Assembly (NCBI GenBank): GCA_964631565.1
Contig: CAZVYJ010000009.1
Span: 4,862 to 68,861 of the forward strand
Source: an uncultured Planctomycetaceae bacterium
GTDB lineage: Bacteria > Planctomycetota > Phycisphaerae > SM23-33
Reading direction: 5' to 3'
DNA length: 64,000 nt
Position numbers and translations under genes: made by a program. Every line of letters begins with the position of its first letter. Position 1 is the first letter of the stretch. Below are positions 1-64,000 of this stretch, one piece after another. The notes beneath the pieces were generated by a model. It had not been told where the DNA came from. It saw nothing but the letters and a program-made list of their open reading frames with translations, and made no database searches.

Positions 1-152
1 ATGACCTTGTAGTCTTCCAGCCTGTCGGCCTTAAGCCCGGTAACCATCGCGACCCGCTGAACCCTCGGCTTGCAGCCTGCCGTCATGGAGACTGCGGCCA
101 TAAGGAGAACCAGCATCGTGGTTTTTCCGATGTCTTTTCCGATGTGTTTCAT
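1..152 (-). CDS. Putative lipoprotein, N-terminal fragment only; the gene continues past the left edge of the window
   Basis: The reverse complement reads MKHIGKDIGKTTMLVLLMAAVSMTAGCKPRVQRVAMVTGLKADRLEDYKV... from an ATG at 152. AAGGAG lies 8 nt upstream. It has a signal peptide and a lipobox (MTAGC). The six-frame track does not list it because it is under 60 aa. Confidence 0.4.
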   Translation of the reverse strand, partial: MKHIGKDIGKTTMLVLLMAAVSMTAGCKPRVQRVAMVTGLKADRLEDYKV

Positions 153-608
153 CCTGGACATCTCCTTTCATCCGATCATCTCAAATTCAAAAACCGAAGC
201 GCCTGCGTCCCTGTCCGCCGTCTCGGCGAGCGAATATCAGGGTTCCATTAAATCGCGATGTACATCGGAATTGCAAGCACCTTGACAAGTATATCGTCAG
301 GCCGGGTTTTGGCCACCATGATGTCAGGCCGCCCCTCAGGGGCCGCCAGGCGACATTAAAAATGTTCCGCTTGAAATCAATCGTAAGCTTCGATTTTCTA
401 ATGCCTTGCCGAGCATAAATATATGCCGCCATATCCGAATTTCGCCAAGTTCCTCTCTTGTGTCGGCCAAATCCTCCGATAACAATACCGGCTGCCGTAA
501 AATCAGGCTGCCAAATTGCTTTGAGCGGCATGAAGCCGACTGGCAATCAACAATAACAACTCGCCCCCGGAGGCGCAGCTGGCAGTACAACATGGAAGGA
601 GCATTTAA

Positions 609-1988
609 GTGCATTACAGTAGTAAGAAGTCCCAGTGGGCCGGATTCCTGACAACTGTTCTGCTTTGCACATGGGGCGGGGCGACCTTGGCTCAAGTCGC
701 CGAAACCGCCTCCACTTCGCAGCCGGACAGAACCTGGCTCGACATGATCAAGAATCCGACGCCGTGGCTGTCGATAGGCGGCGACTGGCGGCTGCGAACT
801 CATTACGACAATAACTTCAGCAAACTCGACAAGGATTCCGCCGGCCACGAACGTATCTGGCAAAGGTACCGCACAAGGCTCTGGTGGAAGGTTACACCCG
901 TCGAAAACCTGGACTTCAATTTCCGCCTCGTGTGGGAATTCAAGCAGTACTGCAAACCGGAAGGCTCACGCAAGGTCGATCTCAGTGAGGTACTGTTCGA
1001 TGACTTCAACGTGAAATGGTCGAAGGCGTTCGGCCTGCCGCTGACAGCGACGATAGGCCGACAGAATTTTATGCTCGGCGACGGCTGGCTGGTATTCGAC
1101 GGCACACCGAGGGACGGTACGCGGACAAACTTCATCGACGCCGCAAGACTGACCCTCGACGTCCAGGAATGGGACACGGTTTTCGACGCGATATACGTTG
1201 ACCAGGCCGCTGACTCGGACCGCTGGCTGCCCGTGTTCAACGACCGCAATTTCGACCTCGTTGAGCACGACCAGAAGGGCGTCATTCTTTACGCCACCAA
1301 CAAGTCTCTCAGGAACACGGAGCTGTCAGGCTACTTCATTTACGTCGATGAAGAACGCGTGATGTCCACGGGCGATAATGCCGACATCTACACTTACGGC
1401 GGCCGCGTCCAGCACGACTTCAACGAGAACTGGCGAGGGCGTGCGGAACTCGCCCAGCAGCTCGGCCACAAAAATTGCGAAGACCTCTGCGCGCTCGGCT
1501 TCAACAGCCGCCTGACATACTTCACCCGCGACAGGTGGGACAACCAGTTCCGCTTAGGCTATGAATACCTCTCAGGCGACGACCCCAGCACGGACACCAA
1601 CGAGGCGTTCGACCGCCTGTGGGGCCGCTGGACGCAGTTCAGCAACGTCTATGAAAGCGTGTGGGGAATGGAAGGCCTGCCTTCGATGCAGACCAACATG
1701 CACCGCATTCAGTTCGGCTGGTCCATCTGGCCGGTAAAGGACATACTCGAACTCTGCTCGGATTACCACCTGCTGTTCGCCGACCAGAACTCGATGAAAG
1801 GCACAGCGGGTTTCAGCGACGCCGGGCATTTCCGCGGCCAGCTTTTTACAACGGTGCTGAGATATAAACAGAACGAGCACCTCTGCCACACCCTGACCGG
1901 CGAAGTTTTCTTCCCCGGCGATTATTACACGGACGATAAAAACGACCCGGCCGTCTTCGCACGATACGAACTCGTGATAAGCTGGTAA
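609..1988 (+). CDS. Outer-membrane beta-barrel protein, alginate-export (AlgE)-like
   Basis: GTG start at 609 with GGAAGGAG 8 nt upstream. N-terminal signal peptide ending ...ATLAQ. The sequence is rich in alternating aromatic and polar residues and ends ...YELVISW, the aromatic C-terminus typical of beta-barrel outer membrane proteins. I matched the family by eye to alginate-export/porin-like barrels. Confidence 0.5.
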   Translation: MHYSSKKSQWAGFLTTVLLCTWGGATLAQVAETASTSQPDRTWLDMIKNPTPWLSIGGDWRLRTHYDNNFSKLDKDSAGHERIWQRYRTRLWWKVTPVENLDFNFRLVWEFKQYCKPEGSRKVDLSEVLFDDFNVKWSKAFGLPLTATIGRQNFMLGDGWLVFDGTPRDGTRTNFIDAARLTLDVQEWDTVFDAIYVDQAADSDRWLPVFNDRNFDLVEHDQKGVILYATNKSLRNTELSGYFIYVDEERVMSTGDNADIYTYGGRVQHDFNENWRGRAELAQQLGHKNCEDLCALGFNSRLTYFTRDRWDNQFRLGYEYLSGDDPSTDTNEAFDRLWGRWTQFSNVYESVWGMEGLPSMQTNMHRIQFGWSIWPVKDILELCSDYHLLFADQNSMKGTAGFSDAGHFRGQLFTTVLRYKQNEHLCHTLTGEVFFPGDYYTDDKNDPAVFARYELVISW

Positions 1989-1995
1989 TAAAAAC

Positions 1996-2030
1996 GAGTT
2001 CAGAGTTCAGAGTTCGGAGTTCTGAGTTCA
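1996..2030. repeat. Heptanucleotide tandem repeat (GAGTTCN) x5, in the gap between two convergent genes
   Basis: Read directly: gagttca gagttca gagttcg gagttct gagttca, starting 8 nt after the stop codon at 1988. Confidence 0.9.
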
Positions 2031-2158
2031 AACATGCCGGGGCAGACAAAACGCCTGCTCCGGTTTTTTATGCGCAATGTTTACACGAAGTTTCGCCATC
2101 ACTCAGCCGGCCGGGTTGCAGGCTGCGTTTCAGGCTGGGTTGCAGGTCGTGTTTTAGG

Positions 2159-3862
2159 TTACGACTCCGGCTGGGACTGCGAGGCGGCCTTCTGCTTCTT
2201 GTCCGCCTGCTGCTGGAGATATGTCTTGTGGTTTTTGAAGCCTTCCAGCCGTTTCACAAATCTCTGCTTAGTCTCGGCGTCATTCTCGTATTCAACGGCT
2301 TTTTTCTGCGTTTCGATCGCCTTGTCCCACTGGCCGTCTTCGGCATAGGCGCAGGCGAGCGTATCCATATAGCAGGCACTGAAGTTTGTGTCATTGCAGG
2401 CTTTCGTGGCGTATTCAATCGCGGCCTTGACGTCGCGGTAGGCCGGGTCTTCGCAGGTCACATAAAACCATGCCAGATTGTTGCAGCAGGATGAATACGT
2501 GAATGTCTGATAGCCGATTTCAATGCTCTTTTTGAAATCGGCAACGACTTTTTCCATGTCGCCGAGTTTTTCCCACACCCGGGCCCTTCTGCAATACCAC
2601 CACGCCTTTTCGTAGTCGTGGGTGCCAAGGCTGATGGCCGCAGTAATATCTTCAATGGCCTTTTCGTTCTCGTTGAACGATTCGTAGATATACGCCCTGC
2701 TTATATAGCTATCCGCATCGTTCAGATCCAGTTCAATGGCCCTAGTGCTGTCCGCGACGGCTTTTTCTCTCTGTTTGAGTTCACCATACGCCGCCGCCCG
2801 ACAGACGTAGTACTTGGGCTTCGACGGCTTCAACTCGATGGCCCTGCTGAAATCAGTCTCTGCCTCTTTAGGTCTTTGGGTATGCATCAAAAACTCTCCC
2901 CGCAAACAATAACACTCGTCATTTTCGGGAGAGAACTCTATGGCTTTTGTAAAATCGGAGTATGCTTCGTCGTTCCGGTCGAGGTTGCGATGAAACCAGC
3001 CCCGGCATATGTAGGCTGCTGAATTGTCCGGCATCAGTTTTACGGCAATATTCATAAGGGCCATGGGCGAATTTTTGTCATTTACCGGAATCTCCAGGTT
3101 GTCGATAATCGCACATCCCAGAATATCCCCATGAAATGCCTCGTAATAGGGATCAGCAATCCTTCTTTTTGCAAATATATAGTCCCTGTTATAGAGGAGC
3201 CATGCGGCATGGTGGACACTTTCCAGGAACAGAGCGACTAAATCAGTTGTGAACTTCACATTGCCGGATCCCTCTTTGACCTTGGTGATACTACGAGCGA
3301 TCGCCCATGAACTCTCCGTGTCAATCCTGATAAGAATCGCAATGGCGGTCATGAAATGCTGTCGATACGCATTAACAATTTCATTGAGCCTGATTTTTGC
3401 TTCTTTTGACACGGCAGATTCAACTGCGGCATGAATCGCGTCCGCTTGGCAGAAACCCCTTGCCTTGAGCTTATCGGTAGCGGCCTCTCGCTTTTTCCAC
3501 CTGTCGGAATCCAGGTCCGCGATGAGCTTGGCGACGGCTTCCTTGCTGAGCTTCACTTCGACAAACTGCTCATGCAGGAACGCAACGACCAGGTCTTTTT
3601 CATCAAGCATCGCCTTCCATGCATTGGCGAAGGCTTCTTTGTCGCTGCTGTCGGCCGCCAGGAGTTTCTCCCACAGGGCCGAGATTTTGTCTCTCTGCTC
3701 GTCAGTGAGCTGAGGCAGCTTTATTTCCTCGGCCGGCGCGTCCGGGCGGGTTTCCACCTGGATAGCCGGCTGAGTTTCGGATTGAGTCGCCTGACCTGCA
3801 GCAAAAGGCAAATTGGCACCCCAAATAATCCCCAGTGCAATAAATGCAGTTTTACAATACAT
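2159..3862 (-). CDS. Secreted TPR-repeat protein
   Basis: The track ORF is 2159..3880. I prefer the ATG at 3862 (MYCKTAFIALGIIWGANLPFAAGQ..., a signal peptide) with AGGGGTG 8 nt upstream. At least six TPR-like 34-residue units are visible (AYICRGWF..., AYSDFTKAIEFSPEND..., AETDFSRAIELKPSKP..., AVADSTRAIELDLNDADSY..., AIEDITAAISLGTHD...). Confidence 0.7.
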   Translation of the reverse strand: MYCKTAFIALGIIWGANLPFAAGQATQSETQPAIQVETRPDAPAEEIKLPQLTDEQRDKISALWEKLLAADSSDKEAFANAWKAMLDEKDLVVAFLHEQFVEVKLSKEAVAKLIADLDSDRWKKREAATDKLKARGFCQADAIHAAVESAVSKEAKIRLNEIVNAYRQHFMTAIAILIRIDTESSWAIARSITKVKEGSGNVKFTTDLVALFLESVHHAAWLLYNRDYIFAKRRIADPYYEAFHGDILGCAIIDNLEIPVNDKNSPMALMNIAVKLMPDNSAAYICRGWFHRNLDRNDEAYSDFTKAIEFSPENDECYCLRGEFLMHTQRPKEAETDFSRAIELKPSKPKYYVCRAAAYGELKQREKAVADSTRAIELDLNDADSYISRAYIYESFNENEKAIEDITAAISLGTHDYEKAWWYCRRARVWEKLGDMEKVVADFKKSIEIGYQTFTYSSCCNNLAWFYVTCEDPAYRDVKAAIEYATKACNDTNFSACYMDTLACAYAEDGQWDKAIETQKKAVEYENDAETKQRFVKRLEGFKNHKTYLQQQADKKQKAASQSQPES

Positions 3863-4156
3863 TTCGGCACCCCTGTTCATTTGAAAGGCATTTTACCAGA
3901 ACTCCCCCGCTGGAACAATTCCGGCACCAATGAGGCGTTCGACCTTCCTTGTTGAAAACCAGCGGCACGGGCATCTCCGCAGGACGCTGTGCGTTGCCCG
4001 TGAATTGCCAGGAATGATGACATGCCCCCTGTTGCATCTGCGGCTCCCCTTGCCAGAGGGTTTGCGTTAATTAAAACAACAAACTTACCCGTAACGTCCG
4101 CCTGTGTGCGTGGTTCAACAACAAGCCCATGGCAGCGGGCACGGAGAACCTTGGTT

Positions 4157-6679
4157 ATGACCTGTTTGAGAATTACCGCCGGCATTTCGATGTTATTCTG
4201 CCTTATCGCCTGCCTGACGGGATGCCCAGGAAATAACGACAATATCTCGCCCAATGCAAACAGCTGGCAGCCCTTGACAGCCGACAACCAGCCATATAGC
4301 ATCCCGCAGCCTGTGAATGAACCCGCAAAACTTGAAGGAACTAACAGCATGGCCGCAACACCAGCCCCTGATATTCGCAGCCTTTACAATACAACCCGTG
4401 AGAAAATCGCCGAAATCCGCGCAAACGTCAACCTGGAAGAAAACCCGGCCTACCGGGTCGCGGTCAAGGAGACGGCAAGGACCATAACGCTCAGCCGCGA
4501 GCCTTACAGCATAACGTTCGACCGGAAGTCGGCGATGGTGCGATCCGCCGTCATCGACGGCGTGAAACTTGACGAAGTCATGCTGCCGCACCTGCTGATA
4601 ATCGACGAAAATGGCAAGCCGCAGAAGCAGTCGGAATCGACCGCCGGCGAGCTCAGGGTCCGCCACGAGAAATTCAGCCTGTTCCTGGAAGGATACTTCA
4701 CCATCTGCGGCCGCCGTGTGCCGGTGGTCTATGAAATGGACCGCATGACCGGCACGACGTTCTGCACGATGGACGTGCCCGGCCCGCTGAAGGTCCGGCG
4801 GCTGACGCTGGAGCACTCGCTCGGACGGACGCCGCGCCCGCTGGACACGTTCTACGCCCCGCACCACTATCTCAAGACGTTCAAGCCCTACAAGCCGACC
4901 GTGATCAACGAGCATCGCCCTGACGTGATATTCGAGAAGGACACGATGATGTTCTGGACCGACGGGCACATCGGCATGCAGGTCTATTCGATAACGTGGG
5001 ACAAAAGCAAAGTCCTGCCTGCCGAGAAGAAATACATCTACGGCACGGGGGAAATCCGCGACGGCGCCAGCTGGGCTGACCTGACGTTCATCTCGACCGG
5101 AACGAAGGAAAGCATGCTCCTGCCGGACGGCTACCGGGCGACGTGCGCATTCAGCCCTATGCCATACAAGAAGTGGCGGCCTCTCAGCGATATCGCGTCG
5201 TCGGACTGCGGTTTCGCGCCTAAGGAGGCGCCGGGCTACGAACGCGGCGCAGAAATCGCCGCCGGCCTCAAGCGGTTCGGCCAGGCCGGCACGACGCTGC
5301 TGATACACAACCAGCCGCATCCCTGCTTCGTGCCGCTCGACCCGGACTTCACGCGCTGGCAGGCGGACGAAGCCCGCCGCAACGGCATGAAGATGATTCT
5401 TTACATCGAGCGGTCGTGGGCGCGCGAGGCGGCCCATCCGAAATCGGGCCTGCTGACCGAAGAGGAACTCCTCAACGGGCGGCAGGAACTCAAAAGCCAC
5501 TGGGGCGACAAAGACGGCGGCGCCGGCCGATGGGGCGACCTGCTCACCATGTGCTGCAACTACGAGCCGTGGCGCATCCACCTGCTGACGATGTGCGACT
5601 ACTACGTCGGCACGCTGGGATTCGACGGCATCTACCTCGACACGTCGTTCATCTGCTCGTGCCAGAACACGCGGCACGGCGAAAGCCCCGACGAAAGCAC
5701 GTCGGTCCGCGGCTCAATGATTTTCCAGCAGGACCTGCGGCTGCTGATGGACGACTACGCCCGCAGGAACGGCCGACCCTACATAATCATCAATCACTAC
5801 TGGGATCAGCACGCCGCACCGGTCGCGGGCGTCATCGACTATACGCTGCCCGGCGAGCAGGACGCCAACAAGATGATGAAGACCCTCACGCCGCAGAATT
5901 TCGCCTACGGCTACTCGGCCATCCCGAACGGCGTGAACTCCATGTGGTATACCGCGGGCACGTACGACTACACCTGCCCGCAGATTTACAACGACGCAGC
6001 CGAATGCGGCGGCATGATGTTCGCAGCATGCGCGCCCAACACCGTCGGAATGATGATGCACGTCCGGCACAATCAGCCGGCCGCCCAGTACGGGCTGGAA
6101 GGCTCGACGCCCGTCCACAGGTTCAGCGCCGATTACGACAAGCTGTTCACCGGCGGCGACAGCCGCACCCGGGCCATGATGTATATCAAGGACGACAGCG
6201 CGATGGTGTTCCTCATCAACGACGGCCCGAAAAGCAAAAACACGTCGTTCTCGTTCAGGCATCCACGCGCGTCGTGGAAGAAATGCCTCGTCCTCGACGC
6301 GGCAAACATGACCTGGCAGGTCGTGGACGCCAAGCGAGGAAGAATCGAAATGAGCGGTCTGGACTGCTCCGAAGGCCCGCTGCCGATGATAGTGCGCCCC
6401 TACCCCACGCAGGTCGGCCTGAACTGGTTCGACAACCAGACCCGCAGCGTGAAGGTCGAAGTCTCCGGCACGCAGGTGACCGTGACGGCCCGCGGCGTCG
6501 CAGAATCGGTGAGCGCATGCTACCTCGAGGCCCCCGAAGGAATACAACTGACCCGCATGGGCGTCGTGATTGGCAAGGTCAATCCGAATATCTTCTGCCT
6601 GTCGCTCGCCTACGACCGCAACGGCAGGGCCATGCAGATACTGGAAATCAGCAAGGTCCCGGTTAAACCCAAACGCTGA
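4157..6679 (+). CDS. Large lipoprotein, possibly glycoside-hydrolase-like TIM barrel
   Basis: The track ORF starts at 4022. I prefer ATG 4157 (MTCLRITAGISMLFCLIACLTGC, with lipobox LTGC). The central region (ILYIERSWAREAAH... FDGIYLDTSF...) resembles glycoside-hydrolase-like barrels. That is a weak, by-eye call. The overlapping frames are R/A-rich and spurious. Confidence 0.45.
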   Translation: MTCLRITAGISMLFCLIACLTGCPGNNDNISPNANSWQPLTADNQPYSIPQPVNEPAKLEGTNSMAATPAPDIRSLYNTTREKIAEIRANVNLEENPAYRVAVKETARTITLSREPYSITFDRKSAMVRSAVIDGVKLDEVMLPHLLIIDENGKPQKQSESTAGELRVRHEKFSLFLEGYFTICGRRVPVVYEMDRMTGTTFCTMDVPGPLKVRRLTLEHSLGRTPRPLDTFYAPHHYLKTFKPYKPTVINEHRPDVIFEKDTMMFWTDGHIGMQVYSITWDKSKVLPAEKKYIYGTGEIRDGASWADLTFISTGTKESMLLPDGYRATCAFSPMPYKKWRPLSDIASSDCGFAPKEAPGYERGAEIAAGLKRFGQAGTTLLIHNQPHPCFVPLDPDFTRWQADEARRNGMKMILYIERSWAREAAHPKSGLLTEEELLNGRQELKSHWGDKDGGAGRWGDLLTMCCNYEPWRIHLLTMCDYYVGTLGFDGIYLDTSFICSCQNTRHGESPDESTSVRGSMIFQQDLRLLMDDYARRNGRPYIIINHYWDQHAAPVAGVIDYTLPGEQDANKMMKTLTPQNFAYGYSAIPNGVNSMWYTAGTYDYTCPQIYNDAAECGGMMFAACAPNTVGMMMHVRHNQPAAQYGLEGSTPVHRFSADYDKLFTGGDSRTRAMMYIKDDSAMVFLINDGPKSKNTSFSFRHPRASWKKCLVLDAANMTWQVVDAKRGRIEMSGLDCSEGPLPMIVRPYPTQVGLNWFDNQTRSVKVEVSGTQVTVTARGVAESVSACYLEAPEGIQLTRMGVVIGKVNPNIFCLSLAYDRNGRAMQILEISKVPVKPKR

Positions 6680-6709
6680 TACAAAAACACAGATTCAGAC
6701 AATCATCGC

Positions 6710-6743
6710 AACCCGGCCGGCCCGCATGACCGGCCGGTTTTAT
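6710..6743 (+). terminator. Rho-independent terminator after the lipoprotein gene
   Basis: A cccggccgg-cccgcatga-ccggccgg hairpin followed by TTTTAT. Confidence 0.6.
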
Positions 6744-6834
6744 GTATTCATGTGGGGACAAGTCCGGGCTTTCAAACTTGTAACCTCTGTTCATGCCGCC
6801 TAAAATTCCATAAGCCTCTTATAAGGACAGAGCG

Positions 6835-8379
6835 ATGGCGACGGAATCGCACGCATACGAAGCAGTGAAAATATGCGACGACGTTTACTGGATCGGCGCA
6901 GTCGACTGGGACGTCCGCAACTTCCACGGCTATCTCACCAGCCGCGGCACGACATATAACGCATATCTCATCATGGCCGACAAGCCCGCGCTCATCGACA
7001 CGGTGAAGGCGCCGTTTTTCGGCGAGATGATGTCTCGCATCGCGTCGGTCATCGACCCGGCGAAAATCGAGTACATCGTCTCCAACCATTCCGAGATGGA
7101 CCACACCGGCTCGCTGCCGGCGACCATGAAAGCCGTCGCGCCGAAAAAAGTTTTCGCCTCGGCCATGGGGCAAAAGGCGCTGACGGCCCACTTCCACATG
7201 CCGGCCGAGCAGATAACCGTCGTTAAAACCGGCGACAGCGTTGACCTCGGCGACATGCAGCTGGCCTTCGTAGAGACGCGCATGTGCCACTGGCCCGACA
7301 GCATGGTCTCTTACCTGCCGCAGCGCGAGCTTCTGTTCAGCCAGGACGGGTTCGGCATGCACCTTGCCGGTTGCGAACGCTTCGCCGACGAACTGCCGGC
7401 GGAAGTGCTGCACTACGAGGCCGCCAAGTATTACGCCAACATACTGCTGCCGCTCTCGAAGTTCATCGACAAGGCGCTTGCATCCATCGAGGGCCTCGGC
7501 GTGCCTATAAGTATGGTCGCGCCCGACCACGGCCCGATATGGCGCCGCCCGAAAGACATCGAGTGGATAATCTCCAGCTACGCCCGCTGGTCGGCTCAGA
7601 AGCCCGTGCCGAAGGCCGTCGTGGTTTACGATTCCATGTGGGGATCGACGGCGATGATGGCACGCGCCATCGGCGACGGGCTGGCCGCCGGCGGCGCGCA
7701 CGTCAAGCTCATGAGCATGAACTCCGCCCACCGCAGCGACGTGATTACCGAACTGCTGGAGGCCGGCGCACTGCTGGTCGGCTCGCCGACGATGAACAAC
7801 AACATCTTTCCCACGCTTGCCGACGTGATGACGTACGTCAAGGGCCTGCGGCCTCGCAACCTCATCGGTGCGGCGTTCGGGTCGTACGGCTGGGGCGGCG
7901 AAGCGCCGAAACAACTGACCGCCATCCTGCAGGACATGGGCGTCGAGGTCATCGCCGACCCGCTGCGGATAAATTACGTACCGGACGACGTCGCGCTCGC
8001 CCAGTGCCGGCAGCTCGGCCTGAAAACAGCCGAAATTCTCAAGGCACGCTGCGAAGGCGCGGCGCCCATCGTCCCTGAGGAGCAGCCGGCCCCCTCGAAA
8101 AAATGCGTCATCGACATCAACAACGGCGCCCGCCGGCTGGAGGTTGCGCCAGGGAAAAGCCTCTTCGAGACGCTGAACGACAACAATATTTTCCTGCCGA
8201 CCATCTGCGGCGGCGCTGGCCTGTGCGGAATGTGCAAGGTCACCGTCAAAAGCGGCGGCGGCGAGCCTACGGTCGCCGAAAAAGACCGGTTCTCGACTGA
8301 ACAACTTGCAGCCGGACTCCGGCTCGCCTGCCAGGTGCGTATATCGGGCGACATGGAAATCCAAATCCCGGATCAGTAG
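6835..8379 (+). CDS. Flavodiiron protein (metallo-beta-lactamase-like diiron domain plus flavodoxin domain) with a C-terminal plant-type [2Fe-2S] ferredoxin domain
   Basis: The N-terminus matches rubredoxin-oxygen oxidoreductase / FprA (YWIGAVDWDVRNFHGY...SNHSEMDHTGSL). A flavodoxin-like segment follows (VVYDSMWGSTAMMARAIGDGL...). The last ~95 aa carry CGGAGLCGMC...LACQ, the Cys spacing of NqrF/phenol-hydroxylase-reductase type 2Fe-2S ferredoxins. Confidence 0.8.
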   Translation: MATESHAYEAVKICDDVYWIGAVDWDVRNFHGYLTSRGTTYNAYLIMADKPALIDTVKAPFFGEMMSRIASVIDPAKIEYIVSNHSEMDHTGSLPATMKAVAPKKVFASAMGQKALTAHFHMPAEQITVVKTGDSVDLGDMQLAFVETRMCHWPDSMVSYLPQRELLFSQDGFGMHLAGCERFADELPAEVLHYEAAKYYANILLPLSKFIDKALASIEGLGVPISMVAPDHGPIWRRPKDIEWIISSYARWSAQKPVPKAVVVYDSMWGSTAMMARAIGDGLAAGGAHVKLMSMNSAHRSDVITELLEAGALLVGSPTMNNNIFPTLADVMTYVKGLRPRNLIGAAFGSYGWGGEAPKQLTAILQDMGVEVIADPLRINYVPDDVALAQCRQLGLKTAEILKARCEGAAPIVPEEQPAPSKKCVIDINNGARRLEVAPGKSLFETLNDNNIFLPTICGGAGLCGMCKVTVKSGGGEPTVAEKDRFSTEQLAAGLRLACQVRISGDMEIQIPDQ

Positions 8380-8771
8380 CACGTTTTAACCGGATTCCCG
8401 CATCAATGACGTTTATGGTCATAGGAAAACGAGCTGCCGCATGGACGGAACCTCGTACAAATGCCGGATATCCAAGGCGTTAAGTCAGGCAAAACAAATC
8501 GCGACAAGTCCGCGTCATGGGCACTGACATCGAAGCATCCGCGGCCCCTGCAACTGCCGGCAGTGCGCGGCAAGCGAAAATATCCCAAGCGGGCGCGACG
8601 AATAATTGCGTTAATTCTTTCTTGCCGCGCGTTTATAGCTGCAGGTAGAATTACGCTGTTCCAGTAAGCCACATAGTTTGTGGCTGAATGCGATGCGAGG
8701 CCGAATCGGCTTGCCTCGTGCAGCCGACAGAGGTGTGCATCGTTAACCTTATTGTGGAGCTTGGAGAAATC

Positions 8772-9107
8772 GTGGCTAAGAACATTTATGTAGGCAACCT
8801 GAGTTACAGCACTTCCGAAGCAGACGTTGAAAAGCTGTTCTCGCAGTATGGCCCAATCGACAGTGTCAAGATCATCACCGATCGTCAGACCGGCCGCAGC
8901 AAAGGCTTCGGCTTCGTCGAAATGACCAACGCAGAAGACGCTGACAAGGCAATCGCGGAACTTAACGGCAAAGACGTCGGCGGCAGAGCGCTGACAGTCA
9001 ACGAAGCTCGCCCGCGTGAAGCAGGCGGCGGCGACCGCGGCGGACGCGGTGGCAATCGCGGCGGACGCGGCGGACGCGGCGGCAGTCGCAACGGCGACAG
9101 CTGGTAA
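8772..9107 (+). CDS. RRM-domain RNA-binding protein with an RGG/GGR-rich C-terminal tail
   Basis: GTG at 8772, GGAG 5 nt upstream. RNP1 motif KGFGFVEM and RNP2 motif IYVGNL. The tail is GGGDRGGRGGNRGGRGGRGGSRNG. The track ORF start at 8688 is upstream of any plausible ribosome binding site. Confidence 0.8.
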   Translation: MAKNIYVGNLSYSTSEADVEKLFSQYGPIDSVKIITDRQTGRSKGFGFVEMTNAEDADKAIAELNGKDVGGRALTVNEARPREAGGGDRGGRGGNRGGRGGRGGSRNGDSW

Positions 9108-9129
9108 GAAAACTCACCGCAAAATAATT

Positions 9130-9170
9130 CAGCGCCAGTCGCGATAACGCGACTGGCGCTGCCTTTTGCG
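9130..9170 (+). terminator. Rho-independent terminator after the RRM gene
   Basis: cagcgccagtcgcg-ataa-cgcgactggcgctg (14-bp stem) followed by ccTTTTg. Confidence 0.75.
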
Positions 9171-9206
9171 CCAAGTGAAAACAATGGCCGCGGAATACCG
9201 CATCTG

Positions 9207-9668
9207 TCAGGTGTGCATTCTTTCATAAGTTAAATGAACGATTTTCACATTCCCCCACTTTCGGGCTAAAAATTCCGCCGCCAGTCTTCTATGGCAATGA
9301 TTTGGAGATGCCTCGCTGCACAGCAGGCATGCGCCGTCGAACTCTTCACGATTAAGTTTCGCATCGGGCTTTCTCTGTTGCAGGATTGCAATGTATTCCC
9401 GTTCATACTCTCCCCATGTGACGCCGCCCTTTTTATATCCGTCCAGAAGCTCTTTTGACGGGGCCAGAATCGGCTGGTGCTCGTAGCCGACATCGAGGAT
9501 TGAACGCAAAAAATACCGCAGGTCGTCGCTCTTCGTGAAACCAGCCAGTTGCGACCGGTTATACAGACGGACGTCTATTACTTTGCGTACGGAATTCTGA
9601 CGCAATATTTCAAAGAACTCTTTGGCCGTCTTCCCCGCAGAACCTATTGTGTAAAGAGCAATATCCAT
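9207..9668 (-). CDS. DUF488-family protein, function unknown
   Basis: MDIALYTIGSAGKTAKEFFEILRQNSVRKVIDVRL... matches the DUF488 N-terminal signature (IYTIGHS...EF...L). GC is ~50%, versus ~62% in the flanks. Confidence 0.6.
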   Translation of the reverse strand: MDIALYTIGSAGKTAKEFFEILRQNSVRKVIDVRLYNRSQLAGFTKSDDLRYFLRSILDVGYEHQPILAPSKELLDGYKKGGVTWGEYEREYIAILQQRKPDAKLNREEFDGACLLCSEASPNHCHRRLAAEFLARKWGNVKIVHLTYERMHT

Positions 9669-9988
9669 TGTTCATCTCCATTCCAGATGGCGACATCATC
9701 CTTGAGCCATAAACCTCTATCACATAATTTCATCCCCCCATACTTATAGCCCATGACGCCCAATTCTCACGAATTCGTATCCCAAAAAGGTTTATCCATC
9801 CCATAACTCCAGTCCTTGCAAAGAAATAATTTTTTTACAGAATTTCCTTTGTCGCCAAAAATGCGGAATCAATTGCGTGCGCAAATACGTCCGAAACAGA
9901 TGTTCGACAAGGTCGCGAATCTTCGCGGCTGCCGCACGCTGGAGATGTACTGGGGCGGCATCGGCGACTGGAGAGCGTAGCGGAAGCT

Positions 9989-10432
9989 TTGTATAATTAC
10001 CGCATGACCGATTCGACGCAAAACGGGGAAGTCGCATCCAAAACCAACGTGGTGACGTTCGCGGTTGCAATATATTGCGTTCTTTCGGCGGGCTTGATCG
10101 CCTCGTGTGTAATCGCCTTCATGGATATCCCCGGCTGTTTATGGCTGGCCCTGCCCTACGTTTGCCTTTTACTTTTGGAAAGGGTTTTTCATAAAAACAG
10201 ATTCGAGCGGGTTATTGTTTTCGTGTTCGCACTGTTCGTCGCATCTTACGGCGTGCTGGCCCTGCTGGACGGGCTGGTGCTGCACGAAGGTTTCCTGGTT
10301 TCGACAGACATAAGAATTTCACATCTGGTAACTTTATTCCTGCCAATCAATCAGATGCAGTATTGCTTCCTTTTTGCAGCCTTTATGTTGCTGTCGCGGC
10401 TATTGGCGCACATGTGCAAAGAAACGTTTTAG
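9989..10432 (+). CDS. Small hypothetical membrane protein, about 4 transmembrane helices
   Basis: Four hydrophobic stretches. GC ~48%. It is transcribed divergently from the DUF488 gene. Confidence 0.45.
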   Translation: MYNYRMTDSTQNGEVASKTNVVTFAVAIYCVLSAGLIASCVIAFMDIPGCLWLALPYVCLLLLERVFHKNRFERVIVFVFALFVASYGVLALLDGLVLHEGFLVSTDIRISHLVTLFLPINQMQYCFLFAAFMLLSRLLAHMCKETF

Positions 10433-10502
10433 ATAACTTCCGCCAATCGCTTTCTCCCGCTTGACGCTCCAATGGCCAGTGCCTATTATCCTGAGCATTG
10501 CC

Positions 10503-11480
10503 ATGAGAGTACTATCAGGAATACAACCATCGGGCAGGCTGCACCTGGGCAACTATTTCGGCGCGATCCGGCAGCATCTGAAGCTGCAGGACGACGGGCA
10601 TTCGTGCTTCTACTTCATCGCCAATTACCACGCCCTGACCAGTCTGCAGGACAAGGCCGTCCTTGAAGACCTCACCACGCACGTGGCCATGGTCTATCTC
10701 GCCCTCGGCATGGACCCGCAGAAAACCGTTTTCTTCGCGCAGAGCGACGTGCCTCAGGTGACCGAGCTGTGCTGGATACTTAACACGGTCTGCCCGGTAA
10801 GCCTGATGGAAAAAGGCACGAGCTACAAGGATAAGATAGCCCGCGGCCTGCCGGCCAGCATGGGCCTGTTCGACTACCCGGTGCTGCAGGCGGCTGACAT
10901 CGTCATATACGACGCCGAGTGCGTGCCCGTGGGCGCCGATCAGAAGCAGCACATCGAAATGACACGCGACCTGGCCGCCAAGTTCAACCGCACGTACAAC
11001 TGCGAGGCGCTCGTGCTGCCGGAACCTTATATTGTTCCGGAAGTCGCCATCGTGCCGGGCCTCGACGGGCAGAAAATGTCCAAGAGCTACGATAACACAA
11101 TCGAGCTGATGGCCACCGCCAAGCAGACACAGAAACGGTGCGCCCAGATAGTCACCGACTCGACCCCGCTTGAAGACCCGAAAAACCCGGACACATGCAA
11201 CGTCTTCGCCCTGCTGAAGCTTTTCACCACGGACGAAGAGGCCGCGGACATCGCCGGCAGGTATCGCGCGGGCGGATACGGCTACGGCCACGCGAAGAAG
11301 CGGCTGGCCGAGCTTATCAACGAGAAGTTCGCGGCGGCCCGCGAGCGATACGTCGAACTGGAAAAAGACCCCGACTACGTGAAAGACGTTCTCCGCGACG
11401 GCGGCAGCCGGGCTCGCAAAGTGGCCGAGTTGACCATGCAGCGGGTCCGCGAAGCCTGCGGAATTGTTACGCATAAATGA
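10503..11480 (+). CDS. trpS: Tryptophan--tRNA ligase
   Basis: The class I HIGH-region equivalent is GIQPSGRLHLGNY and the KMSKS motif is KMSKS. The track start at 10461 is a TTG. I prefer ATG 10503 (MRVLSGIQPSG). Confidence 0.9.
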   Translation: MRVLSGIQPSGRLHLGNYFGAIRQHLKLQDDGHSCFYFIANYHALTSLQDKAVLEDLTTHVAMVYLALGMDPQKTVFFAQSDVPQVTELCWILNTVCPVSLMEKGTSYKDKIARGLPASMGLFDYPVLQAADIVIYDAECVPVGADQKQHIEMTRDLAAKFNRTYNCEALVLPEPYIVPEVAIVPGLDGQKMSKSYDNTIELMATAKQTQKRCAQIVTDSTPLEDPKNPDTCNVFALLKLFTTDEEAADIAGRYRAGGYGYGHAKKRLAELINEKFAAARERYVELEKDPDYVKDVLRDGGSRARKVAELTMQRVREACGIVTHK

Positions 11481-12568
11481 ACGACTACCGCGTTAATCTC
11501 GAAATATACAACGGCCCGCTTGACCTGCTGCTGTACCTCATCAGGCGGGACGAGGTGGATATCTACGATATTCCCATCGCCCACATAACCGAGCAGTACC
11601 TCCACTACGTCGAGATGCTGAAGGAGCTTGACCCGAACATCGTTGGCGACTTCCTTGTGCTGGCGGCCACGCTCATGGAGATAAAGACGCGCATGCTCCT
11701 GCCGGCCGCCCCCGCCGAGGAAGGCGGCGAAGGCGACGAGCTGCAGCTCGACCCGCGTGCGGAGCTGGTCCGCCAGCTTCTGGAATACAAGGCGTTCAAG
11801 GACGCCGCCGGCGATCTGCATGAAGCAGCCGAAATGCAGTCGCAGAAATTCCCCCGCCGCCCGGCCGACGTCAAGCTCGACGACGGCACGACCGACCTCG
11901 AGGATGTCCAGATATGGGACCTGTTCGACGCGTTCAGCCGGATAATGGAGGAAATCGGGCAGCGGAAAACGCATCACGAGGTCATATACGACGACACGCC
12001 GGTCGAGCTTTACGCCGAAGACCTGCTGGACAGGCTGAAACGCGAAGGGCCGATGACGTTCCGCCGCGTTTTCGAGGGACGCGGCAGCCGAAGCGAACTG
12101 GTCGGGCTTTTCCTGGCCATGCTGGAGCTTGTGAGGCAGAAAAAAATATTCGCAACACAGGATGACAACTTCAGTGAGATACATGTACACTTGAACCCGA
12201 ATCCGCCGGCCGACGATGAGGAAATCATCTCGCACGAGATGGACATGCCCTCCGGCGGCGAGCCGGCCGATATAAATGATGCAAGCAGTGAAAACGGCGA
12301 AAATGATGAAAAAACGTCGGGACAGTACGTCCCGCAGACTCCTGTAAATGACGAAGAGGAAGACAAGAATATGATGGACACGGAAACAGACTTCGCCATG
12401 GATATCGATCTGGACGACCAGGAAGAGGAAGAGAACGACGACTTCGAGTTTGACGATGACGACGAGGATGAGGAGTTCGACGACGATTTCGATGACGACT
12501 TCGACGATGACGATGAAGAATTTGAAGACGATGATGAAGAAGAGGCCGACTTCGACGAGGAAGAATAG
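11477..12568 (+). CDS. scpA: Segregation and condensation protein A (kleisin) with a ~110-aa polyacidic C-terminal extension
   Basis: LEIYNGPLDLLLYLIRRDEVDIYDIPIAHITEQYL is the ScpA N-terminal signature. Its start overlaps the trpS stop (ATGA). The tail is DDQEEEENDDFEFDDDDEDEEFDDDFDDDFDDDDEEFEDDDEEEADFDEEE. Confidence 0.85.
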   Translation: MNDYRVNLEIYNGPLDLLLYLIRRDEVDIYDIPIAHITEQYLHYVEMLKELDPNIVGDFLVLAATLMEIKTRMLLPAAPAEEGGEGDELQLDPRAELVRQLLEYKAFKDAAGDLHEAAEMQSQKFPRRPADVKLDDGTTDLEDVQIWDLFDAFSRIMEEIGQRKTHHEVIYDDTPVELYAEDLLDRLKREGPMTFRRVFEGRGSRSELVGLFLAMLELVRQKKIFATQDDNFSEIHVHLNPNPPADDEEIISHEMDMPSGGEPADINDASSENGENDEKTSGQYVPQTPVNDEEEDKNMMDTETDFAMDIDLDDQEEEENDDFEFDDDDEDEEFDDDFDDDFDDDDEEFEDDDEEEADFDEEE

Positions 12569-12589
12569 CCGATTAGAGCGTATTATGAC

Positions 12590-12850
12590 AGGGTCTGGCG
12601 TTATCGGATTGTAGCCCACGGCAGCCAGCCCGTATGGGTGAGCCGTGGGTATATGGAGCATATCTAATATAAATAAGCCCCGTAAGGGGCGGCACGTGCG
12701 TCCACGCCTGCCATAACGATTAACATTTGTGTCGCCCCTTATGGGGCTGTGTATAAACAGGCGTTTTAAGCCCAGCCCTCACGGGCTGGGCTGATATGTA
12801 AGCCTGAAATTACAGGTCAGCGGGCGCCATGGCTTGCTTGCAAGCCATGT
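12590..12850. repeat. Cluster of five GC-rich palindromic (REP-like) hairpins in an intergenic region
   Basis: cccacggc...gccgtggg; gcccc-gtaa-ggggc; gcccc-ttat-ggggc, an inverted near-copy of the previous one; gcccagccc-tcac-gggctgggc; catggcttg-ctt-caagccatg. None is followed by a T-run. Confidence 0.7.
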
Positions 12851-12886
12851 AGTCGCACAACGGTGAATATCCACGGGGAGAAAAAA

Positions 12887-14590
12887 ATGAAACGGACGCC
12901 GATAGCTGCAGCCGCCCTGCTGGCGTGCATAGCTGCATACAGTTTTCACGCAACCTTTGCCGACGAGCCGGCCGCCACAAAACCGGACGGAGAAAACGCG
13001 GAAAAACCTAACAAGTTCGGCATCACCGTCTCGAAAGAAACCACGTTCATCACCGAGCCTCTCAACGCCGACGGCACGGTGGACTATGTCGCAGCCGCCA
13101 ATAACATGCTCTCGAAGGGCGTAACGAAGGACAACAACGCGGCCGTTCTGATAATCAAGGCCTTCGGCCCGAAGTTTTTCAGAGACGAAGACCCCGCCCC
13201 CATACTGAAAGTACTCGACATAACGCTGCCGGAAGACAAAGACGGCGTTCAGTACTATCATAATTACCTGGAATACGCCAGTTTGGCATTTTCAGACAAT
13301 GAATATAAGGCAAAAATGGAGTTTCAGAAAAACATGGGGGATGCAGAACTGGCGACAGAACAGCAGAAACCTCTGACCAAAGACCAGCGGCGGTGCGCGA
13401 AAGACTGGCTACAGTCAAATGCCATGCCCCTGCAGCAACTGACGGAGGCTTCCAGCCGCCCGCAGTTTTACATTCCCTTCATACCGGAAAAAGATCCTGG
13501 CGGCGACACTGCCGTTTTTCTGAATACAAGCTATTTGGCCAACATGAGGCTGATCGCCAATACATTTCGCATGCGGGCTCTTCTGCTGGCAGACGAAGGC
13601 GAGATCGACGCGGCCATAAGAGACACATGTACAATCGCCCGCCTAGGAAACCTTGTGTCCAAGAAAAATCTGATGATTGACCGCATAGTCGGAATCTCGA
13701 TTAATGTCATGGCACACAAAACGGCCGGCTATATCGCATCGCATTGCAATCTGACCGCCGAAGAGGCAAAAAAATGCCTTACCGAATTTCAAAAAGTTCC
13801 ATCTTTACCTCCCATAACAAAGATTTTCGAATCAAACGAACGGTTCTTCGCACTCAGCTTCTGGCAGTCCTCAGCGAGATTCAGTCTGGATGAGGTTACG
13901 CTGTCTTATGCATACCCTGAAGAAGACAAAAAAATCAAAGTACCTGATGTTCAGCTCAACTGGGACATGCTGCTGAAAATGGAAAACGACTATTTTGATA
14001 AACTCGCCGAAGCCGCATCGGCAAAGACATTCAGAGAACAATACGAGAATCTCAGAAAACTGGACGGCGGCGACGAAAAGGACGATGTCATTCTAAATCC
14101 CGACGAATTCGGCGGGACAAGAGGCAAACTGAAGAAACTTATCGAAGAAATAGGCACGGATGACTGTGATAAACTGACACTAGCTATCTGGAATTTTTCC
14201 CATAAAGATTTCATTCCGACACACCGATTTTTTGCTCTCGATGCCAGGCAAACTGCAATGCGCCATCTGGCCGAAGTAGCTTTCGCGATGGCGGCTTACA
14301 AGGCGGAGAAAGGCGAGTACCCTCAGAAGCTTGCTGACCTGGCGCCGGATTATCTGAAAACCGTCCCCAACGACATCTACACAGATAAACCTCTTATATA
14401 CAGACTCGCAGATGATGGCTACGTGTTGTACAGCGTCGGCGAGGACATGAAAGACGACGGCGGCGACGAAGGGGACGATTCAGTCGAGAAAAGTCTGCTG
14501 GTCCGCGTCGGCGAAAAACCAAAAGAGGACGAATCTGTCCCGTCGCCCCAGCCTGGTCCTAATCCGCCGGCTGTTCTTCCGGGACTATAA
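12887..14590 (+). CDS. Secreted hypothetical protein with a C-terminal domain like the type II secretion pseudopilin GspG
   Basis: ATG 12887 (MKRTPIAAAALLACIAAYSFHATFA, a signal peptide) with GGGGAG 7 nt upstream. The C-terminus AMAAYKAEKGEYPQKLADLAPDYLKTVPNDIYTDKPLIYRLADDGYVLYSVGEDMKDDGGDEGDD follows the GspG C-terminal pattern (A..Y....G.YP..L..L...YL...P.DP...PY.Y......Y.L.S.G.D...GG). It lacks the prepilin N-terminal hydrophobic helix. Confidence 0.6.
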   Translation: MKRTPIAAAALLACIAAYSFHATFADEPAATKPDGENAEKPNKFGITVSKETTFITEPLNADGTVDYVAAANNMLSKGVTKDNNAAVLIIKAFGPKFFRDEDPAPILKVLDITLPEDKDGVQYYHNYLEYASLAFSDNEYKAKMEFQKNMGDAELATEQQKPLTKDQRRCAKDWLQSNAMPLQQLTEASSRPQFYIPFIPEKDPGGDTAVFLNTSYLANMRLIANTFRMRALLLADEGEIDAAIRDTCTIARLGNLVSKKNLMIDRIVGISINVMAHKTAGYIASHCNLTAEEAKKCLTEFQKVPSLPPITKIFESNERFFALSFWQSSARFSLDEVTLSYAYPEEDKKIKVPDVQLNWDMLLKMENDYFDKLAEAASAKTFREQYENLRKLDGGDEKDDVILNPDEFGGTRGKLKKLIEEIGTDDCDKLTLAIWNFSHKDFIPTHRFFALDARQTAMRHLAEVAFAMAAYKAEKGEYPQKLADLAPDYLKTVPNDIYTDKPLIYRLADDGYVLYSVGEDMKDDGGDEGDDSVEKSLLVRVGEKPKEDESVPSPQPGPNPPAVLPGL

Positions 14591-15485
14591 GCCGGTCGTC
14601 GTCGGTTTCCGGTTCTTCTTTTTTCGCCGTAACGCCGAGGATGAACGGTTTTGTGTCCAGCTTGGGTTCTGTCCCAGCCGGGCGGCCGCACGCAGGGTCG
14701 GCCTTGTCGGGAATCTCAAACTTCACCGGCTCCGATTTGCCCTCCGGCGAAATGTAAACGCTCAGCTGCGGGTAATACTCCACGGAAATCTTCCGCCAGT
14801 CGTCCAGTTTCATCCGCTCGCGGCGGAGCACGTGTTCCTGGTTGGCGACGCGTTGCCAGCCGCCAGAGTCGAACTCGAAATACCACAGCTCAATCCGCCA
14901 GATTATTTCATCCGGTTTCTGGCCGTAGAACTGCCGCCGGCGGATGCCCTCGACGAGCATCGTCGCCCGCCGGCCGTGGCCCTGTATGTAAATCGGCCGG
15001 CGGATATCCAGAAAATCGTCCAGGTCGGCGACGTATTTTTCAAGCTGCTTCGCGTCGTCCTCGCTGAAGTCGTGCGTCTGCTCAGCCGGCAGTTTTAGCT
15101 GCTCGCGGCGTTTGGCGGCCATCCGAAGCAGGCGGGCGTCGGTGAATTCCAGGTCTATCCCCTCTATCGCCCTGCCGTCGGCGGTTTCGATGCAGACATC
15201 ATACGTCGCGTCGCCGGCCAGCGCCTTGAACGCAAACGCCCCGGTTTTCGCGTCGAACGAATCGGGCTTGAATGTTTCGCCCGTCGCCCGCGAGACGAGC
15301 CGGACGCTTTCAGCCTTGACCTTGTCAGCCGGGCTTATGGCGCCTGTAACGTCGCCGCTTTGCGGCTTGGGCAGTGGAGGCGGATCTTCGGCCAGTTCGC
15401 CCGCGGCCAGCCACGCCGCAAGCACGCAAATCGGAAGCGTTACAACGACGGCGGTCCTGATTTTCGCAGCAATTCGCATGGACAC
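14559..15485 (-). CDS. Secreted hypothetical protein
   Basis: N-terminal signal peptide (AVVVTLPICVLAAWLAAG). No recognisable domain. Its 3' end overlaps the 3' end of the convergent upstream gene by 32 bp. Confidence 0.5.
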   Translation of the reverse strand: MSMRIAAKIRTAVVVTLPICVLAAWLAAGELAEDPPPLPKPQSGDVTGAISPADKVKAESVRLVSRATGETFKPDSFDAKTGAFAFKALAGDATYDVCIETADGRAIEGIDLEFTDARLLRMAAKRREQLKLPAEQTHDFSEDDAKQLEKYVADLDDFLDIRRPIYIQGHGRRATMLVEGIRRRQFYGQKPDEIIWRIELWYFEFDSGGWQRVANQEHVLRRERMKLDDWRKISVEYYPQLSVYISPEGKSEPVKFEIPDKADPACGRPAGTEPKLDTKPFILGVTAKKEEPETDDDRLIVPEEQPAD

Positions 15486-15821
15486 AATCGCCTGATATTA
15501 ATTGTTTATGCGCGGCGGCCTTCCCAGGCTGTCGCGCCGATTGCAGTCGCTTAAACATATCCATGGCGGCATGGGAAGGCCGCCATGCAAATGCGCAGGC
15601 TGTATTTTCGGGTCAAACCCGGCGGCGTCTTGCATTAAACACGCCAGTCATTATACTCTGGACGTTTCGTATTAGCATCTTTTCGGAAATGTTCTCCTTG
15701 CTGGCCGCGAGCGGGAGCGGGAATCTTGGGTTGATTTTATTTACCGCTCACTGCCGTTCGCGGCTAGTTTAGTTGCCGCACAAAATACGAAAATGCCGCA
15801 GTGTACGTTTAAGAAACGAAT

Positions 15822-18203
15822 ATGATCGGCTCGAAGTACTCAAATACATTGTTGGTCTGCCTCATGGCGGTTGTCGTCAGCCTGTCGGCTTTTTCGAGCT
15901 TGTCGTCCGCCCAGGAATCGCCCATCAGCATGTCGCTGTCCAAGGGCGGGTTCACGCTCTACGCCAGGAAAAACACGTGGCGGCAGCAGAGCGTCGCGGT
16001 AACCAACATAACCGGCTCGCCCCGCGATCTGACCGTCGTATACGCCACCAGCGACCCGAAAAAAGGCGAGGCCCGCTTCACCCGGACAGTCACGGTTCCG
16101 CCCCACTGCACAAGAAGCGTCGATCTGTTCGTGCACATGACGGAGCTTGAGCAGATCGGCAAAAAGATCGGACGCTTCGACGCCGCCGGCGTGGCGTTCA
16201 AGCTGTTCGACGCTGAAACCGGCGAACAATTGAACTTCGGCAACGACATGGCATCCATCGTGCCGGACGATAATATGCTCATCGCGTTCATCACGGATTC
16301 ATCGGACGAAAACGAGGTCCGGACCTATCTGACCGACATGAAAGACCAGCCGCTCGGCGAAGTCTGCGTCATCGATCCGCAGCTTGCGACCTATCCCGAC
16401 CGCTGGTTCGGGTACGACATGACCGACATCGTCATTGTCGGCGGCCAGGATTTCTGCAAGCTGCGCCCCTCGCAGGTGCAGGCCGTCCTCGACTGGACCA
16501 GCCGCGGCGGCGTGCTGGTTCTTCGCGGCAGCGCAGCGATGCTGGATGTGCTTGACGGCCCCTTAGGGGAGGCTGCGGGCGTCGAGACGGTCGGCTTCCA
16601 TCGCACGATTTCGCTGGATGTCAGCGAGTCGTCCGGCCTGCATGTTGCGAAGGTAACACTGCCGCAAGCCCTTGAAATGGTCGAAATCGTCCCCAACGGA
16701 GCCGATGTGCTTTACACCGCAAACGGCCTGCCGCTGCTTACAAGGCATCGTTACGGCCAGGGATGGGTGTTCGCGCTCGCGACGCCGGCGGCGGGACTTC
16801 AGGACGAAAAACTACAGCAGATATGGAAAGTCGTATACGCAGCCAGGAATACGCTGCCCACAGTCGATGACACAGAGTTCGCATCACCGACACTGACCGC
16901 CCTTGAGCAGATTGCCGGGCGGAAAGCCCCGCCTCGCAGCGTTCCGATGGCGATGCTGCTCGTGCTGGCGGCGGCGACCGTGCTGGCCGGGTTCCTCCTT
17001 CGCCGCAAGCACGGCGAATGGCTGTGGGCTGCACTTGCGCCGGCGGCCGTGATTATCGGCATAGTTCTGTACGTCATGGGAGTGCAGCAGACCGACCCGC
17101 CGCGGCTGTCATATGTCGGCGTCATCTCCGCACTGGACGGGGATAAAGTTTCCGTCAAGGGCGCGTTCGCATACTACAGCGGTCCGGACAGCCGAGATAT
17201 GAACTTCGTCGCGGGCAATGAGCTGACCCTCATCGAAGACGCCTCGGGCGGACAGATAGGTACGCTCACACTGACCCGCACGCAATGCGGGGCGCAGCTT
17301 TCGCTGCCTGACGTGCCGCTGCCGCCCAACAGCATCAGGACTTTCCTGCTGGACGGAATCGCGACGATGCCGCCCGTGCGGGCGTCGTTCACATTCGGGC
17401 CGGACGGAGCCGTCGGCACGATAACGAACAACACCGGCGTCGACGTCCAGGACGCCGTGTTATACATCCGCCGCCGCAGCTACAAGGTGGGCGACCTGCC
17501 GGCCGGCAAAACGACATCCGTCACGCTCGCGACATCCGACCTGCTCGGCGACGGCAACTTCACAGGCAGTCTCACGCCGAGCACCGGCGACAAGCTCCGG
17601 AACGCGATGCTGCATGCAATGACCTTCGGCAGGAGAAATCTTCGCAGACACGACGACAGGCCGCTGCTTATCGCTCACGCGGCGATAATGCCTCTCGACC
17701 CGCTGCCGGGCGACGGGCTGACGCGACAGGGCTGGTCCGTGCTCATCTGGCCGGTTGAAATATCGTCCCCACCGGCAGGCACGCAGATAATCATGCCGTC
17801 AGGTTTCATAGAGACACGTATAATCGCCCCGAATGCATATAACGAACTGGACAACACTTTCACCGGCACTTACCGCCCCACCGAGGTGCTGCTGCTCGTG
17901 GGCAGGCCGGAAATAACATACAACCTCTCCGGCGCCGCGTTGAAACTGGCCATCGGCATAAACGCCCCGACCTGCCGCATGACAGTCGCCGGCAAAAGCG
18001 GAGATGAATACACCGAAATCAAGTCCTTCACAGGCCCGGTCGGTCTGCTGGGCGAAATAGAAATCCCGGACGCCGAGAGGTTCCTCAACGCCGACGGACA
18101 ATACGAGATATCGATTAAAATCGAGAAACCGGCCGGGCCGGAAGACCTGACGCTGTGGCAGTTCAGAAGCATAGACGTCTCGCTGGAAGGAAAAACCAGG
18201 TGA
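15822..18203 (+). CDS. Bitopic ABC-transporter auxiliary protein, GldG-like (ABC_transp_aux-like)
   Basis: Signal peptide. A central pair of transmembrane helices (MAMLLVLAAATVLAGFLL...ALAPAAVIIGIVLYVMGV). The GldG-like family call is tentative and made by eye. It is the first gene of a translationally coupled operon. Its stop overlaps the next gene's start (GTGA). Confidence 0.45.
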   Translation: MIGSKYSNTLLVCLMAVVVSLSAFSSLSSAQESPISMSLSKGGFTLYARKNTWRQQSVAVTNITGSPRDLTVVYATSDPKKGEARFTRTVTVPPHCTRSVDLFVHMTELEQIGKKIGRFDAAGVAFKLFDAETGEQLNFGNDMASIVPDDNMLIAFITDSSDENEVRTYLTDMKDQPLGEVCVIDPQLATYPDRWFGYDMTDIVIVGGQDFCKLRPSQVQAVLDWTSRGGVLVLRGSAAMLDVLDGPLGEAAGVETVGFHRTISLDVSESSGLHVAKVTLPQALEMVEIVPNGADVLYTANGLPLLTRHRYGQGWVFALATPAAGLQDEKLQQIWKVVYAARNTLPTVDDTEFASPTLTALEQIAGRKAPPRSVPMAMLLVLAAATVLAGFLLRRKHGEWLWAALAPAAVIIGIVLYVMGVQQTDPPRLSYVGVISALDGDKVSVKGAFAYYSGPDSRDMNFVAGNELTLIEDASGGQIGTLTLTRTQCGAQLSLPDVPLPPNSIRTFLLDGIATMPPVRASFTFGPDGAVGTITNNTGVDVQDAVLYIRRRSYKVGDLPAGKTTSVTLATSDLLGDGNFTGSLTPSTGDKLRNAMLHAMTFGRRNLRRHDDRPLLIAHAAIMPLDPLPGDGLTRQGWSVLIWPVEISSPPAGTQIIMPSGFIETRIIAPNAYNELDNTFTGTYRPTEVLLLVGRPEITYNLSGAALKLAIGINAPTCRMTVAGKSGDEYTEIKSFTGPVGLLGEIEIPDAERFLNADGQYEISIKIEKPAGPEDLTLWQFRSIDVSLEGKTR

Positions 18204-19204
18204 CAGAAAAAAACGACATCATTGTTAACTGCGAGGGCCTGACGAAAACCTACGAAGAGCTGACGGCGCTGAACAATCTGACGCTCCAGATCCGCCGCGG
18301 GCAGATATTCGGCTATATCGGGCACAACGGCGCCGGCAAGACCACGACCATCCGCATACTGGCGGGCCTGCTGAAGGCCTCCAGCGGAAAGGCGACGATA
18401 GCTGGCGTTGATGTTGAGAGCGGCCGCGACGAGCTCAAGCAGGTAGTCGGATATATGCCGGACAGCTTCGGCGTCTACGATCAGATGCGCGTCTGGGAAT
18501 ACCTGGACTTTTTCGGAGCCGCATTCCGCATCCCTCGCAAGCAGCGGCGAGAGAGAATCGACCATGTGCTGAACATCACCGACGCCGAATACATGCGCGA
18601 CCGCTTCGTCGACACGCTGTCGAAGGGCATGAAGCAGCGGGTCGGAATCGCCAGGACGCTCATTCACGACCCGGAGGTGCTGCTGCTCGACGAGCCCGCC
18701 AACGGCCTGGACCCGCGGGCCAGAATCCAGATGCGGCAACTTCTCCGCAAGCTCGCCGATTCGGGCAAGACGCTGCTTGTAAGCTCGCACATACTTCCGG
18801 AACTGGCGGCCGTCTGCGACGCCATCGGCATCATCCACCAGGGCAACCTGCGAACGTACGGGCCGATACAGAAAGTCCTCAGCGAAATACAGCGCGACCG
18901 GCTGATGGAAGCGAAACTGCTCAGCGGCGCCGACGCCGTCGCAAAACATATCGGGACGAACCAGCACTGCAAGAACATCGACACGTCCGACATCGCCGAG
19001 GGCGTCGTCCGCTTCCGTTTCAGCGGCGACGACGGCGAATTGTCGGCTCTGCTGGGCGGGCTGATTTCAAAAGGCGTCAAGGTTGTCACGTGGCGTGAAG
19101 TGCCGCTGAGCCTCGAAGACGCATATATGGCCGTCAGCGGCATAAGCTCCGAGGTTCCAGGAGAAGCCGAAGAAAACTCCGACGAAAACAAAAAGAATGA
19201 TTAG
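18200..19204 (+). CDS. ABC transporter ATP-binding protein
   Basis: Walker A GHNGAGKTT, ABC signature LSKGMKQR, Walker B LLLDEP. GTG start at 18200. Confidence 0.9.
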   Translation: MTEKNDIIVNCEGLTKTYEELTALNNLTLQIRRGQIFGYIGHNGAGKTTTIRILAGLLKASSGKATIAGVDVESGRDELKQVVGYMPDSFGVYDQMRVWEYLDFFGAAFRIPRKQRRERIDHVLNITDAEYMRDRFVDTLSKGMKQRVGIARTLIHDPEVLLLDEPANGLDPRARIQMRQLLRKLADSGKTLLVSSHILPELAAVCDAIGIIHQGNLRTYGPIQKVLSEIQRDRLMEAKLLSGADAVAKHIGTNQHCKNIDTSDIAEGVVRFRFSGDDGELSALLGGLISKGVKVVTWREVPLSLEDAYMAVSGISSEVPGEAEENSDENKKND

Positions 19205-20891
19205 CAACCCGATCATACACAAGGAAGTCCTCTCGGCCTTGCGAACGCGAAAGGCGGTCGCGATGCAGGGATTGTTCTTCCTGATTACCGCGATGCTTAT
19301 CTGGCGGCACTGGCCGGCGGACGGCCTGCAGGACCTGGGAGGCCAGCAGGCGCTGCAGATTCTCAGCAGCCTGGCAATCGGCGAAATGGTGATGATCGCC
19401 CTCTTCGCGCCGGCATTCACCGCCACTTCGCTGACGCTGGAGAAGGAACGCAATACGTTCGAATCGCTTTTCGCCACGGCGATGAGGCCGTGGCAAATAG
19501 CCGTCGGCAAGATGATAGGCTCGCTCTGCTTCCTCTGCCTGCTGGTGGTAAGCGGCATACCGGCGATAGCGGCGGTGTTCCTGCTGGGCAACATAAGCGG
19601 CGGCACCGTCGTCGCTCTCGTGGCGATTCTGCTGCTGACGGCTGCCTATCTCGGGTTTATCGGCCTGCTGGTAGGCGCGTACATGCACCGCAGCTACAGG
19701 GCGATTGTCGTAACCTACGCGATTCTGCTGGTAGTGTGCGTCCTGTTCGCCCTGCCGGCGATGACGGGCCTTATCTCACGCGGCAGCGGCATATGGCAGA
19801 ACATTCTGCACACTCTGGCGTCGTTCAGCCCGATACAGGCCGTCGTGTCGCTCATCTGGCCGAGCGGAACAAGCAGCCTGTCTCAGGAAGCCGGCAACAT
19901 GCCCGCATACTGGAAGATGTACATCCCGCTGAGTCTGCTGACAATCTGCGTGACGGCGGTGATATGCCTCATAAAGCTTCACCGCCCCGTCGCCCCGCCG
20001 CGACCGAGAGAAAACGTAAAAGTCATCGAGCGGAACAAGTTTTCCGGCCGTTCGGTGCTGTACATGTGGTTCTTCGACCCGCGAAGGCGCCGCCGCAACA
20101 TCGGCCCGCTGCAGAACCCGGTGCTGATGAAGGAATTCCGCAGCCGACCGATGCTGCAGACTCGCTGGCTGATGCGGGCGATAGCAATCAGCCTCATCTG
20201 CTCGGTGCTGCTCATGTTCCTGGTGAACGTGAGCGTGATGACAATGTCGCAGGAATCGCAGACCGGCTCGGCGATACCGGGCATGATGGCGTCGGTCGCG
20301 GCCCTCATGACGATGCTGGTCATGCTGGTCGGCCCGGCGATGGCGAGCGGCGCGATATGCTCCGACCGCGAAACCGGCGTCTGGGACCTGATGCGGACGA
20401 CGCGGCTGTCAAGCTGGCGAATCGTCAGTGGAAAATTCCAGGCTTCCATCATTCCCATGCTGCTTCTGGTGCTGGCCACGACGCCCTCGCTGGTCGTACT
20501 GCTTTACTTCTCGCAGTCCATCTGGCCGAACATTTTGAGAATTCTATACGTGGTGGCCGTGACGATTTTGTTCGTCTCAACGGCCGGAACGTTCTTCTCA
20601 AGCGTGTTTTCGAAAACCTCCACCGCTACGGCATGGACCTACTCGCTGATAATCATCATCGCCATGGGATCGTTCGTGGTGCTCATGGACCCGGAAGGCT
20701 TCTCGCCGAGATTCGTGCGTGGAATTTTCCTGTTCAACCCGATAGCTGCGGCGCTGAGCGCGGCCGGTTATGCAGCCGTCGAAAAATACGGACTGGTGGT
20801 CGGCGACCATCTCGCCCTGATGGCTGCGGCGACCGCGATGATGTTCATCGCCACCGTCGTTCGTGTGGTGCAGCTGCGGAAGGCAACCTAG
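19197..20891 (+). CDS. ABC-2 family permease, tandem duplication fused into one ~12-TM protein
   Basis: Two homologous halves. Each has the loop motif after transmembrane helix 2 (LTLEKERNTFESL, and SDRETGVWDLMRTTRLSS) followed by about five more transmembrane helices. The ATG overlaps the ATPase stop. Confidence 0.75.
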   Translation: MISNPIIHKEVLSALRTRKAVAMQGLFFLITAMLIWRHWPADGLQDLGGQQALQILSSLAIGEMVMIALFAPAFTATSLTLEKERNTFESLFATAMRPWQIAVGKMIGSLCFLCLLVVSGIPAIAAVFLLGNISGGTVVALVAILLLTAAYLGFIGLLVGAYMHRSYRAIVVTYAILLVVCVLFALPAMTGLISRGSGIWQNILHTLASFSPIQAVVSLIWPSGTSSLSQEAGNMPAYWKMYIPLSLLTICVTAVICLIKLHRPVAPPRPRENVKVIERNKFSGRSVLYMWFFDPRRRRRNIGPLQNPVLMKEFRSRPMLQTRWLMRAIAISLICSVLLMFLVNVSVMTMSQESQTGSAIPGMMASVAALMTMLVMLVGPAMASGAICSDRETGVWDLMRTTRLSSWRIVSGKFQASIIPMLLLVLATTPSLVVLLYFSQSIWPNILRILYVVAVTILFVSTAGTFFSSVFSKTSTATAWTYSLIIIIAMGSFVVLMDPEGFSPRFVRGIFLFNPIAAALSAAGYAAVEKYGLVVGDHLALMAAATAMMFIATVVRVVQLRKAT

Positions 20892-20900
20892 GAGCGTGAT

Positions 20901-22688
20901 TTGAAGCTGCGAATCGTCATTTTGATTCTTACTGTCGCGAGTCTTGCCTCCGCGGGTGTCGCGGCTGAAAAAATATTGAAACCTTCACGAGGCGAAGGCC
21001 TGCTGGAGCGGGCGTATTTCGGCGATTCCGAAAGCGTCAGCCGGCTGGCCGTCCTGCTGGACGATGACGACCCGCTGGTCCGCGAAAAAGCCGTCCTCGA
21101 CCTCGGCGAAACACACAATCGCGAGGCCTTGCCGCACATTCTGCGGGCTATTAAGGATCCCGAGCCGACTGTACGAGCCGCTGCGGTCAAGGCGGCTGCC
21201 GAATCCGGCTTCGACGAGATGAATACGCATATCATCTCCGCACTCGGAGACGGAGACAGCGGCGTTGTTCTTGCGGCGATATCAACCGTGCGAGCCTTGA
21301 AGCTCGCCGACGCGAAAGACACCCTGCTCAAAACGTCTGTCACTAAAAACCGGACCGTTCAGCATCTCGCAATCAAAACGCTTACGGAACTCGGCTTAGC
21401 CCTCAGCGGCGACGAAATCAACAATCTGCTGCAGAGCGGCTGGCTGGGCGTTCGCCTGGCGGCGCTTGAAAATGCCCTGCTGCTGGACAGTCTGGCCGAC
21501 ACGACGGCGATAGCCGTCGCAGCCGACAGCGGTGAACCGGCTCAGCAGGCGGCGGCAATGGCGGTTCTGGGCAAATTCAACTATTCCGCAGCGGAAACAT
21601 ACATCGGCAAGGTCGAAAACAGCAGCAATCCGATTCTGCGTCGCGGTGCGGTGTGGGCGTATCAGTATGCCGGCAAGGCCGACTGCATCAGGAAATTCCT
21701 CGACGACGAATCGCCGCTGGTCCGCCTGGCGGCCATCAAGGCGGCCGGAATCACAAAAGCCGACGACTGCAACGACAGGCTGTTTGAACTGATGACATCG
21801 GCCCCGCACAAACTTTCGCACGACGCCTGCCTGGCGAGCCTGCTGGCCATCGCGAAACCCGAAACCGCCAAGCTCGCGGCGAAATGGCTGAAAGAAAACG
21901 CCGACAATATGGTGGCCGTCGACCAATGGGTCGCCCAGCAAAACAAAAAAATGGAAGCTCCGGTTTCCGAAATAATCGCAAAAAAGGAAGCACTTGCAGT
22001 GCTTCAGCGCAACGCGTCCTCGTGCTGCCGACTGCTGGCCTCGCTCAAAAGCACGCTGGCGGCCGACCAGCTGCGAGCGATGCTGGCCGGCGTTCAGATG
22101 GACTCGCCCGTCCTGGTCGCATTGGCGGAGTATTATTCGACGGTCACCGGCGAGGCCGACACCAAAGCCATGGCGAACCTGCTGGACCGCCTGAAAGCCC
22201 GCTGCGGGGAATATCTGGCGGCAATCATGGCCATGCAGCCGCCTCCGCCGTACAGCAGGGAAGTGACCGTCGCCGTCATAAAAACGCTTGGAAAACTCAA
22301 GTCGCCGGATATCGAACGGAGCCTCATCGGAATCATGGCTTTCCAGTTCGGCGCCACCCGGCAGGAAGCCGAATGCGCCGCCGCTATTCGCGCAGTCAGG
22401 CCGATTCTTTCTCCGGAAAACAGCAAGGCTGTCGAAGGAATACTGGCGGATATCGTCAATAACAGCCTGCTGCTCACGCTGCAGTACGAAGCTGCCATCA
22501 GCCTCGGCGAGATGAAAAGCACAGACTCCCTAGATGCCCTTCGCACGCTGCTGAATAAGAAGCGTCCGAACAAGACGGTAATGCAGGCCGCGGCGTGGGC
22601 GATACAGGAAATCTCGGGCGAAACGCCGGCCGTTCCAGACCCGGTCCGCCATGAAGGAAACTGGATCATCCGCGCGGCGAAGCGGTAG
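20901..22688 (+). CDS. Secreted HEAT-repeat (PBS-lyase-like) protein
   Basis: TTG 20901 with AGGAG 6 nt upstream. Signal peptide. Repeated units DPLVREKAVLDLGE / EPTVRAAAVKAAAE / SPLVRLAAIKAAG are typical HEAT_2 repeats. Confidence 0.65.
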   Translation: MKLRIVILILTVASLASAGVAAEKILKPSRGEGLLERAYFGDSESVSRLAVLLDDDDPLVREKAVLDLGETHNREALPHILRAIKDPEPTVRAAAVKAAAESGFDEMNTHIISALGDGDSGVVLAAISTVRALKLADAKDTLLKTSVTKNRTVQHLAIKTLTELGLALSGDEINNLLQSGWLGVRLAALENALLLDSLADTTAIAVAADSGEPAQQAAAMAVLGKFNYSAAETYIGKVENSSNPILRRGAVWAYQYAGKADCIRKFLDDESPLVRLAAIKAAGITKADDCNDRLFELMTSAPHKLSHDACLASLLAIAKPETAKLAAKWLKENADNMVAVDQWVAQQNKKMEAPVSEIIAKKEALAVLQRNASSCCRLLASLKSTLAADQLRAMLAGVQMDSPVLVALAEYYSTVTGEADTKAMANLLDRLKARCGEYLAAIMAMQPPPPYSREVTVAVIKTLGKLKSPDIERSLIGIMAFQFGATRQEAECAAAIRAVRPILSPENSKAVEGILADIVNNSLLLTLQYEAAISLGEMKSTDSLDALRTLLNKKRPNKTVMQAAAWAIQEISGETPAVPDPVRHEGNWIIRAAKR

Positions 22689-22723
22689 CTTCCTGCTGAA
22701 TAACTTTTCCGTCCGTCTCGCCG

Positions 22724-23260
22724 TTAACCCTTTATGAGTTTCGCGGCGTTTTTCTCGGCGCGGGCGTCGAGGATTTTCCCGAAGTAAATGCGGTGGAAAT
22801 CGCCGTCCACATAAGCGCCGCTGAGAATTTCGTCCGCCAGCTTCGCGGGGAGAACGTCGTTGCTGTGGATTACCTGGCACTCGTAGACAATCGGGCACTG
22901 GGCCACAGTCGGGGCTAGCACCGTCATGCCTCGCTCCGCGGTCAGGCCGCAGGCGGCGAATTTGTCCGTATCGCGTCCGCTGCTCGACCCGCATTTCGCG
23001 GAAACCATGCCCATGTCGCGCGTCGGCACGTTGACGGTGAAGCACCCGCCATGCTCGATGCACTGGTATGTGTGCCTGCTGGGACGCACGAGCACTATCC
23101 ACACAGGAATGCCCCATATCGAGCCTATCGAGCCCCAGCCTATCGTCATGACATTCGCCTTGCCGGTCGCATCATAGCTCCCAAGGAGCAGGCCCTGGCT
23201 GGTCATGATGTCCATGACGCCGCTGTAGTGGTCATAATAGTTAATCTTTGACTTTGCCAT
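22724..23260 (-). CDS. Flavin-reductase-like FMN-binding split-barrel protein
   Basis: NVMTIGWGSIGSIWGIPVWIVLVRPSRHTYQCIEHGGCFTVNVP matches the flavin reductase-like domain. Confidence 0.65.
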   Translation of the reverse strand: MAKSKINYYDHYSGVMDIMTSQGLLLGSYDATGKANVMTIGWGSIGSIWGIPVWIVLVRPSRHTYQCIEHGGCFTVNVPTRDMGMVSAKCGSSSGRDTDKFAACGLTAERGMTVLAPTVAQCPIVYECQVIHSNDVLPAKLADEILSGAYVDGDFHRIYFGKILDARAEKNAAKLIKG

Positions 23261-23308
23261 TTGAGTCTCCCTTCGCTGGCTTAAACCATTATAGGCGACT
23301 GGGCGGGA

Positions 23309-24886
23309 TTATTCGTAGGTTCTGCCGCTCTTGCCTTTGGCGAGATTTTCGCGGGCGCGTTTTATCAGCTTGTTGCCCCATTTGCTGGGATATCTGCCGG
23401 TAACGCAGCCGCGGCACAGCCTGCCGCCCGGAATGCCGATGCAGCCGGCAAGGTCCTTGACCGGAATGTACTTCAGGCTGTCAACGTCGAGGTGGCGGGC
23501 CATTCTAGCCAGCATTTCTTCGTCGGGCGTGCCGTCGTAATTTTCATCGATGAATTTCGGCGCGAACAGTTCGCCGAGCGTTGACATGTCGATGCCGTAG
23601 AAGCACGGCGCCACGATAGGCGGGCATGCGACGCGAACGTGGATTTCCTTCGCCCTGCCGCCGCTGCGCATCTTGTGAACCAGCGACTTCAGCGTCGTCG
23701 AGCGGACGATGGAGTCTTCTATCATGAACACCTTTTTGCCGGCACAGACGCCCGGCAGCGCGGTGTATTTGCTTTTTGCGCTTCGGCCGCGACTGGAATC
23801 CGGCTGGATGAACGTCCGCCCGACGTAGCGGTTGCGGATAAGGCCCTCGACGCACGGAATGCCCATGTTGTAGGCGAAGGAGTCCGCGGCGGCCTTGGCG
23901 GTGTCAGGCACGGGAACGACGATGCAGCTGTCGTCCATCTTCTGGTCTTCCATCTCGGCGAGTTTTTCGCCGGAGCGGGCGCGGGCCATGTACACGCTCG
24001 CATCGTCGTGCACGCTGGCGACGTTCGAGAAATACACCCATTCGAAGAAGCAGTGCGCCGGCCTGCGCGGAGCGGCGAACCGCTCGAATCGCAGTTTGCC
24101 CTTCTCGATAATCGCCATTTCGCCCGGCTCGATGGACTTTACGTCCTTGAAGCCCATGTTCGTCAGCGCCACCGATTCACTGGCGGCAGCGAACAGCCTG
24201 CCCTGCACGCCCCAGCACAGCGGCCTCAGACCAAGCGGGTCGCGGGCGACGAACATGCGCCCCATGGCGTCAAGGAACACAAGGTTGTACGCACCGTCGA
24301 ACTGCCTCGCCAGCGAGTTCATTACGCTCTTCAGGCCGGCCGGCTTGTCCCCGCGAAGGCAGTAGGACAGCATGTGCATTATTATTTCGGTATCGGTGTT
24401 AAGCGACAGGTGATAGCTGCCGCGGCTGAGGAGCTTCCTGCCCAGCTCGCTGTAATTGGCGAGGTTGCCGTTGAAGGCGAAGCTGAACCATTTCCACGTC
24501 CTGCCGTGATGCCGCTCGAAAGGCTGGGCGTATCTGGAATCGTCCTGCCCGCATGTGGCGTATCGCGTGTGGCCGATGGCGGCCGGCCCGGAGTATTCGT
24601 TGAGGATCGACTGGTACTTCTGAGGATGCGACATGCGGAACGCCTCCGCGACGGTTCCGATGTCTTTGTAGGTGTCCAGAAGCTGAGCGCGTCCGGGTTT
24701 GTAGCTGCTCATGCCGGCGGCAAGCTGCCCACGGTTCTGCAGGTCCAGCAGCATAGGCGGAACGAGGCCGACCACGTCGCCGCCGTTTTGGGATATCGCC
24801 TTGCTGACTGGTCCGCCGCTGCCGGCCGACTTGTCCAGCCAATACAGGGCCAGCACTCCGCATTCGTGATGCAATTCGTTGCTCAA
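23309..24886 (-). CDS. purF: Amidophosphoribosyltransferase
   Basis: The propeptide plus N-terminal nucleophile cysteine reads MSNELHHECGVLAL. The PRPP-binding region is VFMIEDSIVRSTT. TTG start with GGAGG 6 nt upstream. Confidence 0.9.
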   Translation of the reverse strand: MSNELHHECGVLALYWLDKSAGSGGPVSKAISQNGGDVVGLVPPMLLDLQNRGQLAAGMSSYKPGRAQLLDTYKDIGTVAEAFRMSHPQKYQSILNEYSGPAAIGHTRYATCGQDDSRYAQPFERHHGRTWKWFSFAFNGNLANYSELGRKLLSRGSYHLSLNTDTEIIMHMLSYCLRGDKPAGLKSVMNSLARQFDGAYNLVFLDAMGRMFVARDPLGLRPLCWGVQGRLFAAASESVALTNMGFKDVKSIEPGEMAIIEKGKLRFERFAAPRRPAHCFFEWVYFSNVASVHDDASVYMARARSGEKLAEMEDQKMDDSCIVVPVPDTAKAAADSFAYNMGIPCVEGLIRNRYVGRTFIQPDSSRGRSAKSKYTALPGVCAGKKVFMIEDSIVRSTTLKSLVHKMRSGGRAKEIHVRVACPPIVAPCFYGIDMSTLGELFAPKFIDENYDGTPDEEMLARMARHLDVDSLKYIPVKDLAGCIGIPGGRLCRGCVTGRYPSKWGNKLIKRARENLAKGKSGRTYE

Positions 24887-24899
24887 GCCACGCCTCCAG

Positions 24900-24945
24900 C
24901 CTTCCCTGGCCAGGGTTAAGCTGCCCCCAAGGGGCAGCTAGAGCA
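24900..24945 (-). promoter_or_regulatory. Two stable hairpins in the purF 5' leader, directly upstream of its RBS
   Basis: Perfect palindrome ccctggccaggg at 24904-24915. Hairpin agctgcccc-caa-ggggcagct at 24919-24939. A longer imperfect inverted repeat lies further upstream, around 24945-25040. Confidence 0.4.
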
Positions 24946-25270
24946 GGCGAACAGGAGAATAGTTGAGCAGGAGAAAGAGGAATTGGCCTGTTTTGCCAAT
25001 TATCGTTCGCCTGCTGTCTCCTGATCTCCTGTTCTACTGTTCAAATAACCTAAAGGTGACTTAGGGCGTTTCATTTCGACAACCGCCCTAAAAAAGAATG
25101 ATAACACAATCACCCCGCCCGGGAAAACACCGTCCGAGTAAAACCAGGCATAAGAAAAACTAATATTAACAGCGGTAATATGAACGGAGCCGCCCACACA
25201 CGCAGCGGAGGCTCCGTTGTCAAACCGGCAATGAACGCCGGCAGCAGGCTTGTTAAGTCTCTGCAAAAGC

Positions 25271-27538
25271 TTACTTTATACGATACACCTGGCTGCGGAG
25301 GCGGATTATCAGTTCCTCGCCTTCCTGCTGGCTGGCGAGAATCTGGTTTTCCTCGGTAGTATTGGCCTTGACCAGCTCGAAATACTTCTCGCTGTACCGC
25401 TCCACATCCTCGATTTTCTCTTTGTCCTTTTCCGGGTCTACGTCGGATGCGTTGGATGCTATCCACACCCTGCCCCGCTGATAGACGGCCTGATTGCCGA
25501 TATTCCGGACGCCGGAAACTTTCTCTTTCTCGTCTTTCTCGTAAGTATCCTTTCTGCCGTAGCCGATCTGCTCTGAATCCGTTACACCGGGAGCCGATGC
25601 GCCCTTTACCTGTGTTGCCTCGTTGAGTACGCTCCTGTTTTTCGCACCACGCTGGCCGGTCTCGCCCTCCACCTTTCTCAACTCACTGGTGCTTCTCCTG
25701 GCCCGCTCGCGGACTTCACCCGGCCTGGACAATGTCGTTCTCTCGTCGGCGAGGAAGCTGGTGTACGGCGTCATTATGCCGTAGGCCATGGAAAGGCGGA
25801 CAAGTTCGTCGATGACTTCCTTGTTCTCGCCGTGAAGCTGTATCTGGTCGAGCAGCCAGCCTACCCGCCGCATCGCCCAGAGTTTTTCGACGAACTTGTA
25901 CGGGTCGTATTCGCCGCCGCCGACTGCATTCCGAACGGTAACGGGATATTCAAATGCCTTCTGCTGGCCTTCGTATACGCCCTTGACCACCAGCGTGGCG
26001 GAAACATTGTCACGCGAATCCCCGCCGCCTTCCACGCTGTAGCGGCCGAGCAGCACTATCTGGTCGCCTTCGAAAATGTCGCCGATCTCGCGCGGGTACA
26101 CATCGGAGAGCTTCACGCCCGGCATTTCAACGGTGACGTTGGTCATGACGGGATTTTTAATCTTCGTGTAAAGTGACGAAACCTTGGTCTCGATGGGTTC
26201 GTTGGGCTTTACGTATTCGCTTCTGCCGCCGTTGTCGCCGACCATCTTGTCCAGCAGGCGGACGTTGACGTCGTAGCCCACGCCGAACGCGAACAGCCTT
26301 GCGCCGGCCTTGTTGGCGTCTTTCGTGTCGGCGATGATTTTATCTTCCTTGGTATGCGCCGGCGTCTTGCCAGCCGTCGGCAGACCATCGGTCAGGAAAA
26401 TTATGTACTTGGGCCTGCCGGTCGGTTTGTCGGCCTCACCGGCCCAGCTGCCCATGGCGACCTGAAGCGCCTCGTGTATGTCGGTCGAGCCGTTGGCCTC
26501 GATGCCGTCAAGCATCTTAAGGGCCTCTTTGACCTTGTCGCCGGCCGGGGCAAGCTCCTTGAAGAAAGGCGAAACTGTATCGCTGTAGACGATGATATTG
26601 AAGCGGTCTCCGCTGTTAAGGCCTCCCAGCACCTGGGCGGCCGCCTTGCGGGCCTGCTCGATCTTCTCGCCGCTCATCGAGCCGCTCTTGTCCAGCACGA
26701 TAACCACGTCCTTGGCGACGACGCCGGTCTGGGCCGTCCGCGGATTCGGAGTAGCGAGCACCATGAAATAGCCGTCTTCGCTGGTGGGCTTGCTGGTTAT
26801 CATCGTCGCGCCGATTGCCTCGTCACCCTCCCTGTAGAACACCTGAATGTCGCTGGTCGGCAGCGTGTTTTTCGCCGAGTAGACGGCCGTCACGTGGCCG
26901 GTGTCTTTCGGGTCGCGATTGACCGTCAGGTCGTGGGTCGGCGAGTAGACGGCGGAAACGTCGGTATTGGACTTGATGTCAACCGTCACCTGCACGTCTT
27001 CAATCGGCCGGGCGGAAAACTTCTCGGTGTTCAGCGGGTACCATACCTCGACCAGGCCGTTGTCTTTCTTGCAGACGTACTTGTAGTTGACGACGATTCT
27101 GGCCGGCGTGCCCGGCTCCAGCGGAAACGCCCTGGTCCGGTAAAGACCGAACCCGGCGTATTCCAGAAGCGCAGGGTCCTTCTTCTGGCGGACGATGTCT
27201 TCGTAGATTTTCCGGGCTTCGTCGGCCTTCATCAGCCTGGCGGAGTATTCCTTGTCGTTGACCAGCAGCGTCATTGAATCGATCGCCGCCCCCGGAGGCA
27301 CGGGGAAGAGATACTCCACCTCTATCATTCCCTTGCCGGTGTTGATGAATTCCTGGTCGATGCTCACCGAAGCGACCTGGTCGCGGACCTTGATGTTCAC
27401 GCGATGATATTTGACCGCCCACGAGCCGGTGACCCGAACCTCAGGATTGACCGGCACGATAAGGCCGTCGGCCGCAGCAATCGATGCGGCAAACCCCACA
27501 AGCAGAACAGCAGTTAAGAACCTTATTTTCCCCGTCAT
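25271..27538 (-). CDS. Secreted VIT-domain plus von Willebrand factor A-domain protein
   Basis: Signal peptide. The N-terminal region is VIT-like. The vWA MIDAS motif reads VVIVLDKSGSMSGEKI...NIIVYSDTV...FLTDGLPT. Confidence 0.8.
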   Translation of the reverse strand: MTGKIRFLTAVLLVGFAASIAAADGLIVPVNPEVRVTGSWAVKYHRVNIKVRDQVASVSIDQEFINTGKGMIEVEYLFPVPPGAAIDSMTLLVNDKEYSARLMKADEARKIYEDIVRQKKDPALLEYAGFGLYRTRAFPLEPGTPARIVVNYKYVCKKDNGLVEVWYPLNTEKFSARPIEDVQVTVDIKSNTDVSAVYSPTHDLTVNRDPKDTGHVTAVYSAKNTLPTSDIQVFYREGDEAIGATMITSKPTSEDGYFMVLATPNPRTAQTGVVAKDVVIVLDKSGSMSGEKIEQARKAAAQVLGGLNSGDRFNIIVYSDTVSPFFKELAPAGDKVKEALKMLDGIEANGSTDIHEALQVAMGSWAGEADKPTGRPKYIIFLTDGLPTAGKTPAHTKEDKIIADTKDANKAGARLFAFGVGYDVNVRLLDKMVGDNGGRSEYVKPNEPIETKVSSLYTKIKNPVMTNVTVEMPGVKLSDVYPREIGDIFEGDQIVLLGRYSVEGGGDSRDNVSATLVVKGVYEGQQKAFEYPVTVRNAVGGGEYDPYKFVEKLWAMRRVGWLLDQIQLHGENKEVIDELVRLSMAYGIMTPYTSFLADERTTLSRPGEVRERARRSTSELRKVEGETGQRGAKNRSVLNEATQVKGASAPGVTDSEQIGYGRKDTYEKDEKEKVSGVRNIGNQAVYQRGRVWIASNASDVDPEKDKEKIEDVERYSEKYFELVKANTTEENQILASQQEGEELIIRLRSQVYRIK

Positions 27539-27600
27539 GGCGATGTCTCCTGCATAAGACGTTTCCGTGTGTCAATGTCTTCTACAGAAGATTGGACGCG

Positions 27601-27683
27601 GAACCGCCCCCGCGGTTCACCGTTTTGGAAGAATAATATTTCAGATTGGAAATTTCGGATTTGAAATTTGAGATTTCAAATCC
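27601..27683. promoter_or_regulatory. Palindromes and GATTTGAAATTT-like direct repeats between the glyQS stop and the VIT-vWA gene start
   Basis: gaaccgc-cccc-gcggttc at 27601-27618. ggatttgaaat-ttgag-atttcaaatcc at 27657-27683. A further degenerate copy (GGAAATTTCG) lies just before it; I count three copies in total. Confidence 0.4.
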
Positions 27684-27693
27684 CGGATTTTAT

Positions 27694-29208
27694 TCAGCTT
27701 ATCCGCTCTCTGATGTACTGCAGAACCTTGTCAGCCGCGACGCGGTCCTGCTTGAGCGAGTCGCGATCGCGGATAGTCACGGTCTGGTCTTCGCCGGTCT
27801 GTCCGTCGACGGTCACGCAGAACGGCGTGCCGGCTTCGTCCTGGCGGCGGTAGCGTCGGCCGACCGCGCCCTTCTCGTCGTAGAAGCTGGCAAGCCCGGC
27901 TGACTGCATTTCCCGATGAATCTTCAAGGCGACTTCCGGCATGCCGTCTTTCTTGACCAGCGGGAAGACGGCGACTTTGGTCGGGGCCAGCCGCGGGTGA
28001 AATTTCATCACAGTCCGCGTCTGCATGACGCCGTTCTCGTCGGGCGCTTCGTCTTCACAGTAGGCCTCGCAGAGGAACGCCAGCGTCGCGCGGTCGACGC
28101 CGCCGGACGGCTCGATGACGTAAGGAATGAAACGCTCCTTCGTCTCGTCATCGAAATATGTCATGTCGCGGCCGGAAGCGTTCTGATGGCTCTTCAGGTC
28201 GAAGTCGGTCCGGTTCGCCACGCCTTCAAGCTCGCTTATGCCGAACGGGAACTGGTATTCGATATCCGCGCAGGCCCGGGCGTAGTGGGCTAGCTCGCTC
28301 TTTTCGTGATCGCGAAGCCGCAGCTTGCTGCTGGTCAGCCCGTGTTTTACATACCATTGATACCGCGCGTCGCGCCAGTACGTGTACCACTGGTCGGCCT
28401 CGTTGGGATGGCAGAAGAACTCGATTTCCATCTGCTCGAACTCGCGGCTGCGGAAGGTGTAATTCCGAGGGTTAATCTCGTTGCGGAACGACTTGCCTAT
28501 CTGGGCGATGCCGAATGGCATCTTCAGACGCGACGTGTCCAGCACGTTCTTGTAGTTGCAGAAAATGCCCTGCGCCGTTTCCGGGCGCAGGTAAGCGACG
28601 GCGGATGAATCTTCCATCGCGCCGACGAATGTTTTGAACATCATGTTGAACTTGCGGGCGTCGGTAAGCTCGCCGCCGCAAAGCGGGCATACGCCGTGCT
28701 GACCCTGCGGCAACTGGTCGCCGCGCGAGATTGTCCATTTCAGCGAGTCGGCCTTCTGTTCGAGCCTGCGGCGTGTCTTGCTGTTCGCCCTGGCGATGAC
28801 GGCTTCCCTGGCCTTTTCCGGGTCGTCCGCCTCGACGCCGGCCGACAGAAGCACGTTCTCGCCGTCGGCGGCGATGACATTGAACACCTTGTCCGCGCGG
28901 AAGCGGGCCTTGCAGCCCTTGCAGTCGACCAGCGGGTCGTTGAAGTTCACGACGTGCCCGGAGGCCTCCCAGACCTTCGGGTTCATGATAATCGTGCAGT
29001 CCAGGCCCACCATGTCGTCGCGGCGGCGGACGATATCCTCCCACCATGCGGTCTTGACGTTGCGCTTAAGCTCCACGCCCAGCGGGCCGTAGTCCCAGAA
29101 CCCGTTTATGCCGCCGTAAATCTCCGACGACTGAAAAATGAACCCGCGCCGCTTGCACAGCGCCACCAGCTTGTCCATGAGATCGTTGCTGTTCTCTGCC
29201 ATTGTCAC
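27694..29208 (-). CDS. glyQS: Glycine--tRNA ligase, dimeric class II type
   Basis: LVALCKRRGFIFQSSEIYGGINGFWDYGPLG is the signature N-terminus. Class II motifs are present. Confidence 0.9.
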   Translation of the reverse strand: MTMAENSNDLMDKLVALCKRRGFIFQSSEIYGGINGFWDYGPLGVELKRNVKTAWWEDIVRRRDDMVGLDCTIIMNPKVWEASGHVVNFNDPLVDCKGCKARFRADKVFNVIAADGENVLLSAGVEADDPEKAREAVIARANSKTRRRLEQKADSLKWTISRGDQLPQGQHGVCPLCGGELTDARKFNMMFKTFVGAMEDSSAVAYLRPETAQGIFCNYKNVLDTSRLKMPFGIAQIGKSFRNEINPRNYTFRSREFEQMEIEFFCHPNEADQWYTYWRDARYQWYVKHGLTSSKLRLRDHEKSELAHYARACADIEYQFPFGISELEGVANRTDFDLKSHQNASGRDMTYFDDETKERFIPYVIEPSGGVDRATLAFLCEAYCEDEAPDENGVMQTRTVMKFHPRLAPTKVAVFPLVKKDGMPEVALKIHREMQSAGLASFYDEKGAVGRRYRRQDEAGTPFCVTVDGQTGEDQTVTIRDRDSLKQDRVAADKVLQYIRERIS

Positions 29209-29362
29209 TTCCTGTAAAATTTTCCGGTTTTCCGCGAGCGGGCAACAAGAGGTACCATGATAGGCACCCGGTGTCCGTCAGACAAGGGGCCTACTCACTC
29301 TTAAGTGAGTATGCCCAATTAAGTGTTCATATCGTCCGAACTGTCAGGTAAACTCCACCCTT

Positions 29363-30166
29363 ATGAGCACGATAGACATTCACACGCACGCTTTTCCGGA
29401 CAGGCTGGCGCCGCGGGCGATAGAATCGCTGCAGGACAAGGCGCCGTGGCAGGCCGTCGGCGACGGAACGCTAAGCGGGCTGCTGGACTCGATGGACGAC
29501 GCGGATATCGACATGTCCGTAATCTGCATGATAGCCACCAAACCCGACCAGGTCAGCGACATATTCCGCTGGTGCAAAAAGGTGCGGTCGGAGCGCATCG
29601 AGCCGTTTCCGTCGGTGCATCCGGCCGTCAAGAAACCGGGCAAGTGGGTGGAGAAAATCGCCAAGGCCGGCTTCGTCGGCATAAAACTGCACCCGATGTA
29701 CCAGGACTTCCTCGCCGACGATCCGAAAATGGATGAAATATACGCAGCCGCGTCGGACAACAACCTGACGGTGACGCTGCACTGCGGACGTGACATCGCT
29801 TTCGGCGATGACGACGACCGGGCCAGTCCCGCACGCGTCGCCGAGGTCGCCGGTCGGTTCTCGCATCTCAAACTGCTCTGCACGCACCTGGGGGGCTGGA
29901 ACTCGTGGGACGACGTGGAAAAATACCTGCTCGGGAGCAGCGTCTGCCTGGAAACGTCGTTCGCGATACAGTTCCTCGGTAACGAACGTGCAGCCGGGAT
30001 TATCCGTCGCCACGGCGCCGAAAAGGTGCTGTTCGGCACGGACTGGCCGTGGCAGAATCAGCGTGACGAGATCGAACGCATCAACGCCCTGCCGCTGACG
30101 AACCAGCAGAAGCGGGACATCCTCCTGAAAAACGCCGCATCGCTGCTTGGACTTTACGAACGGTAA
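29363..30166 (+). CDS. Amidohydrolase-2 family metal-dependent hydrolase
   Basis: IDIHTHAFP and related motifs fit a TIM-barrel hydrolase of the ACMSD/LigI type. Confidence 0.65.
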   Translation: MSTIDIHTHAFPDRLAPRAIESLQDKAPWQAVGDGTLSGLLDSMDDADIDMSVICMIATKPDQVSDIFRWCKKVRSERIEPFPSVHPAVKKPGKWVEKIAKAGFVGIKLHPMYQDFLADDPKMDEIYAAASDNNLTVTLHCGRDIAFGDDDDRASPARVAEVAGRFSHLKLLCTHLGGWNSWDDVEKYLLGSSVCLETSFAIQFLGNERAAGIIRRHGAEKVLFGTDWPWQNQRDEIERINALPLTNQQKRDILLKNAASLLGLYER

Positions 30167-30217
30167 GGGCGGCTAAAATTCGACGCCGGTTTCAATTTCG
30201 TCCGCATGGATAATCCG

Positions 30218-30733
30218 CTACTGGCCGCCGCTTTTTATCCAGTAAAGGTTCAAAAGCAACGGCGCCGAACCTCCCTCCTCGACAACCGAAACGCCGGCCC
30301 GCATTTTTCGTGTCGAGCCGGTGTCGTCGACAACCATGCGGGTGATTTTTATCCGTGTTATCCGGTTGCGATTTATCTCCAGTTTCAGCCGGTTGAGTGC
30401 GGACTCCTTGTCGGTTATATATCCGCCGCCCGTAAACTCGTCATCGACGTACTTCTCGAACGCCGCGGTGCCGCCGTTTTCCACGTCGCTGACTATTTCG
30501 CGGAAGTTGGCGATTATCTGCTCGCGATCGGTGACGACTGCGCGTTCTATCGCGAAAACCACGCCGGCGAGCAGAATCGGCGCCGCAAGCAGCATCGCAA
30601 TCCGTCGCGAACGGCGTTCATACCAGATGCCAGCCAGGGCCAGTTCCGCGACCGCCATGGCGACGTAGAGATATGCAGGGTCTTCGAACAAAACTCTCTT
30701 CAGCTCGTTCATGGGCGATATTTTAACTGTCAA
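30218..30733 (-). CDS. Hypothetical membrane-anchored protein
   Basis: Two N-terminal transmembrane helices, then a soluble domain. No recognisable motif. Confidence 0.4.
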   Translation of the reverse strand: MTVKISPMNELKRVLFEDPAYLYVAMAVAELALAGIWYERRSRRIAMLLAAPILLAGVVFAIERAVVTDREQIIANFREIVSDVENGGTAAFEKYVDDEFTGGGYITDKESALNRLKLEINRNRITRIKITRMVVDDTGSTRKMRAGVSVVEEGGSAPLLLNLYWIKSGGQ

Positions 30734-30786
30734 AGTCCTGCTTTCTAAAGTTTTATGCCCGAAACTGGCGATAATTCTTTCGGAAG

Positions 30787-31041
30787 ATGATCATGACACC
30801 CGCTAAACCCGCAGATGCCGAACTGATGCGTATTTCCGCAGCGGCAAAAGCCGCTGGGGTAAGCACTCAGACAATCGAGTATTACATAATGCTGGGGCTG
30901 GTTTCGCCGCTGCGCCGCGGAGGAAAAAAGGGGCGTTTTTTCGACAAAAAGCTCGTCAAGCGAATTCGTCTCATTCGCCAGCTCAATGAATCCGGCTATA
31001 CGCTTCGCGCTATCCGCGAAACCTACATGCACAGACGATAG
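30787..31041 (+). CDS. MerR-family helix-turn-helix transcriptional regulator (short, DNA-binding domain only)
   Basis: ISAAAKAAGVSTQTIEYYIMLGLVSP...GYTLRAIRE is a MerR-type HTH. Confidence 0.65.
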   Translation: MIMTPAKPADAELMRISAAAKAAGVSTQTIEYYIMLGLVSPLRRGGKKGRFFDKKLVKRIRLIRQLNESGYTLRAIRETYMHRR

Positions 31042-31272
31042 CCGGCGGTTGAAAACTCCAAAATCCCAAAACACAAATTCCAAACAAATTCCAACGTTCA
31101 AGCTCCAAACCTTTGCAACCCATGCGTCACGGAAAACATTCGAGTTTGTTTTTTGTGATTTGGATTTTTATGGCGAGTCTGAGGCGCCGGCCTTGTGACG
31201 GATGCATTTGTCATATACAGCAGGTCGGCACTGCTTCCATCACGGGCCGCCTTAGCGTAGAATAGCTTCGCC

Positions 31273-32940
31273 ATGGCAAAAAAGTTCGTCAAAATCTCTC
31301 TGGCTACCAAGTTCCGCCTGCTGCTAGGAACCGCCCTGCTGGTGGTCATAGCCGCCGCGCTCGTCGTGCCGTGGTATTTCGTGGAGTTGCTGGCCGAGCA
31401 GAGCCTGCAGCGAAGCGCCGACGAACTCACAAGGCTGCGGCTGAACGAATGGGTGGACAGGCATCCCGGAAACAAACAGGACGCGAAAGATAAAAGCGAA
31501 ATCGCCGCATATTACAGCCGCGGCGCGTCAGCCTCCGACGAGGACGCACAGAACCGCGACCGCGAAGGGCCCGCCGTTATCACGCTCACCAGCGACAACG
31601 AGCCCGACCGTCCGCTGGACGCCTCCGGACGAAACGCGCAGAAGGCGTTCCTGAAAAATCCTGACCAGAAGCTCGCCGTGATACGCGGCGAAACCGAACG
31701 CGGGCGAACCGTCTATTACTGCTACAGGGCCATGAGAATGGACCCGACATGCATGGCCGCCAGCTGCCACGGGCCGGGCGCGTCGCTGGAAAACCAGCGA
31801 CAATCGGGCCAGCTTGTCGGAATGATAAAAGTCACCATGCCGCCCAACGCGGGCGGCAGTTCGATCGTATGGTGGGCGAGGCTGGCGTTCCTCATAGGCG
31901 GCGGACTTGCGGCGCTGCTTGCGACGATATTCCTTGCCGTCATCACACAGCGGCTGATACTCCGCCCGGTGCGCAAGCTGAGGCAGATGTCGGAAAAAGT
32001 CGCCGAAGGCGACCTGACCGTCCGCAGCGACCTGCACACTCGCGACGAGCTGCAGCTTCTCGGCGAACGTTTCAACGAAATGCTCGAGGCCATCAGCGAC
32101 CAGCACAACAAGCTGCGTTCCGCCAACCGCGCCGCTGATCTTAAGCTGAACGAGCTGGCCGAGGCAAACGTCACGCTGTTCCAGGCCAACAAGGTCAAGA
32201 CGGAGTTCCTTACGAACGTCTCGCACGAACTGCGAACGCCGCTGAACAGCATTATCGGTTTCGCGGAACTGCTTAGCGAAAACGCCGACGAACGCGTCAG
32301 CCGGTACAGCCAGAATATAGCGACGGCCTCACGAAACCTGCTCAACATGATAAACGACCTGCTGGACCTCGCGAAGATCGAGGCCGGCCGGGCACAAGTC
32401 CGCATAGACAAGGTCTCGCTGACCGGCACCTGTCAGACGATGATTTCGCTCATGCAGCCTCAGGCCGACAAAAAACAGATCGCCCTGAACATGGAACTCG
32501 ACGAAGACCTGCCGCTGATAACGACCGACGGCGGTAAGCTTCAGCAGATTCTCTACAACCTGCTCGCCAACGCCATCAAGTTCACTCCGGTCGCCGGCCA
32601 GGTAACGCTGTCGGCCAAATGCAACGGCAGGCAGGCCGGGCAGGAAGGCCAGCCGCCGCGCGAAGTGTCCATTTCGGTCGCCGACACAGGCCCGGGCATA
32701 AGCGAAGCCGACCAGAAGCACGTGTTCGAGAAGTTCTACCAGGCCGACGCCACGCTGACGAAAAAGACAACCGGCACGGGACTGGGACTTGCGATATCGA
32801 AGGAACTCTCCAACCTGCTCGGCGGCAGGCTGACATTCCGAAGCTCCCCCGGCAACGGAACGGTATTCACGCTGACTCTTCCAGTCAATGGCGCAGACGA
32901 CAATCCCACCGGCCGGGGCGCGGCAGGCAGTCAGGTCTGA
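31273..32940 (+). CDS. Membrane sensor histidine kinase (HAMP, HisKA, HATPase_c)
   Basis: H-box SHELRTPLNSIIGFAELL. N and G boxes LLANAIKFTP, DTGPGI and GTGLGLAI. HAMP region LRPVRKLRQMSEKVAEGDLTVR. Confidence 0.9.
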   Translation: MAKKFVKISLATKFRLLLGTALLVVIAAALVVPWYFVELLAEQSLQRSADELTRLRLNEWVDRHPGNKQDAKDKSEIAAYYSRGASASDEDAQNRDREGPAVITLTSDNEPDRPLDASGRNAQKAFLKNPDQKLAVIRGETERGRTVYYCYRAMRMDPTCMAASCHGPGASLENQRQSGQLVGMIKVTMPPNAGGSSIVWWARLAFLIGGGLAALLATIFLAVITQRLILRPVRKLRQMSEKVAEGDLTVRSDLHTRDELQLLGERFNEMLEAISDQHNKLRSANRAADLKLNELAEANVTLFQANKVKTEFLTNVSHELRTPLNSIIGFAELLSENADERVSRYSQNIATASRNLLNMINDLLDLAKIEAGRAQVRIDKVSLTGTCQTMISLMQPQADKKQIALNMELDEDLPLITTDGGKLQQILYNLLANAIKFTPVAGQVTLSAKCNGRQAGQEGQPPREVSISVADTGPGISEADQKHVFEKFYQADATLTKKTTGTGLGLAISKELSNLLGGRLTFRSSPGNGTVFTLTLPVNGADDNPTGRGAAGSQV

Positions 32941-32948
32941 AAACCGCT

Positions 32949-33341
32949 TTAGTACCACACGCTCAGAATGATGTTAGGCTCAGGCGTCTTGCCAGACATC
33001 GTCCCGATGACGGTTGATGCGTGCTTGACCTCGACTTCTTCCGAGTCAAGCCACTCGTTGACCATGTGCTCCATGTGCTCCAGCGACGCAACCGCTATCT
33101 TCGAGTGGAACATCTTGAAGCGGGTGGCCCCCGTCCTGTTCACGTTGAGCGGCCTTTTGAACTCCGACTTCGCTTCGGTCCTGATGGCCGTCGCGCCGAA
33201 CGCCCTGACCTCGCCCTGAACCGCGCCGTCTTCAACCAGGCTGATAGGCTCGGCAGCAGGCGGAATCGCAACGGCGTCGTCCCCGCCCTCCACCGAAATG
33301 GGCTTTTCGTCCGGGTCCGGCAAATCCAATGCTTCAGGCAT
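32949..33341 (-). CDS. Hypothetical protein
   Basis: Non-repetitive ORF of normal composition. No motif recognised. Confidence 0.35.
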   Translation of the reverse strand: MPEALDLPDPDEKPISVEGGDDAVAIPPAAEPISLVEDGAVQGEVRAFGATAIRTEAKSEFKRPLNVNRTGATRFKMFHSKIAVASLEHMEHMVNEWLDSEEVEVKHASTVIGTMSGKTPEPNIILSVWY

Positions 33342-33479
33342 AATAAAACTCCTGCAAACGAACTGACAATTTCGATGCGGAAAGAAGTGCTTACGTTGGT
33401 TATTATATGGCCACAGTGATGTCGGTCAAGTAAACCCGGCAGCCAAAGGCAGCCACCTGCCAAGGAATCGCAGGCATCG

Positions 33480-34565
33480 ATGCGTAAAGAGAAGCTGATA
33501 ATTTTCGGTCTGTTCGCAGTAATAATTCTGGGGGCGGTCATTCTGCAGGTGAGTGACAGCGGCGGTTCCATCGCCGAAAAAAAGGCCCCGCCCCCGCTCA
33601 AACCGTCGACGGCGGGCGAGTTCCGCGGCATATGCCTGCAGATTCACGGCAACAGCTCGCCGTACGAAAAATATATCGACGAGATATCCCGGACCGGCGC
33701 AAATACGGTATCCATCGTAATTCACGCCTACCAGGAAAACGGCGCCTCGACCAGCATATTCATCGAGGCCAGAAAAAACCTTCCGGACGAAAAACTCGTC
33801 GAACTTATAGCCCACGCGAAAAGCAGAGGCCTGCGCGTGGTCCTGATGCCCGTCGTGCTGCTGGAAAACCCGATTGGCGACGAGTGGCGGGGAAAAATAA
33901 ACCCGACCAACTGGAACGACTGGTGGTCGGACTACAACGATTTAATCATGCACTATGCCAGGCTTTCACAGCAGGCCGGCGTCGACGTGTTCCTGGTAGG
34001 CTCGGAACTGAACAGCACGCAGAAGAACGAGCTGCAGTGGCGGGCACTGATCAAGAAAGTCCGGGAAAATTTCCACGGCAAACTCTGCTACTCCGCAAAC
34101 TGGGACTGCTACGACAAAATCCAATGGTGGGACGCGGTGGACATTGTCGGCATGACGGGCTACTACAATCTGACAAAAGGCGACGAACCCACGGTCGAAC
34201 GGCTTATCGAGGGGTGGTCGGGCTTTAAGGAGAAAATCCTCGCCTTCCAGAAGCAGGTGAACCGACCCATCATGTTCACCGAAGCGGGCTGGCCGAATAT
34301 GGCGAACTGCGGCGAAGAACCGTGGAACTACTGCCGCGAAAGCATAGCCGCCGACCCGCAGGCACAGGCGAACTGCTTCGAGGCGTTCTTCAGGACATGG
34401 TACGGCGAGCCGAGCGTGGCCGGCTACCTCGTTTGGGAATGGCGGAATTCAGAATCACAGACGATCGGCCCGGAGGATAAATCGTACAGGCCGTGCGGCA
34501 AGCCCGCCATGGATGTAATCCGCAAATACTTCCAGCTTCCCGAGCCGGCCGCCCGGAGCGAGTAA
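33480..34565 (+). CDS. Putative glycoside hydrolase (TIM-barrel; GH5/GH26/GH113-like) with a signal anchor
   Basis: N-terminal transmembrane/signal segment. FTEAGWPN is a candidate catalytic Glu motif. It contains aromatic-rich strand motifs. Confidence 0.5.
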   Translation: MRKEKLIIFGLFAVIILGAVILQVSDSGGSIAEKKAPPPLKPSTAGEFRGICLQIHGNSSPYEKYIDEISRTGANTVSIVIHAYQENGASTSIFIEARKNLPDEKLVELIAHAKSRGLRVVLMPVVLLENPIGDEWRGKINPTNWNDWWSDYNDLIMHYARLSQQAGVDVFLVGSELNSTQKNELQWRALIKKVRENFHGKLCYSANWDCYDKIQWWDAVDIVGMTGYYNLTKGDEPTVERLIEGWSGFKEKILAFQKQVNRPIMFTEAGWPNMANCGEEPWNYCRESIAADPQAQANCFEAFFRTWYGEPSVAGYLVWEWRNSESQTIGPEDKSYRPCGKPAMDVIRKYFQLPEPAARSE

Positions 34566-34569
34566 TTCC

Positions 34570-37515
34570 GTGCGAAACTTCGTGTTCATTCCGGCAGTGC
34601 TGCTTTTGTCAGCCGCCTATGCGCCCGCCCAGCAGGCCCCGATACGCTGCCTGTCATACGACGGCAAGACCATGCTGGCCGTCGGCGACCGCGGTACGAT
34701 ACTCGCCAGCGACGACATGGGTGCCTCGTGGAAGCCGCTGGAAAGCCCGGCCAAAGGAAACTTCCAGTCCGTCGCATACGAGGGGAAACATACCATCTAC
34801 GTTTTCGGCGGCGTCGCCCTGCCGGGACACAACGGCGGCGCGGGCGAGGCCGTAATGCTTAGAAGCGACGACGCTGGAAAAACTTTCAAAGCCGTCCCGT
34901 GCGGACGGGCGCAATGGCTTTACGGCGGCTGCTTCAAAGGCGAAACGGGCGTAATCTTCGGGCAGGCGTCGCCGGACTGCCCTTCCGGGCTGATGCGAAC
35001 CGTGACTGCCGGTGCGGACTGGCTGCCGATGGACACCGATTCGCGAGGTCCGATGTCGGCCGGCGCTTTCCAGACGACAAATCTGGGCCGCATCGTCGGG
35101 GCCAGGCACAGGATACTCTCGATCAAGGCTCTCAAGTCGGCCGACATTCAGCCGCCGCCCACAGAGTCCGAGCTTAACCTGTCAGCCGTCTGCATCGCCG
35201 ACGACAATCGCTACTGGGCCGTCGGCGAAAACGGCACCATTCTCCGCAGCCGCGCCGCCGACCAGACGTGGGAGCAGATTCCCGTCAGCCTGCCGATTGG
35301 TGCAAGACTGCTGGCCGACTACGAAGCAATCGCATTCGCGCCGCCTCGCTCAATATGGGTCGGCGGCGGACAGCTTGGCTGCATACTCCACACCACAGAC
35401 GGCGGCGTAAACTGGCGGAGGCTGGCCGCGCCAGGCCCCGGTGAAATACACGCCCTGCTCGCCATCGACGACAAAACCGTTCTCGCCGGCGGCGACGGCG
35501 GAAGGATATGGCGAAGCACAGACGCCGGCACGACGTGGAAGCTCGCTCACGGTTCGGAGAAAACCGATGTGCTGTTCATACTGGCCGCCGGCGACCTGAG
35601 CTGCTACCCGGCGATTGTCGCGCATGCTCAGGCCGGCCTGGACGTAGCCGTCCTGTTCGTCACTCGCCCCTGCTACAACAAATACATCCTGCCCGATCAG
35701 CCGCTGCGCGCCGCTGCGATTCAGGCCGGAGCTTCGTCGGTTGCGGTACTCAGCGACTTTCCGTCGCAGGTGCTGCCTGTCTGCGACGCGGACCTCAGCG
35801 AAGATAAAATCATAAAAACATGGTCGGACTCGCTCGACGCGCCGGCCGAGCCTGTGTTGCTGCGGCAGATTGCCGCCGTCATGCGCCAGTACCGCCCCGC
35901 AGTCGTGGCCACCGGCCCAAATGAATCCGGCCCCAGCGGTGCGGAGGCGGAAACCCGGCTCGTCGCCCGCCTGGCCTGCTGGGCAGTCCAGCTCGCCGGT
36001 GAAAAAGAGGCATTCCCGGAACTGGATTTAGTGAATCTTCCGCCGTGGTCGGTTCAGCGAGTCTTCACTGCACTGGAAAGCAATGCTCGCTGGGACTCGC
36101 CGTGGGAGAAGGCCGCCCGTCACGACAGAAACGACACGACGACGGTTATCGACACGGCCGGCTTCCCGAGGGACGGCGGCACGAACATCGAAATGCTCTG
36201 TCAGGCCGCGATATGGCGGCTGCCGTGGCTAACGGCCCTCGAAAACCGTCCGGGCAGGTTCAACTCGTACAAATGCAAAACGGCCGGGAAAAAACTGCTG
36301 CTGTTCACGACAGGCCTGGCTGACAAGCGGCTGAAATTCACAGTCGCAGACAAGGACCTGAACGATCTATCCATGGCCGCCACGATGAAGTTCACACTGG
36401 AAACCGGAAACGTCGCCACGCTTATCGGCAGGCTGGTCGAAATCTCGAAAAAATTCCCCGCCGACCCGCTCGGCCCGGACCGCCTGCTGCTGGTTCGCGA
36501 CAAGCTGCTGGCGGAAGGCAGGCTGCTGGAGGCCGACGAGGCTGCGATGAATTTCGTGTCGTTCGGTGTCAGGCATCCGCTCTGGAATCAGGTCTGCGCG
36601 CAGGTTCTCGCGTCGTACGTCTCCAGCGAATGGAAGGCGCAGAGGCTCCGCCAGGGTCTTTCGCGATGGAACCCCGCCGAAATCCTCGACGCGGCGGCCA
36701 AACGTTTCTCCGCCCAGCCGGCATGGAACGCCACGCCGCAAGGCCGCCTGCTGCTGGCGAGGACGATGGCGTCGCTAGACAAAAAGAAGAATGCCAACGA
36801 CATTCTCGTTTCACTGTCCGGCGACACCTATCCGGACGAATGGAAATCGCTGGCAGAGCGCGAACTGGCCGGAAACCCGGTGAACAAGAAGGATAAAACG
36901 CTCACTCGCATGGAGGCGTCCATAGAACTCGACGGCGGCAAAATCGACGGCCTGCTGGACGAGCCATTCTGGAAGACCGCGCCGACGGTCACGCTGAAGC
37001 AGAGCCTGGGCCACAATTTCGAGACGCCGCCGGCCGGAACGTTCCAGGCCATCCGCACGAAAACGCACATTGTCTTCGGCATCTCGCTGCCGTCGGAAAA
37101 CGCGTGGAACTGGAAGCTGCGAATCGCCGTCGACGCCGACCGCGACGCATGGACGCAGGTCGTGCTGACATGCGACACGTACGGCAGCCGCAGTCTGGAA
37201 CTGCTCACACGGGGCGGACCGGCGGCGACATTGGACAAGCGACTCATGCTGGCCGGCGGGCAGGACGACAAAAAGTCATACACAATCGAGCTAGCCCTGC
37301 CGCTTGCGAGCTTCGACACAAACACGACCGGCCCGGCGACGTGGCTGTTTCAGGTGACGGCTGAGGGCGACAACTTCGGCAAAAAGGCGACGCTGCATTA
37401 TCAGAAGCAACCGGACGCCAGACTGCTGCCCGAGCGTTACGGCCTGTTCGACCTGCCGGAATTCAAACCGGCTGATGAAAACAAGGAAGCCCCCGAAAAA
37501 TCCGAGACCGAGTGA
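34570..37515 (+). CDS. Secreted multidomain protein with N-terminal BNR/Ycf48-like propeller repeats and a C-terminal CBM9-like domain
   Basis: GTG start. Repeats GTILASDDMGASWKPL / LRSDDAGKTFKAV / GTILRSRAADQTWEQI / ILHTTDGGVNWRRL / RIWRSTDAGTTWKL. The C-terminal DGKIDGLLDEPFWKTAP resembles CBM9. Confidence 0.6.
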   Translation: MRNFVFIPAVLLLSAAYAPAQQAPIRCLSYDGKTMLAVGDRGTILASDDMGASWKPLESPAKGNFQSVAYEGKHTIYVFGGVALPGHNGGAGEAVMLRSDDAGKTFKAVPCGRAQWLYGGCFKGETGVIFGQASPDCPSGLMRTVTAGADWLPMDTDSRGPMSAGAFQTTNLGRIVGARHRILSIKALKSADIQPPPTESELNLSAVCIADDNRYWAVGENGTILRSRAADQTWEQIPVSLPIGARLLADYEAIAFAPPRSIWVGGGQLGCILHTTDGGVNWRRLAAPGPGEIHALLAIDDKTVLAGGDGGRIWRSTDAGTTWKLAHGSEKTDVLFILAAGDLSCYPAIVAHAQAGLDVAVLFVTRPCYNKYILPDQPLRAAAIQAGASSVAVLSDFPSQVLPVCDADLSEDKIIKTWSDSLDAPAEPVLLRQIAAVMRQYRPAVVATGPNESGPSGAEAETRLVARLACWAVQLAGEKEAFPELDLVNLPPWSVQRVFTALESNARWDSPWEKAARHDRNDTTTVIDTAGFPRDGGTNIEMLCQAAIWRLPWLTALENRPGRFNSYKCKTAGKKLLLFTTGLADKRLKFTVADKDLNDLSMAATMKFTLETGNVATLIGRLVEISKKFPADPLGPDRLLLVRDKLLAEGRLLEADEAAMNFVSFGVRHPLWNQVCAQVLASYVSSEWKAQRLRQGLSRWNPAEILDAAAKRFSAQPAWNATPQGRLLLARTMASLDKKKNANDILVSLSGDTYPDEWKSLAERELAGNPVNKKDKTLTRMEASIELDGGKIDGLLDEPFWKTAPTVTLKQSLGHNFETPPAGTFQAIRTKTHIVFGISLPSENAWNWKLRIAVDADRDAWTQVVLTCDTYGSRSLELLTRGGPAATLDKRLMLAGGQDDKKSYTIELALPLASFDTNTTGPATWLFQVTAEGDNFGKKATLHYQKQPDARLLPERYGLFDLPEFKPADENKEAPEKSETE

Positions 37516-37525
37516 GACACGCCTC

Positions 37526-38329
37526 TCAGTCCCTGCCGACTTTTATTATTCTTTCCCACGCGACCTGGTTAATCGCAAATGTCGTGTCCGGGCCGATGGC
37601 GGCTTTTTTCACCGAGTTCGCCTTCTCGTCGGGAACCAGCGCGAGCACCTTGACCTGTCCGCGGTCGGCAATCTGCTTCGGGTTGGTCATTACCGACGGG
37701 TCTTCGCCGGCTGAGCCGGGTTCGCAGCGGTTCATCACCACGCCGGCGACGGTAAGCCCGGCCGAACGTGCGGCGTGAAGCGTAAGCAGCGTGTGGTTTA
37801 TCGTGCCCAGGCCGCTGCGGGCGACTACCACGAGCGGCAGCTTCATCATGACGGCAAGATGGATTACCCAGAAGTCGTCGGTAATCGGGCAGAGCAGCCC
37901 GCCGACGCCCTCGACGATAACCGGCCCGCCGCTGGCGGCGATTCGCCTGTAGCCGTCGAAAATCGCGTCCAGGTCGACCGGCCGTCCCTCTCGCTCCGCC
38001 GCCACGTTGGGCGCAAGCGGCATTGTGTAGCGGACCGGGTTTATTTCGTCCAGCGTTCTGCGTGAGTCGGCGCACGCTGCGAGAAACTCGGCGTCCTCGC
38101 TGACGAGGTTTCCGGAAACCGTCCTGCACCCGCTCGCCACGGGCTTGAAAACATCCACAAGAACGCCCGACCGCCGCAGGTAGCGTGCAATCGCGCCTGC
38201 AACAAGCGTCTTGCCGACAGCAGTGTCGGTGCCGGTCACGAACAATCCTCTGGCTTCCGGCAGCGGCGGATACGCCGACACGTCGAAATCGAACGGATTT
38301 CTGTGTTTATTTTTGCCTGAAAAACTCAT
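37526..38329 (-). CDS. bioD: Dethiobiotin synthetase
   Basis: P-loop GTDTAVGKT and the downstream motifs. Confidence 0.85.
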   Translation of the reverse strand: MSFSGKNKHRNPFDFDVSAYPPLPEARGLFVTGTDTAVGKTLVAGAIARYLRRSGVLVDVFKPVASGCRTVSGNLVSEDAEFLAACADSRRTLDEINPVRYTMPLAPNVAAEREGRPVDLDAIFDGYRRIAASGGPVIVEGVGGLLCPITDDFWVIHLAVMMKLPLVVVARSGLGTINHTLLTLHAARSAGLTVAGVVMNRCEPGSAGEDPSVMTNPKQIADRGQVKVLALVPDEKANSVKKAAIGPDTTFAINQVAWERIIKVGRD

Positions 38330-39701
38330 TTATGCTCGCAATCGCAGCCGTCAGCAGCCGCTCAAGTGTCGCTTCGTCCATCGCCGGGGCGGGCATCAGC
38401 ACGACGACGTCGCCCAGCGGCCGGATTATTACACCATGTTTCATCGCCCATTTGCAAACTTCGACGCCCGCCCGCTTCTGCGGGTCGAACGGTTTTCTGG
38501 CGGGGCGGTCCGCGACTAGCTCGATGCCGACCATCATGCCGCACTGGCGAATGTCGCCGACGTGCGGATGGTCAGCCAGTTCGGCAAGTCTGCTGCGAAT
38601 CAGCTCGACCTTGCCGGGCAGCTTATCCAGCAGGCCGCTCTTGAATATCAGGTCCGCGCTCGCGACGGCCGCTGCGCAGCCGAGCGCGTTGCCCGTGTAG
38701 GTATGCCCGTGATAGAAAGTTTTGCCTTCGCTCAACTCGCCGCAGAACGCGTCGAATATCCGCTGCGTCACCAGCGTAGCCGCCACGGGCAGGTAGCCGC
38801 CTGTAAGCCCTTTTCCGACGCACATCAGGTCGGGCGAGACGTTCTCATGCTCGCATGCGAACATTTTTCCGGTGCGGCAGAAGCCGGTGGCGACTTCGTC
38901 GGCGATGAGCAGCACGTCGTGTTTTCGCGTAATTTCGCGAAGGCCCGCAAGAAAGCCCGGCGTATGCGTAATCATGCCGGCCGCCGCCTGTATGAGCGGC
39001 TCGACGATGACAGCGCAGTATTCATCCGGCGATTCACTCAACGCACGTTCTATCTGCTCGAGGACGGCTTTTCCCGCCTCGTCGCCGGCCGGGTGATGGT
39101 ACGCGTTCGGCGAGTCGACGAACGTCACGTCGAACAGCAGCGGGCGGAACAGGCTGTGGAATGTTTCGATGCCGCCGACGCTTACCGAGCCTATCGTGTC
39201 GCCGTGGTAGCTGTCGCGAAGCGCGATGAACCGCCGCCGCTTTCGCTGCCCGATGTTGTGGTAATACTGGAACGCCATCTTGAGTGCGACCTCGACGGCC
39301 GTCGCGCCGCTGTCGCTGTAAAAAACCTTATCAAGCCCCGCCGGCGAAATTCGCACCAGCCGCTCGGCCAGTTCTATGCTCGGCGGCGAGCTGTGCCCCA
39401 GCAGCGTGGTGTGCGCGATGCGGTCGAGCTGGGCGCGAACTGCCGCATTTATCGCCGCCACGCGATGCCCGTGAAGATTGCACCACAGGCTCGAAAACCC
39501 GTCGATGTACCGCCCGCCGCGGGCATCGATAAGCTCGAAGCCCTCGCCCTTCACGATAATCCTGCCGGCGTCATCGCTGTCCGCCAGCCACTGCTTCATC
39601 GGCGTAAACGGATGCCATACATATTCGTTGTCCATCGCGACCATGCGGTCGGCGTATTCGCTGCCGTCATGAGGAACCGGTTTCGCCATTCGCTGCTGCA
39701 C
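38307..39701 (-). CDS. bioA: Adenosylmethionine-8-amino-7-oxononanoate aminotransferase
   Basis: Class III aminotransferase. Pyridoxal-phosphate lysine region LLIADEVATGFCRTGKMFACEH. Confidence 0.85.
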   Translation of the reverse strand: MQQRMAKPVPHDGSEYADRMVAMDNEYVWHPFTPMKQWLADSDDAGRIIVKGEGFELIDARGGRYIDGFSSLWCNLHGHRVAAINAAVRAQLDRIAHTTLLGHSSPPSIELAERLVRISPAGLDKVFYSDSGATAVEVALKMAFQYYHNIGQRKRRRFIALRDSYHGDTIGSVSVGGIETFHSLFRPLLFDVTFVDSPNAYHHPAGDEAGKAVLEQIERALSESPDEYCAVIVEPLIQAAAGMITHTPGFLAGLREITRKHDVLLIADEVATGFCRTGKMFACEHENVSPDLMCVGKGLTGGYLPVAATLVTQRIFDAFCGELSEGKTFYHGHTYTGNALGCAAAVASADLIFKSGLLDKLPGKVELIRSRLAELADHPHVGDIRQCGMMVGIELVADRPARKPFDPQKRAGVEVCKWAMKHGVIIRPLGDVVVLMPAPAMDEATLERLLTAAIASINEFFRQK

Positions 39702-39747
39702 TCCTGCCTTTTAAAGTGTTAAAACCGCCGCTCCGGCGACATATAAT

Positions 39748-40413
39748 ATGTTCATCATGTCCTCCGAGGAAGAAAATCTGCTTCTCGCCCGCCGCGATAT
39801 GGTCGAAACGCAGCTTCGCGCCCGCGGCATCAGCGACCAGACCGTCCTGGACGCATTCATGGAAATACCCCGCGAGCTGTTCGTCCCGCAGGAACTGCGG
39901 CATGAGGCATACGAGGACCATCCGATACAGATAGGCTTCGGCCAGACCATATCGCAGCCTTATGTGACGGCCCTTATGGTGCAGGAACTCCGCCCCGGGC
40001 GAAACGACCGCGTGCTGGACGTCGGCGCCGGCAGCGGCTACCAGACAGCGATACTGGCCCGGCTCGCCGGGCATGTATACGCCGTCGAGCGGATAGAGGC
40101 CCTTACCGCCCAGGCGGCAAGCGTGCTGGCGGCCGTCAATGCGGAAAACGTGACGCTGCGAACCGGCGACGGCACGCTGGGCTGGCCTGAGGAGGCCCCG
40201 TTCGACGGGATAATCTGCGGGGCAGCCGCCCCGCAGGTGCCGAAGCCCTGGCTGGACCAGCTTGCCGACGGCGGCAGAATCGTAACGCCGGTCGGCGGGC
40301 ACAATTCGCAGGTAATCCAGGTTATCGAAAAGCAAGGCGGCGGCATCCGCAAACGTGAGCTTTGCGCCGTGCGGTTCGTGAAACTCATCGGACAGGAGGG
40401 GTGGCCCGCTTGA
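39748..40413 (+). CDS. pcm: Protein-L-isoaspartate O-methyltransferase
   Basis: GQTISQPYVTALM and the SAM motif VLDVGAGSGYQTAILA. Confidence 0.9.
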   Translation: MFIMSSEEENLLLARRDMVETQLRARGISDQTVLDAFMEIPRELFVPQELRHEAYEDHPIQIGFGQTISQPYVTALMVQELRPGRNDRVLDVGAGSGYQTAILARLAGHVYAVERIEALTAQAASVLAAVNAENVTLRTGDGTLGWPEEAPFDGIICGAAAPQVPKPWLDQLADGGRIVTPVGGHNSQVIQVIEKQGGGIRKRELCAVRFVKLIGQEGWPA

Positions 40414-40470
40414 CAGCGGCGCCGCCTGCGGTATCATCGCTGGCGTTGTTTCCATTAAAACTCAACTGCT

Positions 40471-40821
40471 TTGGAGAAAACCATGCGATATGTACTGTCT
40501 CTGGCTTTAGTGCTGTCACTGCTCGCAGGCTGCGAAAAGAAAAACGAAGTCAAGACCACCGAAGTTCCGCCGGACAGGACAATGGAAGAACTTGCCCCTC
40601 CGACTCCGACGGACAACGGCGGATCGACCATTGACGACTCGACACCGACTCGGTTGACCCCGGTCGAGAGAACTTACACAATCCAGAAGGGCGACACGCT
40701 CTGGTCGATCGCCCGCACCCAGCTCGGCGACGGCAAGCGATACAAGGAAATCATGGAGCTTAATCCGGGCCTCGAACCGAACAAGCTGCGCATCGGCACG
40801 GTAATCAAGCTTCCTGAATAG
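40471..40821 (+). CDS. LysM-domain lipoprotein
   Basis: Lipobox LLAGC. The C-terminus TYTIQKGDTLWSIA...GTVIKLPE is a LysM domain. Confidence 0.8.
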   Translation: MEKTMRYVLSLALVLSLLAGCEKKNEVKTTEVPPDRTMEELAPPTPTDNGGSTIDDSTPTRLTPVERTYTIQKGDTLWSIARTQLGDGKRYKEIMELNPGLEPNKLRIGTVIKLPE

Positions 40822-40826
40822 CCAAG

Positions 40827-42902
40827 GTGCCTAAACTCGAACTCGACACGCCCGTTCAGTATGTCAAAGGCGTCGGCCCGGTCCGCGCGGAGCAACTGGC
40901 CGAGCTTGGCGTGCGTACCGTCGAGGATCTGCTCACATACTTCCCGCGGCGGTTTAATCTGCGCAGGCAGGTTCAGCCCATCGAAACGCTGCACGGCGAC
41001 GAGCCGGCCGCAACCGTCGCGGGCGAGGTAATCGAGACGCGAGAGCTGCGCTTCGGAAAGAGGCCGTTCTTCGAGTGCAGCCTCGACGACGGCACGGGCT
41101 GCGTCACCGTGAAATGGTTCCACGGCGGATACCTGCGCGACCGGATAAAATCCGGCTCGAACATGGTCGTAAGCGGCAGAGTTTCCACCTACAAGGAAGC
41201 CATCCAGTTCATCAACCCGCGATTCGAGGTGCTCTGGGACGCGGAAGCCGCCGATTTATCACAGGACGAGCTGCTGCCGGTCTACCCGGCCGGGGCAAAA
41301 CTCACCAGCGGGCATATCGCCCAGATAATAAAAAAAGTTCTGCCGCAGGCGAAAGACCTGCTGCCGCGATGGTTCGATCAGAAATATCTCGCCGACCGCG
41401 GCCTGCCCGACCGCCCCGCCGCCATCGCCGCGATGCACCACCCGGAAGACAAGGACCAGTGGGCCTCCGCCCGCCGGCGCATGGCCTACGACGAGTGCCT
41501 GCTCATGCAGCTCGGCATAGCACTGATGCGAATGCGCGAGGTCAGCCGGCCTGCTCACCCCGTGAAATGCAGCGAGGAAATCGACAAGCGCATCCGCGCG
41601 AGGTTCCCGTTCGCCCTGACGGCCGCCCAGGATAAGGCCGTCGCGGAAATCGCAGCTGATATGGCCCGCGAGAAACCGATGAACCGCCTGCTTCAGGGCG
41701 ACGTAGGCTCCGGCAAAACGGTCGTCGCGCTCTACGCAGCGCTGGCTGCCGTCGCCGGAGGCTACCAGACGGCTATCATGACCCCGACGGAAATCCTCGC
41801 CACGCAGCATTACAATAAAATCGAAAATTATCTTTCCGGCAGCAGGGTCCGCACCGCCCTGCTTGTCGGCGGGCAGCCGGCCGCCAGGCGGAAGGAAATT
41901 CTCGACTCGCTGGCCGCTGGCGAAATCGACATCGTCGTCGGCACGCACGCGCTGATAAGCGAGGGCGTGAAGTTCGGCAAGCTGGCACTTGTGGTCATCG
42001 ACGAGCAGCACAAGTTCGGCGTCCGCCAGCGCACGGTAATCCGCGGCAAGGGTTTCGCGCCGCATTACCTGGTGATGACGGCTACGCCAATCCCCCGCAC
42101 GCTGGCAATGACGGTTTTTGGCGATCTGGACGTGTCGGTAATAGACGCGATGCCGCCCGGCCGCGGCAAAACCGAAACCCGCTGCATCCGCGAAACCGAA
42201 CTGCCGGACACGCTGCATTTCGTCGCGGAGAAACTCGAGTCCGGCCAGCAGGCGTATTTCATCTATCCGCTGGTCAATCCCTCGCCGCAGCTGGAGCTGA
42301 CTGCAGCAGAGGACGCATGCAGGGAGCTTTCGGCAAGCGAGCTTGGACGGTTCGGCGTGGGGCTTATCCATGGGCAGATGCCGGCCGCCAAAAAGGACGC
42401 CGTAATGGCCGACTTCCGCAGCGGGAAAATCAGGGTGCTCGTTGCGTCGGTGGTCGTGGAGGTCGGCGTCGACGTGCCGGCCGCCAACGTGATGGTCGTC
42501 ATGCACGCCGAGCGATTCGGGCTGGCGCAGCTGCACCAGCTTCGCGGGCGAATCGGCCGGTCGACGCAGGACGCCGTGTGCATACTCGTCGCGTCGCCGA
42601 GAAATCCCATCGCGAAGCAGCGACTGGACGTGCTGGTCAAGACGAACGACGGCTTCAAAATCGCCGAGGAAGACCTGCGGCTTCGCGGGCCGGGCGAAAT
42701 TTTCGGCACGAAACAGCACGGCCTGCCGGAACTGAAGGTCGCGGACCTTATAGAAGACTTCGAGCTGCTGCGGATGGCCAGGCGCGACGCGTTCGGAATA
42801 GTAAAGGACGACCCGACGCTGTCTGCCCCCCACAACCAGCAGCTCCGCCGCGAGGTCGTCAAGGCCTACGCAGGAAGGCTGAGCTTCCTGGCGGGAGCGT
42901 AG
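40827..42902 (+). CDS. recG: ATP-dependent DNA helicase RecG
   Basis: GTG start. Wedge domain plus helicase motifs: GDVGSGKT, DEQH, TATPIPRT, QLRGRIGR. Confidence 0.9.
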   Translation: MPKLELDTPVQYVKGVGPVRAEQLAELGVRTVEDLLTYFPRRFNLRRQVQPIETLHGDEPAATVAGEVIETRELRFGKRPFFECSLDDGTGCVTVKWFHGGYLRDRIKSGSNMVVSGRVSTYKEAIQFINPRFEVLWDAEAADLSQDELLPVYPAGAKLTSGHIAQIIKKVLPQAKDLLPRWFDQKYLADRGLPDRPAAIAAMHHPEDKDQWASARRRMAYDECLLMQLGIALMRMREVSRPAHPVKCSEEIDKRIRARFPFALTAAQDKAVAEIAADMAREKPMNRLLQGDVGSGKTVVALYAALAAVAGGYQTAIMTPTEILATQHYNKIENYLSGSRVRTALLVGGQPAARRKEILDSLAAGEIDIVVGTHALISEGVKFGKLALVVIDEQHKFGVRQRTVIRGKGFAPHYLVMTATPIPRTLAMTVFGDLDVSVIDAMPPGRGKTETRCIRETELPDTLHFVAEKLESGQQAYFIYPLVNPSPQLELTAAEDACRELSASELGRFGVGLIHGQMPAAKKDAVMADFRSGKIRVLVASVVVEVGVDVPAANVMVVMHAERFGLAQLHQLRGRIGRSTQDAVCILVASPRNPIAKQRLDVLVKTNDGFKIAEEDLRLRGPGEIFGTKQHGLPELKVADLIEDFELLRMARRDAFGIVKDDPTLSAPHNQQLRREVVKAYAGRLSFLAGA

Positions 42903-43115
42903 AAAATGATGGATTGTCATACTATTTCTTCACACACTAGCCCAGAGTGCAAACGAGGGGTTATCTGCTGTTTTTTACTTAAATACCCCTCACTTACGTT
43001 CAGGGCTAGTTTTGCGCCGTTTCTTTCTGCGTTTGACGTTGCGTCTTGCGGTAGTTAGCATGTTTGCTGATTTTACGCGGGCGATAATGCCCGGCACACG
43101 GCATGGGAGTGCAAT

Positions 43116-43517
43116 GTGAGCAAGTTAGAAGACAGCATCAAGGGTTTGAAGTACGATTCAGCCGGGCTTATCCCGGCCGTCTGCATAGACGCGAAGACGA
43201 AACAGGTTCTCATGGTCGCGTACATGAACGAGGCGTCGCTGCTGGACACGATAAAGACCGGCAAGACGCATTTCTGGTCTCGCAGCCGGCAGAAATACTG
43301 GATGAAAGGCGAATCGTCCGGCCATACGCAGGAAGTCAAGGCCATCTACACCGACTGCGACAAAGACACGCTGGTAATCGAAGTTACCCAGCATGGCGCC
43401 GCCTGCCACGAAGGCTACTACTCATGCTTCTACCGCAAACTGAGCAAGGCCGGCGAATGGGAAGTAGTTGCGGAAAAGCTTTTCGACCCGGAAAAAATTT
43501 ACAAAGACAAAAAATAG
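43116..43517 (+). CDS. hisI: Phosphoribosyl-AMP cyclohydrolase
   Basis: GLIPAVCIDAKTKQVLMVAYMNEASL...SGHTQEV...DCDKDTLVIEV matches HisI. GTG start. Confidence 0.85.
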   Translation: MSKLEDSIKGLKYDSAGLIPAVCIDAKTKQVLMVAYMNEASLLDTIKTGKTHFWSRSRQKYWMKGESSGHTQEVKAIYTDCDKDTLVIEVTQHGAACHEGYYSCFYRKLSKAGEWEVVAEKLFDPEKIYKDKK

Positions 43518-43559
43518 CCGCAAGGGATCAATAAGTTTCCGCCTGCCCGGGGAACATAT

Positions 43560-45482
43560 ATGGCAGAAATCGCAAGTCCAACCCGCAAGGAAGCTAAAAG
43601 GCGCATAACGATGTCGCTGGACATCATGCTGGCGATAACCGGCCTGGCCGCCATCGCCGCGCTGATACTGGACTACGGTTTCCGCCAGCCTCCGGTTCCA
43701 AAACATATTCTGCACGTCGTCCAGTCGGTAATTGTGCTGCTGTTCATCGGCGACCGGACGGCCAGGCTGCTGCTGGCGAAGCACAGGCTGACCTATCTGC
43801 GCGAGAACTGGATGGACTTCGCGTTGATTCTGCTGATAGTAGTCGGCGGATTCGCGGCGATACAGTTCCGCAGCGACATGGTGTCCGCCGGCGCGCTGTA
43901 CATTTTCATCACGCAGGCGTACATACTGATAACCCTCATACTTCGCGGCGTCGGCGTAAATCTGCGGTTCGCCAGCAGCGGCATATCGCCGAGCCTGCTG
44001 CTTGTCGGCAGTTTCGCGGTGATCTGCCTCATCGGCTCGGGCCTGCTGATGCTGCCCGTAGCAACGCCAGTCGACAGCCCGATTACATACGACCAGGCGA
44101 TTTTCACGGCTACAAGCGCCACGTGCGTAACCGGGCTTACAGTGCGTGACACCGGCGGCGACTTCACGCTGTTCGGCCAGGCCGTCATACTCATGATGAT
44201 ACAGGTCGGCGGCCTGGGCATAATGTTGTTCGGCACGGTGCTGGCGATGCTGGTCGGCAAATCGCTGTCGATGCGGACAAACACAGCCATCGGCGAGATG
44301 CTTTCCACCGAGCAGGTGGGCAGGCTCGGGCGAATCGCCATGTTCGTCGTGGCGGTGACGTTCCTGCTGGAACTTATCGGCGCAATAATGTTCTACCCGA
44401 TGTTCGCTGCGGCCCGCGACGCCGCCGGCCAGCCGCTCTCCACTGCCGGCGCCATCTGGTACAGCGCATTCCACAGCGTGTCGAGTTTCTGCAACGCCGG
44501 CTTCTCGCTGTACAACGCGAACATGATGGAAGGCGTCGGCAAGTGGGCCGAACCGCTGCGGGACCACTGGCAGGTGTTCGGCGTGATGATGCCGCTGATT
44601 GTTCTCGGCGGATTGGGCTTCCCGGTGCTGCAGGACTGCGCGAAGTGGACGATTTCGTTCGCCAGGCGCGTCGCCGGGCGGCTTAAGGGCAGGCCGATTC
44701 TGCCTGATTACTCACAGAGAGTCCGTCTCTCGCTGCACAGCAAAATCGTGCTGACCACGACGGCGGCGCTGATAATCGTCGGAGCGGCCGTCCTTCTGGC
44801 GGTCGAGCCACGACCGATCGGCCGCAATGAAGACACCGATCCCCGGCGAATCGGCGGCAATCCGGTTAACAGCTACCAGCCGCGACCCATCGGCGACTGG
44901 GAAGGCATGGGCTGGCCGCAGCGGGCGCGCGAGGCGCTGTTCCAGTCGGTCAGCGCGCGGACGGCCGGCTTCAACACGATCGACATGGCGGAACTTTCCG
45001 ACGCCGGCAAGTTGTGGATGTGCGGGCTGATGAGCATCGGCGGCAGCCCGGCCGGCACTGCGGGCGGCATGAAAACCGTCACATTCGCCATGCTCATAGT
45101 CGCGACATACAGCGTGCTCCGCAAACGCGGCGAGGCGGAAGTGTTCAAGCGGTCCGTGCCCTCGCAGCTTATGCACCGGGCGGCGGCGATCGCGCTGATG
45201 TACATGGGCCTGGTCTGCGTGATAACTCTGCTGCTGTGCGTGTCGATGCGGAACGGCAGCGGGTGCAAATTCATCGACCTGATGTTCGAGTCGTGCAGCG
45301 CATGCGGAACGGTTGGCCTGTCCACCGGCGTCACCAGGAGCTTGACACTCTCGGGCAAACTAATCATTGTAGCCGGTATGTTCATCGGGCGAATCGGGCC
45401 GCTGACGCTTCTGCTTGCTCTGACAGCCGGCGTCAAGCCCGCAAGATACTCTTACCCGACTGAGCCGGTCGTAATAGGATAA
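43560..45482 (+). CDS. trkH: TrkH/KtrB-family K+ transporter membrane subunit, with an N-terminal extension
   Basis: Repeated pore-loop (M-P-M-P) glycine motifs. 640 aa. The first ~100 aa are an extra membrane region. Confidence 0.8.
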   Translation: MAEIASPTRKEAKRRITMSLDIMLAITGLAAIAALILDYGFRQPPVPKHILHVVQSVIVLLFIGDRTARLLLAKHRLTYLRENWMDFALILLIVVGGFAAIQFRSDMVSAGALYIFITQAYILITLILRGVGVNLRFASSGISPSLLLVGSFAVICLIGSGLLMLPVATPVDSPITYDQAIFTATSATCVTGLTVRDTGGDFTLFGQAVILMMIQVGGLGIMLFGTVLAMLVGKSLSMRTNTAIGEMLSTEQVGRLGRIAMFVVAVTFLLELIGAIMFYPMFAAARDAAGQPLSTAGAIWYSAFHSVSSFCNAGFSLYNANMMEGVGKWAEPLRDHWQVFGVMMPLIVLGGLGFPVLQDCAKWTISFARRVAGRLKGRPILPDYSQRVRLSLHSKIVLTTTAALIIVGAAVLLAVEPRPIGRNEDTDPRRIGGNPVNSYQPRPIGDWEGMGWPQRAREALFQSVSARTAGFNTIDMAELSDAGKLWMCGLMSIGGSPAGTAGGMKTVTFAMLIVATYSVLRKRGEAEVFKRSVPSQLMHRAAAIALMYMGLVCVITLLLCVSMRNGSGCKFIDLMFESCSACGTVGLSTGVTRSLTLSGKLIIVAGMFIGRIGPLTLLLALTAGVKPARYSYPTEPVVIG

Positions 45483-45486
45483 AAAC

Positions 45487-46173
45487 ATGGAACGCTACGC
45501 CATAATAGGACTGGGACGTTTCGGCTCGCGGCTGGCCACACTGCTGGTCGACGCCGGCGCCGAAGTTATCGCCATAGACAAACAACGCGAACTGGTCGAG
45601 GCCATGCGCGACCGCGTAACGCTGGCGGTATGCCTCGACAGCACCGACGAGGAAGCCCTTCTCGCGCAGGGCATCGACAAGGTCGACGTAGCAATCGTCG
45701 GCATAGGCACAGCCTTCGAAGCCAGCGCGCTGACCACAGTCATACTCAAGCAGATAGGCGTGCCCCGCGTAATCGCAAGGGCCACCACATCGGTCAGGGC
45801 GCAGATACTTTCACGCATCGGGGCAGACGACATCGTGAACCCGGAGCAGGAATCGGCCGAACGGTGGCGGAACCGCCTGATGGCGCCGTCGATAATGGAA
45901 CGGATAGAGCTGGCCGAGGGGTTCAGCCTGGTTCAGGTGGCGGCCCCGGAAAAATTCGCCGGCAAAACGCTGATGGAGCTGAACGTCCGCAACAAGTACA
46001 ACGTCAACGTGGTGGCAATCCGGAGAACCGTCGCCGAAAGCGACGAAGAAGGCATAAAGCGGACTCGACAGTTCGTTCTCAGCGTGCCGATGGCTGACAC
46101 GAAAATAGAGTCCGGCGACGTGCTGCTGATAATCGGCGACAATGAATCGATACGCAATTTCCCCGCGGCGTAA
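45487..46173 (+). CDS. trkA: TrkA/KtrA regulatory subunit (RCK: TrkA-N plus TrkA-C)
   Basis: The Rossmann motif GLGRFGSRLA is the NAD-binding site. The C-terminus is a TrkA-C-like domain. Confidence 0.85.
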   Translation: MERYAIIGLGRFGSRLATLLVDAGAEVIAIDKQRELVEAMRDRVTLAVCLDSTDEEALLAQGIDKVDVAIVGIGTAFEASALTTVILKQIGVPRVIARATTSVRAQILSRIGADDIVNPEQESAERWRNRLMAPSIMERIELAEGFSLVQVAAPEKFAGKTLMELNVRNKYNVNVVAIRRTVAESDEEGIKRTRQFVLSVPMADTKIESGDVLLIIGDNESIRNFPAA

Positions 46174-46194
46174 GTTCGCAACCATCGTAAACAG

Positions 46195-46233
46195 AATAAA
46201 AAGCCCACCTATCAGGGGTGGGCTTTTTATTTT
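46195..46233. terminator. Bidirectional Rho-independent terminator between trkA and rpiB
   Basis: AATAAAA-agcccacc-tatcagg-ggtgggct-TTTTATTTT. Confidence 0.8.
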
Positions 46234-46256
46234 CGATATATACAGGATCGCCCCGC

Positions 46257-46751
46257 TTATCTTCCGTTGTCGGTCAGACCGTTGAAATCGTCGAAGTCGG
46301 CAGGGTTTTTGTTCTGCTCGATCCATCCTATTTTGCGGACTCGGCGTTCGTGCCGCCCGCCGCCGTCGAACTCGGTCGTCAGCCAGCTCGACACGATTCT
46401 TCGCATCAGTTCTTCGCCCAGCACGTCGCTGGCAAGGCAGAGAATATTCGCGTTGTTGTGTCTGCGGGAAAGCTGGGCGGTCAGTTCGTCGTGGCAGAGG
46501 GCAGCCCGGGCGCCGCAAACCTTGTTGGCGCAGATTGTCATGCCGATGCCGCTTCCGCAGATCAGTATGGCCCTGTCAACCTTGCCGCCCGTGACAGCCA
46601 TCGCGACAGGATATGCAATGTCCGGGTAGTCGCAGCTCTTGGAGCTGTTTGTGCCCATGTCAATAACTTCGTGTCCCTGCTCATTGAGAAGGACAGTTAT
46701 CTTTTCCTTAAAACTGTGTCCTCGATGGTCCGCGCCGACAGCGATTCTCAT
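46257..46751 (-). CDS. rpiB: Ribose-5-phosphate isomerase B
   Basis: MRIAVGADHRG...ILICGSGIGMTICANK matches the RpiB/LacAB family. Confidence 0.9.
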   Translation of the reverse strand: MRIAVGADHRGHSFKEKITVLLNEQGHEVIDMGTNSSKSCDYPDIAYPVAMAVTGGKVDRAILICGSGIGMTICANKVCGARAALCHDELTAQLSRRHNNANILCLASDVLGEELMRRIVSSWLTTEFDGGGRHERRVRKIGWIEQNKNPADFDDFNGLTDNGR

Positions 46752-46769
46752 TTTTCGATCCCGTTTAAC

Positions 46770-47873
46770 CTATTTAAGAACAGACTTAAGAGCCTGCTGT
46801 ATTTTAAGAGCGGTTTTTTCATAAACTTCCGCTCCTCCGCCGATGGGGTCCGGAATGTCGCCGCTTGATGCCAGTGTTCTGACTTTTCCGACTGCTGAAG
46901 GCAACATTTGACGAACCGCTTCGACATGGAAATCCGTCATGCAGAATACCACATCTGCATCATTTATCAATTCTGTTGTCAATTTTCGGCTGCGGTGGCG
47001 GGAAATATCCGCACCAAGCGATTTCGCCGCTAAAATCGCTTCGGGCGTGGCTTTATTGCCGTCTGCGGCGAAAATTCCGGCAGAAATAATGTCAATACCG
47101 TAATTCCGCAGATCGCCGGCGCTGCACCCGAACTTTTCCGCAAAATATTTTTTCGCCAGGCCGGCCGCCATGGGGCTTCGACAAGTATTGCCCGTGCATA
47201 CGAATACGATTTTCCGCCTCAGCAGCCTCCTGATTGTACGCTCGCAGTAAACGCCCGAGCGGACAAGCTTCCAGCCGCCCTCTTCGAAGCTGACAATCGT
47301 ACTGTCCTTGCCGAATTCCGTCGCCCCGGTGTCTATGAGCAGGTCGATCCGGCCGTTGAGGTATCTGATGACATCATCGGCGTTGCGAGGGGATTTTTTT
47401 CCGGCCGGGTTCGCGCTGGGCGCCACGACCGGCCCGCCGGCGGCAGCCAGCATTCTCTCGCACAGCAGGCCGCGCGGGCATCGCAGCCCTATCGTGTCAT
47501 CCGAGCAGAGCACGTCGTACAAACCGGCCTGCTGAAGCTTCCGGTCGGCCAGCTTTCCGCCGGTCGGCAGAATGATGGTGACCGGACCCGGCCAGGTCTT
47601 GGCCATAAGCCGGGCGGCATCTTCAGGAATCTCCCGAACGAACATCGACACGTCCCGCGCCGAGGCGATATGAACGCTGAAAGGCCCCTTCGGGCGGGAT
47701 TTCACCCGGCGAAGGCGTTCGATGGCCCCTTCGTGCGAGGCAAGAGCGGCTATGCCGTAAACCGTCTCGGTGGCGAATCCCACAAGCTTGCCGGCCCGCA
47801 AGGCTTCTGCGCCGGCCGCGGCGGCCGCGACGACTTCAGACTCCGTTCCGGGTTTTATGACCTTCGTTTCCAT
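46770..47873 (-). CDS. tsaC: Fusion protein: L-threonylcarbamoyladenylate synthase domain (TsaC/YrdC/Sua5) plus low-molecular-weight protein-tyrosine phosphatase (LMW-PTP)
   Basis: N-terminal GKLVGFATETVYGIAA...KSRPKGPFSVH is the YrdC signature. The C-terminal VFVCTGNTCRSPMAAG is the CX5R P-loop of LMW-PTP / ArsC-like phosphatases. The track start at 47954 is a GTG. I prefer ATG 47873 (METKVIKPG). Confidence 0.8.
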   Translation of the reverse strand: METKVIKPGTESEVVAAAAAGAEALRAGKLVGFATETVYGIAALASHEGAIERLRRVKSRPKGPFSVHIASARDVSMFVREIPEDAARLMAKTWPGPVTIILPTGGKLADRKLQQAGLYDVLCSDDTIGLRCPRGLLCERMLAAAGGPVVAPSANPAGKKSPRNADDVIRYLNGRIDLLIDTGATEFGKDSTIVSFEEGGWKLVRSGVYCERTIRRLLRRKIVFVCTGNTCRSPMAAGLAKKYFAEKFGCSAGDLRNYGIDIISAGIFAADGNKATPEAILAAKSLGADISRHRSRKLTTELINDADVVFCMTDFHVEAVRQMLPSAVGKVRTLASSGDIPDPIGGGAEVYEKTALKIQQALKSVLK

Positions 47874-47947
47874 ACCGTTCTGCAAGAGCAATTTATTATC
47901 CCAACTGAACCGAGGCAGTTCAAGGTGAACCGGCGGCAAGGCCGTGC

Positions 47948-50014
47948 TTACCACTTTGTCAGCAGGTTTGCAGCCTCGGCCGACAGCGGAGATTCCGGGT
48001 AATCCACGGTTATTTTTTTGAGCATTTCGGTGCTCTTTTCCTTTCGGCCGAGCTTTCGATACGACCTGGCGGCAATCATCAGCAGTTCCGCGGCATAATC
48101 GGACCGCGGATTGACCCGTACAAGCGTCTCGGCCTCGATTACGGCGGCGATGTTGCGGCCGCGGGCGAAAAGCTGCCTGGCCTTCAGCAGCGACCAGTAG
48201 CCTTCGAGCTTGTCAGTCGGTATCGCCGCCGCCCAGCTGGCGAGATACTCGTCGGCGGAGGCGTATTCCCGGCGGCGGGTGAAATCCTCGATGCTGCGGG
48301 CGAAATTGCCGCGATGGAACTCCGCCCCGCCGGCTGCGGTGTCGAACTGCATGCCGGCCTGCTCGTAGGAGTTCTTCGCCTTGTCATAGTCGCCCTCGGC
48401 CCGCCGGACGTCGCCGATGCCGATAAGTCCGAGGCGAATCACATGCTTGTCGACCCGCCCCGGATAATTCTCCACGACGTCGCTGAAAATGCTCCCGGCA
48501 CGTTTCGTGTCGCCCAGTTCATCGACAGCAATCTGTCCGGCATAAAGAAGCGCCTTGGCGGAAATATACGGCGCCTTGGCGAGGGCGGCGAGTTTCAGCA
48601 TCGCCTCGACGGCCTGCTCGGGCCTGCCGGAATTGACAAGCGAGGGAGCATAAATCAGTCCGACGCGCCTTATATCGACATCGTCCGCGCTGCTGCGGAG
48701 AACAAACGCATTGCCGGCCTTCAGCAGTTCTTCGTTCATCGCCGCGCAGTCGAACAGAACCACCGCGTTGGCATTGGCCTCGGGAGAAAGTTTCGCGAAA
48801 TCGTATTTCGCCGCGATGCCTGCGTGCATGGCGTTGCTGTCGATATCCCGGTTTATGACGCAGTCCCACGGACGGGCGACGACAATAACATTTGTGCACG
48901 TCAGTTCCCCGACACGGGTTTTTGCAGAGAGTTTCACGGTGTACCGCCCATCGGCGAGATAAACATGCTCGACCTTTTCGCCGGGAGCGGTCTGCCCGTC
49001 GCCAAAGTCCCACTGCCACTGCAGCTCGCCGGCAGTCTTGCCGACAATGTCGGCGGCGAACGTGAAACGCTGGGTGTAGCGGTCGCCGATGAATGTTTCG
49101 CCCGCATGGGTCGGCGTGAAATCCACCGACAGCGTTTTGCCGTACTGCTCCGCCGGCCCGAAGCTCGCCTGAATCACCGGCGCGAAGCTGTTGGCGGCAA
49201 TCGGCCAGATGCGGTCGTCCCCCGGGGACTTCCACGCCGCGACCGCTATTGGATCGCCGTTATTGGTCACGTGCATGTATGTAAGCTTGTGCAGGCCGGA
49301 CTTGAGCTGAACTTTGTTCTGCTTCACCGGAGTATTCTGCGGCCAGTGCGCCCCGCCGTTGTCCACCACCAGCTTGTCGTCTATCAGCAGAAACGACGCG
49401 TTCATGCTCGACGAGCAGAACACATAATCTCCGTCGGCCGGCGCAAAAAACCACGCCGTGTAAAGCGCAGCCAGCGAGGCTTCCGGCCCGAAGGGGTTAT
49501 GGCCGAGGAATATGTTTTCGCGGAAGTCCCGCCCGAACAGCTGTTTTTCGGCGGCGAAAATCTTTTCCGCATCTTCGAGCTTTCCCGGAGGCTGACCCTG
49601 GAACTTCCACATCTCAAGCAGCACGCCGCGTTTTATTTCCAGAGGCCTGGCCGGTCTGGCATTCGGGTTGCCGTAATAGACATGATATTTCCGCACGCCG
49701 TCGCGAACGGCGAACGCAACTTTCGCCGTGTCGCCCGGGCCGGTCATGAGAACCCGCGACGGCATGACATCGCCGTTGGCGGCTACCACGCATATATCGC
49801 TGCCGTCCGGTTTTATATGGCCGCCGGTCGGCATGGTGAAGACGGCTACGTCATCGCCGCCGAAATTGGTCGGCTTTGTTTCAGGAATTGTCACTTCCCT
49901 GCGGAACGGCCACTCGTATTTCCACCATCCCGCAGCCGACGCGTCGGACGCCAGGCAAAACAATGCCGCAGCCGTTACAATCATATGAATTGTTTTTCCC
50001 GACGCAGTAGTCAT
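47948..50014 (-). CDS. Secreted PA14-domain, PKD-domain and TPR-repeat protein
   Basis: ATG 50014 (MTTASGKTIHMIVTAAALFCLASDASAA, a signal peptide) with GGAG upstream. The PA14-like segment is YTAWFFAPADGDYVF. The PKD motif is WQWDFGDGQTAPGEKVEHVY. The C-terminus has TPR repeats. Confidence 0.65.
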   Translation of the reverse strand: MTTASGKTIHMIVTAAALFCLASDASAAGWWKYEWPFRREVTIPETKPTNFGGDDVAVFTMPTGGHIKPDGSDICVVAANGDVMPSRVLMTGPGDTAKVAFAVRDGVRKYHVYYGNPNARPARPLEIKRGVLLEMWKFQGQPPGKLEDAEKIFAAEKQLFGRDFRENIFLGHNPFGPEASLAALYTAWFFAPADGDYVFCSSSMNASFLLIDDKLVVDNGGAHWPQNTPVKQNKVQLKSGLHKLTYMHVTNNGDPIAVAAWKSPGDDRIWPIAANSFAPVIQASFGPAEQYGKTLSVDFTPTHAGETFIGDRYTQRFTFAADIVGKTAGELQWQWDFGDGQTAPGEKVEHVYLADGRYTVKLSAKTRVGELTCTNVIVVARPWDCVINRDIDSNAMHAGIAAKYDFAKLSPEANANAVVLFDCAAMNEELLKAGNAFVLRSSADDVDIRRVGLIYAPSLVNSGRPEQAVEAMLKLAALAKAPYISAKALLYAGQIAVDELGDTKRAGSIFSDVVENYPGRVDKHVIRLGLIGIGDVRRAEGDYDKAKNSYEQAGMQFDTAAGGAEFHRGNFARSIEDFTRRREYASADEYLASWAAAIPTDKLEGYWSLLKARQLFARGRNIAAVIEAETLVRVNPRSDYAAELLMIAARSYRKLGRKEKSTEMLKKITVDYPESPLSAEAANLLTKW

Positions 50015-50101
50015 GACAAACTCCGATTCTATATTGGCATAACGCGGCTTGTCGCGGTTAAATTGCCGCATAACGGAACTGCAAATGAAGCCCAATGTCC
50101 C

Positions 50102-50680
50102 ATGAAACGGTTTGACGGCATAATTTTCGACATGGACGGCACGCTGATCGAGTCGCTGCTGGACTTCGCGGCAATCCGCCGGCACCTTGGGATATCCGAC
50201 GACACCGGCATAATCGAGGGTATCGACGCCATGCCGCCCGACAAGCGCACCGCCGCGGCCGACTGGCTGCTCGAGCAGGAAATGACAGCCGTTCAGAACG
50301 CAACGCTGCTGCCCGGCGTGCATGATTTGCTGGCCGCCTGCAGGAAGGCCGGCCTGAAAACCGCCCTGCTCACGCGCAACGCGCGGCAGGTTATGGAAAC
50401 GGTCATCGAAAAATTCCGCCTGACATTCGACCTCGCATGGTCGCGGGAAAAAGGCCCGATAAAGCCCGAGCCCGACGGCGTGCTGAGGGCGTGCAGGGAC
50501 ATGGGAATTAAACCGCAGCGAACCGTCTGTGTGGGCGACTTCAAATACGATATAATCGCCGCCAACGCTGCCGGCGCGACGAGCATACTGCTGGCGAGGC
50601 GTGACCGGCCCGATTTCGCCGACGACGCCGACTACGTGGTGGCCGACCTGGCGGAACTGTACGAAATACTGGGAATCTGA
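50102..50680 (+). CDS. HAD-superfamily hydrolase
   Basis: Motif I FDMDGTL. Motif III is KPEPD; the sequence there reads EKGPIKPEPD. Motif IV is GDFKYD; the sequence there reads VCVGDFKYDI. The rest of the long track ORF 48314..50680 is antisense to the PA14 gene and spurious. Confidence 0.8.
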   Translation: MKRFDGIIFDMDGTLIESLLDFAAIRRHLGISDDTGIIEGIDAMPPDKRTAAADWLLEQEMTAVQNATLLPGVHDLLAACRKAGLKTALLTRNARQVMETVIEKFRLTFDLAWSREKGPIKPEPDGVLRACRDMGIKPQRTVCVGDFKYDIIAANAAGATSILLARRDRPDFADDADYVVADLAELYEILGI

Positions 50681-51892
50681 ATGGCTTATCTACCCCTGGC
50701 AAACATTCTGCATCACAAGCTGAGAAGCACGCTCAGCGCGGTGGGCATCGGCATCGGCATCTGCATGCTGGTGACGCTGTCCGGCCTGGCGCGAGGCAGC
50801 CTGAACGAAGTCGCCGACCGATGGGAAGCCGTGGACGCCGACCTGATTCTGTTTCCCGGCGGACTGGGCGAAAACCTCATCACGCTCAGCGGCATCGGCC
50901 TGCCGGACAGGGTCGCAGAAGACGCGATAAAAAAACACGGCGATATCGTGCAGCGGGTTACGCCGGTTTTTCTGTGGAACGTGAAGCTCGCCGGGCAGAA
51001 CCATCTGGCAGCCGGCGTCGACCCGGAGCAGTGGCACACGCTGACCGGCGGCAGAAAGTTGCAAGAAGGCAGGCTCTTCGACCCGGAAAACGGATTCTCG
51101 AAATGGATCGAGTCGAAGCTGCTGGCCGCCGGCCATTCGGACGAAGTCATGGATATCACCAGGGCTGATCTTTCCGACCCGGCACATAACGGCCTGGAGC
51201 TGGTTATCGACAGCCGCCTCGCAGCAGCGGGCAATCTGAAAGTCGGAGACACGGTGAATACGGCAAATCACAAATGGCGGATTGTCGGCATCGTCCCGGA
51301 CGGCGGCATGGCGCGGGTTTTCATGCCGCGGCGGACTGCGCAGTTCCTGTTCGGCAGCGGCGACATAACCAAGAGCACGGTGATGTTCGTCAAGCTGCAC
51401 AAGGGCGCCGACGCCGATGCAGCCGCCAGGACGCTCTCCAACCAGCGGCAGGAGGCGATACAGCTGCGACAGTACCGCGACATGCTGCAGGAAAAATTCA
51501 GCATGATGTTCCGCTACGTCGACGCCGTGAACGCCGTCGCGCTTATCATCGCGTTCCTGTTCATCATGATCACGCTTTACACCATAGTCCTGCAGCAGAC
51601 ACGTGAGATAGCGATACTCAAATCGTTCGGCGCGTCGAACAGCCTGATACTTCGCCAGGTGATGGCCGAGTCGGCCATTCTCACCGCAGCAGGATCGGTG
51701 CTGGGCATCGCGATGAGCTTCGCCGCGGCGTGGATAATCCAGACATTCCGGCCGCTGCTCACAGTGAGCATAACGCCCCAGTGGCTGGCAATCGCCGTAG
51801 TGGCCGCCGCTGCCGGCGCAGCCCTGAGCGCAATCTACCCCGCATACCGGGCGACGCGGGTCGACATGGTTTCGGCCCTGACACTGGAGTAA
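50681..51892 (+). CDS. FtsX/MacB-type ABC permease, LolC/E-like
   Basis: N-terminal transmembrane helix, a large periplasmic domain, then a C-terminal three-helix FtsX bundle (ILKSFGASNSLILRQVM...). Confidence 0.8.
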   Translation: MAYLPLANILHHKLRSTLSAVGIGIGICMLVTLSGLARGSLNEVADRWEAVDADLILFPGGLGENLITLSGIGLPDRVAEDAIKKHGDIVQRVTPVFLWNVKLAGQNHLAAGVDPEQWHTLTGGRKLQEGRLFDPENGFSKWIESKLLAAGHSDEVMDITRADLSDPAHNGLELVIDSRLAAAGNLKVGDTVNTANHKWRIVGIVPDGGMARVFMPRRTAQFLFGSGDITKSTVMFVKLHKGADADAAARTLSNQRQEAIQLRQYRDMLQEKFSMMFRYVDAVNAVALIIAFLFIMITLYTIVLQQTREIAILKSFGASNSLILRQVMAESAILTAAGSVLGIAMSFAAAWIIQTFRPLLTVSITPQWLAIAVVAAAAGAALSAIYPAYRATRVDMVSALTLE

Positions 51893-51899
51893 CCGGCAC

Positions 51900-52595
51900 G
51901 TGAACGATACTGATACTGAAAACATTCTGGAAGCTGCGGGCCTGCACAAGTCATTCGGCAAGGGCCGGGCCGCCGTTCACGTGCTTCGCGGGCTTGATCT
52001 GGCTGTCCGGCGCGGCGAATTCCTGGCCGTCATGGGCCCGAGCGGCTGCGGAAAAAGCACGCTGCTGCACGTTCTTGGGCTTATGACGCCGCCGGACAGC
52101 GGAACGATAAGCATCAACGGAAAGCCCGTGGGCAACAGCAGCGCCGCAAGGACGCTGCTGCGGCGAAAAGATATCGGCTTCGTATTTCAGCGTTTCAACT
52201 TGCTCGGCACGCTGACGGCGGCGGATAATGTCGCCGTCTCCCTGCGGGTGCGGGGCATCAGGGGCGACGGCCGCTGCGACGAACTGTTCGGAAAGATGGG
52301 CATCGCCCACGTCGCCGGACGCAAGCCGGGGCAGATGTCCATCGGCGAGCAGCAGCGGGTTGCGGTCGTCAGGGCCATCGCGCACAGGCCCGCCCTGCTG
52401 CTTGCGGACGAACCGACGGGAAACCTGGACTCGGACAACAGCGTCTCGCTGCTGAAACTGTTCAGGCAGATGAACCGCGACGAGGGGCAGACGATTGTAA
52501 TGATTACGCACTCCGCCGAGGCGGCTGCGGCCGCCGACCGCGTCGTGCACATGAAAGACGGGTTGATTCTTGATGAGCGATCATCACATTCTTGA
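51900..52595 (+). CDS. ABC transporter ATP-binding protein, LolD/MacB-type
   Basis: Walker A GPSGCGKST, ABC signature MSIGEQQR, Walker B LLLADEP. Confidence 0.9.
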   Translation: MNDTDTENILEAAGLHKSFGKGRAAVHVLRGLDLAVRRGEFLAVMGPSGCGKSTLLHVLGLMTPPDSGTISINGKPVGNSSAARTLLRRKDIGFVFQRFNLLGTLTAADNVAVSLRVRGIRGDGRCDELFGKMGIAHVAGRKPGQMSIGEQQRVAVVRAIAHRPALLLADEPTGNLDSDNSVSLLKLFRQMNRDEGQTIVMITHSAEAAAAADRVVHMKDGLILDERSSHS

Positions 52596-53355
52596 GCCGC
52601 ACCTGCCCGACGATATAACGGTCAGGCACTGGCTGGCGGCGTACATCGTGATGCTTGCGGCAGCCGCCGTGCCGATGGTCATGCTCATCGCAGCCGACGG
52701 GCTTGGCTGGGAAAACTGGAGGCATGCCCCGCAGAAAACGTTTACCGAGGCAAGTGCGATTATCAAGCTGCTGGGCTTCGCCATCTACATGTCGTTTTGC
52801 TGCACCGTCCTGCCCATGCCCACGAGCTGGATAGTCGCCGCAGTAGCCACGCGCGACGCCGCAGTGGGCGACGGCGTGTGGGACACTGTCGCACTGGTCG
52901 CTGTCGTCGGGGCATTCGCATCCACCGTGGCGAACCTCAACGATTACCACCTGTTCACGTGGATACTCCGCCACAAGAAAATTGCGAAGGTCCGCAACAC
53001 GAAAACCTACCAGAAGGCGGCGGCGTGGTTTTCGAGATCGCCGTTCCTGCTGCTGGTGGTTTTCAACCTCATTCCGATACCTATCGACATCGTCCGGATG
53101 CTCGCCATCACCTACCGCTACCCGCGAGTGCCGTTCGCGGCGGCGAACTTTATCGGCAGATTGATCCGGTATGCGATACTCGCGTTCGTTATATACTGGT
53201 GGAACCTCGGATGGTACGCGGTGGTCGCCCTGCTGGCCCTTGCGGTGGTGCTTGGCGGCGGCAGAGGCGTAATAGCGATGTACAGGCGACTTACCCGGCG
53301 GACAAACGCCGCGGCGGTGAACGTGTCGGAATCAATAGAAACACAGGAGCAGTAA
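52570..53355 (+). CDS. Polytopic inner-membrane protein, possibly DedA/VTT-like
   Basis: About 5-6 transmembrane helices. Its start overlaps the upstream ATPase gene. The family assignment is weak. Confidence 0.45.
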   Translation: MMSDHHILEPHLPDDITVRHWLAAYIVMLAAAAVPMVMLIAADGLGWENWRHAPQKTFTEASAIIKLLGFAIYMSFCCTVLPMPTSWIVAAVATRDAAVGDGVWDTVALVAVVGAFASTVANLNDYHLFTWILRHKKIAKVRNTKTYQKAAAWFSRSPFLLLVVFNLIPIPIDIVRMLAITYRYPRVPFAAANFIGRLIRYAILAFVIYWWNLGWYAVVALLALAVVLGGGRGVIAMYRRLTRRTNAAAVNVSESIETQEQ

Positions 53356-53357
53356 GC

Positions 53358-54242
53358 ATGAAATTTTTCGTTATAACACTCGCGATATTCGCACTGCCGC
53401 TGGCATGCGTGTCAGCCGGCGACAAAACGGAAACAACTTCAACCACCCAGCCGGCAACAGACGCCGATAACGCAGCAAAAACCGATGAAAACACGGAAAA
53501 TCCGACCACCGCGCCGGAAGCGGAAATAACTCCCGAGGCCAAGGAAATTCTCGACAGGCTCGAGAAGGCCGGCGACAAGTACAAAACCCTCAAGGCTGAC
53601 ATCGATTACACCGTCGTCATGACGCAGCTGGGCGATACCGACAAGCGGACCGGCTGGGTCGCCTTCCAGCAGAAAACCAAGGACTCCCCGGCGAAATTCC
53701 GCGTCCAGTTCGCAACCAGGCAGCTCGGCGAAGGCGCCGCCTTCCGCGAAAAGGAAGATTACGCGTTCAACGGCTACTGGCTGACCGTCGCGAAGCATAA
53801 AATCCGCGAGATAACGAAATACGAGATTTGCAAAAAAGGCGACGAAGTGGACGTTCTGACAATCGGCAAGGGGCCGTTCCCGATACCGTTCGGGCAGAAG
53901 GCCGCCGACGTGATGAAATACTGCGAAGTCACCACGCGCCCGCTGGAAAAAGGCGAGCCGGAAAAAACCAGCTACCTGAAGCTCGCCCCACGCAAGGAAT
54001 GCAAAGAGGATTTGAACTTCACACAGCTCGAAATGTGGGTGAACGACAAATACCTGCCCGTCCGCATCGTCAGCCGCGACAAGAACAAGGACATCACAAC
54101 CGTCGTCTTCAGCAAAATCGAAACTGACGTCACGCTCGACAAGGACGTCTTCAATATTCCCGTCCCGGCCGGCTGGCAGTCACACGAGCAGCCGCTCGAT
54201 AATAAGCAGTCCGACGGCTCGACCAAACCTGACAAGGAATAA
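53358..54242 (+). CDS. LolA-like periplasmic protein (lipoprotein-carrier / outer-membrane lipoprotein-sorting fold)
   Basis: ATG 53358 with AGGAG upstream. Signal peptide. The length and an alternating hydrophobic beta-strand pattern of the LolA/LppX type run through WVAFQQKTKDSPAKFRVQFA...YWLTVAKHK. The call is by eye. Confidence 0.5.
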   Translation: MKFFVITLAIFALPLACVSAGDKTETTSTTQPATDADNAAKTDENTENPTTAPEAEITPEAKEILDRLEKAGDKYKTLKADIDYTVVMTQLGDTDKRTGWVAFQQKTKDSPAKFRVQFATRQLGEGAAFREKEDYAFNGYWLTVAKHKIREITKYEICKKGDEVDVLTIGKGPFPIPFGQKAADVMKYCEVTTRPLEKGEPEKTSYLKLAPRKECKEDLNFTQLEMWVNDKYLPVRIVSRDKNKDITTVVFSKIETDVTLDKDVFNIPVPAGWQSHEQPLDNKQSDGSTKPDKE

Positions 54243-54248
54243 CCGACA

Positions 54249-57122
54249 ATGACTCTCCCCCGCCTCGCAAGCGTTACAGCGGTCGTGATGTTTCTTTCAA
54301 TCATCGGCCCGGCCGACTTCGCGTTCGCCCAGCAGGCCGAAGACACCCGGCCGCTTGCCGAGCAGCCTTACATCGGGCTGCGGTTCGAGGATCATCAGCC
54401 CACCGGCGCATGCCTTGTAACGTGGGTTCTGCCCGGCCCGCTGTTCGGCGAGAAAGACCCGGCCCCGCTGGTTAACAGCGGCGACCTGATACTTAAGGTG
54501 GACGGCAAGAACCTCAAGGCCGACGAACTCCAGAAATACGTCGCGGCCAAAAAGCCCGGCGACGAGATGACGCTCACCGTCCGCTTCACGAAGATGCCGC
54601 CGAACACATACCCGTTCGCGCCGGGCGAAGGCACGGAAACGAAGGACCTGAAAATCAGGCTGGCCGCCCGCGCCGACTGGGCAGGACCGATTTCATTCCC
54701 ACGCCAAAAATATCTTCCACTCAAACCGGAAACATTGCTGGACCCAGCCAAAACGTTCAGCTTCGAAGCTCTCGTCATGCAAAAAGCCGGAGAGAACAAT
54801 CTCACCGACGCTTACAACAAGCTCTGCGGCGTGCTGAAGGAAGCCCAGAGCACGACCGTCGGCTACAACAACCTGGCCCGCGTCGCATATCCGTTTTACT
54901 ACCCGCTGCGGATGAGCGAGCTTCAGGAAGAGATAACCGCCCCGCTCGCCGATTACGCGAAGGATCCGTCCGGCATATGCAGCTACGCCGCAAAGATGCT
55001 CGACCTCAGTGCATACAAAACCAAGAATACGGAAAAGGCCAACATGTCCATTCCTCGCGATGCGCTGAAGTTTTCGGCAAAACAGGTCGCCGCGGCCAAC
55101 GAATACCTTCGCAAGGCATTCGAAAAAATTCCCGCCGACCACCGGGCCACGCTGGCCGAGGACATCGACACGCTTGTCGCCGGGCTGCCCGCCACGGTCT
55201 ACGTGGCCGGCCACAAAAACCCCGCCCGCATGATAAAAACTCTCCAGGCGAGCATGTCGATTGATTTCAGCTCTTTAATACTGGCCGCCGGTGAAATGTC
55301 GGAGCTTATACAACGCGGCACACCGCCGGCGAAGGACACCAAAACTGTCGAAATTCCGCAGGAAATGCAGAACGCCGTCACCGGCGACGTGCTGGACATC
55401 GTGCAGATTGACGGCCGATGGTACGTCTACGGCGGCTTCGGGGCGAATACATACGACATGTCGAAGATAACCGGTGTAATCGACGCAGGCGGCGACGACA
55501 CGTACAACTATCCGCAACAGGCGCCGTGGACTGTCCGCTTCATCATCGACATGGCCGGCAACGACCGTCACATCGGCTCAGCCGGTGGACCCGCTGCGGC
55601 GCTGTGTGGAATAAGCCTGCTGGTCGATTACGCCGGCGATGATTTCTACGCCGGCCAGAAACCATGCTGCGGTGCGGGCATCATGGGCGTCGGCATGCTG
55701 ATAGATTACGACGGCAACGACGAATATCAATCGCTGTACTGGTCGCAGGGCGCCGGGTTCTACGGGTTCGGCCTCATCGCCGACCTCGGCTACGGGCGCG
55801 ACCTGTACCAGTCGCAGATTATGAGCCAGGGCATCGGCGGGCCGCGCGGGCTCGGGCTGATTCTCGAACAGGGAGGCGAAGATTACTACCGCGTCAACGG
55901 ACCGGTGAAATCGTCCTACGGAACGCCCGGCGTCTACAACGCATGCAGCCAGGGCTTCGGGTTCGGCTGCCGGACTTACGAATCCGGCGGCATCGGCATC
56001 ATCGAAGACCTTGAGGGCAACGACCGCTACGACGCCGGCGAGATGGCGCAGGGCGGCGGATATTACTACGGGCTTGGCATTCTCCATGACCGCAAGGGCA
56101 ACGACAGCTACACCGGCGTCCGCTGGGCGCAGGGCTTCGGCTGCCATCAGGCGCACGGCATACTCGCCGACGACGAGGGCGATGACACGTACTACGCGCT
56201 GCAGGTCGCCATTCAGGGGTCTGCGTGGGACATCGCAGTCGGGGCACTTATCGACCGGGCCGGCAACGATTCATACCAGTGCGGCGCCGGCCTGTCGCAG
56301 GGTGGAGCTTCCATGCAGGGTGTTGCATATCTCATGGACCTCGCCGGGCGCGACAGATACATCGCACCGCCCTACGCCTCGCAGGGCAAGAGCGGCGGCA
56401 ACAGCTACCACTACGCACGGACCGGCGCGATGAGCTTTTCGGTCCTGTTCGACTCCGGCGGCGATGACGACCTTTACTCCACCGGCCGGCCCAACAACAA
56501 AACTATTTCCGTCGGCGAGCCGGATGAAAAGAACCCGGCCGAAAGTCCGCTGTACGGCCTGTTCATAGACACAGCGGGCGACGACCTGGCCGTCATGACA
56601 TTCAAGGATAGATTCCCCCGCTCGGTCAAGTGCGACAGTTCCGGACACATCACCAGCCTCGGCCTGCGCAAAGAAACTCTCACCACAGAGGCTCTCACTG
56701 AAGCCGACTTTGATATCATAGCCTCTCTGACACACCTTGAACTGCTCGCACTGAGTGAATCGAACGTCTCCGACGAGACCGTTGCGAAGCTCATGAATCT
56801 CAGGAGCCTGAAGCGGTTGTACCTGGGCGACACCGCCGTTTCTGACACCGGGTTGCGCGAACTCGCCGCCCTGTCCGAAATGGAATGGCTGGAACTTGAC
56901 AATACGAAGATTACCGGCAAAACCCTCCCGGCAATAACAAAAATGAGTAAAATTCAGCATGTGGGAATCAGCACGACGGCTGTTACCGAAGCCGATATCA
57001 GAGACCTCGCATGGCCGCTTTCGCTCAGGACTCTGGTCGTGTCACAAAATATGATTTCCAAGGCTACAATCGAGAAACTAAAGAAAGACAACCCCAATCT
57101 GGAAGTCATAATTTCAGATTGA
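54249..57122 (+). CDS. Secreted 957-aa protein: PDZ-like N-terminus, about twelve ~27-residue GND-x-Y/QG-x-G repeats (putative beta-solenoid), and C-terminal leucine-rich repeats
   Basis: Signal peptide. A PDZ-like segment (GDLILKVDGKNLKADELQKYVAAKKPGDEMTLTV). Repeats such as GNDRHIGSAGGPAAALCGISLLVDYA / GDDFYAGQKPCCGAGIMGVGMLIDYD / GNDEYQSLYWSQGAGFYGFGLIADLGY. LRRs of the form LxxLxLxxTxVSD (LELLALSESNVSDETVAKLMNLRSLKRLYLGDTAVSDTGLRELAALSEMEWLELDNTKITG). Confidence 0.6.
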   Translation: MTLPRLASVTAVVMFLSIIGPADFAFAQQAEDTRPLAEQPYIGLRFEDHQPTGACLVTWVLPGPLFGEKDPAPLVNSGDLILKVDGKNLKADELQKYVAAKKPGDEMTLTVRFTKMPPNTYPFAPGEGTETKDLKIRLAARADWAGPISFPRQKYLPLKPETLLDPAKTFSFEALVMQKAGENNLTDAYNKLCGVLKEAQSTTVGYNNLARVAYPFYYPLRMSELQEEITAPLADYAKDPSGICSYAAKMLDLSAYKTKNTEKANMSIPRDALKFSAKQVAAANEYLRKAFEKIPADHRATLAEDIDTLVAGLPATVYVAGHKNPARMIKTLQASMSIDFSSLILAAGEMSELIQRGTPPAKDTKTVEIPQEMQNAVTGDVLDIVQIDGRWYVYGGFGANTYDMSKITGVIDAGGDDTYNYPQQAPWTVRFIIDMAGNDRHIGSAGGPAAALCGISLLVDYAGDDFYAGQKPCCGAGIMGVGMLIDYDGNDEYQSLYWSQGAGFYGFGLIADLGYGRDLYQSQIMSQGIGGPRGLGLILEQGGEDYYRVNGPVKSSYGTPGVYNACSQGFGFGCRTYESGGIGIIEDLEGNDRYDAGEMAQGGGYYYGLGILHDRKGNDSYTGVRWAQGFGCHQAHGILADDEGDDTYYALQVAIQGSAWDIAVGALIDRAGNDSYQCGAGLSQGGASMQGVAYLMDLAGRDRYIAPPYASQGKSGGNSYHYARTGAMSFSVLFDSGGDDDLYSTGRPNNKTISVGEPDEKNPAESPLYGLFIDTAGDDLAVMTFKDRFPRSVKCDSSGHITSLGLRKETLTTEALTEADFDIIASLTHLELLALSESNVSDETVAKLMNLRSLKRLYLGDTAVSDTGLRELAALSEMEWLELDNTKITGKTLPAITKMSKIQHVGISTTAVTEADIRDLAWPLSLRTLVVSQNMISKATIEKLKKDNPNLEVIISD

Positions 57123-57476
57123 CTTCAGGCTAATGCCGGGCTGCCCGCAAAAAAATAACTACCGTCAGCTGGAACCAAGCACTTTTTTTGCAGCCGTCTT
57201 TGCGGACAAAAATCGTCTTTAAGACAAAAATATCCACCCGTTAATCCCCAAAAACGGAAATCTCCTGTTATGCGCAGCTCAAATTGCCCTTTAGGAATCC
57301 GTTAAGGCGACGATAAGCCTTACGGAGAGAAATATATTCACCGAGTCATTACAGGAGCATGCTGACGTACGAGTGGGTCGCACGCAGTAGTTGTTTGATA
57401 ACTTTCAGCTAATTAAGCAGTAACAGCAGACAGGCCCGCCACGGCGAATCCCCTGCCTGCGGCGGTTTTTCAGCCT

Positions 57477-58277
57477 TTGGCTATTATGGAATTACCGGTT
57501 ACACAGCATGGCAGTTTCAACACTAACCGTGAAGAAGCGGTTGTTTTGCCGTTTCCGGGTGTTTTTGATGTTCTGAATGAGGTACTCGGCGGGAGCGCCC
57601 CAAGCGATTTCGCCATGGAGATATCCCGCGCGGAAGATAACGAGCGGCAGAGAATCGCAGAAGATCTGCACGATTGCCTTGGGCAGAATATCGCGGCGCT
57701 CAGCCTGAATCTCCAGCTTCTCAACGGCAATAATCTGCCGCCCGATCAGGCCAATATCCTGACCCGGTCGCTTGCTCTTGTCAGGCAGCTCAGCCAGGAC
57801 ATAAGAACGTTTACGTTTGAGCTTTGTCCGCCGACACTGTACGAGCAGGGTATCTCAGCCGCCCTCGCACACCTGGTGGAGAATTTCCGGAAAAGATACT
57901 CGCCGCACATACAGTATCACGACGACAGCCGGCCCAAGAACATGCCGCCCGGAAAAGCGGCTTTCCTGTATCGCTCGGTTCGCGAACTGCTCATTAACGC
58001 AGTCAAACATGGCAAAGCGGACAATATCACCATCATTACCCGCACCGTCGGGCATCATGTCGAAGCAGAAGTGGAAGATGACGGCATGGGTTTCGACAGT
58101 TCGTTTGAACTCAGCCGATCCGAGAAAACCGGCTTCGGACTTTTCAGCATATCCCGCCGCCTGAAAAACTTTGGCGGGCGTCTGGATATCGACTCCGCTC
58201 CGAAGCGGGGAACAAAAATCAAAATACGACTCCCAATCGCCGCAAAAGCAGGCCGCGGAGAATTTTCAAAGTTATGA
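57477..58277 (+). CDS. Cytoplasmic histidine kinase, HisKA_3 / NarX-LiaS type, with no sensor domain
   Basis: ERQRIAEDLHDCLGQNIAAL is a HisKA_3 H-box. HATPase motifs NAVKHGKA, DDGMGF and GFGLFSI. No transmembrane segment. Confidence 0.8.
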   Translation: MAIMELPVTQHGSFNTNREEAVVLPFPGVFDVLNEVLGGSAPSDFAMEISRAEDNERQRIAEDLHDCLGQNIAALSLNLQLLNGNNLPPDQANILTRSLALVRQLSQDIRTFTFELCPPTLYEQGISAALAHLVENFRKRYSPHIQYHDDSRPKNMPPGKAAFLYRSVRELLINAVKHGKADNITIITRTVGHHVEAEVEDDGMGFDSSFELSRSEKTGFGLFSISRRLKNFGGRLDIDSAPKRGTKIKIRLPIAAKAGRGEFSKL

Positions 58278-58924
58278 CCACCAGAATACTGCTTGCAGAC
58301 GACCACACGATGGTAAGAGAAGGCATAAGCGCCTTGCTGAACAATCAACCCGGCATGACTGTCGTCGGGGAGGCGTCAAACGGCCGCGATGCGCTGCAAA
58401 TGGCCCAATCCCTCCTGCCCGATGTGGTCATCATGGACGTGTCCATGCCGGACATGAACGGAGTCAGCGCCACCGAAAAGCTCTCCGAAGTGTGCCCCGC
58501 CGCCCGCGTTCTGGCGCTGTCAATGCATACCGACCGGGATAACGTCACGCGGATGCTTCGGGCCGGCGCATCGGGATACGTGGTCAAGACCTGCGACGTT
58601 AACGAAATTCTTCGCGCCATAACCACTGTCCGCGCCGGCAGAACATACCTCAGTCCCGAAATAACCGGAACCGTGGTGGAAGATTACGTCTCGTCAAAAA
58701 ACACATCAAAGCCGGACCTGGACGATCTGACATCCAGAGAACGTGAAATCCTCCAGATGATAGCGGAAGGCAAAAGTTCCAAGCAGATAGGAACGATACT
58801 GCATATCAGTCCGAGAACCGCCGACTCGCATCGTCAGCGTATTATGGACAAACTCAACCTCTATTCGCTGGCGGAGTTGACCAAATATGCGATTCGGGCA
58901 GGACTTACATCCCTCAACACCTGA
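58274..58924 (+). CDS. NarL/FixJ-family response regulator (receiver plus LuxR-type HTH)
   Basis: Receiver motifs LLADDH, D in DVVIMD, and LSMHT. The LuxR HTH reads LTSREREILQMIAEGKSSKQIGTILHISPRTADSHRQRIMDKL. The gene overlaps the kinase stop. Confidence 0.9.
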   Translation: MTTRILLADDHTMVREGISALLNNQPGMTVVGEASNGRDALQMAQSLLPDVVIMDVSMPDMNGVSATEKLSEVCPAARVLALSMHTDRDNVTRMLRAGASGYVVKTCDVNEILRAITTVRAGRTYLSPEITGTVVEDYVSSKNTSKPDLDDLTSREREILQMIAEGKSSKQIGTILHISPRTADSHRQRIMDKLNLYSLAELTKYAIRAGLTSLNT

Positions 58925-59057
58925 CGGCAAACTCTGAATAAGCCTAAAGATAGTCATTCTCGCATCATTAATTGCGAATTCCGGCAATTACGCCTTTCCT
59001 TATATCTACCGATATCAGAAATACCTGCGGTCCGCAGTGCCAGAAAAGGACAATGCA

Positions 59058-60233
59058 ATGAGTGACTACAACGGGGAAACATCTCAAACCACAGGGCTGC
59101 TGAGGCATCTCCTCAGCATAGGAGCGAAACTGCACGGGTCCAGAACGCGGCAGGAAATGCTGGAAACCATCCTCTCGCAAGCCAGGAAATTCACGGGCGC
59201 CGAAGCTGGCAGCCTTTATCTCGTACAGAGAAATCAACTCCGATTCGTGGCCGTCCAGAACGAAACCATGGACACCTCGAACATTGTCCGCCACCTGTTC
59301 GGCCAGACCATAGCGATCTCGCCGGAGTCGCTGGCGGGGTTTGCAGCCCTGACCGGCCGAATCATAAATATCCCGGACAGCTATAATCTTCCTGAAGGCA
59401 CTCCATTCAGAATCAATCGCGAACTGGACGCCAAAACAGGTTATTCCGCCAGGAGCATACTCGCCATCCCGCTGAAATGCCCTGACGGCGTGTGCGTAGG
59501 CGTCATGCAGCTGTTCAATCGCCGCGATGCGAACGGCGGCAATCAGCCTTTCGAAGAAATAACCGATGCGTTCATCGAGGGCCTGGTTTCAACCGCAGCA
59601 ATCGCAGTGCATAATCTCAGCCTGCAGGAACAGCTCCGCAGCGTTCATCTGAACACGATATTCCGCCTGTCGACAATAGCCGAATATCGCGATGCGGACA
59701 CAGGCAACCATATTCAGCGTGTCAGCCGGATTTCGGAACTCGTCGCACGAGAACTCTCGATGCCGCCGGACCAGGTTGAACTCATAAAGTACGCCAGCCC
59801 GATGCACGATGTCGGCAAGGTAGCCGTTCCCGACGCCATACTGTTCAAACCCGGCCACCTTACCACCGAGCAGCGGAAGATCATGGAAAAACATACGATC
59901 ATAGGCGGCGAAATCTTCGAAGGCGCCGATGATGACGTACTGGTAATGGCGCAGGATGTCGCCCTGCATCATCATGAAAGATGGGACGGCAAAGGGTATC
60001 CCGACGGGCTTGCGGGAGATCAGATAGCCCTGCCAAGCCGTATTGTCGGTCTCGCCGACGTTTTCGACGCCGTTGTCTCCAGACGATGCTACAAACAGGC
60101 ATTTTCGCTTGATGTGGCGCTGGATATTCTGGATCAGGACAGCGGCAAACACTTCGATCCGGCCGTGGTCAAGGCATTCATGCAGGTGCTCGAAAGCGTG
60201 CTGGAATCCTATCCCGAACTGCGAGCCGCCTGA
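59058..60233 (+). CDS. GAF-domain HD-GYP phosphodiesterase (c-di-GMP)
   Basis: N-terminal GAF (AGSLYLV...RFVAVQN). HD motif SPMHDVGKVAVPD. HD-GYP signature HHERWDGKGYPDGL. Confidence 0.85.
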   Translation: MSDYNGETSQTTGLLRHLLSIGAKLHGSRTRQEMLETILSQARKFTGAEAGSLYLVQRNQLRFVAVQNETMDTSNIVRHLFGQTIAISPESLAGFAALTGRIINIPDSYNLPEGTPFRINRELDAKTGYSARSILAIPLKCPDGVCVGVMQLFNRRDANGGNQPFEEITDAFIEGLVSTAAIAVHNLSLQEQLRSVHLNTIFRLSTIAEYRDADTGNHIQRVSRISELVARELSMPPDQVELIKYASPMHDVGKVAVPDAILFKPGHLTTEQRKIMEKHTIIGGEIFEGADDDVLVMAQDVALHHHERWDGKGYPDGLAGDQIALPSRIVGLADVFDAVVSRRCYKQAFSLDVALDILDQDSGKHFDPAVVKAFMQVLESVLESYPELRAA

Positions 60234-60329
60234 AAACCGGCAAGCATGAAGTTCCATACACACCGGGCCGGATGACACCCCAGTCGTCCGGCCTTGTTAT
60301 GCGCACACGCCCCCTGTCTCCCCCCGCCC

Positions 60330-60368
60330 CTGCGCATTTGCGCAGCGTCAATTGCGAAATAGCGCAAT
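60330..60368. promoter_or_regulatory. Two adjacent perfect palindromes upstream of cheY; candidate operator
   Basis: CTGCGCA-ttt-GCGCAG at 60330-60345. ATTGCG-aaatag-CGCAAT at 60351-60368. They lie about 70 bp upstream of the cheY start. Confidence 0.4.
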
Positions 60369-60437
60369 TACGGACCCATCACCGATTTCCGATGACTGTT
60401 GCAGCGACTATACCCAAGAACCAGGAGAACCAGAAAA

Positions 60438-60881
60438 ATGAACATTCACGCGATGGTGGTAGATGACTCAGCGATCATGAGAAAAATGGTCATGAAGTCC
60501 CTCAAGGAAACTGAGTTGGCCGACTTCATCTTTACCGAGGCCGGCGACGGCGTGGAAGCCCTTCAAAAACTCGACCCCAAGTCAGTAGGCATTATGTTCG
60601 TCGACTGGAATATGCCGAATATGACAGGCATAGAACTTGTCCGGGCCGTTCGTTCAACTCACAAGAAGTACCCGATACCGATCGTCATGATTACAACCGA
60701 AGGCACCATGGAGCGGGTTGAGGAAGCTCTCGATAACGCCGGCGCCAACGGTTATGTGGTCAAACCCTTCACGCCGGAAATACTCAAGAAAAAGCTGGCG
60801 CCGCTTTTTGAACAGATCGGCAACGACAAGGGTAAATCAAAAGGATTCTTTGGGAAGCTGGCTACGAAGCTGGCTTCATAA
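60438..60881 (+). CDS. cheY: CheY-like single-domain response regulator with a ~25-aa basic C-terminal extension
   Basis: ATG 60438 with AGGAGAA upstream. Receiver residues are VVDDS, D in FVDWNMPNMTG, T in MITTEG, K in VVKPF. The tail is FEQIGNDKGKSKGFFGKLATKLAS. Confidence 0.85.
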   Translation: MNIHAMVVDDSAIMRKMVMKSLKETELADFIFTEAGDGVEALQKLDPKSVGIMFVDWNMPNMTGIELVRAVRSTHKKYPIPIVMITTEGTMERVEEALDNAGANGYVVKPFTPEILKKKLAPLFEQIGNDKGKSKGFFGKLATKLAS

Positions 60882-60935
60882 AACGGGAACCGAAGAACAT
60901 TCACTATTTCTCTGGAGAGACCTAATGACACCGAC
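60803..60935 (+). repeat. Direct repeat copy 1: the 3' end of cheY (its tail), the spacer, and the first codons of cheX1
   Basis: About 70% nucleotide identity to 61441-61577, including the non-coding spacer (...TCTCTGGAGAGAC.TAATGA.ACCGACC...). Confidence 0.75.
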
Positions 60936-61521
60936 CACCATTCAGCAGGGACCTGCAGTAGAGCATAAGGAATGTCTTGGACTGGCCGTAAAGAAAATTT
61001 TTCGGACGGCTTGCGGGGCGGAGCTTAAAACGCTTAAAAGCACCCCTGATACCGACGGCAGCGTCATTGTTGGAATGATATCGCTGTCCGGCGACCTGAA
61101 CTGGTCGATATTCATAGGTCTTTCAAGCGAAACCGCCTCGTCACTGATCTCAAAATTCTTCGGGTTCGAAATTCCCTTCGACAGCGATGACATGTGCGAC
61201 GCCGCAGGCGAACTGGCAAGTATTCTCGCCGGGGAAATAAAAACCCAGCTCAGCCGCCGCGGAATAAAAGTCAACCTTTCGCTGCCGAGCGCCATACGCG
61301 CAAAAAATGTTTATATCCCCAGACAAAACGAGTCGGACACCTTCAGGCTCAGCCTCGGAACGTCCGGCGGCAATCTCTGGGCTGGCATCACGACGCGAAG
61401 TATCGGCATTGTCAAAACCCTCGCGTCCAAAACAGTCAAGCCCCCTTTTGAACAAATAAACGGCGACAACGGCGAATCAGAAGAAACTTTCGTAAAGCAG
61501 GCCGCAAAGCTGGCCTCATAG
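60925..61521 (+). CDS. cheX: CheX-family chemotaxis phosphatase, paralogue 1, with a C-terminal tail homologous to the CheY tail
   Basis: The CheC/CheX/FliY-like core has EIPFDSDDM...GELASILAGEIK...GNLWAGITT. The tail is PPFEQINGDNGESEETFVKQAAKLAS. Confidence 0.7.
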   Translation: MTPTTIQQGPAVEHKECLGLAVKKIFRTACGAELKTLKSTPDTDGSVIVGMISLSGDLNWSIFIGLSSETASSLISKFFGFEIPFDSDDMCDAAGELASILAGEIKTQLSRRGIKVNLSLPSAIRAKNVYIPRQNESDTFRLSLGTSGGNLWAGITTRSIGIVKTLASKTVKPPFEQINGDNGESEETFVKQAAKLAS

Positions 61522-61577
61522 AACAGGAACTTAAAGCGAACACGGAGATTCTCTGGAGAGACATAAATGAGACCGAC
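61441..61577 (+). repeat. Direct repeat copy 2: the 3' end of cheX1 (its tail), the spacer, and the first codons of cheX2
   Basis: See copy 1. Confidence 0.75.
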
Positions 61578-62064
61578 CGACACAAAGCAGAATCATCTGG
61601 CAGAGCACCAGGAATGCCTTGGGCTGGCCGCCAAAGAAATTTTCCATGCAACATGCGGTGTGGAGCTTCAGCCGCTCGAAGACGCGACACCAACTGACGG
61701 AGGCGTCATCATTGCCCTTATTTCGCTGGTGGGAGACGTTGACTGGTCAATATTCCTGGGCCTGCCGCGGAGCACTGCTTCTCCGCTGACAGCCAAATTC
61801 TGCGGGTTCGAAATTCCCTTCGACAGCGATGACATGGGCGATGCCGTCGGCGAACTGACGAACATCCTCGCCGGTGAAGTCAAGGCCAGACTCGACAGGC
61901 AGGGAGTCAAGGCGAACATCTCGCTGCCGAGCGTGATACGTGCAGAAAGCATTCACGTACTCAAGCAAAGTTCGGTTGAAACGTTCAAGCTCTGTTTCGG
62001 CACGCCGCAGGGCAACCTCTGGGCGGGCATCACGACGCACAAAAACGGAGCCTTCGCAGCGTAA
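61567..62064 (+). CDS. cheX: CheX-family chemotaxis phosphatase, paralogue 2 (no tail)
   Basis: About 65% identical to paralogue 1 over the core. Same motifs. Confidence 0.7.
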   Translation: MRPTDTKQNHLAEHQECLGLAAKEIFHATCGVELQPLEDATPTDGGVIIALISLVGDVDWSIFLGLPRSTASPLTAKFCGFEIPFDSDDMGDAVGELTNILAGEVKARLDRQGVKANISLPSVIRAESIHVLKQSSVETFKLCFGTPQGNLWAGITTHKNGAFAA

Positions 62065-62108
62065 ATAAGCACGGTAAACGGGCAGCATCGGCTCAAGGAA
62101 GCCACGAC

Positions 62109-64000
62109 ATGGATTGCAAAAACAAATCATACGACGTTCTCAACGCACTCAGCGCCGAGATTCTTGCCGCAGACCCTGCCGACAAGGACGCCGTCGTCGG
62201 CATAGGCTCGTCTCTGGAAGGTTTTCTTGACAAGGCCGACGGCATGCCGGCTGAGCTTGAAAAACTCTTTTCCGTCGCCCTCGAGCTGCTCCAGTGCGTT
62301 TATGGCGAAAGCCTGCCCGACCCTGCAGCGGCAATGGAAGCGGTCGCAACCGCAGTAAGCGCCGCAGCCGAATTTCTCGCCGACGGCGGCGACAGTCAAT
62401 CGCTGCAGGCCGTCGCGGCAACCATGCAAAAAATGCTCTCGCTCTCCAAAGACGGCGACGCCCCTGCCGCCGCCAGCCAGCCCGACAATCAGCCACAGAA
62501 GCCGCAGGCGACAAACGCCCCGGCACAAAACACAACCTCGGAAACCAATCTGCTTCCGGGCGATACCGACATGGACCTGCTGAGCGAGTTCATAGTCGAA
62601 TGTCTCGATCACATCGCCGCAGCCGAGGCCGCCCTGCTGGAACTCGAAAGCAACCCTGACGACGCCGAGCAGATAAACACTATTTTCCGCGCGTTCCACA
62701 CCATCAAAGGCACGTCGGGCTTCCTCGGCCTGAACCTCGTCCAGAACCTGGCCCACAAGGCCGAAAACCTGCTGGACCGCGCCCGCGACGGCGAAATAAA
62801 AATCCAGGGCGGATACGCCGACCTGGCGCTGAAATCCAGCGACGCCCTGCGGACGATGATATCCGGTCTCGAAGGCGTCAAGCCGGGCGATAAGCTCACG
62901 CCGCCGGCATACTATGACGACCTGATGACCCAGCTTGCCGATCCGGAAGCCGCCGGAATCAGCGATGAAGCCAATGTCGAAGACATGCGGCTGGGCGACA
63001 TCCTCGTCGGCAAGGGTCAGGCAAAGCGATCCCAGGTTGAAGCGGCAGCCAAAAAACAAGGCTCGCAGCGCATAGGCCAGGTGCTCGTCGAAAACAATAT
63101 CGCAACCGCCGGCGAAGTTATCGACGCCGTCCGCACGCAGAAAAAAATATCCGGCCGCCAGACCGGCGAAAACACCATTCGCGTCGGAACCGACCGGCTC
63201 GACAATCTGGTCAACATGGTGGGCGAACTGGTGATAGCCCATTCGATGGTCACGCAGGACCCCGACGTATGCAACAACGCAAGCCCCAGACTCGCCAGAA
63301 ACGTATCGCACGCCGGCAAGATCATTCGGGAACTCCAGGACCTTGCCATGTCGCTGCGCATGGTGCCGCTGAAGGGAACGTTCCAGAAAATGAACCGCCT
63401 TGTCCGCGATCTCGCCCGCAAGGCAGGCAAGAGCGTCCAGTTCATCACGGAAGGCGAAGAAACCGAAATAGACCGGACAATGGTTGAAACGCTCGGCGAC
63501 CCGCTGGTTCACATGATGCGCAACGCCGTGGATCACGGTATCGAAACCGCAGAGGTGCGGAAGGCCAGAGGCAAGAGCGGCACGGGAACAATCACGCTGA
63601 GAGCCTACCACTCCGCCGGCAACGTCGTCATCGAACTGCAGGACGACGGCAAGGGTCTCGATAAAGACAAGATCATCGCCAAGGCCGTCGAACGCGGGCT
63701 GATCGAATCCGCCAAGGACATGACTGAAAGCGAAGTGTTCGCGCTTATCTTCCAGGCGGGCTTCTCGACCGCCGAAAAGGTAACCGACATATCAGGCCGC
63801 GGCGTGGGAATGGATGTGGTGAAACGCGGCATCGAATCGCTGCGAGGAAAAATCGAACTTGCGTCAAAACTCAACAAAGGCACGACCTTCACGGTGCGCC
63901 TGCCGCTGACGATGGCGATTACGGACGCCATGCTCATACGCGTCGGCAGCGAGCGGTACCTGCTGCCGACAATCTCCATCGAGCGCAGCTTCCGTCCGGA
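62109..64000 (+). CDS. cheA: Chemotaxis histidine kinase CheA, 5' portion; the gene continues past the right edge of the window
   Basis: The track does not list it because there is no stop codon in the window. The frame from ATG 62109 gives the Hpt motif FHTIKGTSGFLG, a long P2/linker, the dimerisation region, N-box HMMRNAVDHGIE, G1 DDGKGLD and G2 GRGVGMDVV. The track's 62127..63611 minus ORF is antisense junk. Confidence 0.85.
   Translation, partial: MDCKNKSYDVLNALSAEILAADPADKDAVVGIGSSLEGFLDKADGMPAELEKLFSVALELLQCVYGESLPDPAAAMEAVATAVSAAAEFLADGGDSQSLQAVAATMQKMLSLSKDGDAPAAASQPDNQPQKPQATNAPAQNTTSETNLLPGDTDMDLLSEFIVECLDHIAAAEAALLELESNPDDAEQINTIFRAFHTIKGTSGFLGLNLVQNLAHKAENLLDRARDGEIKIQGGYADLALKSSDALRTMISGLEGVKPGDKLTPPAYYDDLMTQLADPEAAGISDEANVEDMRLGDILVGKGQAKRSQVEAAAKKQGSQRIGQVLVENNIATAGEVIDAVRTQKKISGRQTGENTIRVGTDRLDNLVNMVGELVIAHSMVTQDPDVCNNASPRLARNVSHAGKIIRELQDLAMSLRMVPLKGTFQKMNRLVRDLARKAGKSVQFITEGEETEIDRTMVETLGDPLVHMMRNAVDHGIETAEVRKARGKSGTGTITLRAYHSAGNVVIELQDDGKGLDKDKIIAKAVERGLIESAKDMTESEVFALIFQAGFSTAEKVTDISGRGVGMDVVKRGIESLRGKIELASKLNKGTTFTVRLPLTMAITDAMLIRVGSERYLLPTISIERSFRP

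Follow-up and report, generated by a model that had tools for sequence, protein, structure and literature searches.

CheY is usually regarded as a freely diffusing messenger. It is bound by the CheZ C-terminal peptide, the FliM N-terminal peptide and CheA-P2, and in these cases the peptide is carried by the partner, not by CheY. The E. coli protein ends in ...KLNKIFEKLGM, and its α5 stops at the position equivalent to ...LFEQIGN in the CheY described here. Caulobacter Cle proteins are reportedly CheY-like proteins with an Arg-rich C-terminal extension that binds c-di-GMP. The CheC/CheX/FliY phosphatases include CheX of Borrelia burgdorferi (3HZH) and of Thermotoga maritima (1XKO/1SQU); in CheX, Asn99 orients the attacking water and a Glu pairs with a Lys of CheY (PMC3035606).

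The window, i.e. the whole stretch of 64,000 nucleotides that was analyzed, carries two cheX genes between cheY and cheA. Both proteins resemble the known phosphatases in matching PF13690, and CheX1 also resembles them in its fold and in the Glu of the ExxN motif. CheX2 is unexceptional within the family, whereas in CheX1 the catalytic Asn is replaced by Ser and 37 additional CheY-derived residues are present at the C-terminus. The CheY of the window shares the receiver fold of E. coli-type CheY but differs from it in a 17-residue extension. It is similar to Cle in being a single-domain CheY-like protein with a short extension; however, its tail is based on Lys and Phe and lacks the c-di-GMP motif. 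The features of the locus are as follows.

60438-60881, forward strand: cheY, a single-domain response regulator of 147 residues (PF00072 at 2.4e-24, 86 bits) comprised of a receiver core, a long α5 reaching residue 130 and then a 17-residue C-terminal extension.
60828-60878, forward strand: the CheY C-terminal extension DKGKSKGFFGKLATKLAS, residues 131-147, with GFF at 60843-60851.
60800-60936, forward strand: repeat copy A, comprising the last 27 codons of cheY, its stop codon, spacer 1 and the first 4 codons of cheX1.
60882-60924, forward strand: spacer 1 (43 nt), with AACGGGAAC immediately 3' of the stop codon and TTCTCTGGAGAGAC (Shine-Dalgarno GGAG) ahead of the cheX1 start.
60925-61521, forward strand: cheX1, 198 residues, PF13690.
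60925-61407, forward strand: the cheX1 core, codons 1-161, with the CheX fold (PF13690 at 6.3e-13); Ser99 (AGT, 61219-61221) is at the Asn position of ExxN, and Glu96 is at 61210-61212.
61408-61437, forward strand: the eroded junction zone, cheX1 codons 162-171 (IVKTLASKTVK), where similarity to cheX2 or cheY is undetectable.
61438-61521, forward strand: the CheY-derived end of cheX1, KPPFEQINGDNGESEETFVKQAAKLAS, codons 172-198 and the stop codon, which aligns without gaps to cheY codons 121-147.
61440-61578, forward strand: repeat copy B, comprising the end of cheX1, its stop codon, spacer 2 and the first 4 codons of cheX2.
61522-61566, forward strand: spacer 2 (45 nt), AACAGGAAC ... TTCTCTGGAGAGAC, copied from spacer 1 together with the ribosome-binding site.
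61567-62064, forward strand: cheX2, an intact CheX of 165 residues (PF13690 at 1.4e-13) with Asn99 at 61861-63.
62109-64000, forward strand: cheA, with Hpt, dimerisation and HATPase_c domains, continuing past the end of the window.

The receiver of CheY has the expected acidic pocket and phospho-acceptor Asp as well as the conserved Thr and Lys, and residues D9 and D10 (pocket), D56 (acceptor), T86/T87 and K109 are invariant across 96-97 homologues. Its best-scoring family is the E. coli-type CheY equivalog (NCBIfam PRK10610), at 103 bits and so below the cut-off of 189; a role in chemotaxis is suggested by the cheX-cheA gene context. The AlphaFold2 model (mean pLDDT 89) has the (βα)5 layout with a helix at residues 113-130, after which the confidence falls below 50 at residues 132-136 and a helix at 138-145 is predicted at about 50-55. 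The cheA product has an additional N-terminal domain of ~95 residues. No terminator-like site was found between cheY and cheA, and no promoter-like site on the strand of the cluster within the cluster; the lone sigma-70-like match falls within cheY on the other strand and does not exceed the shuffle level.

A direct repeat of ~135 bp across the cheY/cheX1 and cheX1/cheX2 junctions had been reported in a preliminary description of this DNA, and local alignment confirmed it far above chance. The end of cheY, the spacer and the start of cheX1 (60800-60936) recur as the end of cheX1, the spacer and the start of cheX2 (61440-61578), in the same orientation and at a spacing that is constant in register (640-642 nt). 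A repeat search returned an ungapped 91-nt pair (60800-60890 and 61440-61530, 71% identity) and an 18-nt pair (60908-60925 and 61549-61566, 94% identity). The gapped local alignment of the two copies scored 80, compared with a maximum of 28 in 2000 shuffles and of 33 against 2938 random 191-nt segments of the window. Similarity confined to the coding tail had been named as an outcome that would speak against duplication. Aligned alone, the two spacers (43 and 45 nt) scored 29, a value reached in 0 of 5000 shuffles and 0 of 19,895 random 45-mers of the window, and the similarity is thus not limited to coding sequence. The peptides and the 43-nt spacer (60882-60924) quoted in the preliminary description are exact. 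Its figure of 28 tail codons holds in part, as the last 17 residues are a true extension, but the ~10 codons before them (LAPLFEQIGN) encode the ordinary end of the receiver α5 (AlphaFold helix 113-130).

A ~640-bp tandem duplication of a unit comprised of the cheY end, the spacer and cheX, with an in-frame fusion, is a well supported reading of the sequence. An unequal crossover or tandem duplication that fused the CheY tail in frame onto the first CheX had been proposed from the outset, and it fits the repeat, the gene order in relatives, the equal divergence of core and tail, and the C-terminus of CheX2. With strong support, the ancestral order was cheY with its clade-wide C-terminal extension, one cheX and cheA, an order that persists in related Planctomycetota loci. 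The left breakpoint was in the last helix of cheY, at codon 121 or upstream, and the right breakpoint at approximately codon 161 of cheX, four codons ahead of its stop. The products were a chimeric cheX1 (the CheX core, ~10 junction codons that have since eroded, the end of CheY α5 and the CheY extension), an intact cheX2, and a duplicate of the cheY-cheX spacer complete with ribosome-binding site. The duplication predates the split between the window genome and the other genome with the chimera (L001), and was followed by asymmetric divergence, in which cheX2 kept the ancestral role and cheX1 changed about three times faster while remaining under purifying selection. The best explanation for the locus as a whole, to which we assign a probability of roughly 0.78, is a single tandem duplication followed by asymmetric divergence, with a CheX1 tail that is mostly a relic.

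A single event predicts that the core and the tail of cheX1 have diverged from their counterparts to the same extent, and the data agree with this prediction: nucleotide identity is 0.679 and 0.679, dS 1.11 and 0.96, pS 0.58 and 0.54, and dN 0.29 and 0.31 for core and tail, respectively. CheX1 and CheX2 are mutual closest relatives (56-57% identity, versus at most 53% to outgroups); their cores, put at ~65% identity in the preliminary description, are instead 57% identical as protein and 68% as DNA. The C-terminus of CheX2 (...GAFAA) is of the ancestral type and matches that of the outgroup (...GGFVA). Identity between cheX1 and cheX2 falls from 14/15 at nt 451-465 to 10/15, then 6/15, and is 3-5/15 from nt 496 onward. 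Sliding registers against cheY and cheX2 gave no signal in cheX1 codons 162-171, and no cheY register between -12 and +12 nt at the junction exceeded 26/60. These ten codons differ strongly between the window and the relative that shares the chimera, and they resemble neither parent, so the exact breakpoints are not recoverable. The eroded junction at 61408-61437 could also be read as the seam of a history in two steps, in which an older, plain duplication of cheX was later patched, by recombination or gene conversion, with a copy of the cheY end and spacer. Such a history is improbable, given that core and tail have diverged equally (nucleotide identity 0.68 for both), that the register spacing is constant, and that two tail-less cheX copies were found in none of nine relatives.

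The relative that shares the chimera is an independent assembly (L001), 85-91% identical to the window at the nucleotide level, with the same order of cheY, tailed cheX1, cheX2 and cheA. A Logan assembly (L002) has an identical cheY followed, at the position of cheX1, by an open gene fragment of 88 residues that is ended by the contig end. These assemblies bear on whether the arrangement is an artefact of assembly or annotation, for example a repeat that was joined wrongly, a reading with nothing in its favour that was considered only since the source is probably a metagenome-assembled genome. That the copies are only ~70% identical speaks against both collapse and mis-joining, and the recurrence of the architecture in L001 and the identical cheY with its truncated downstream gene in L002 make an artefact practically negligible. 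Nine further loci (L003, L004, L007-L009, L022-L025) have a tailed cheY followed by one tail-less cheX, with cheA next in 8/9; the ExxN motif is present in the tail-less cheX of all eight loci that could be scored. Three of these single-cheX records, and two named clusters of homologues, carry the label Planctomycetaceae, Phycisphaerae or Planctomycetota. A tail on CheX but not on CheY in orthologues would have contradicted the duplication, and the nine loci have the opposite distribution, with the tail on CheY and none on CheX.

CheX1 and CheX2 score 49.0 and 51.1 bits, respectively, against PF13690 (gathering cut-off 27). Against the Thermotogales CheX equivalog (NCBIfam NF041094, cut-off 280) they score 41 and 43 bits, and both are distant subfamily members and not equivalogs. 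The CheX1 core is modelled by AlphaFold2 with pLDDT above 90, and Foldseek matched the model to 3HM4, 1SQU, 6VPW, 1XKO and 3HZH_B with TM(target) of 0.74-0.81 and E of 5e-11 to 1e-9. At the ExxN motif, CheX1 reads GELASILAG where CheX2 reads GELTNILAG, and the change of Asn to Ser (GELAS), which the preliminary description had missed, is present in both CheX1 orthologues, those of the window and of L001. Of 70 aligned family members 66 have Asn here, as do all five PDB sequences of CheX in the alignment. At least one unrelated CheX (P0140) likewise has Ser there.

Comparison with L001 gave a dN/dS of 0.31 for the cheX1 core, 0.044 for cheX2 and 0.034 for cheY. In relative-rate tests CheX1 had 19-30 unique changes and CheX2 had 6-12 (p from 0.0002 to 0.06); the rate of CheX1 is about threefold that of CheX2. 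The core of cheX1 is nevertheless under purifying selection, and the gene is thus not dead. CheX1 is probably now a non-catalytic or weakly catalytic CheX paralogue, which may act as a binder or sink of CheY-P or as a heterodimer partner of CheX2.

Natural fusions of a receiver to CheX (P0149-P0151, P0173, P0141) and of CheX to CheX (P0124-P0126, P0128), from the same CheX subfamily, are in frame, as cheX1 is, and they imply that in-frame fusions arise repeatedly from cheY-cheX rearrangements. They differ from cheX1 in joining whole domains and in keeping ExxN in every CheX unit, whereas cheX1 gained at least 27 cheY codons and lost the Asn. A degenerate half was sought in the CheX-CheX proteins, and both halves were found to keep ExxN, so the model of a heterodimer with one active site gains nothing from them.

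The CheY-derived tail of CheX1 was compared with the clade-wide CheY tail. The near-invariant G-F-F and L of the latter are changed to E-T/L-F and Q in CheX1, which has lost three of the six best-conserved tail positions and the basic charge: over the 16-residue tail the net charge is +4 in CheY, -1 in CheX1 of the window and +1 in CheX1 of L001. The hydrophobic face is likewise degraded, and AlphaFold2 predicts for the tails of both CheY and CheX1 a flexible linker and a short helix of low confidence. Codons 162-188 of cheX1 have a dN/dS of 1.08 versus L001, as expected of neutral drift, while the last 10 codons have no differences and the preceding 81 nt have 25 (Fisher p = 0.0002); these estimates of selection on the tail come from one pairwise comparison, as only two genomes have the chimera. 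The tail of CheX1 appears to be mostly a relic, in which at most the last decapeptide, FVKQAAKLAS, or its DNA, would still be constrained. The identity of the last 10 codons in both genomes means that 'mostly relic' may understate a residual function.

The preliminary description had taken the conserved K-[LQ]-A-x-K-L-A-S as an argument for a functional peptide, and the corresponding alternative is that the tail is one working docking or localisation peptide, common to CheY and CheX1 and kept on both by selection. In both genomes, which are a dS of 0.3-0.8 apart, the tail is indeed in frame with an identically placed stop codon, the core to which it is attached is under purifying selection, its last 10 codons are spared the differences that surround them, and F, K, A and KLAS are common to both tails. 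However, G(-1), F(0) and L(+4) are replaced in CheX1, the residues in common are mostly in the variable C-terminal end of the family motif, the charge is not kept, the linker drifts at a dN/dS of ~1.1, and an identical run of 33 nt ranks only fifth in length within the 2.9-kb comparison. The conserved C-terminus is therefore a weak argument, and a shared working peptide is unlikely. Because of the changes at key positions of the tail and of the enzyme, the copied tail testifies to an evolutionary event more than to a shared targeting signal.

Constraint on the 3' end of cheX1 could alternatively act on DNA and not on peptide, if this end, together with AACAGGAAC and CTGGAGAGA, belonged to a region that serves to initiate or couple the translation of cheX2, the region having been copied from its equivalent upstream of cheX1. 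None of the 7.7 synonymous sites in the last 10 codons of cheX1 differs, against an expectation of about 2-4 differences; in cheY, pS is 0.086 over the last 15 codons and 0.39 in the core; and all four spacer copies have the same AAC(G/A)GGAAC and CTGGAGAGA blocks. These site numbers are very small. Spacer 1 is 95.5% identical between the window and L001, but identity drops to 73% over the whole of spacer 2. The consensus RNA fold is weak (-7.8 kcal/mol), with most pairs invariant and no real covariation, and the conserved 3' ends and spacers have no match in Rfam. Constraint at the nucleotide level is quite doubtful.

The parent tail on CheY is differently conserved. It had been stated that a tail of this kind is not normal for CheY proteins; this is wrong for the present clade, in which all 120 of the closest CheY homologue clusters end in KK[SP][KG]-GFF[GS][KR]LA-x-K[LFI][AS]. 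The FF is present in 120/120 clusters and is followed by exactly 8 residues in 103/120; G(-1) is conserved in 116, F(0) in 120 and L(+4) in 112. A literature search on the motif and on C-terminal extensions of Planctomycetes CheY, incomplete in its coverage, returned nothing relevant, and this strongly conserved motif is apparently undescribed. The extension is predicted to form a basic, flexible linker and a short amphipathic helix, with a hydrophobic moment of 0.53-0.62 and a charge of +4. It would most likely act as a tether, in which the basic linker presents an amphipathic FFxKLA helix at a constant spacing from the chain end, and its target could be a partner protein or the membrane.

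The membrane-targeting helices of MinD and FtsA are a parallel for the latter target. Like them, the CheY tail is at the extreme C-terminus, has Lys-rich residues ahead of the predicted helix and has hydrophobic residues at i, i+1, i+4 and i+5, and its hydrophobic moment and charge are similar to those of the MinD and FtsA peptides. It differs from them in being on a diffusible response regulator, in its invariant FF and in its fixed distance to the C-terminus; given these last two properties, a protein pocket fits at least as well as a membrane. By analogy with CheZ, FliM and CheA-P2, the tail could raise the local concentration of CheY and a partner, in this case with the peptide on CheY itself. 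The strict synteny of tailed cheY and cheX in the nine single-cheX loci would fit a pairing of the CheY tail with CheX.

A more far-reaching proposal is that KK-x-x-GFF-x-K-L-A-x-K-L-A is the address label of an undescribed Planctomycetota CheY clade and that CheX1 is a catalytically disabled decoy or adaptor with a diverged label. We consider this combination rather unlikely. If it were true, CheY would be anchored at the membrane or on a fixed partner, e.g. the clade-specific N-terminal domain of CheA or the adjacent CheX, and CheX1 would modulate the lifetime of CheY-P or the placement of CheX2. A tethering peptide on CheY would in itself alter models of signalling from receptor array to motor in these bacteria, and would concern a large clade of CheY proteins with a conserved C-terminal motif, always encoded beside CheX.

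On the preferred reading, a single duplication with a mostly relic tail, the locus offers a clean, datable chimeric gene, in which the tandem duplication unit starts inside one gene and ends inside the next and the parent arrangement survives in relatives. The usual aftermath is also seen, with one copy conserved and the other evolving faster, without the catalytic residue and most determinants of the borrowed peptide. The CheX1/CheX2 pair is in addition a ready comparison for the separate contributions of the catalytic Asn and the tail.

Further chimeras were sought in several collections. Searches of genome contigs with CheX1 and of metagenome contigs with the CheX1 alignment returned no further chimera, and among the 149 other best CheX representatives none has a CheY-like tail and no match spans CheX1 residues 172-198. 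Among the genomes, metagenomes and representatives searched, no instance of the cheX1 chimera is known apart from those in the window and in L001. One of the 149 representatives has an unrelated C-terminal extension ending in KLAKA. A DNA pattern for FVKQAAKLA had 11 matches in metagenome contigs, all in unrelated proteins. A pattern for GFFGKLAxKLA had five matches in genome contigs: two, in 'Proteobacteria' metagenome-assembled genomes, were chance occurrences inside unrelated open reading frames, and the other three are Planctomycetota CheY.

The genes concerned lie on the forward strand of the window, as follows.

60438-60881, + strand: cheY, 147 aa, PF00072
60925-61521, + strand: cheX1, 198 aa, PF13690
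61567-62064, + strand: cheX2, 165 aa, PF13690
62109 to past the window end, + strand: cheA, with Hpt, dimerisation and HATPase_c domains

The direct repeat proposed in the preliminary description at the cheX1/cheX2 junction was borne out: 60800-60936 and 61440-61578 were joined by a gapped local alignment with a score of 80, whereas shuffles reached at most 28 and the best of 2938 random window segments reached 33. A repeat search returned an ungapped pair of 91 nt at 71% identity (60800-60890 and 61440-61530) and a second of 18 nt at 94% identity (60908-60925 and 61549-61566), the copies lying 640-641 nt apart. Similarity was not limited to the coding tail, because the non-coding spacers (43 and 45 nt) were significantly alike by themselves; their score was reached in 0 of 5000 shuffles and 0 of 19,895 random window 45-mers. 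Both spacers open with AAC(G/A)GGAAC, immediately 3' of the stop codon, and close with TTCTCTGGAGAGAC, ahead of the start codon. Each repeat copy is overlain, at the paralogous site, by an antisense ORF (59 aa at 60752-60931 and 90 aa at 61311-61583, both - strand); duplication of the sequence is the simplest reason for the pair, which is not supported as genes.

CheX1 and CheX2 are mutually closest (56-57% identical), identity to outgroups being at most 53% for CheX2 and 43% for CheX1. The CheX2 C-terminus (GAFAA) is like that of the outgroups (GGFVA); CheX1 parts from CheX2 past codon 161 and from codon 172 on aligns with cheY codons 121-147, gapless and stop to stop. In an AlphaFold2 model of CheY built with 96 homologues, alpha-5 spans residues 113-130, so the copy took in the final part of the receiver's last helix (PLFEQIGN) along with a 17-residue extension. 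The cores of cheX1 and cheX2 (nucleotide identity 0.679, pS 0.58, dS 1.11, dN 0.29) have diverged as far as the cheX1 and cheY tails (0.679, 0.54, 0.96 and 0.31, respectively), and the same picture was obtained for L001, a contig of a related genome that shares the chimeric cheX1 and cheX2. Mutual closeness, the native end of CheX2, the gapless tail alignment and the equal divergences are explained together by one event of one age: the tandem duplication of a 640-bp unit that reached from cheY alpha-5 to about four codons ahead of the cheX stop. The breakpoint appears no longer readable, because the ten junction codons (61408-61437) are similar to neither parent; they also differ strongly between the window and L001. 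The duplication is older than the split between these two.

The only other full-length match to CheX1 among 5.8 billion proteins was P0002 (76% identical, 198 aa, same tail), whose gene lies on L001 (2.9 kb, assembly GCA_964403905.1). Its gene order matches that of the window, with cheY (147 aa), cheX1 (198 aa), cheX2 (165 aa) and cheA, and its DNA is 85-91% identical, so it represents a separate lineage. When CheX1 was the query of an exhaustive HMMER search, a CheY-like tail was present in 0 of the 149 other CheX proteins among the best 150 representatives, and no match covered residues 172-198. A tailed cheY followed directly by one tail-less cheX (151-168 aa) was found at nine independent loci (L003, L004, L007, L008, L009 and L022-L025), with the CheX active-site motif ExxN (Glu and the catalytic Asn) in all eight scorable cases and cheA immediately 3' of cheX in eight of nine. 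As these relatives combine a tailed cheY with a single tail-less cheX, the tail is the ancestral state for CheY and a derived one for CheX1. The pattern is the reverse of a tail on CheX and none on CheY, and the duplication model survives. The repeat, the relatives and the equal divergence thus lend good support to a single, old tandem duplication with in-frame fusion, from CheY to CheX1.

The CheX subfamily also includes natural receiver-CheX fusions of about 290-330 aa (P0149-P0151, P0173, P0141) and tandem CheX-CheX fusions of 322-352 aa (P0124-P0126, P0128), every CheX unit of which keeps ExxN. A separate subgroup (e.g., P0162, P0176, P0193, P0214, P0230) has a recurring R-[RKM]-[PS]-G-[TSA] C-terminus, ~10 residues past the last strand.

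The earlier statement that a tail of this kind is not normal for CheY is wrong for this clade. Relatives of the window's CheY number thousands; in the best 120 clusters (57-72% identical, mostly 145 aa) the alignment reached the query end and a common C-terminal motif was present in every case. The consensus is KK[SP][KG]-GFF[GS][KR]LA-x-K[LFI][AS]-COOH. Numbered from the first F as 0, FF occurs in 120 of the 120 clusters, the preceding G in 116, K or R(+3) in 114, L(+4) in 112 and A(+5) in 110, and exactly eight residues follow FF in 103. Named relatives are Planctomycetaceae, Phycisphaerae or 'Planctomycetota bacterium' MAGs. No account of the motif was found in the literature searched. Interest lies mainly in this clade-wide tail, for which no description was found, and in the chimeric CheX that lacks the Asn.

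In the AlphaFold2 model, CheY residues 132-136 form a disordered basic linker (pLDDT <50), followed by a two-turn helix (138-145, pLDDT about 50-55) undocked from the receiver domain; F137, F138, L141 and A142 share one face. Hydrophobic moment and charge are similar to those of the MinD and FtsA membrane-targeting peptides. A protein pocket suits the tail at least as well as a membrane, because FF is invariant and its distance to the C-terminus fixed. Candidate partners are the adjoining CheX, given its strict synteny, and a clade-specific N-terminal domain of CheA. In all tailed-cheY operons examined, CheA begins with a conserved helical domain of ~95 residues, followed by a Pro/Gln/Ala-rich linker and then Hpt (P1). 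This domain, a candidate docking site for the CheY tail, is encoded as follows.

62109-62400, + strand, window: residues 1-95, Hpt from residue 156
Starts in relatives: L001, 2102; L003, 1685; L004, 7028; L022, 5144; L024, 4995; L025, 5018

No Pfam family covers it, and no CheY-binding P2 domain was detected in CheA.

The tail of CheX1 was previously read as a shared working motif, K-[LQ]-A-[TA]-K-L-A-S being conserved in both copies. The terminal AKLAS is indeed shared, as are F(+1), K(+3) and A(+5); the residues on which that reading relied belong to the family motif's variable section. CheX1 has E for G(-1), T for F(0) (L in L001), V for G(+2) and Q for L(+4); of the six positions conserved best, three are lost, and the tail (16 residues) goes from a net charge of +4 in CheY to -1 (+1 in L001). 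A working docking motif common to both proteins has weak support and is in part contradicted. Residual function has a single argument on its side: the last 10 codons of cheX1 show no differences between the window and L001 and the preceding 81 nt show 25 (Fisher p = 0.0002, for a partition picked after the data were seen). Among the identical runs of the 2.9-kb comparison, this one, of 33 nt, ranks only fifth in length. Constraint on the nucleotides and not the peptide fits equally well, as synonymous changes are absent from these codons and also low in the last 15 of cheY (pS 0.086 vs 0.39 in the core), although a search for an RNA family or convincing RNA structure found none.

Between the window and L001, dN/dS was 0.034 for cheY, 0.044 for cheX2 and 0.42 for cheX1 overall, the last comprising 0.31 for the core (codons 1-161), well under the neutral value of 1, and 1.08 for codons 162-188. 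In relative-rate tests with six outgroups, 19-30 changes were unique to CheX1 and 6-12 to CheX2. Synonymous divergence varied by gene (cheY 0.48, cheX1 0.32, cheX2 0.80); the low cheX1 value could come from codon bias, small numbers or past recombination. The active-site stretch is GELASILAG in CheX1 and GELTNILAG in CheX2 in both genomes. Asn occupies the ExxN position in the aligned outgroups, 5 of 5 aligned PDB CheX sequences and 66 of 70 family members; CheC/CheX/FliY phosphatases put this Asn (N99 in CheX) into the CheY active site, where it orients the attacking water (PMC3035606). The CheX fold is predicted for the CheX1 core at high confidence. Judged by these comparisons, CheX1 is probably a paralogue that is under selection but impaired in catalysis. 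An unrelated 165-aa CheX representative, P0140, likewise has Ser at the catalytic position (EMSSILAG), and ExxS variants may be recurrent in the family.

The cheY-to-cheA intergenic stretches contained no terminator-like and no same-strand promoter-like sites; the sole sigma-70-like match in the cluster was on the opposite strand, at chance level. Genes for an unrelated HisKA_3 kinase, a LuxR-type regulator and a GAF/HD-GYP protein lie 5' of the cluster. Two short palindromes, CTGCGCATTTGCGCAG and AATTGCGaaatagCGCAATT, precede cheY at 60330-60385 (L001 325-362) and could be an operator of the chemotaxis operon. The pair was detected by the search tool in L001 only (325-362, 81% complementary) and read by eye in the window, where the first palindrome differs in sequence from that of L001.
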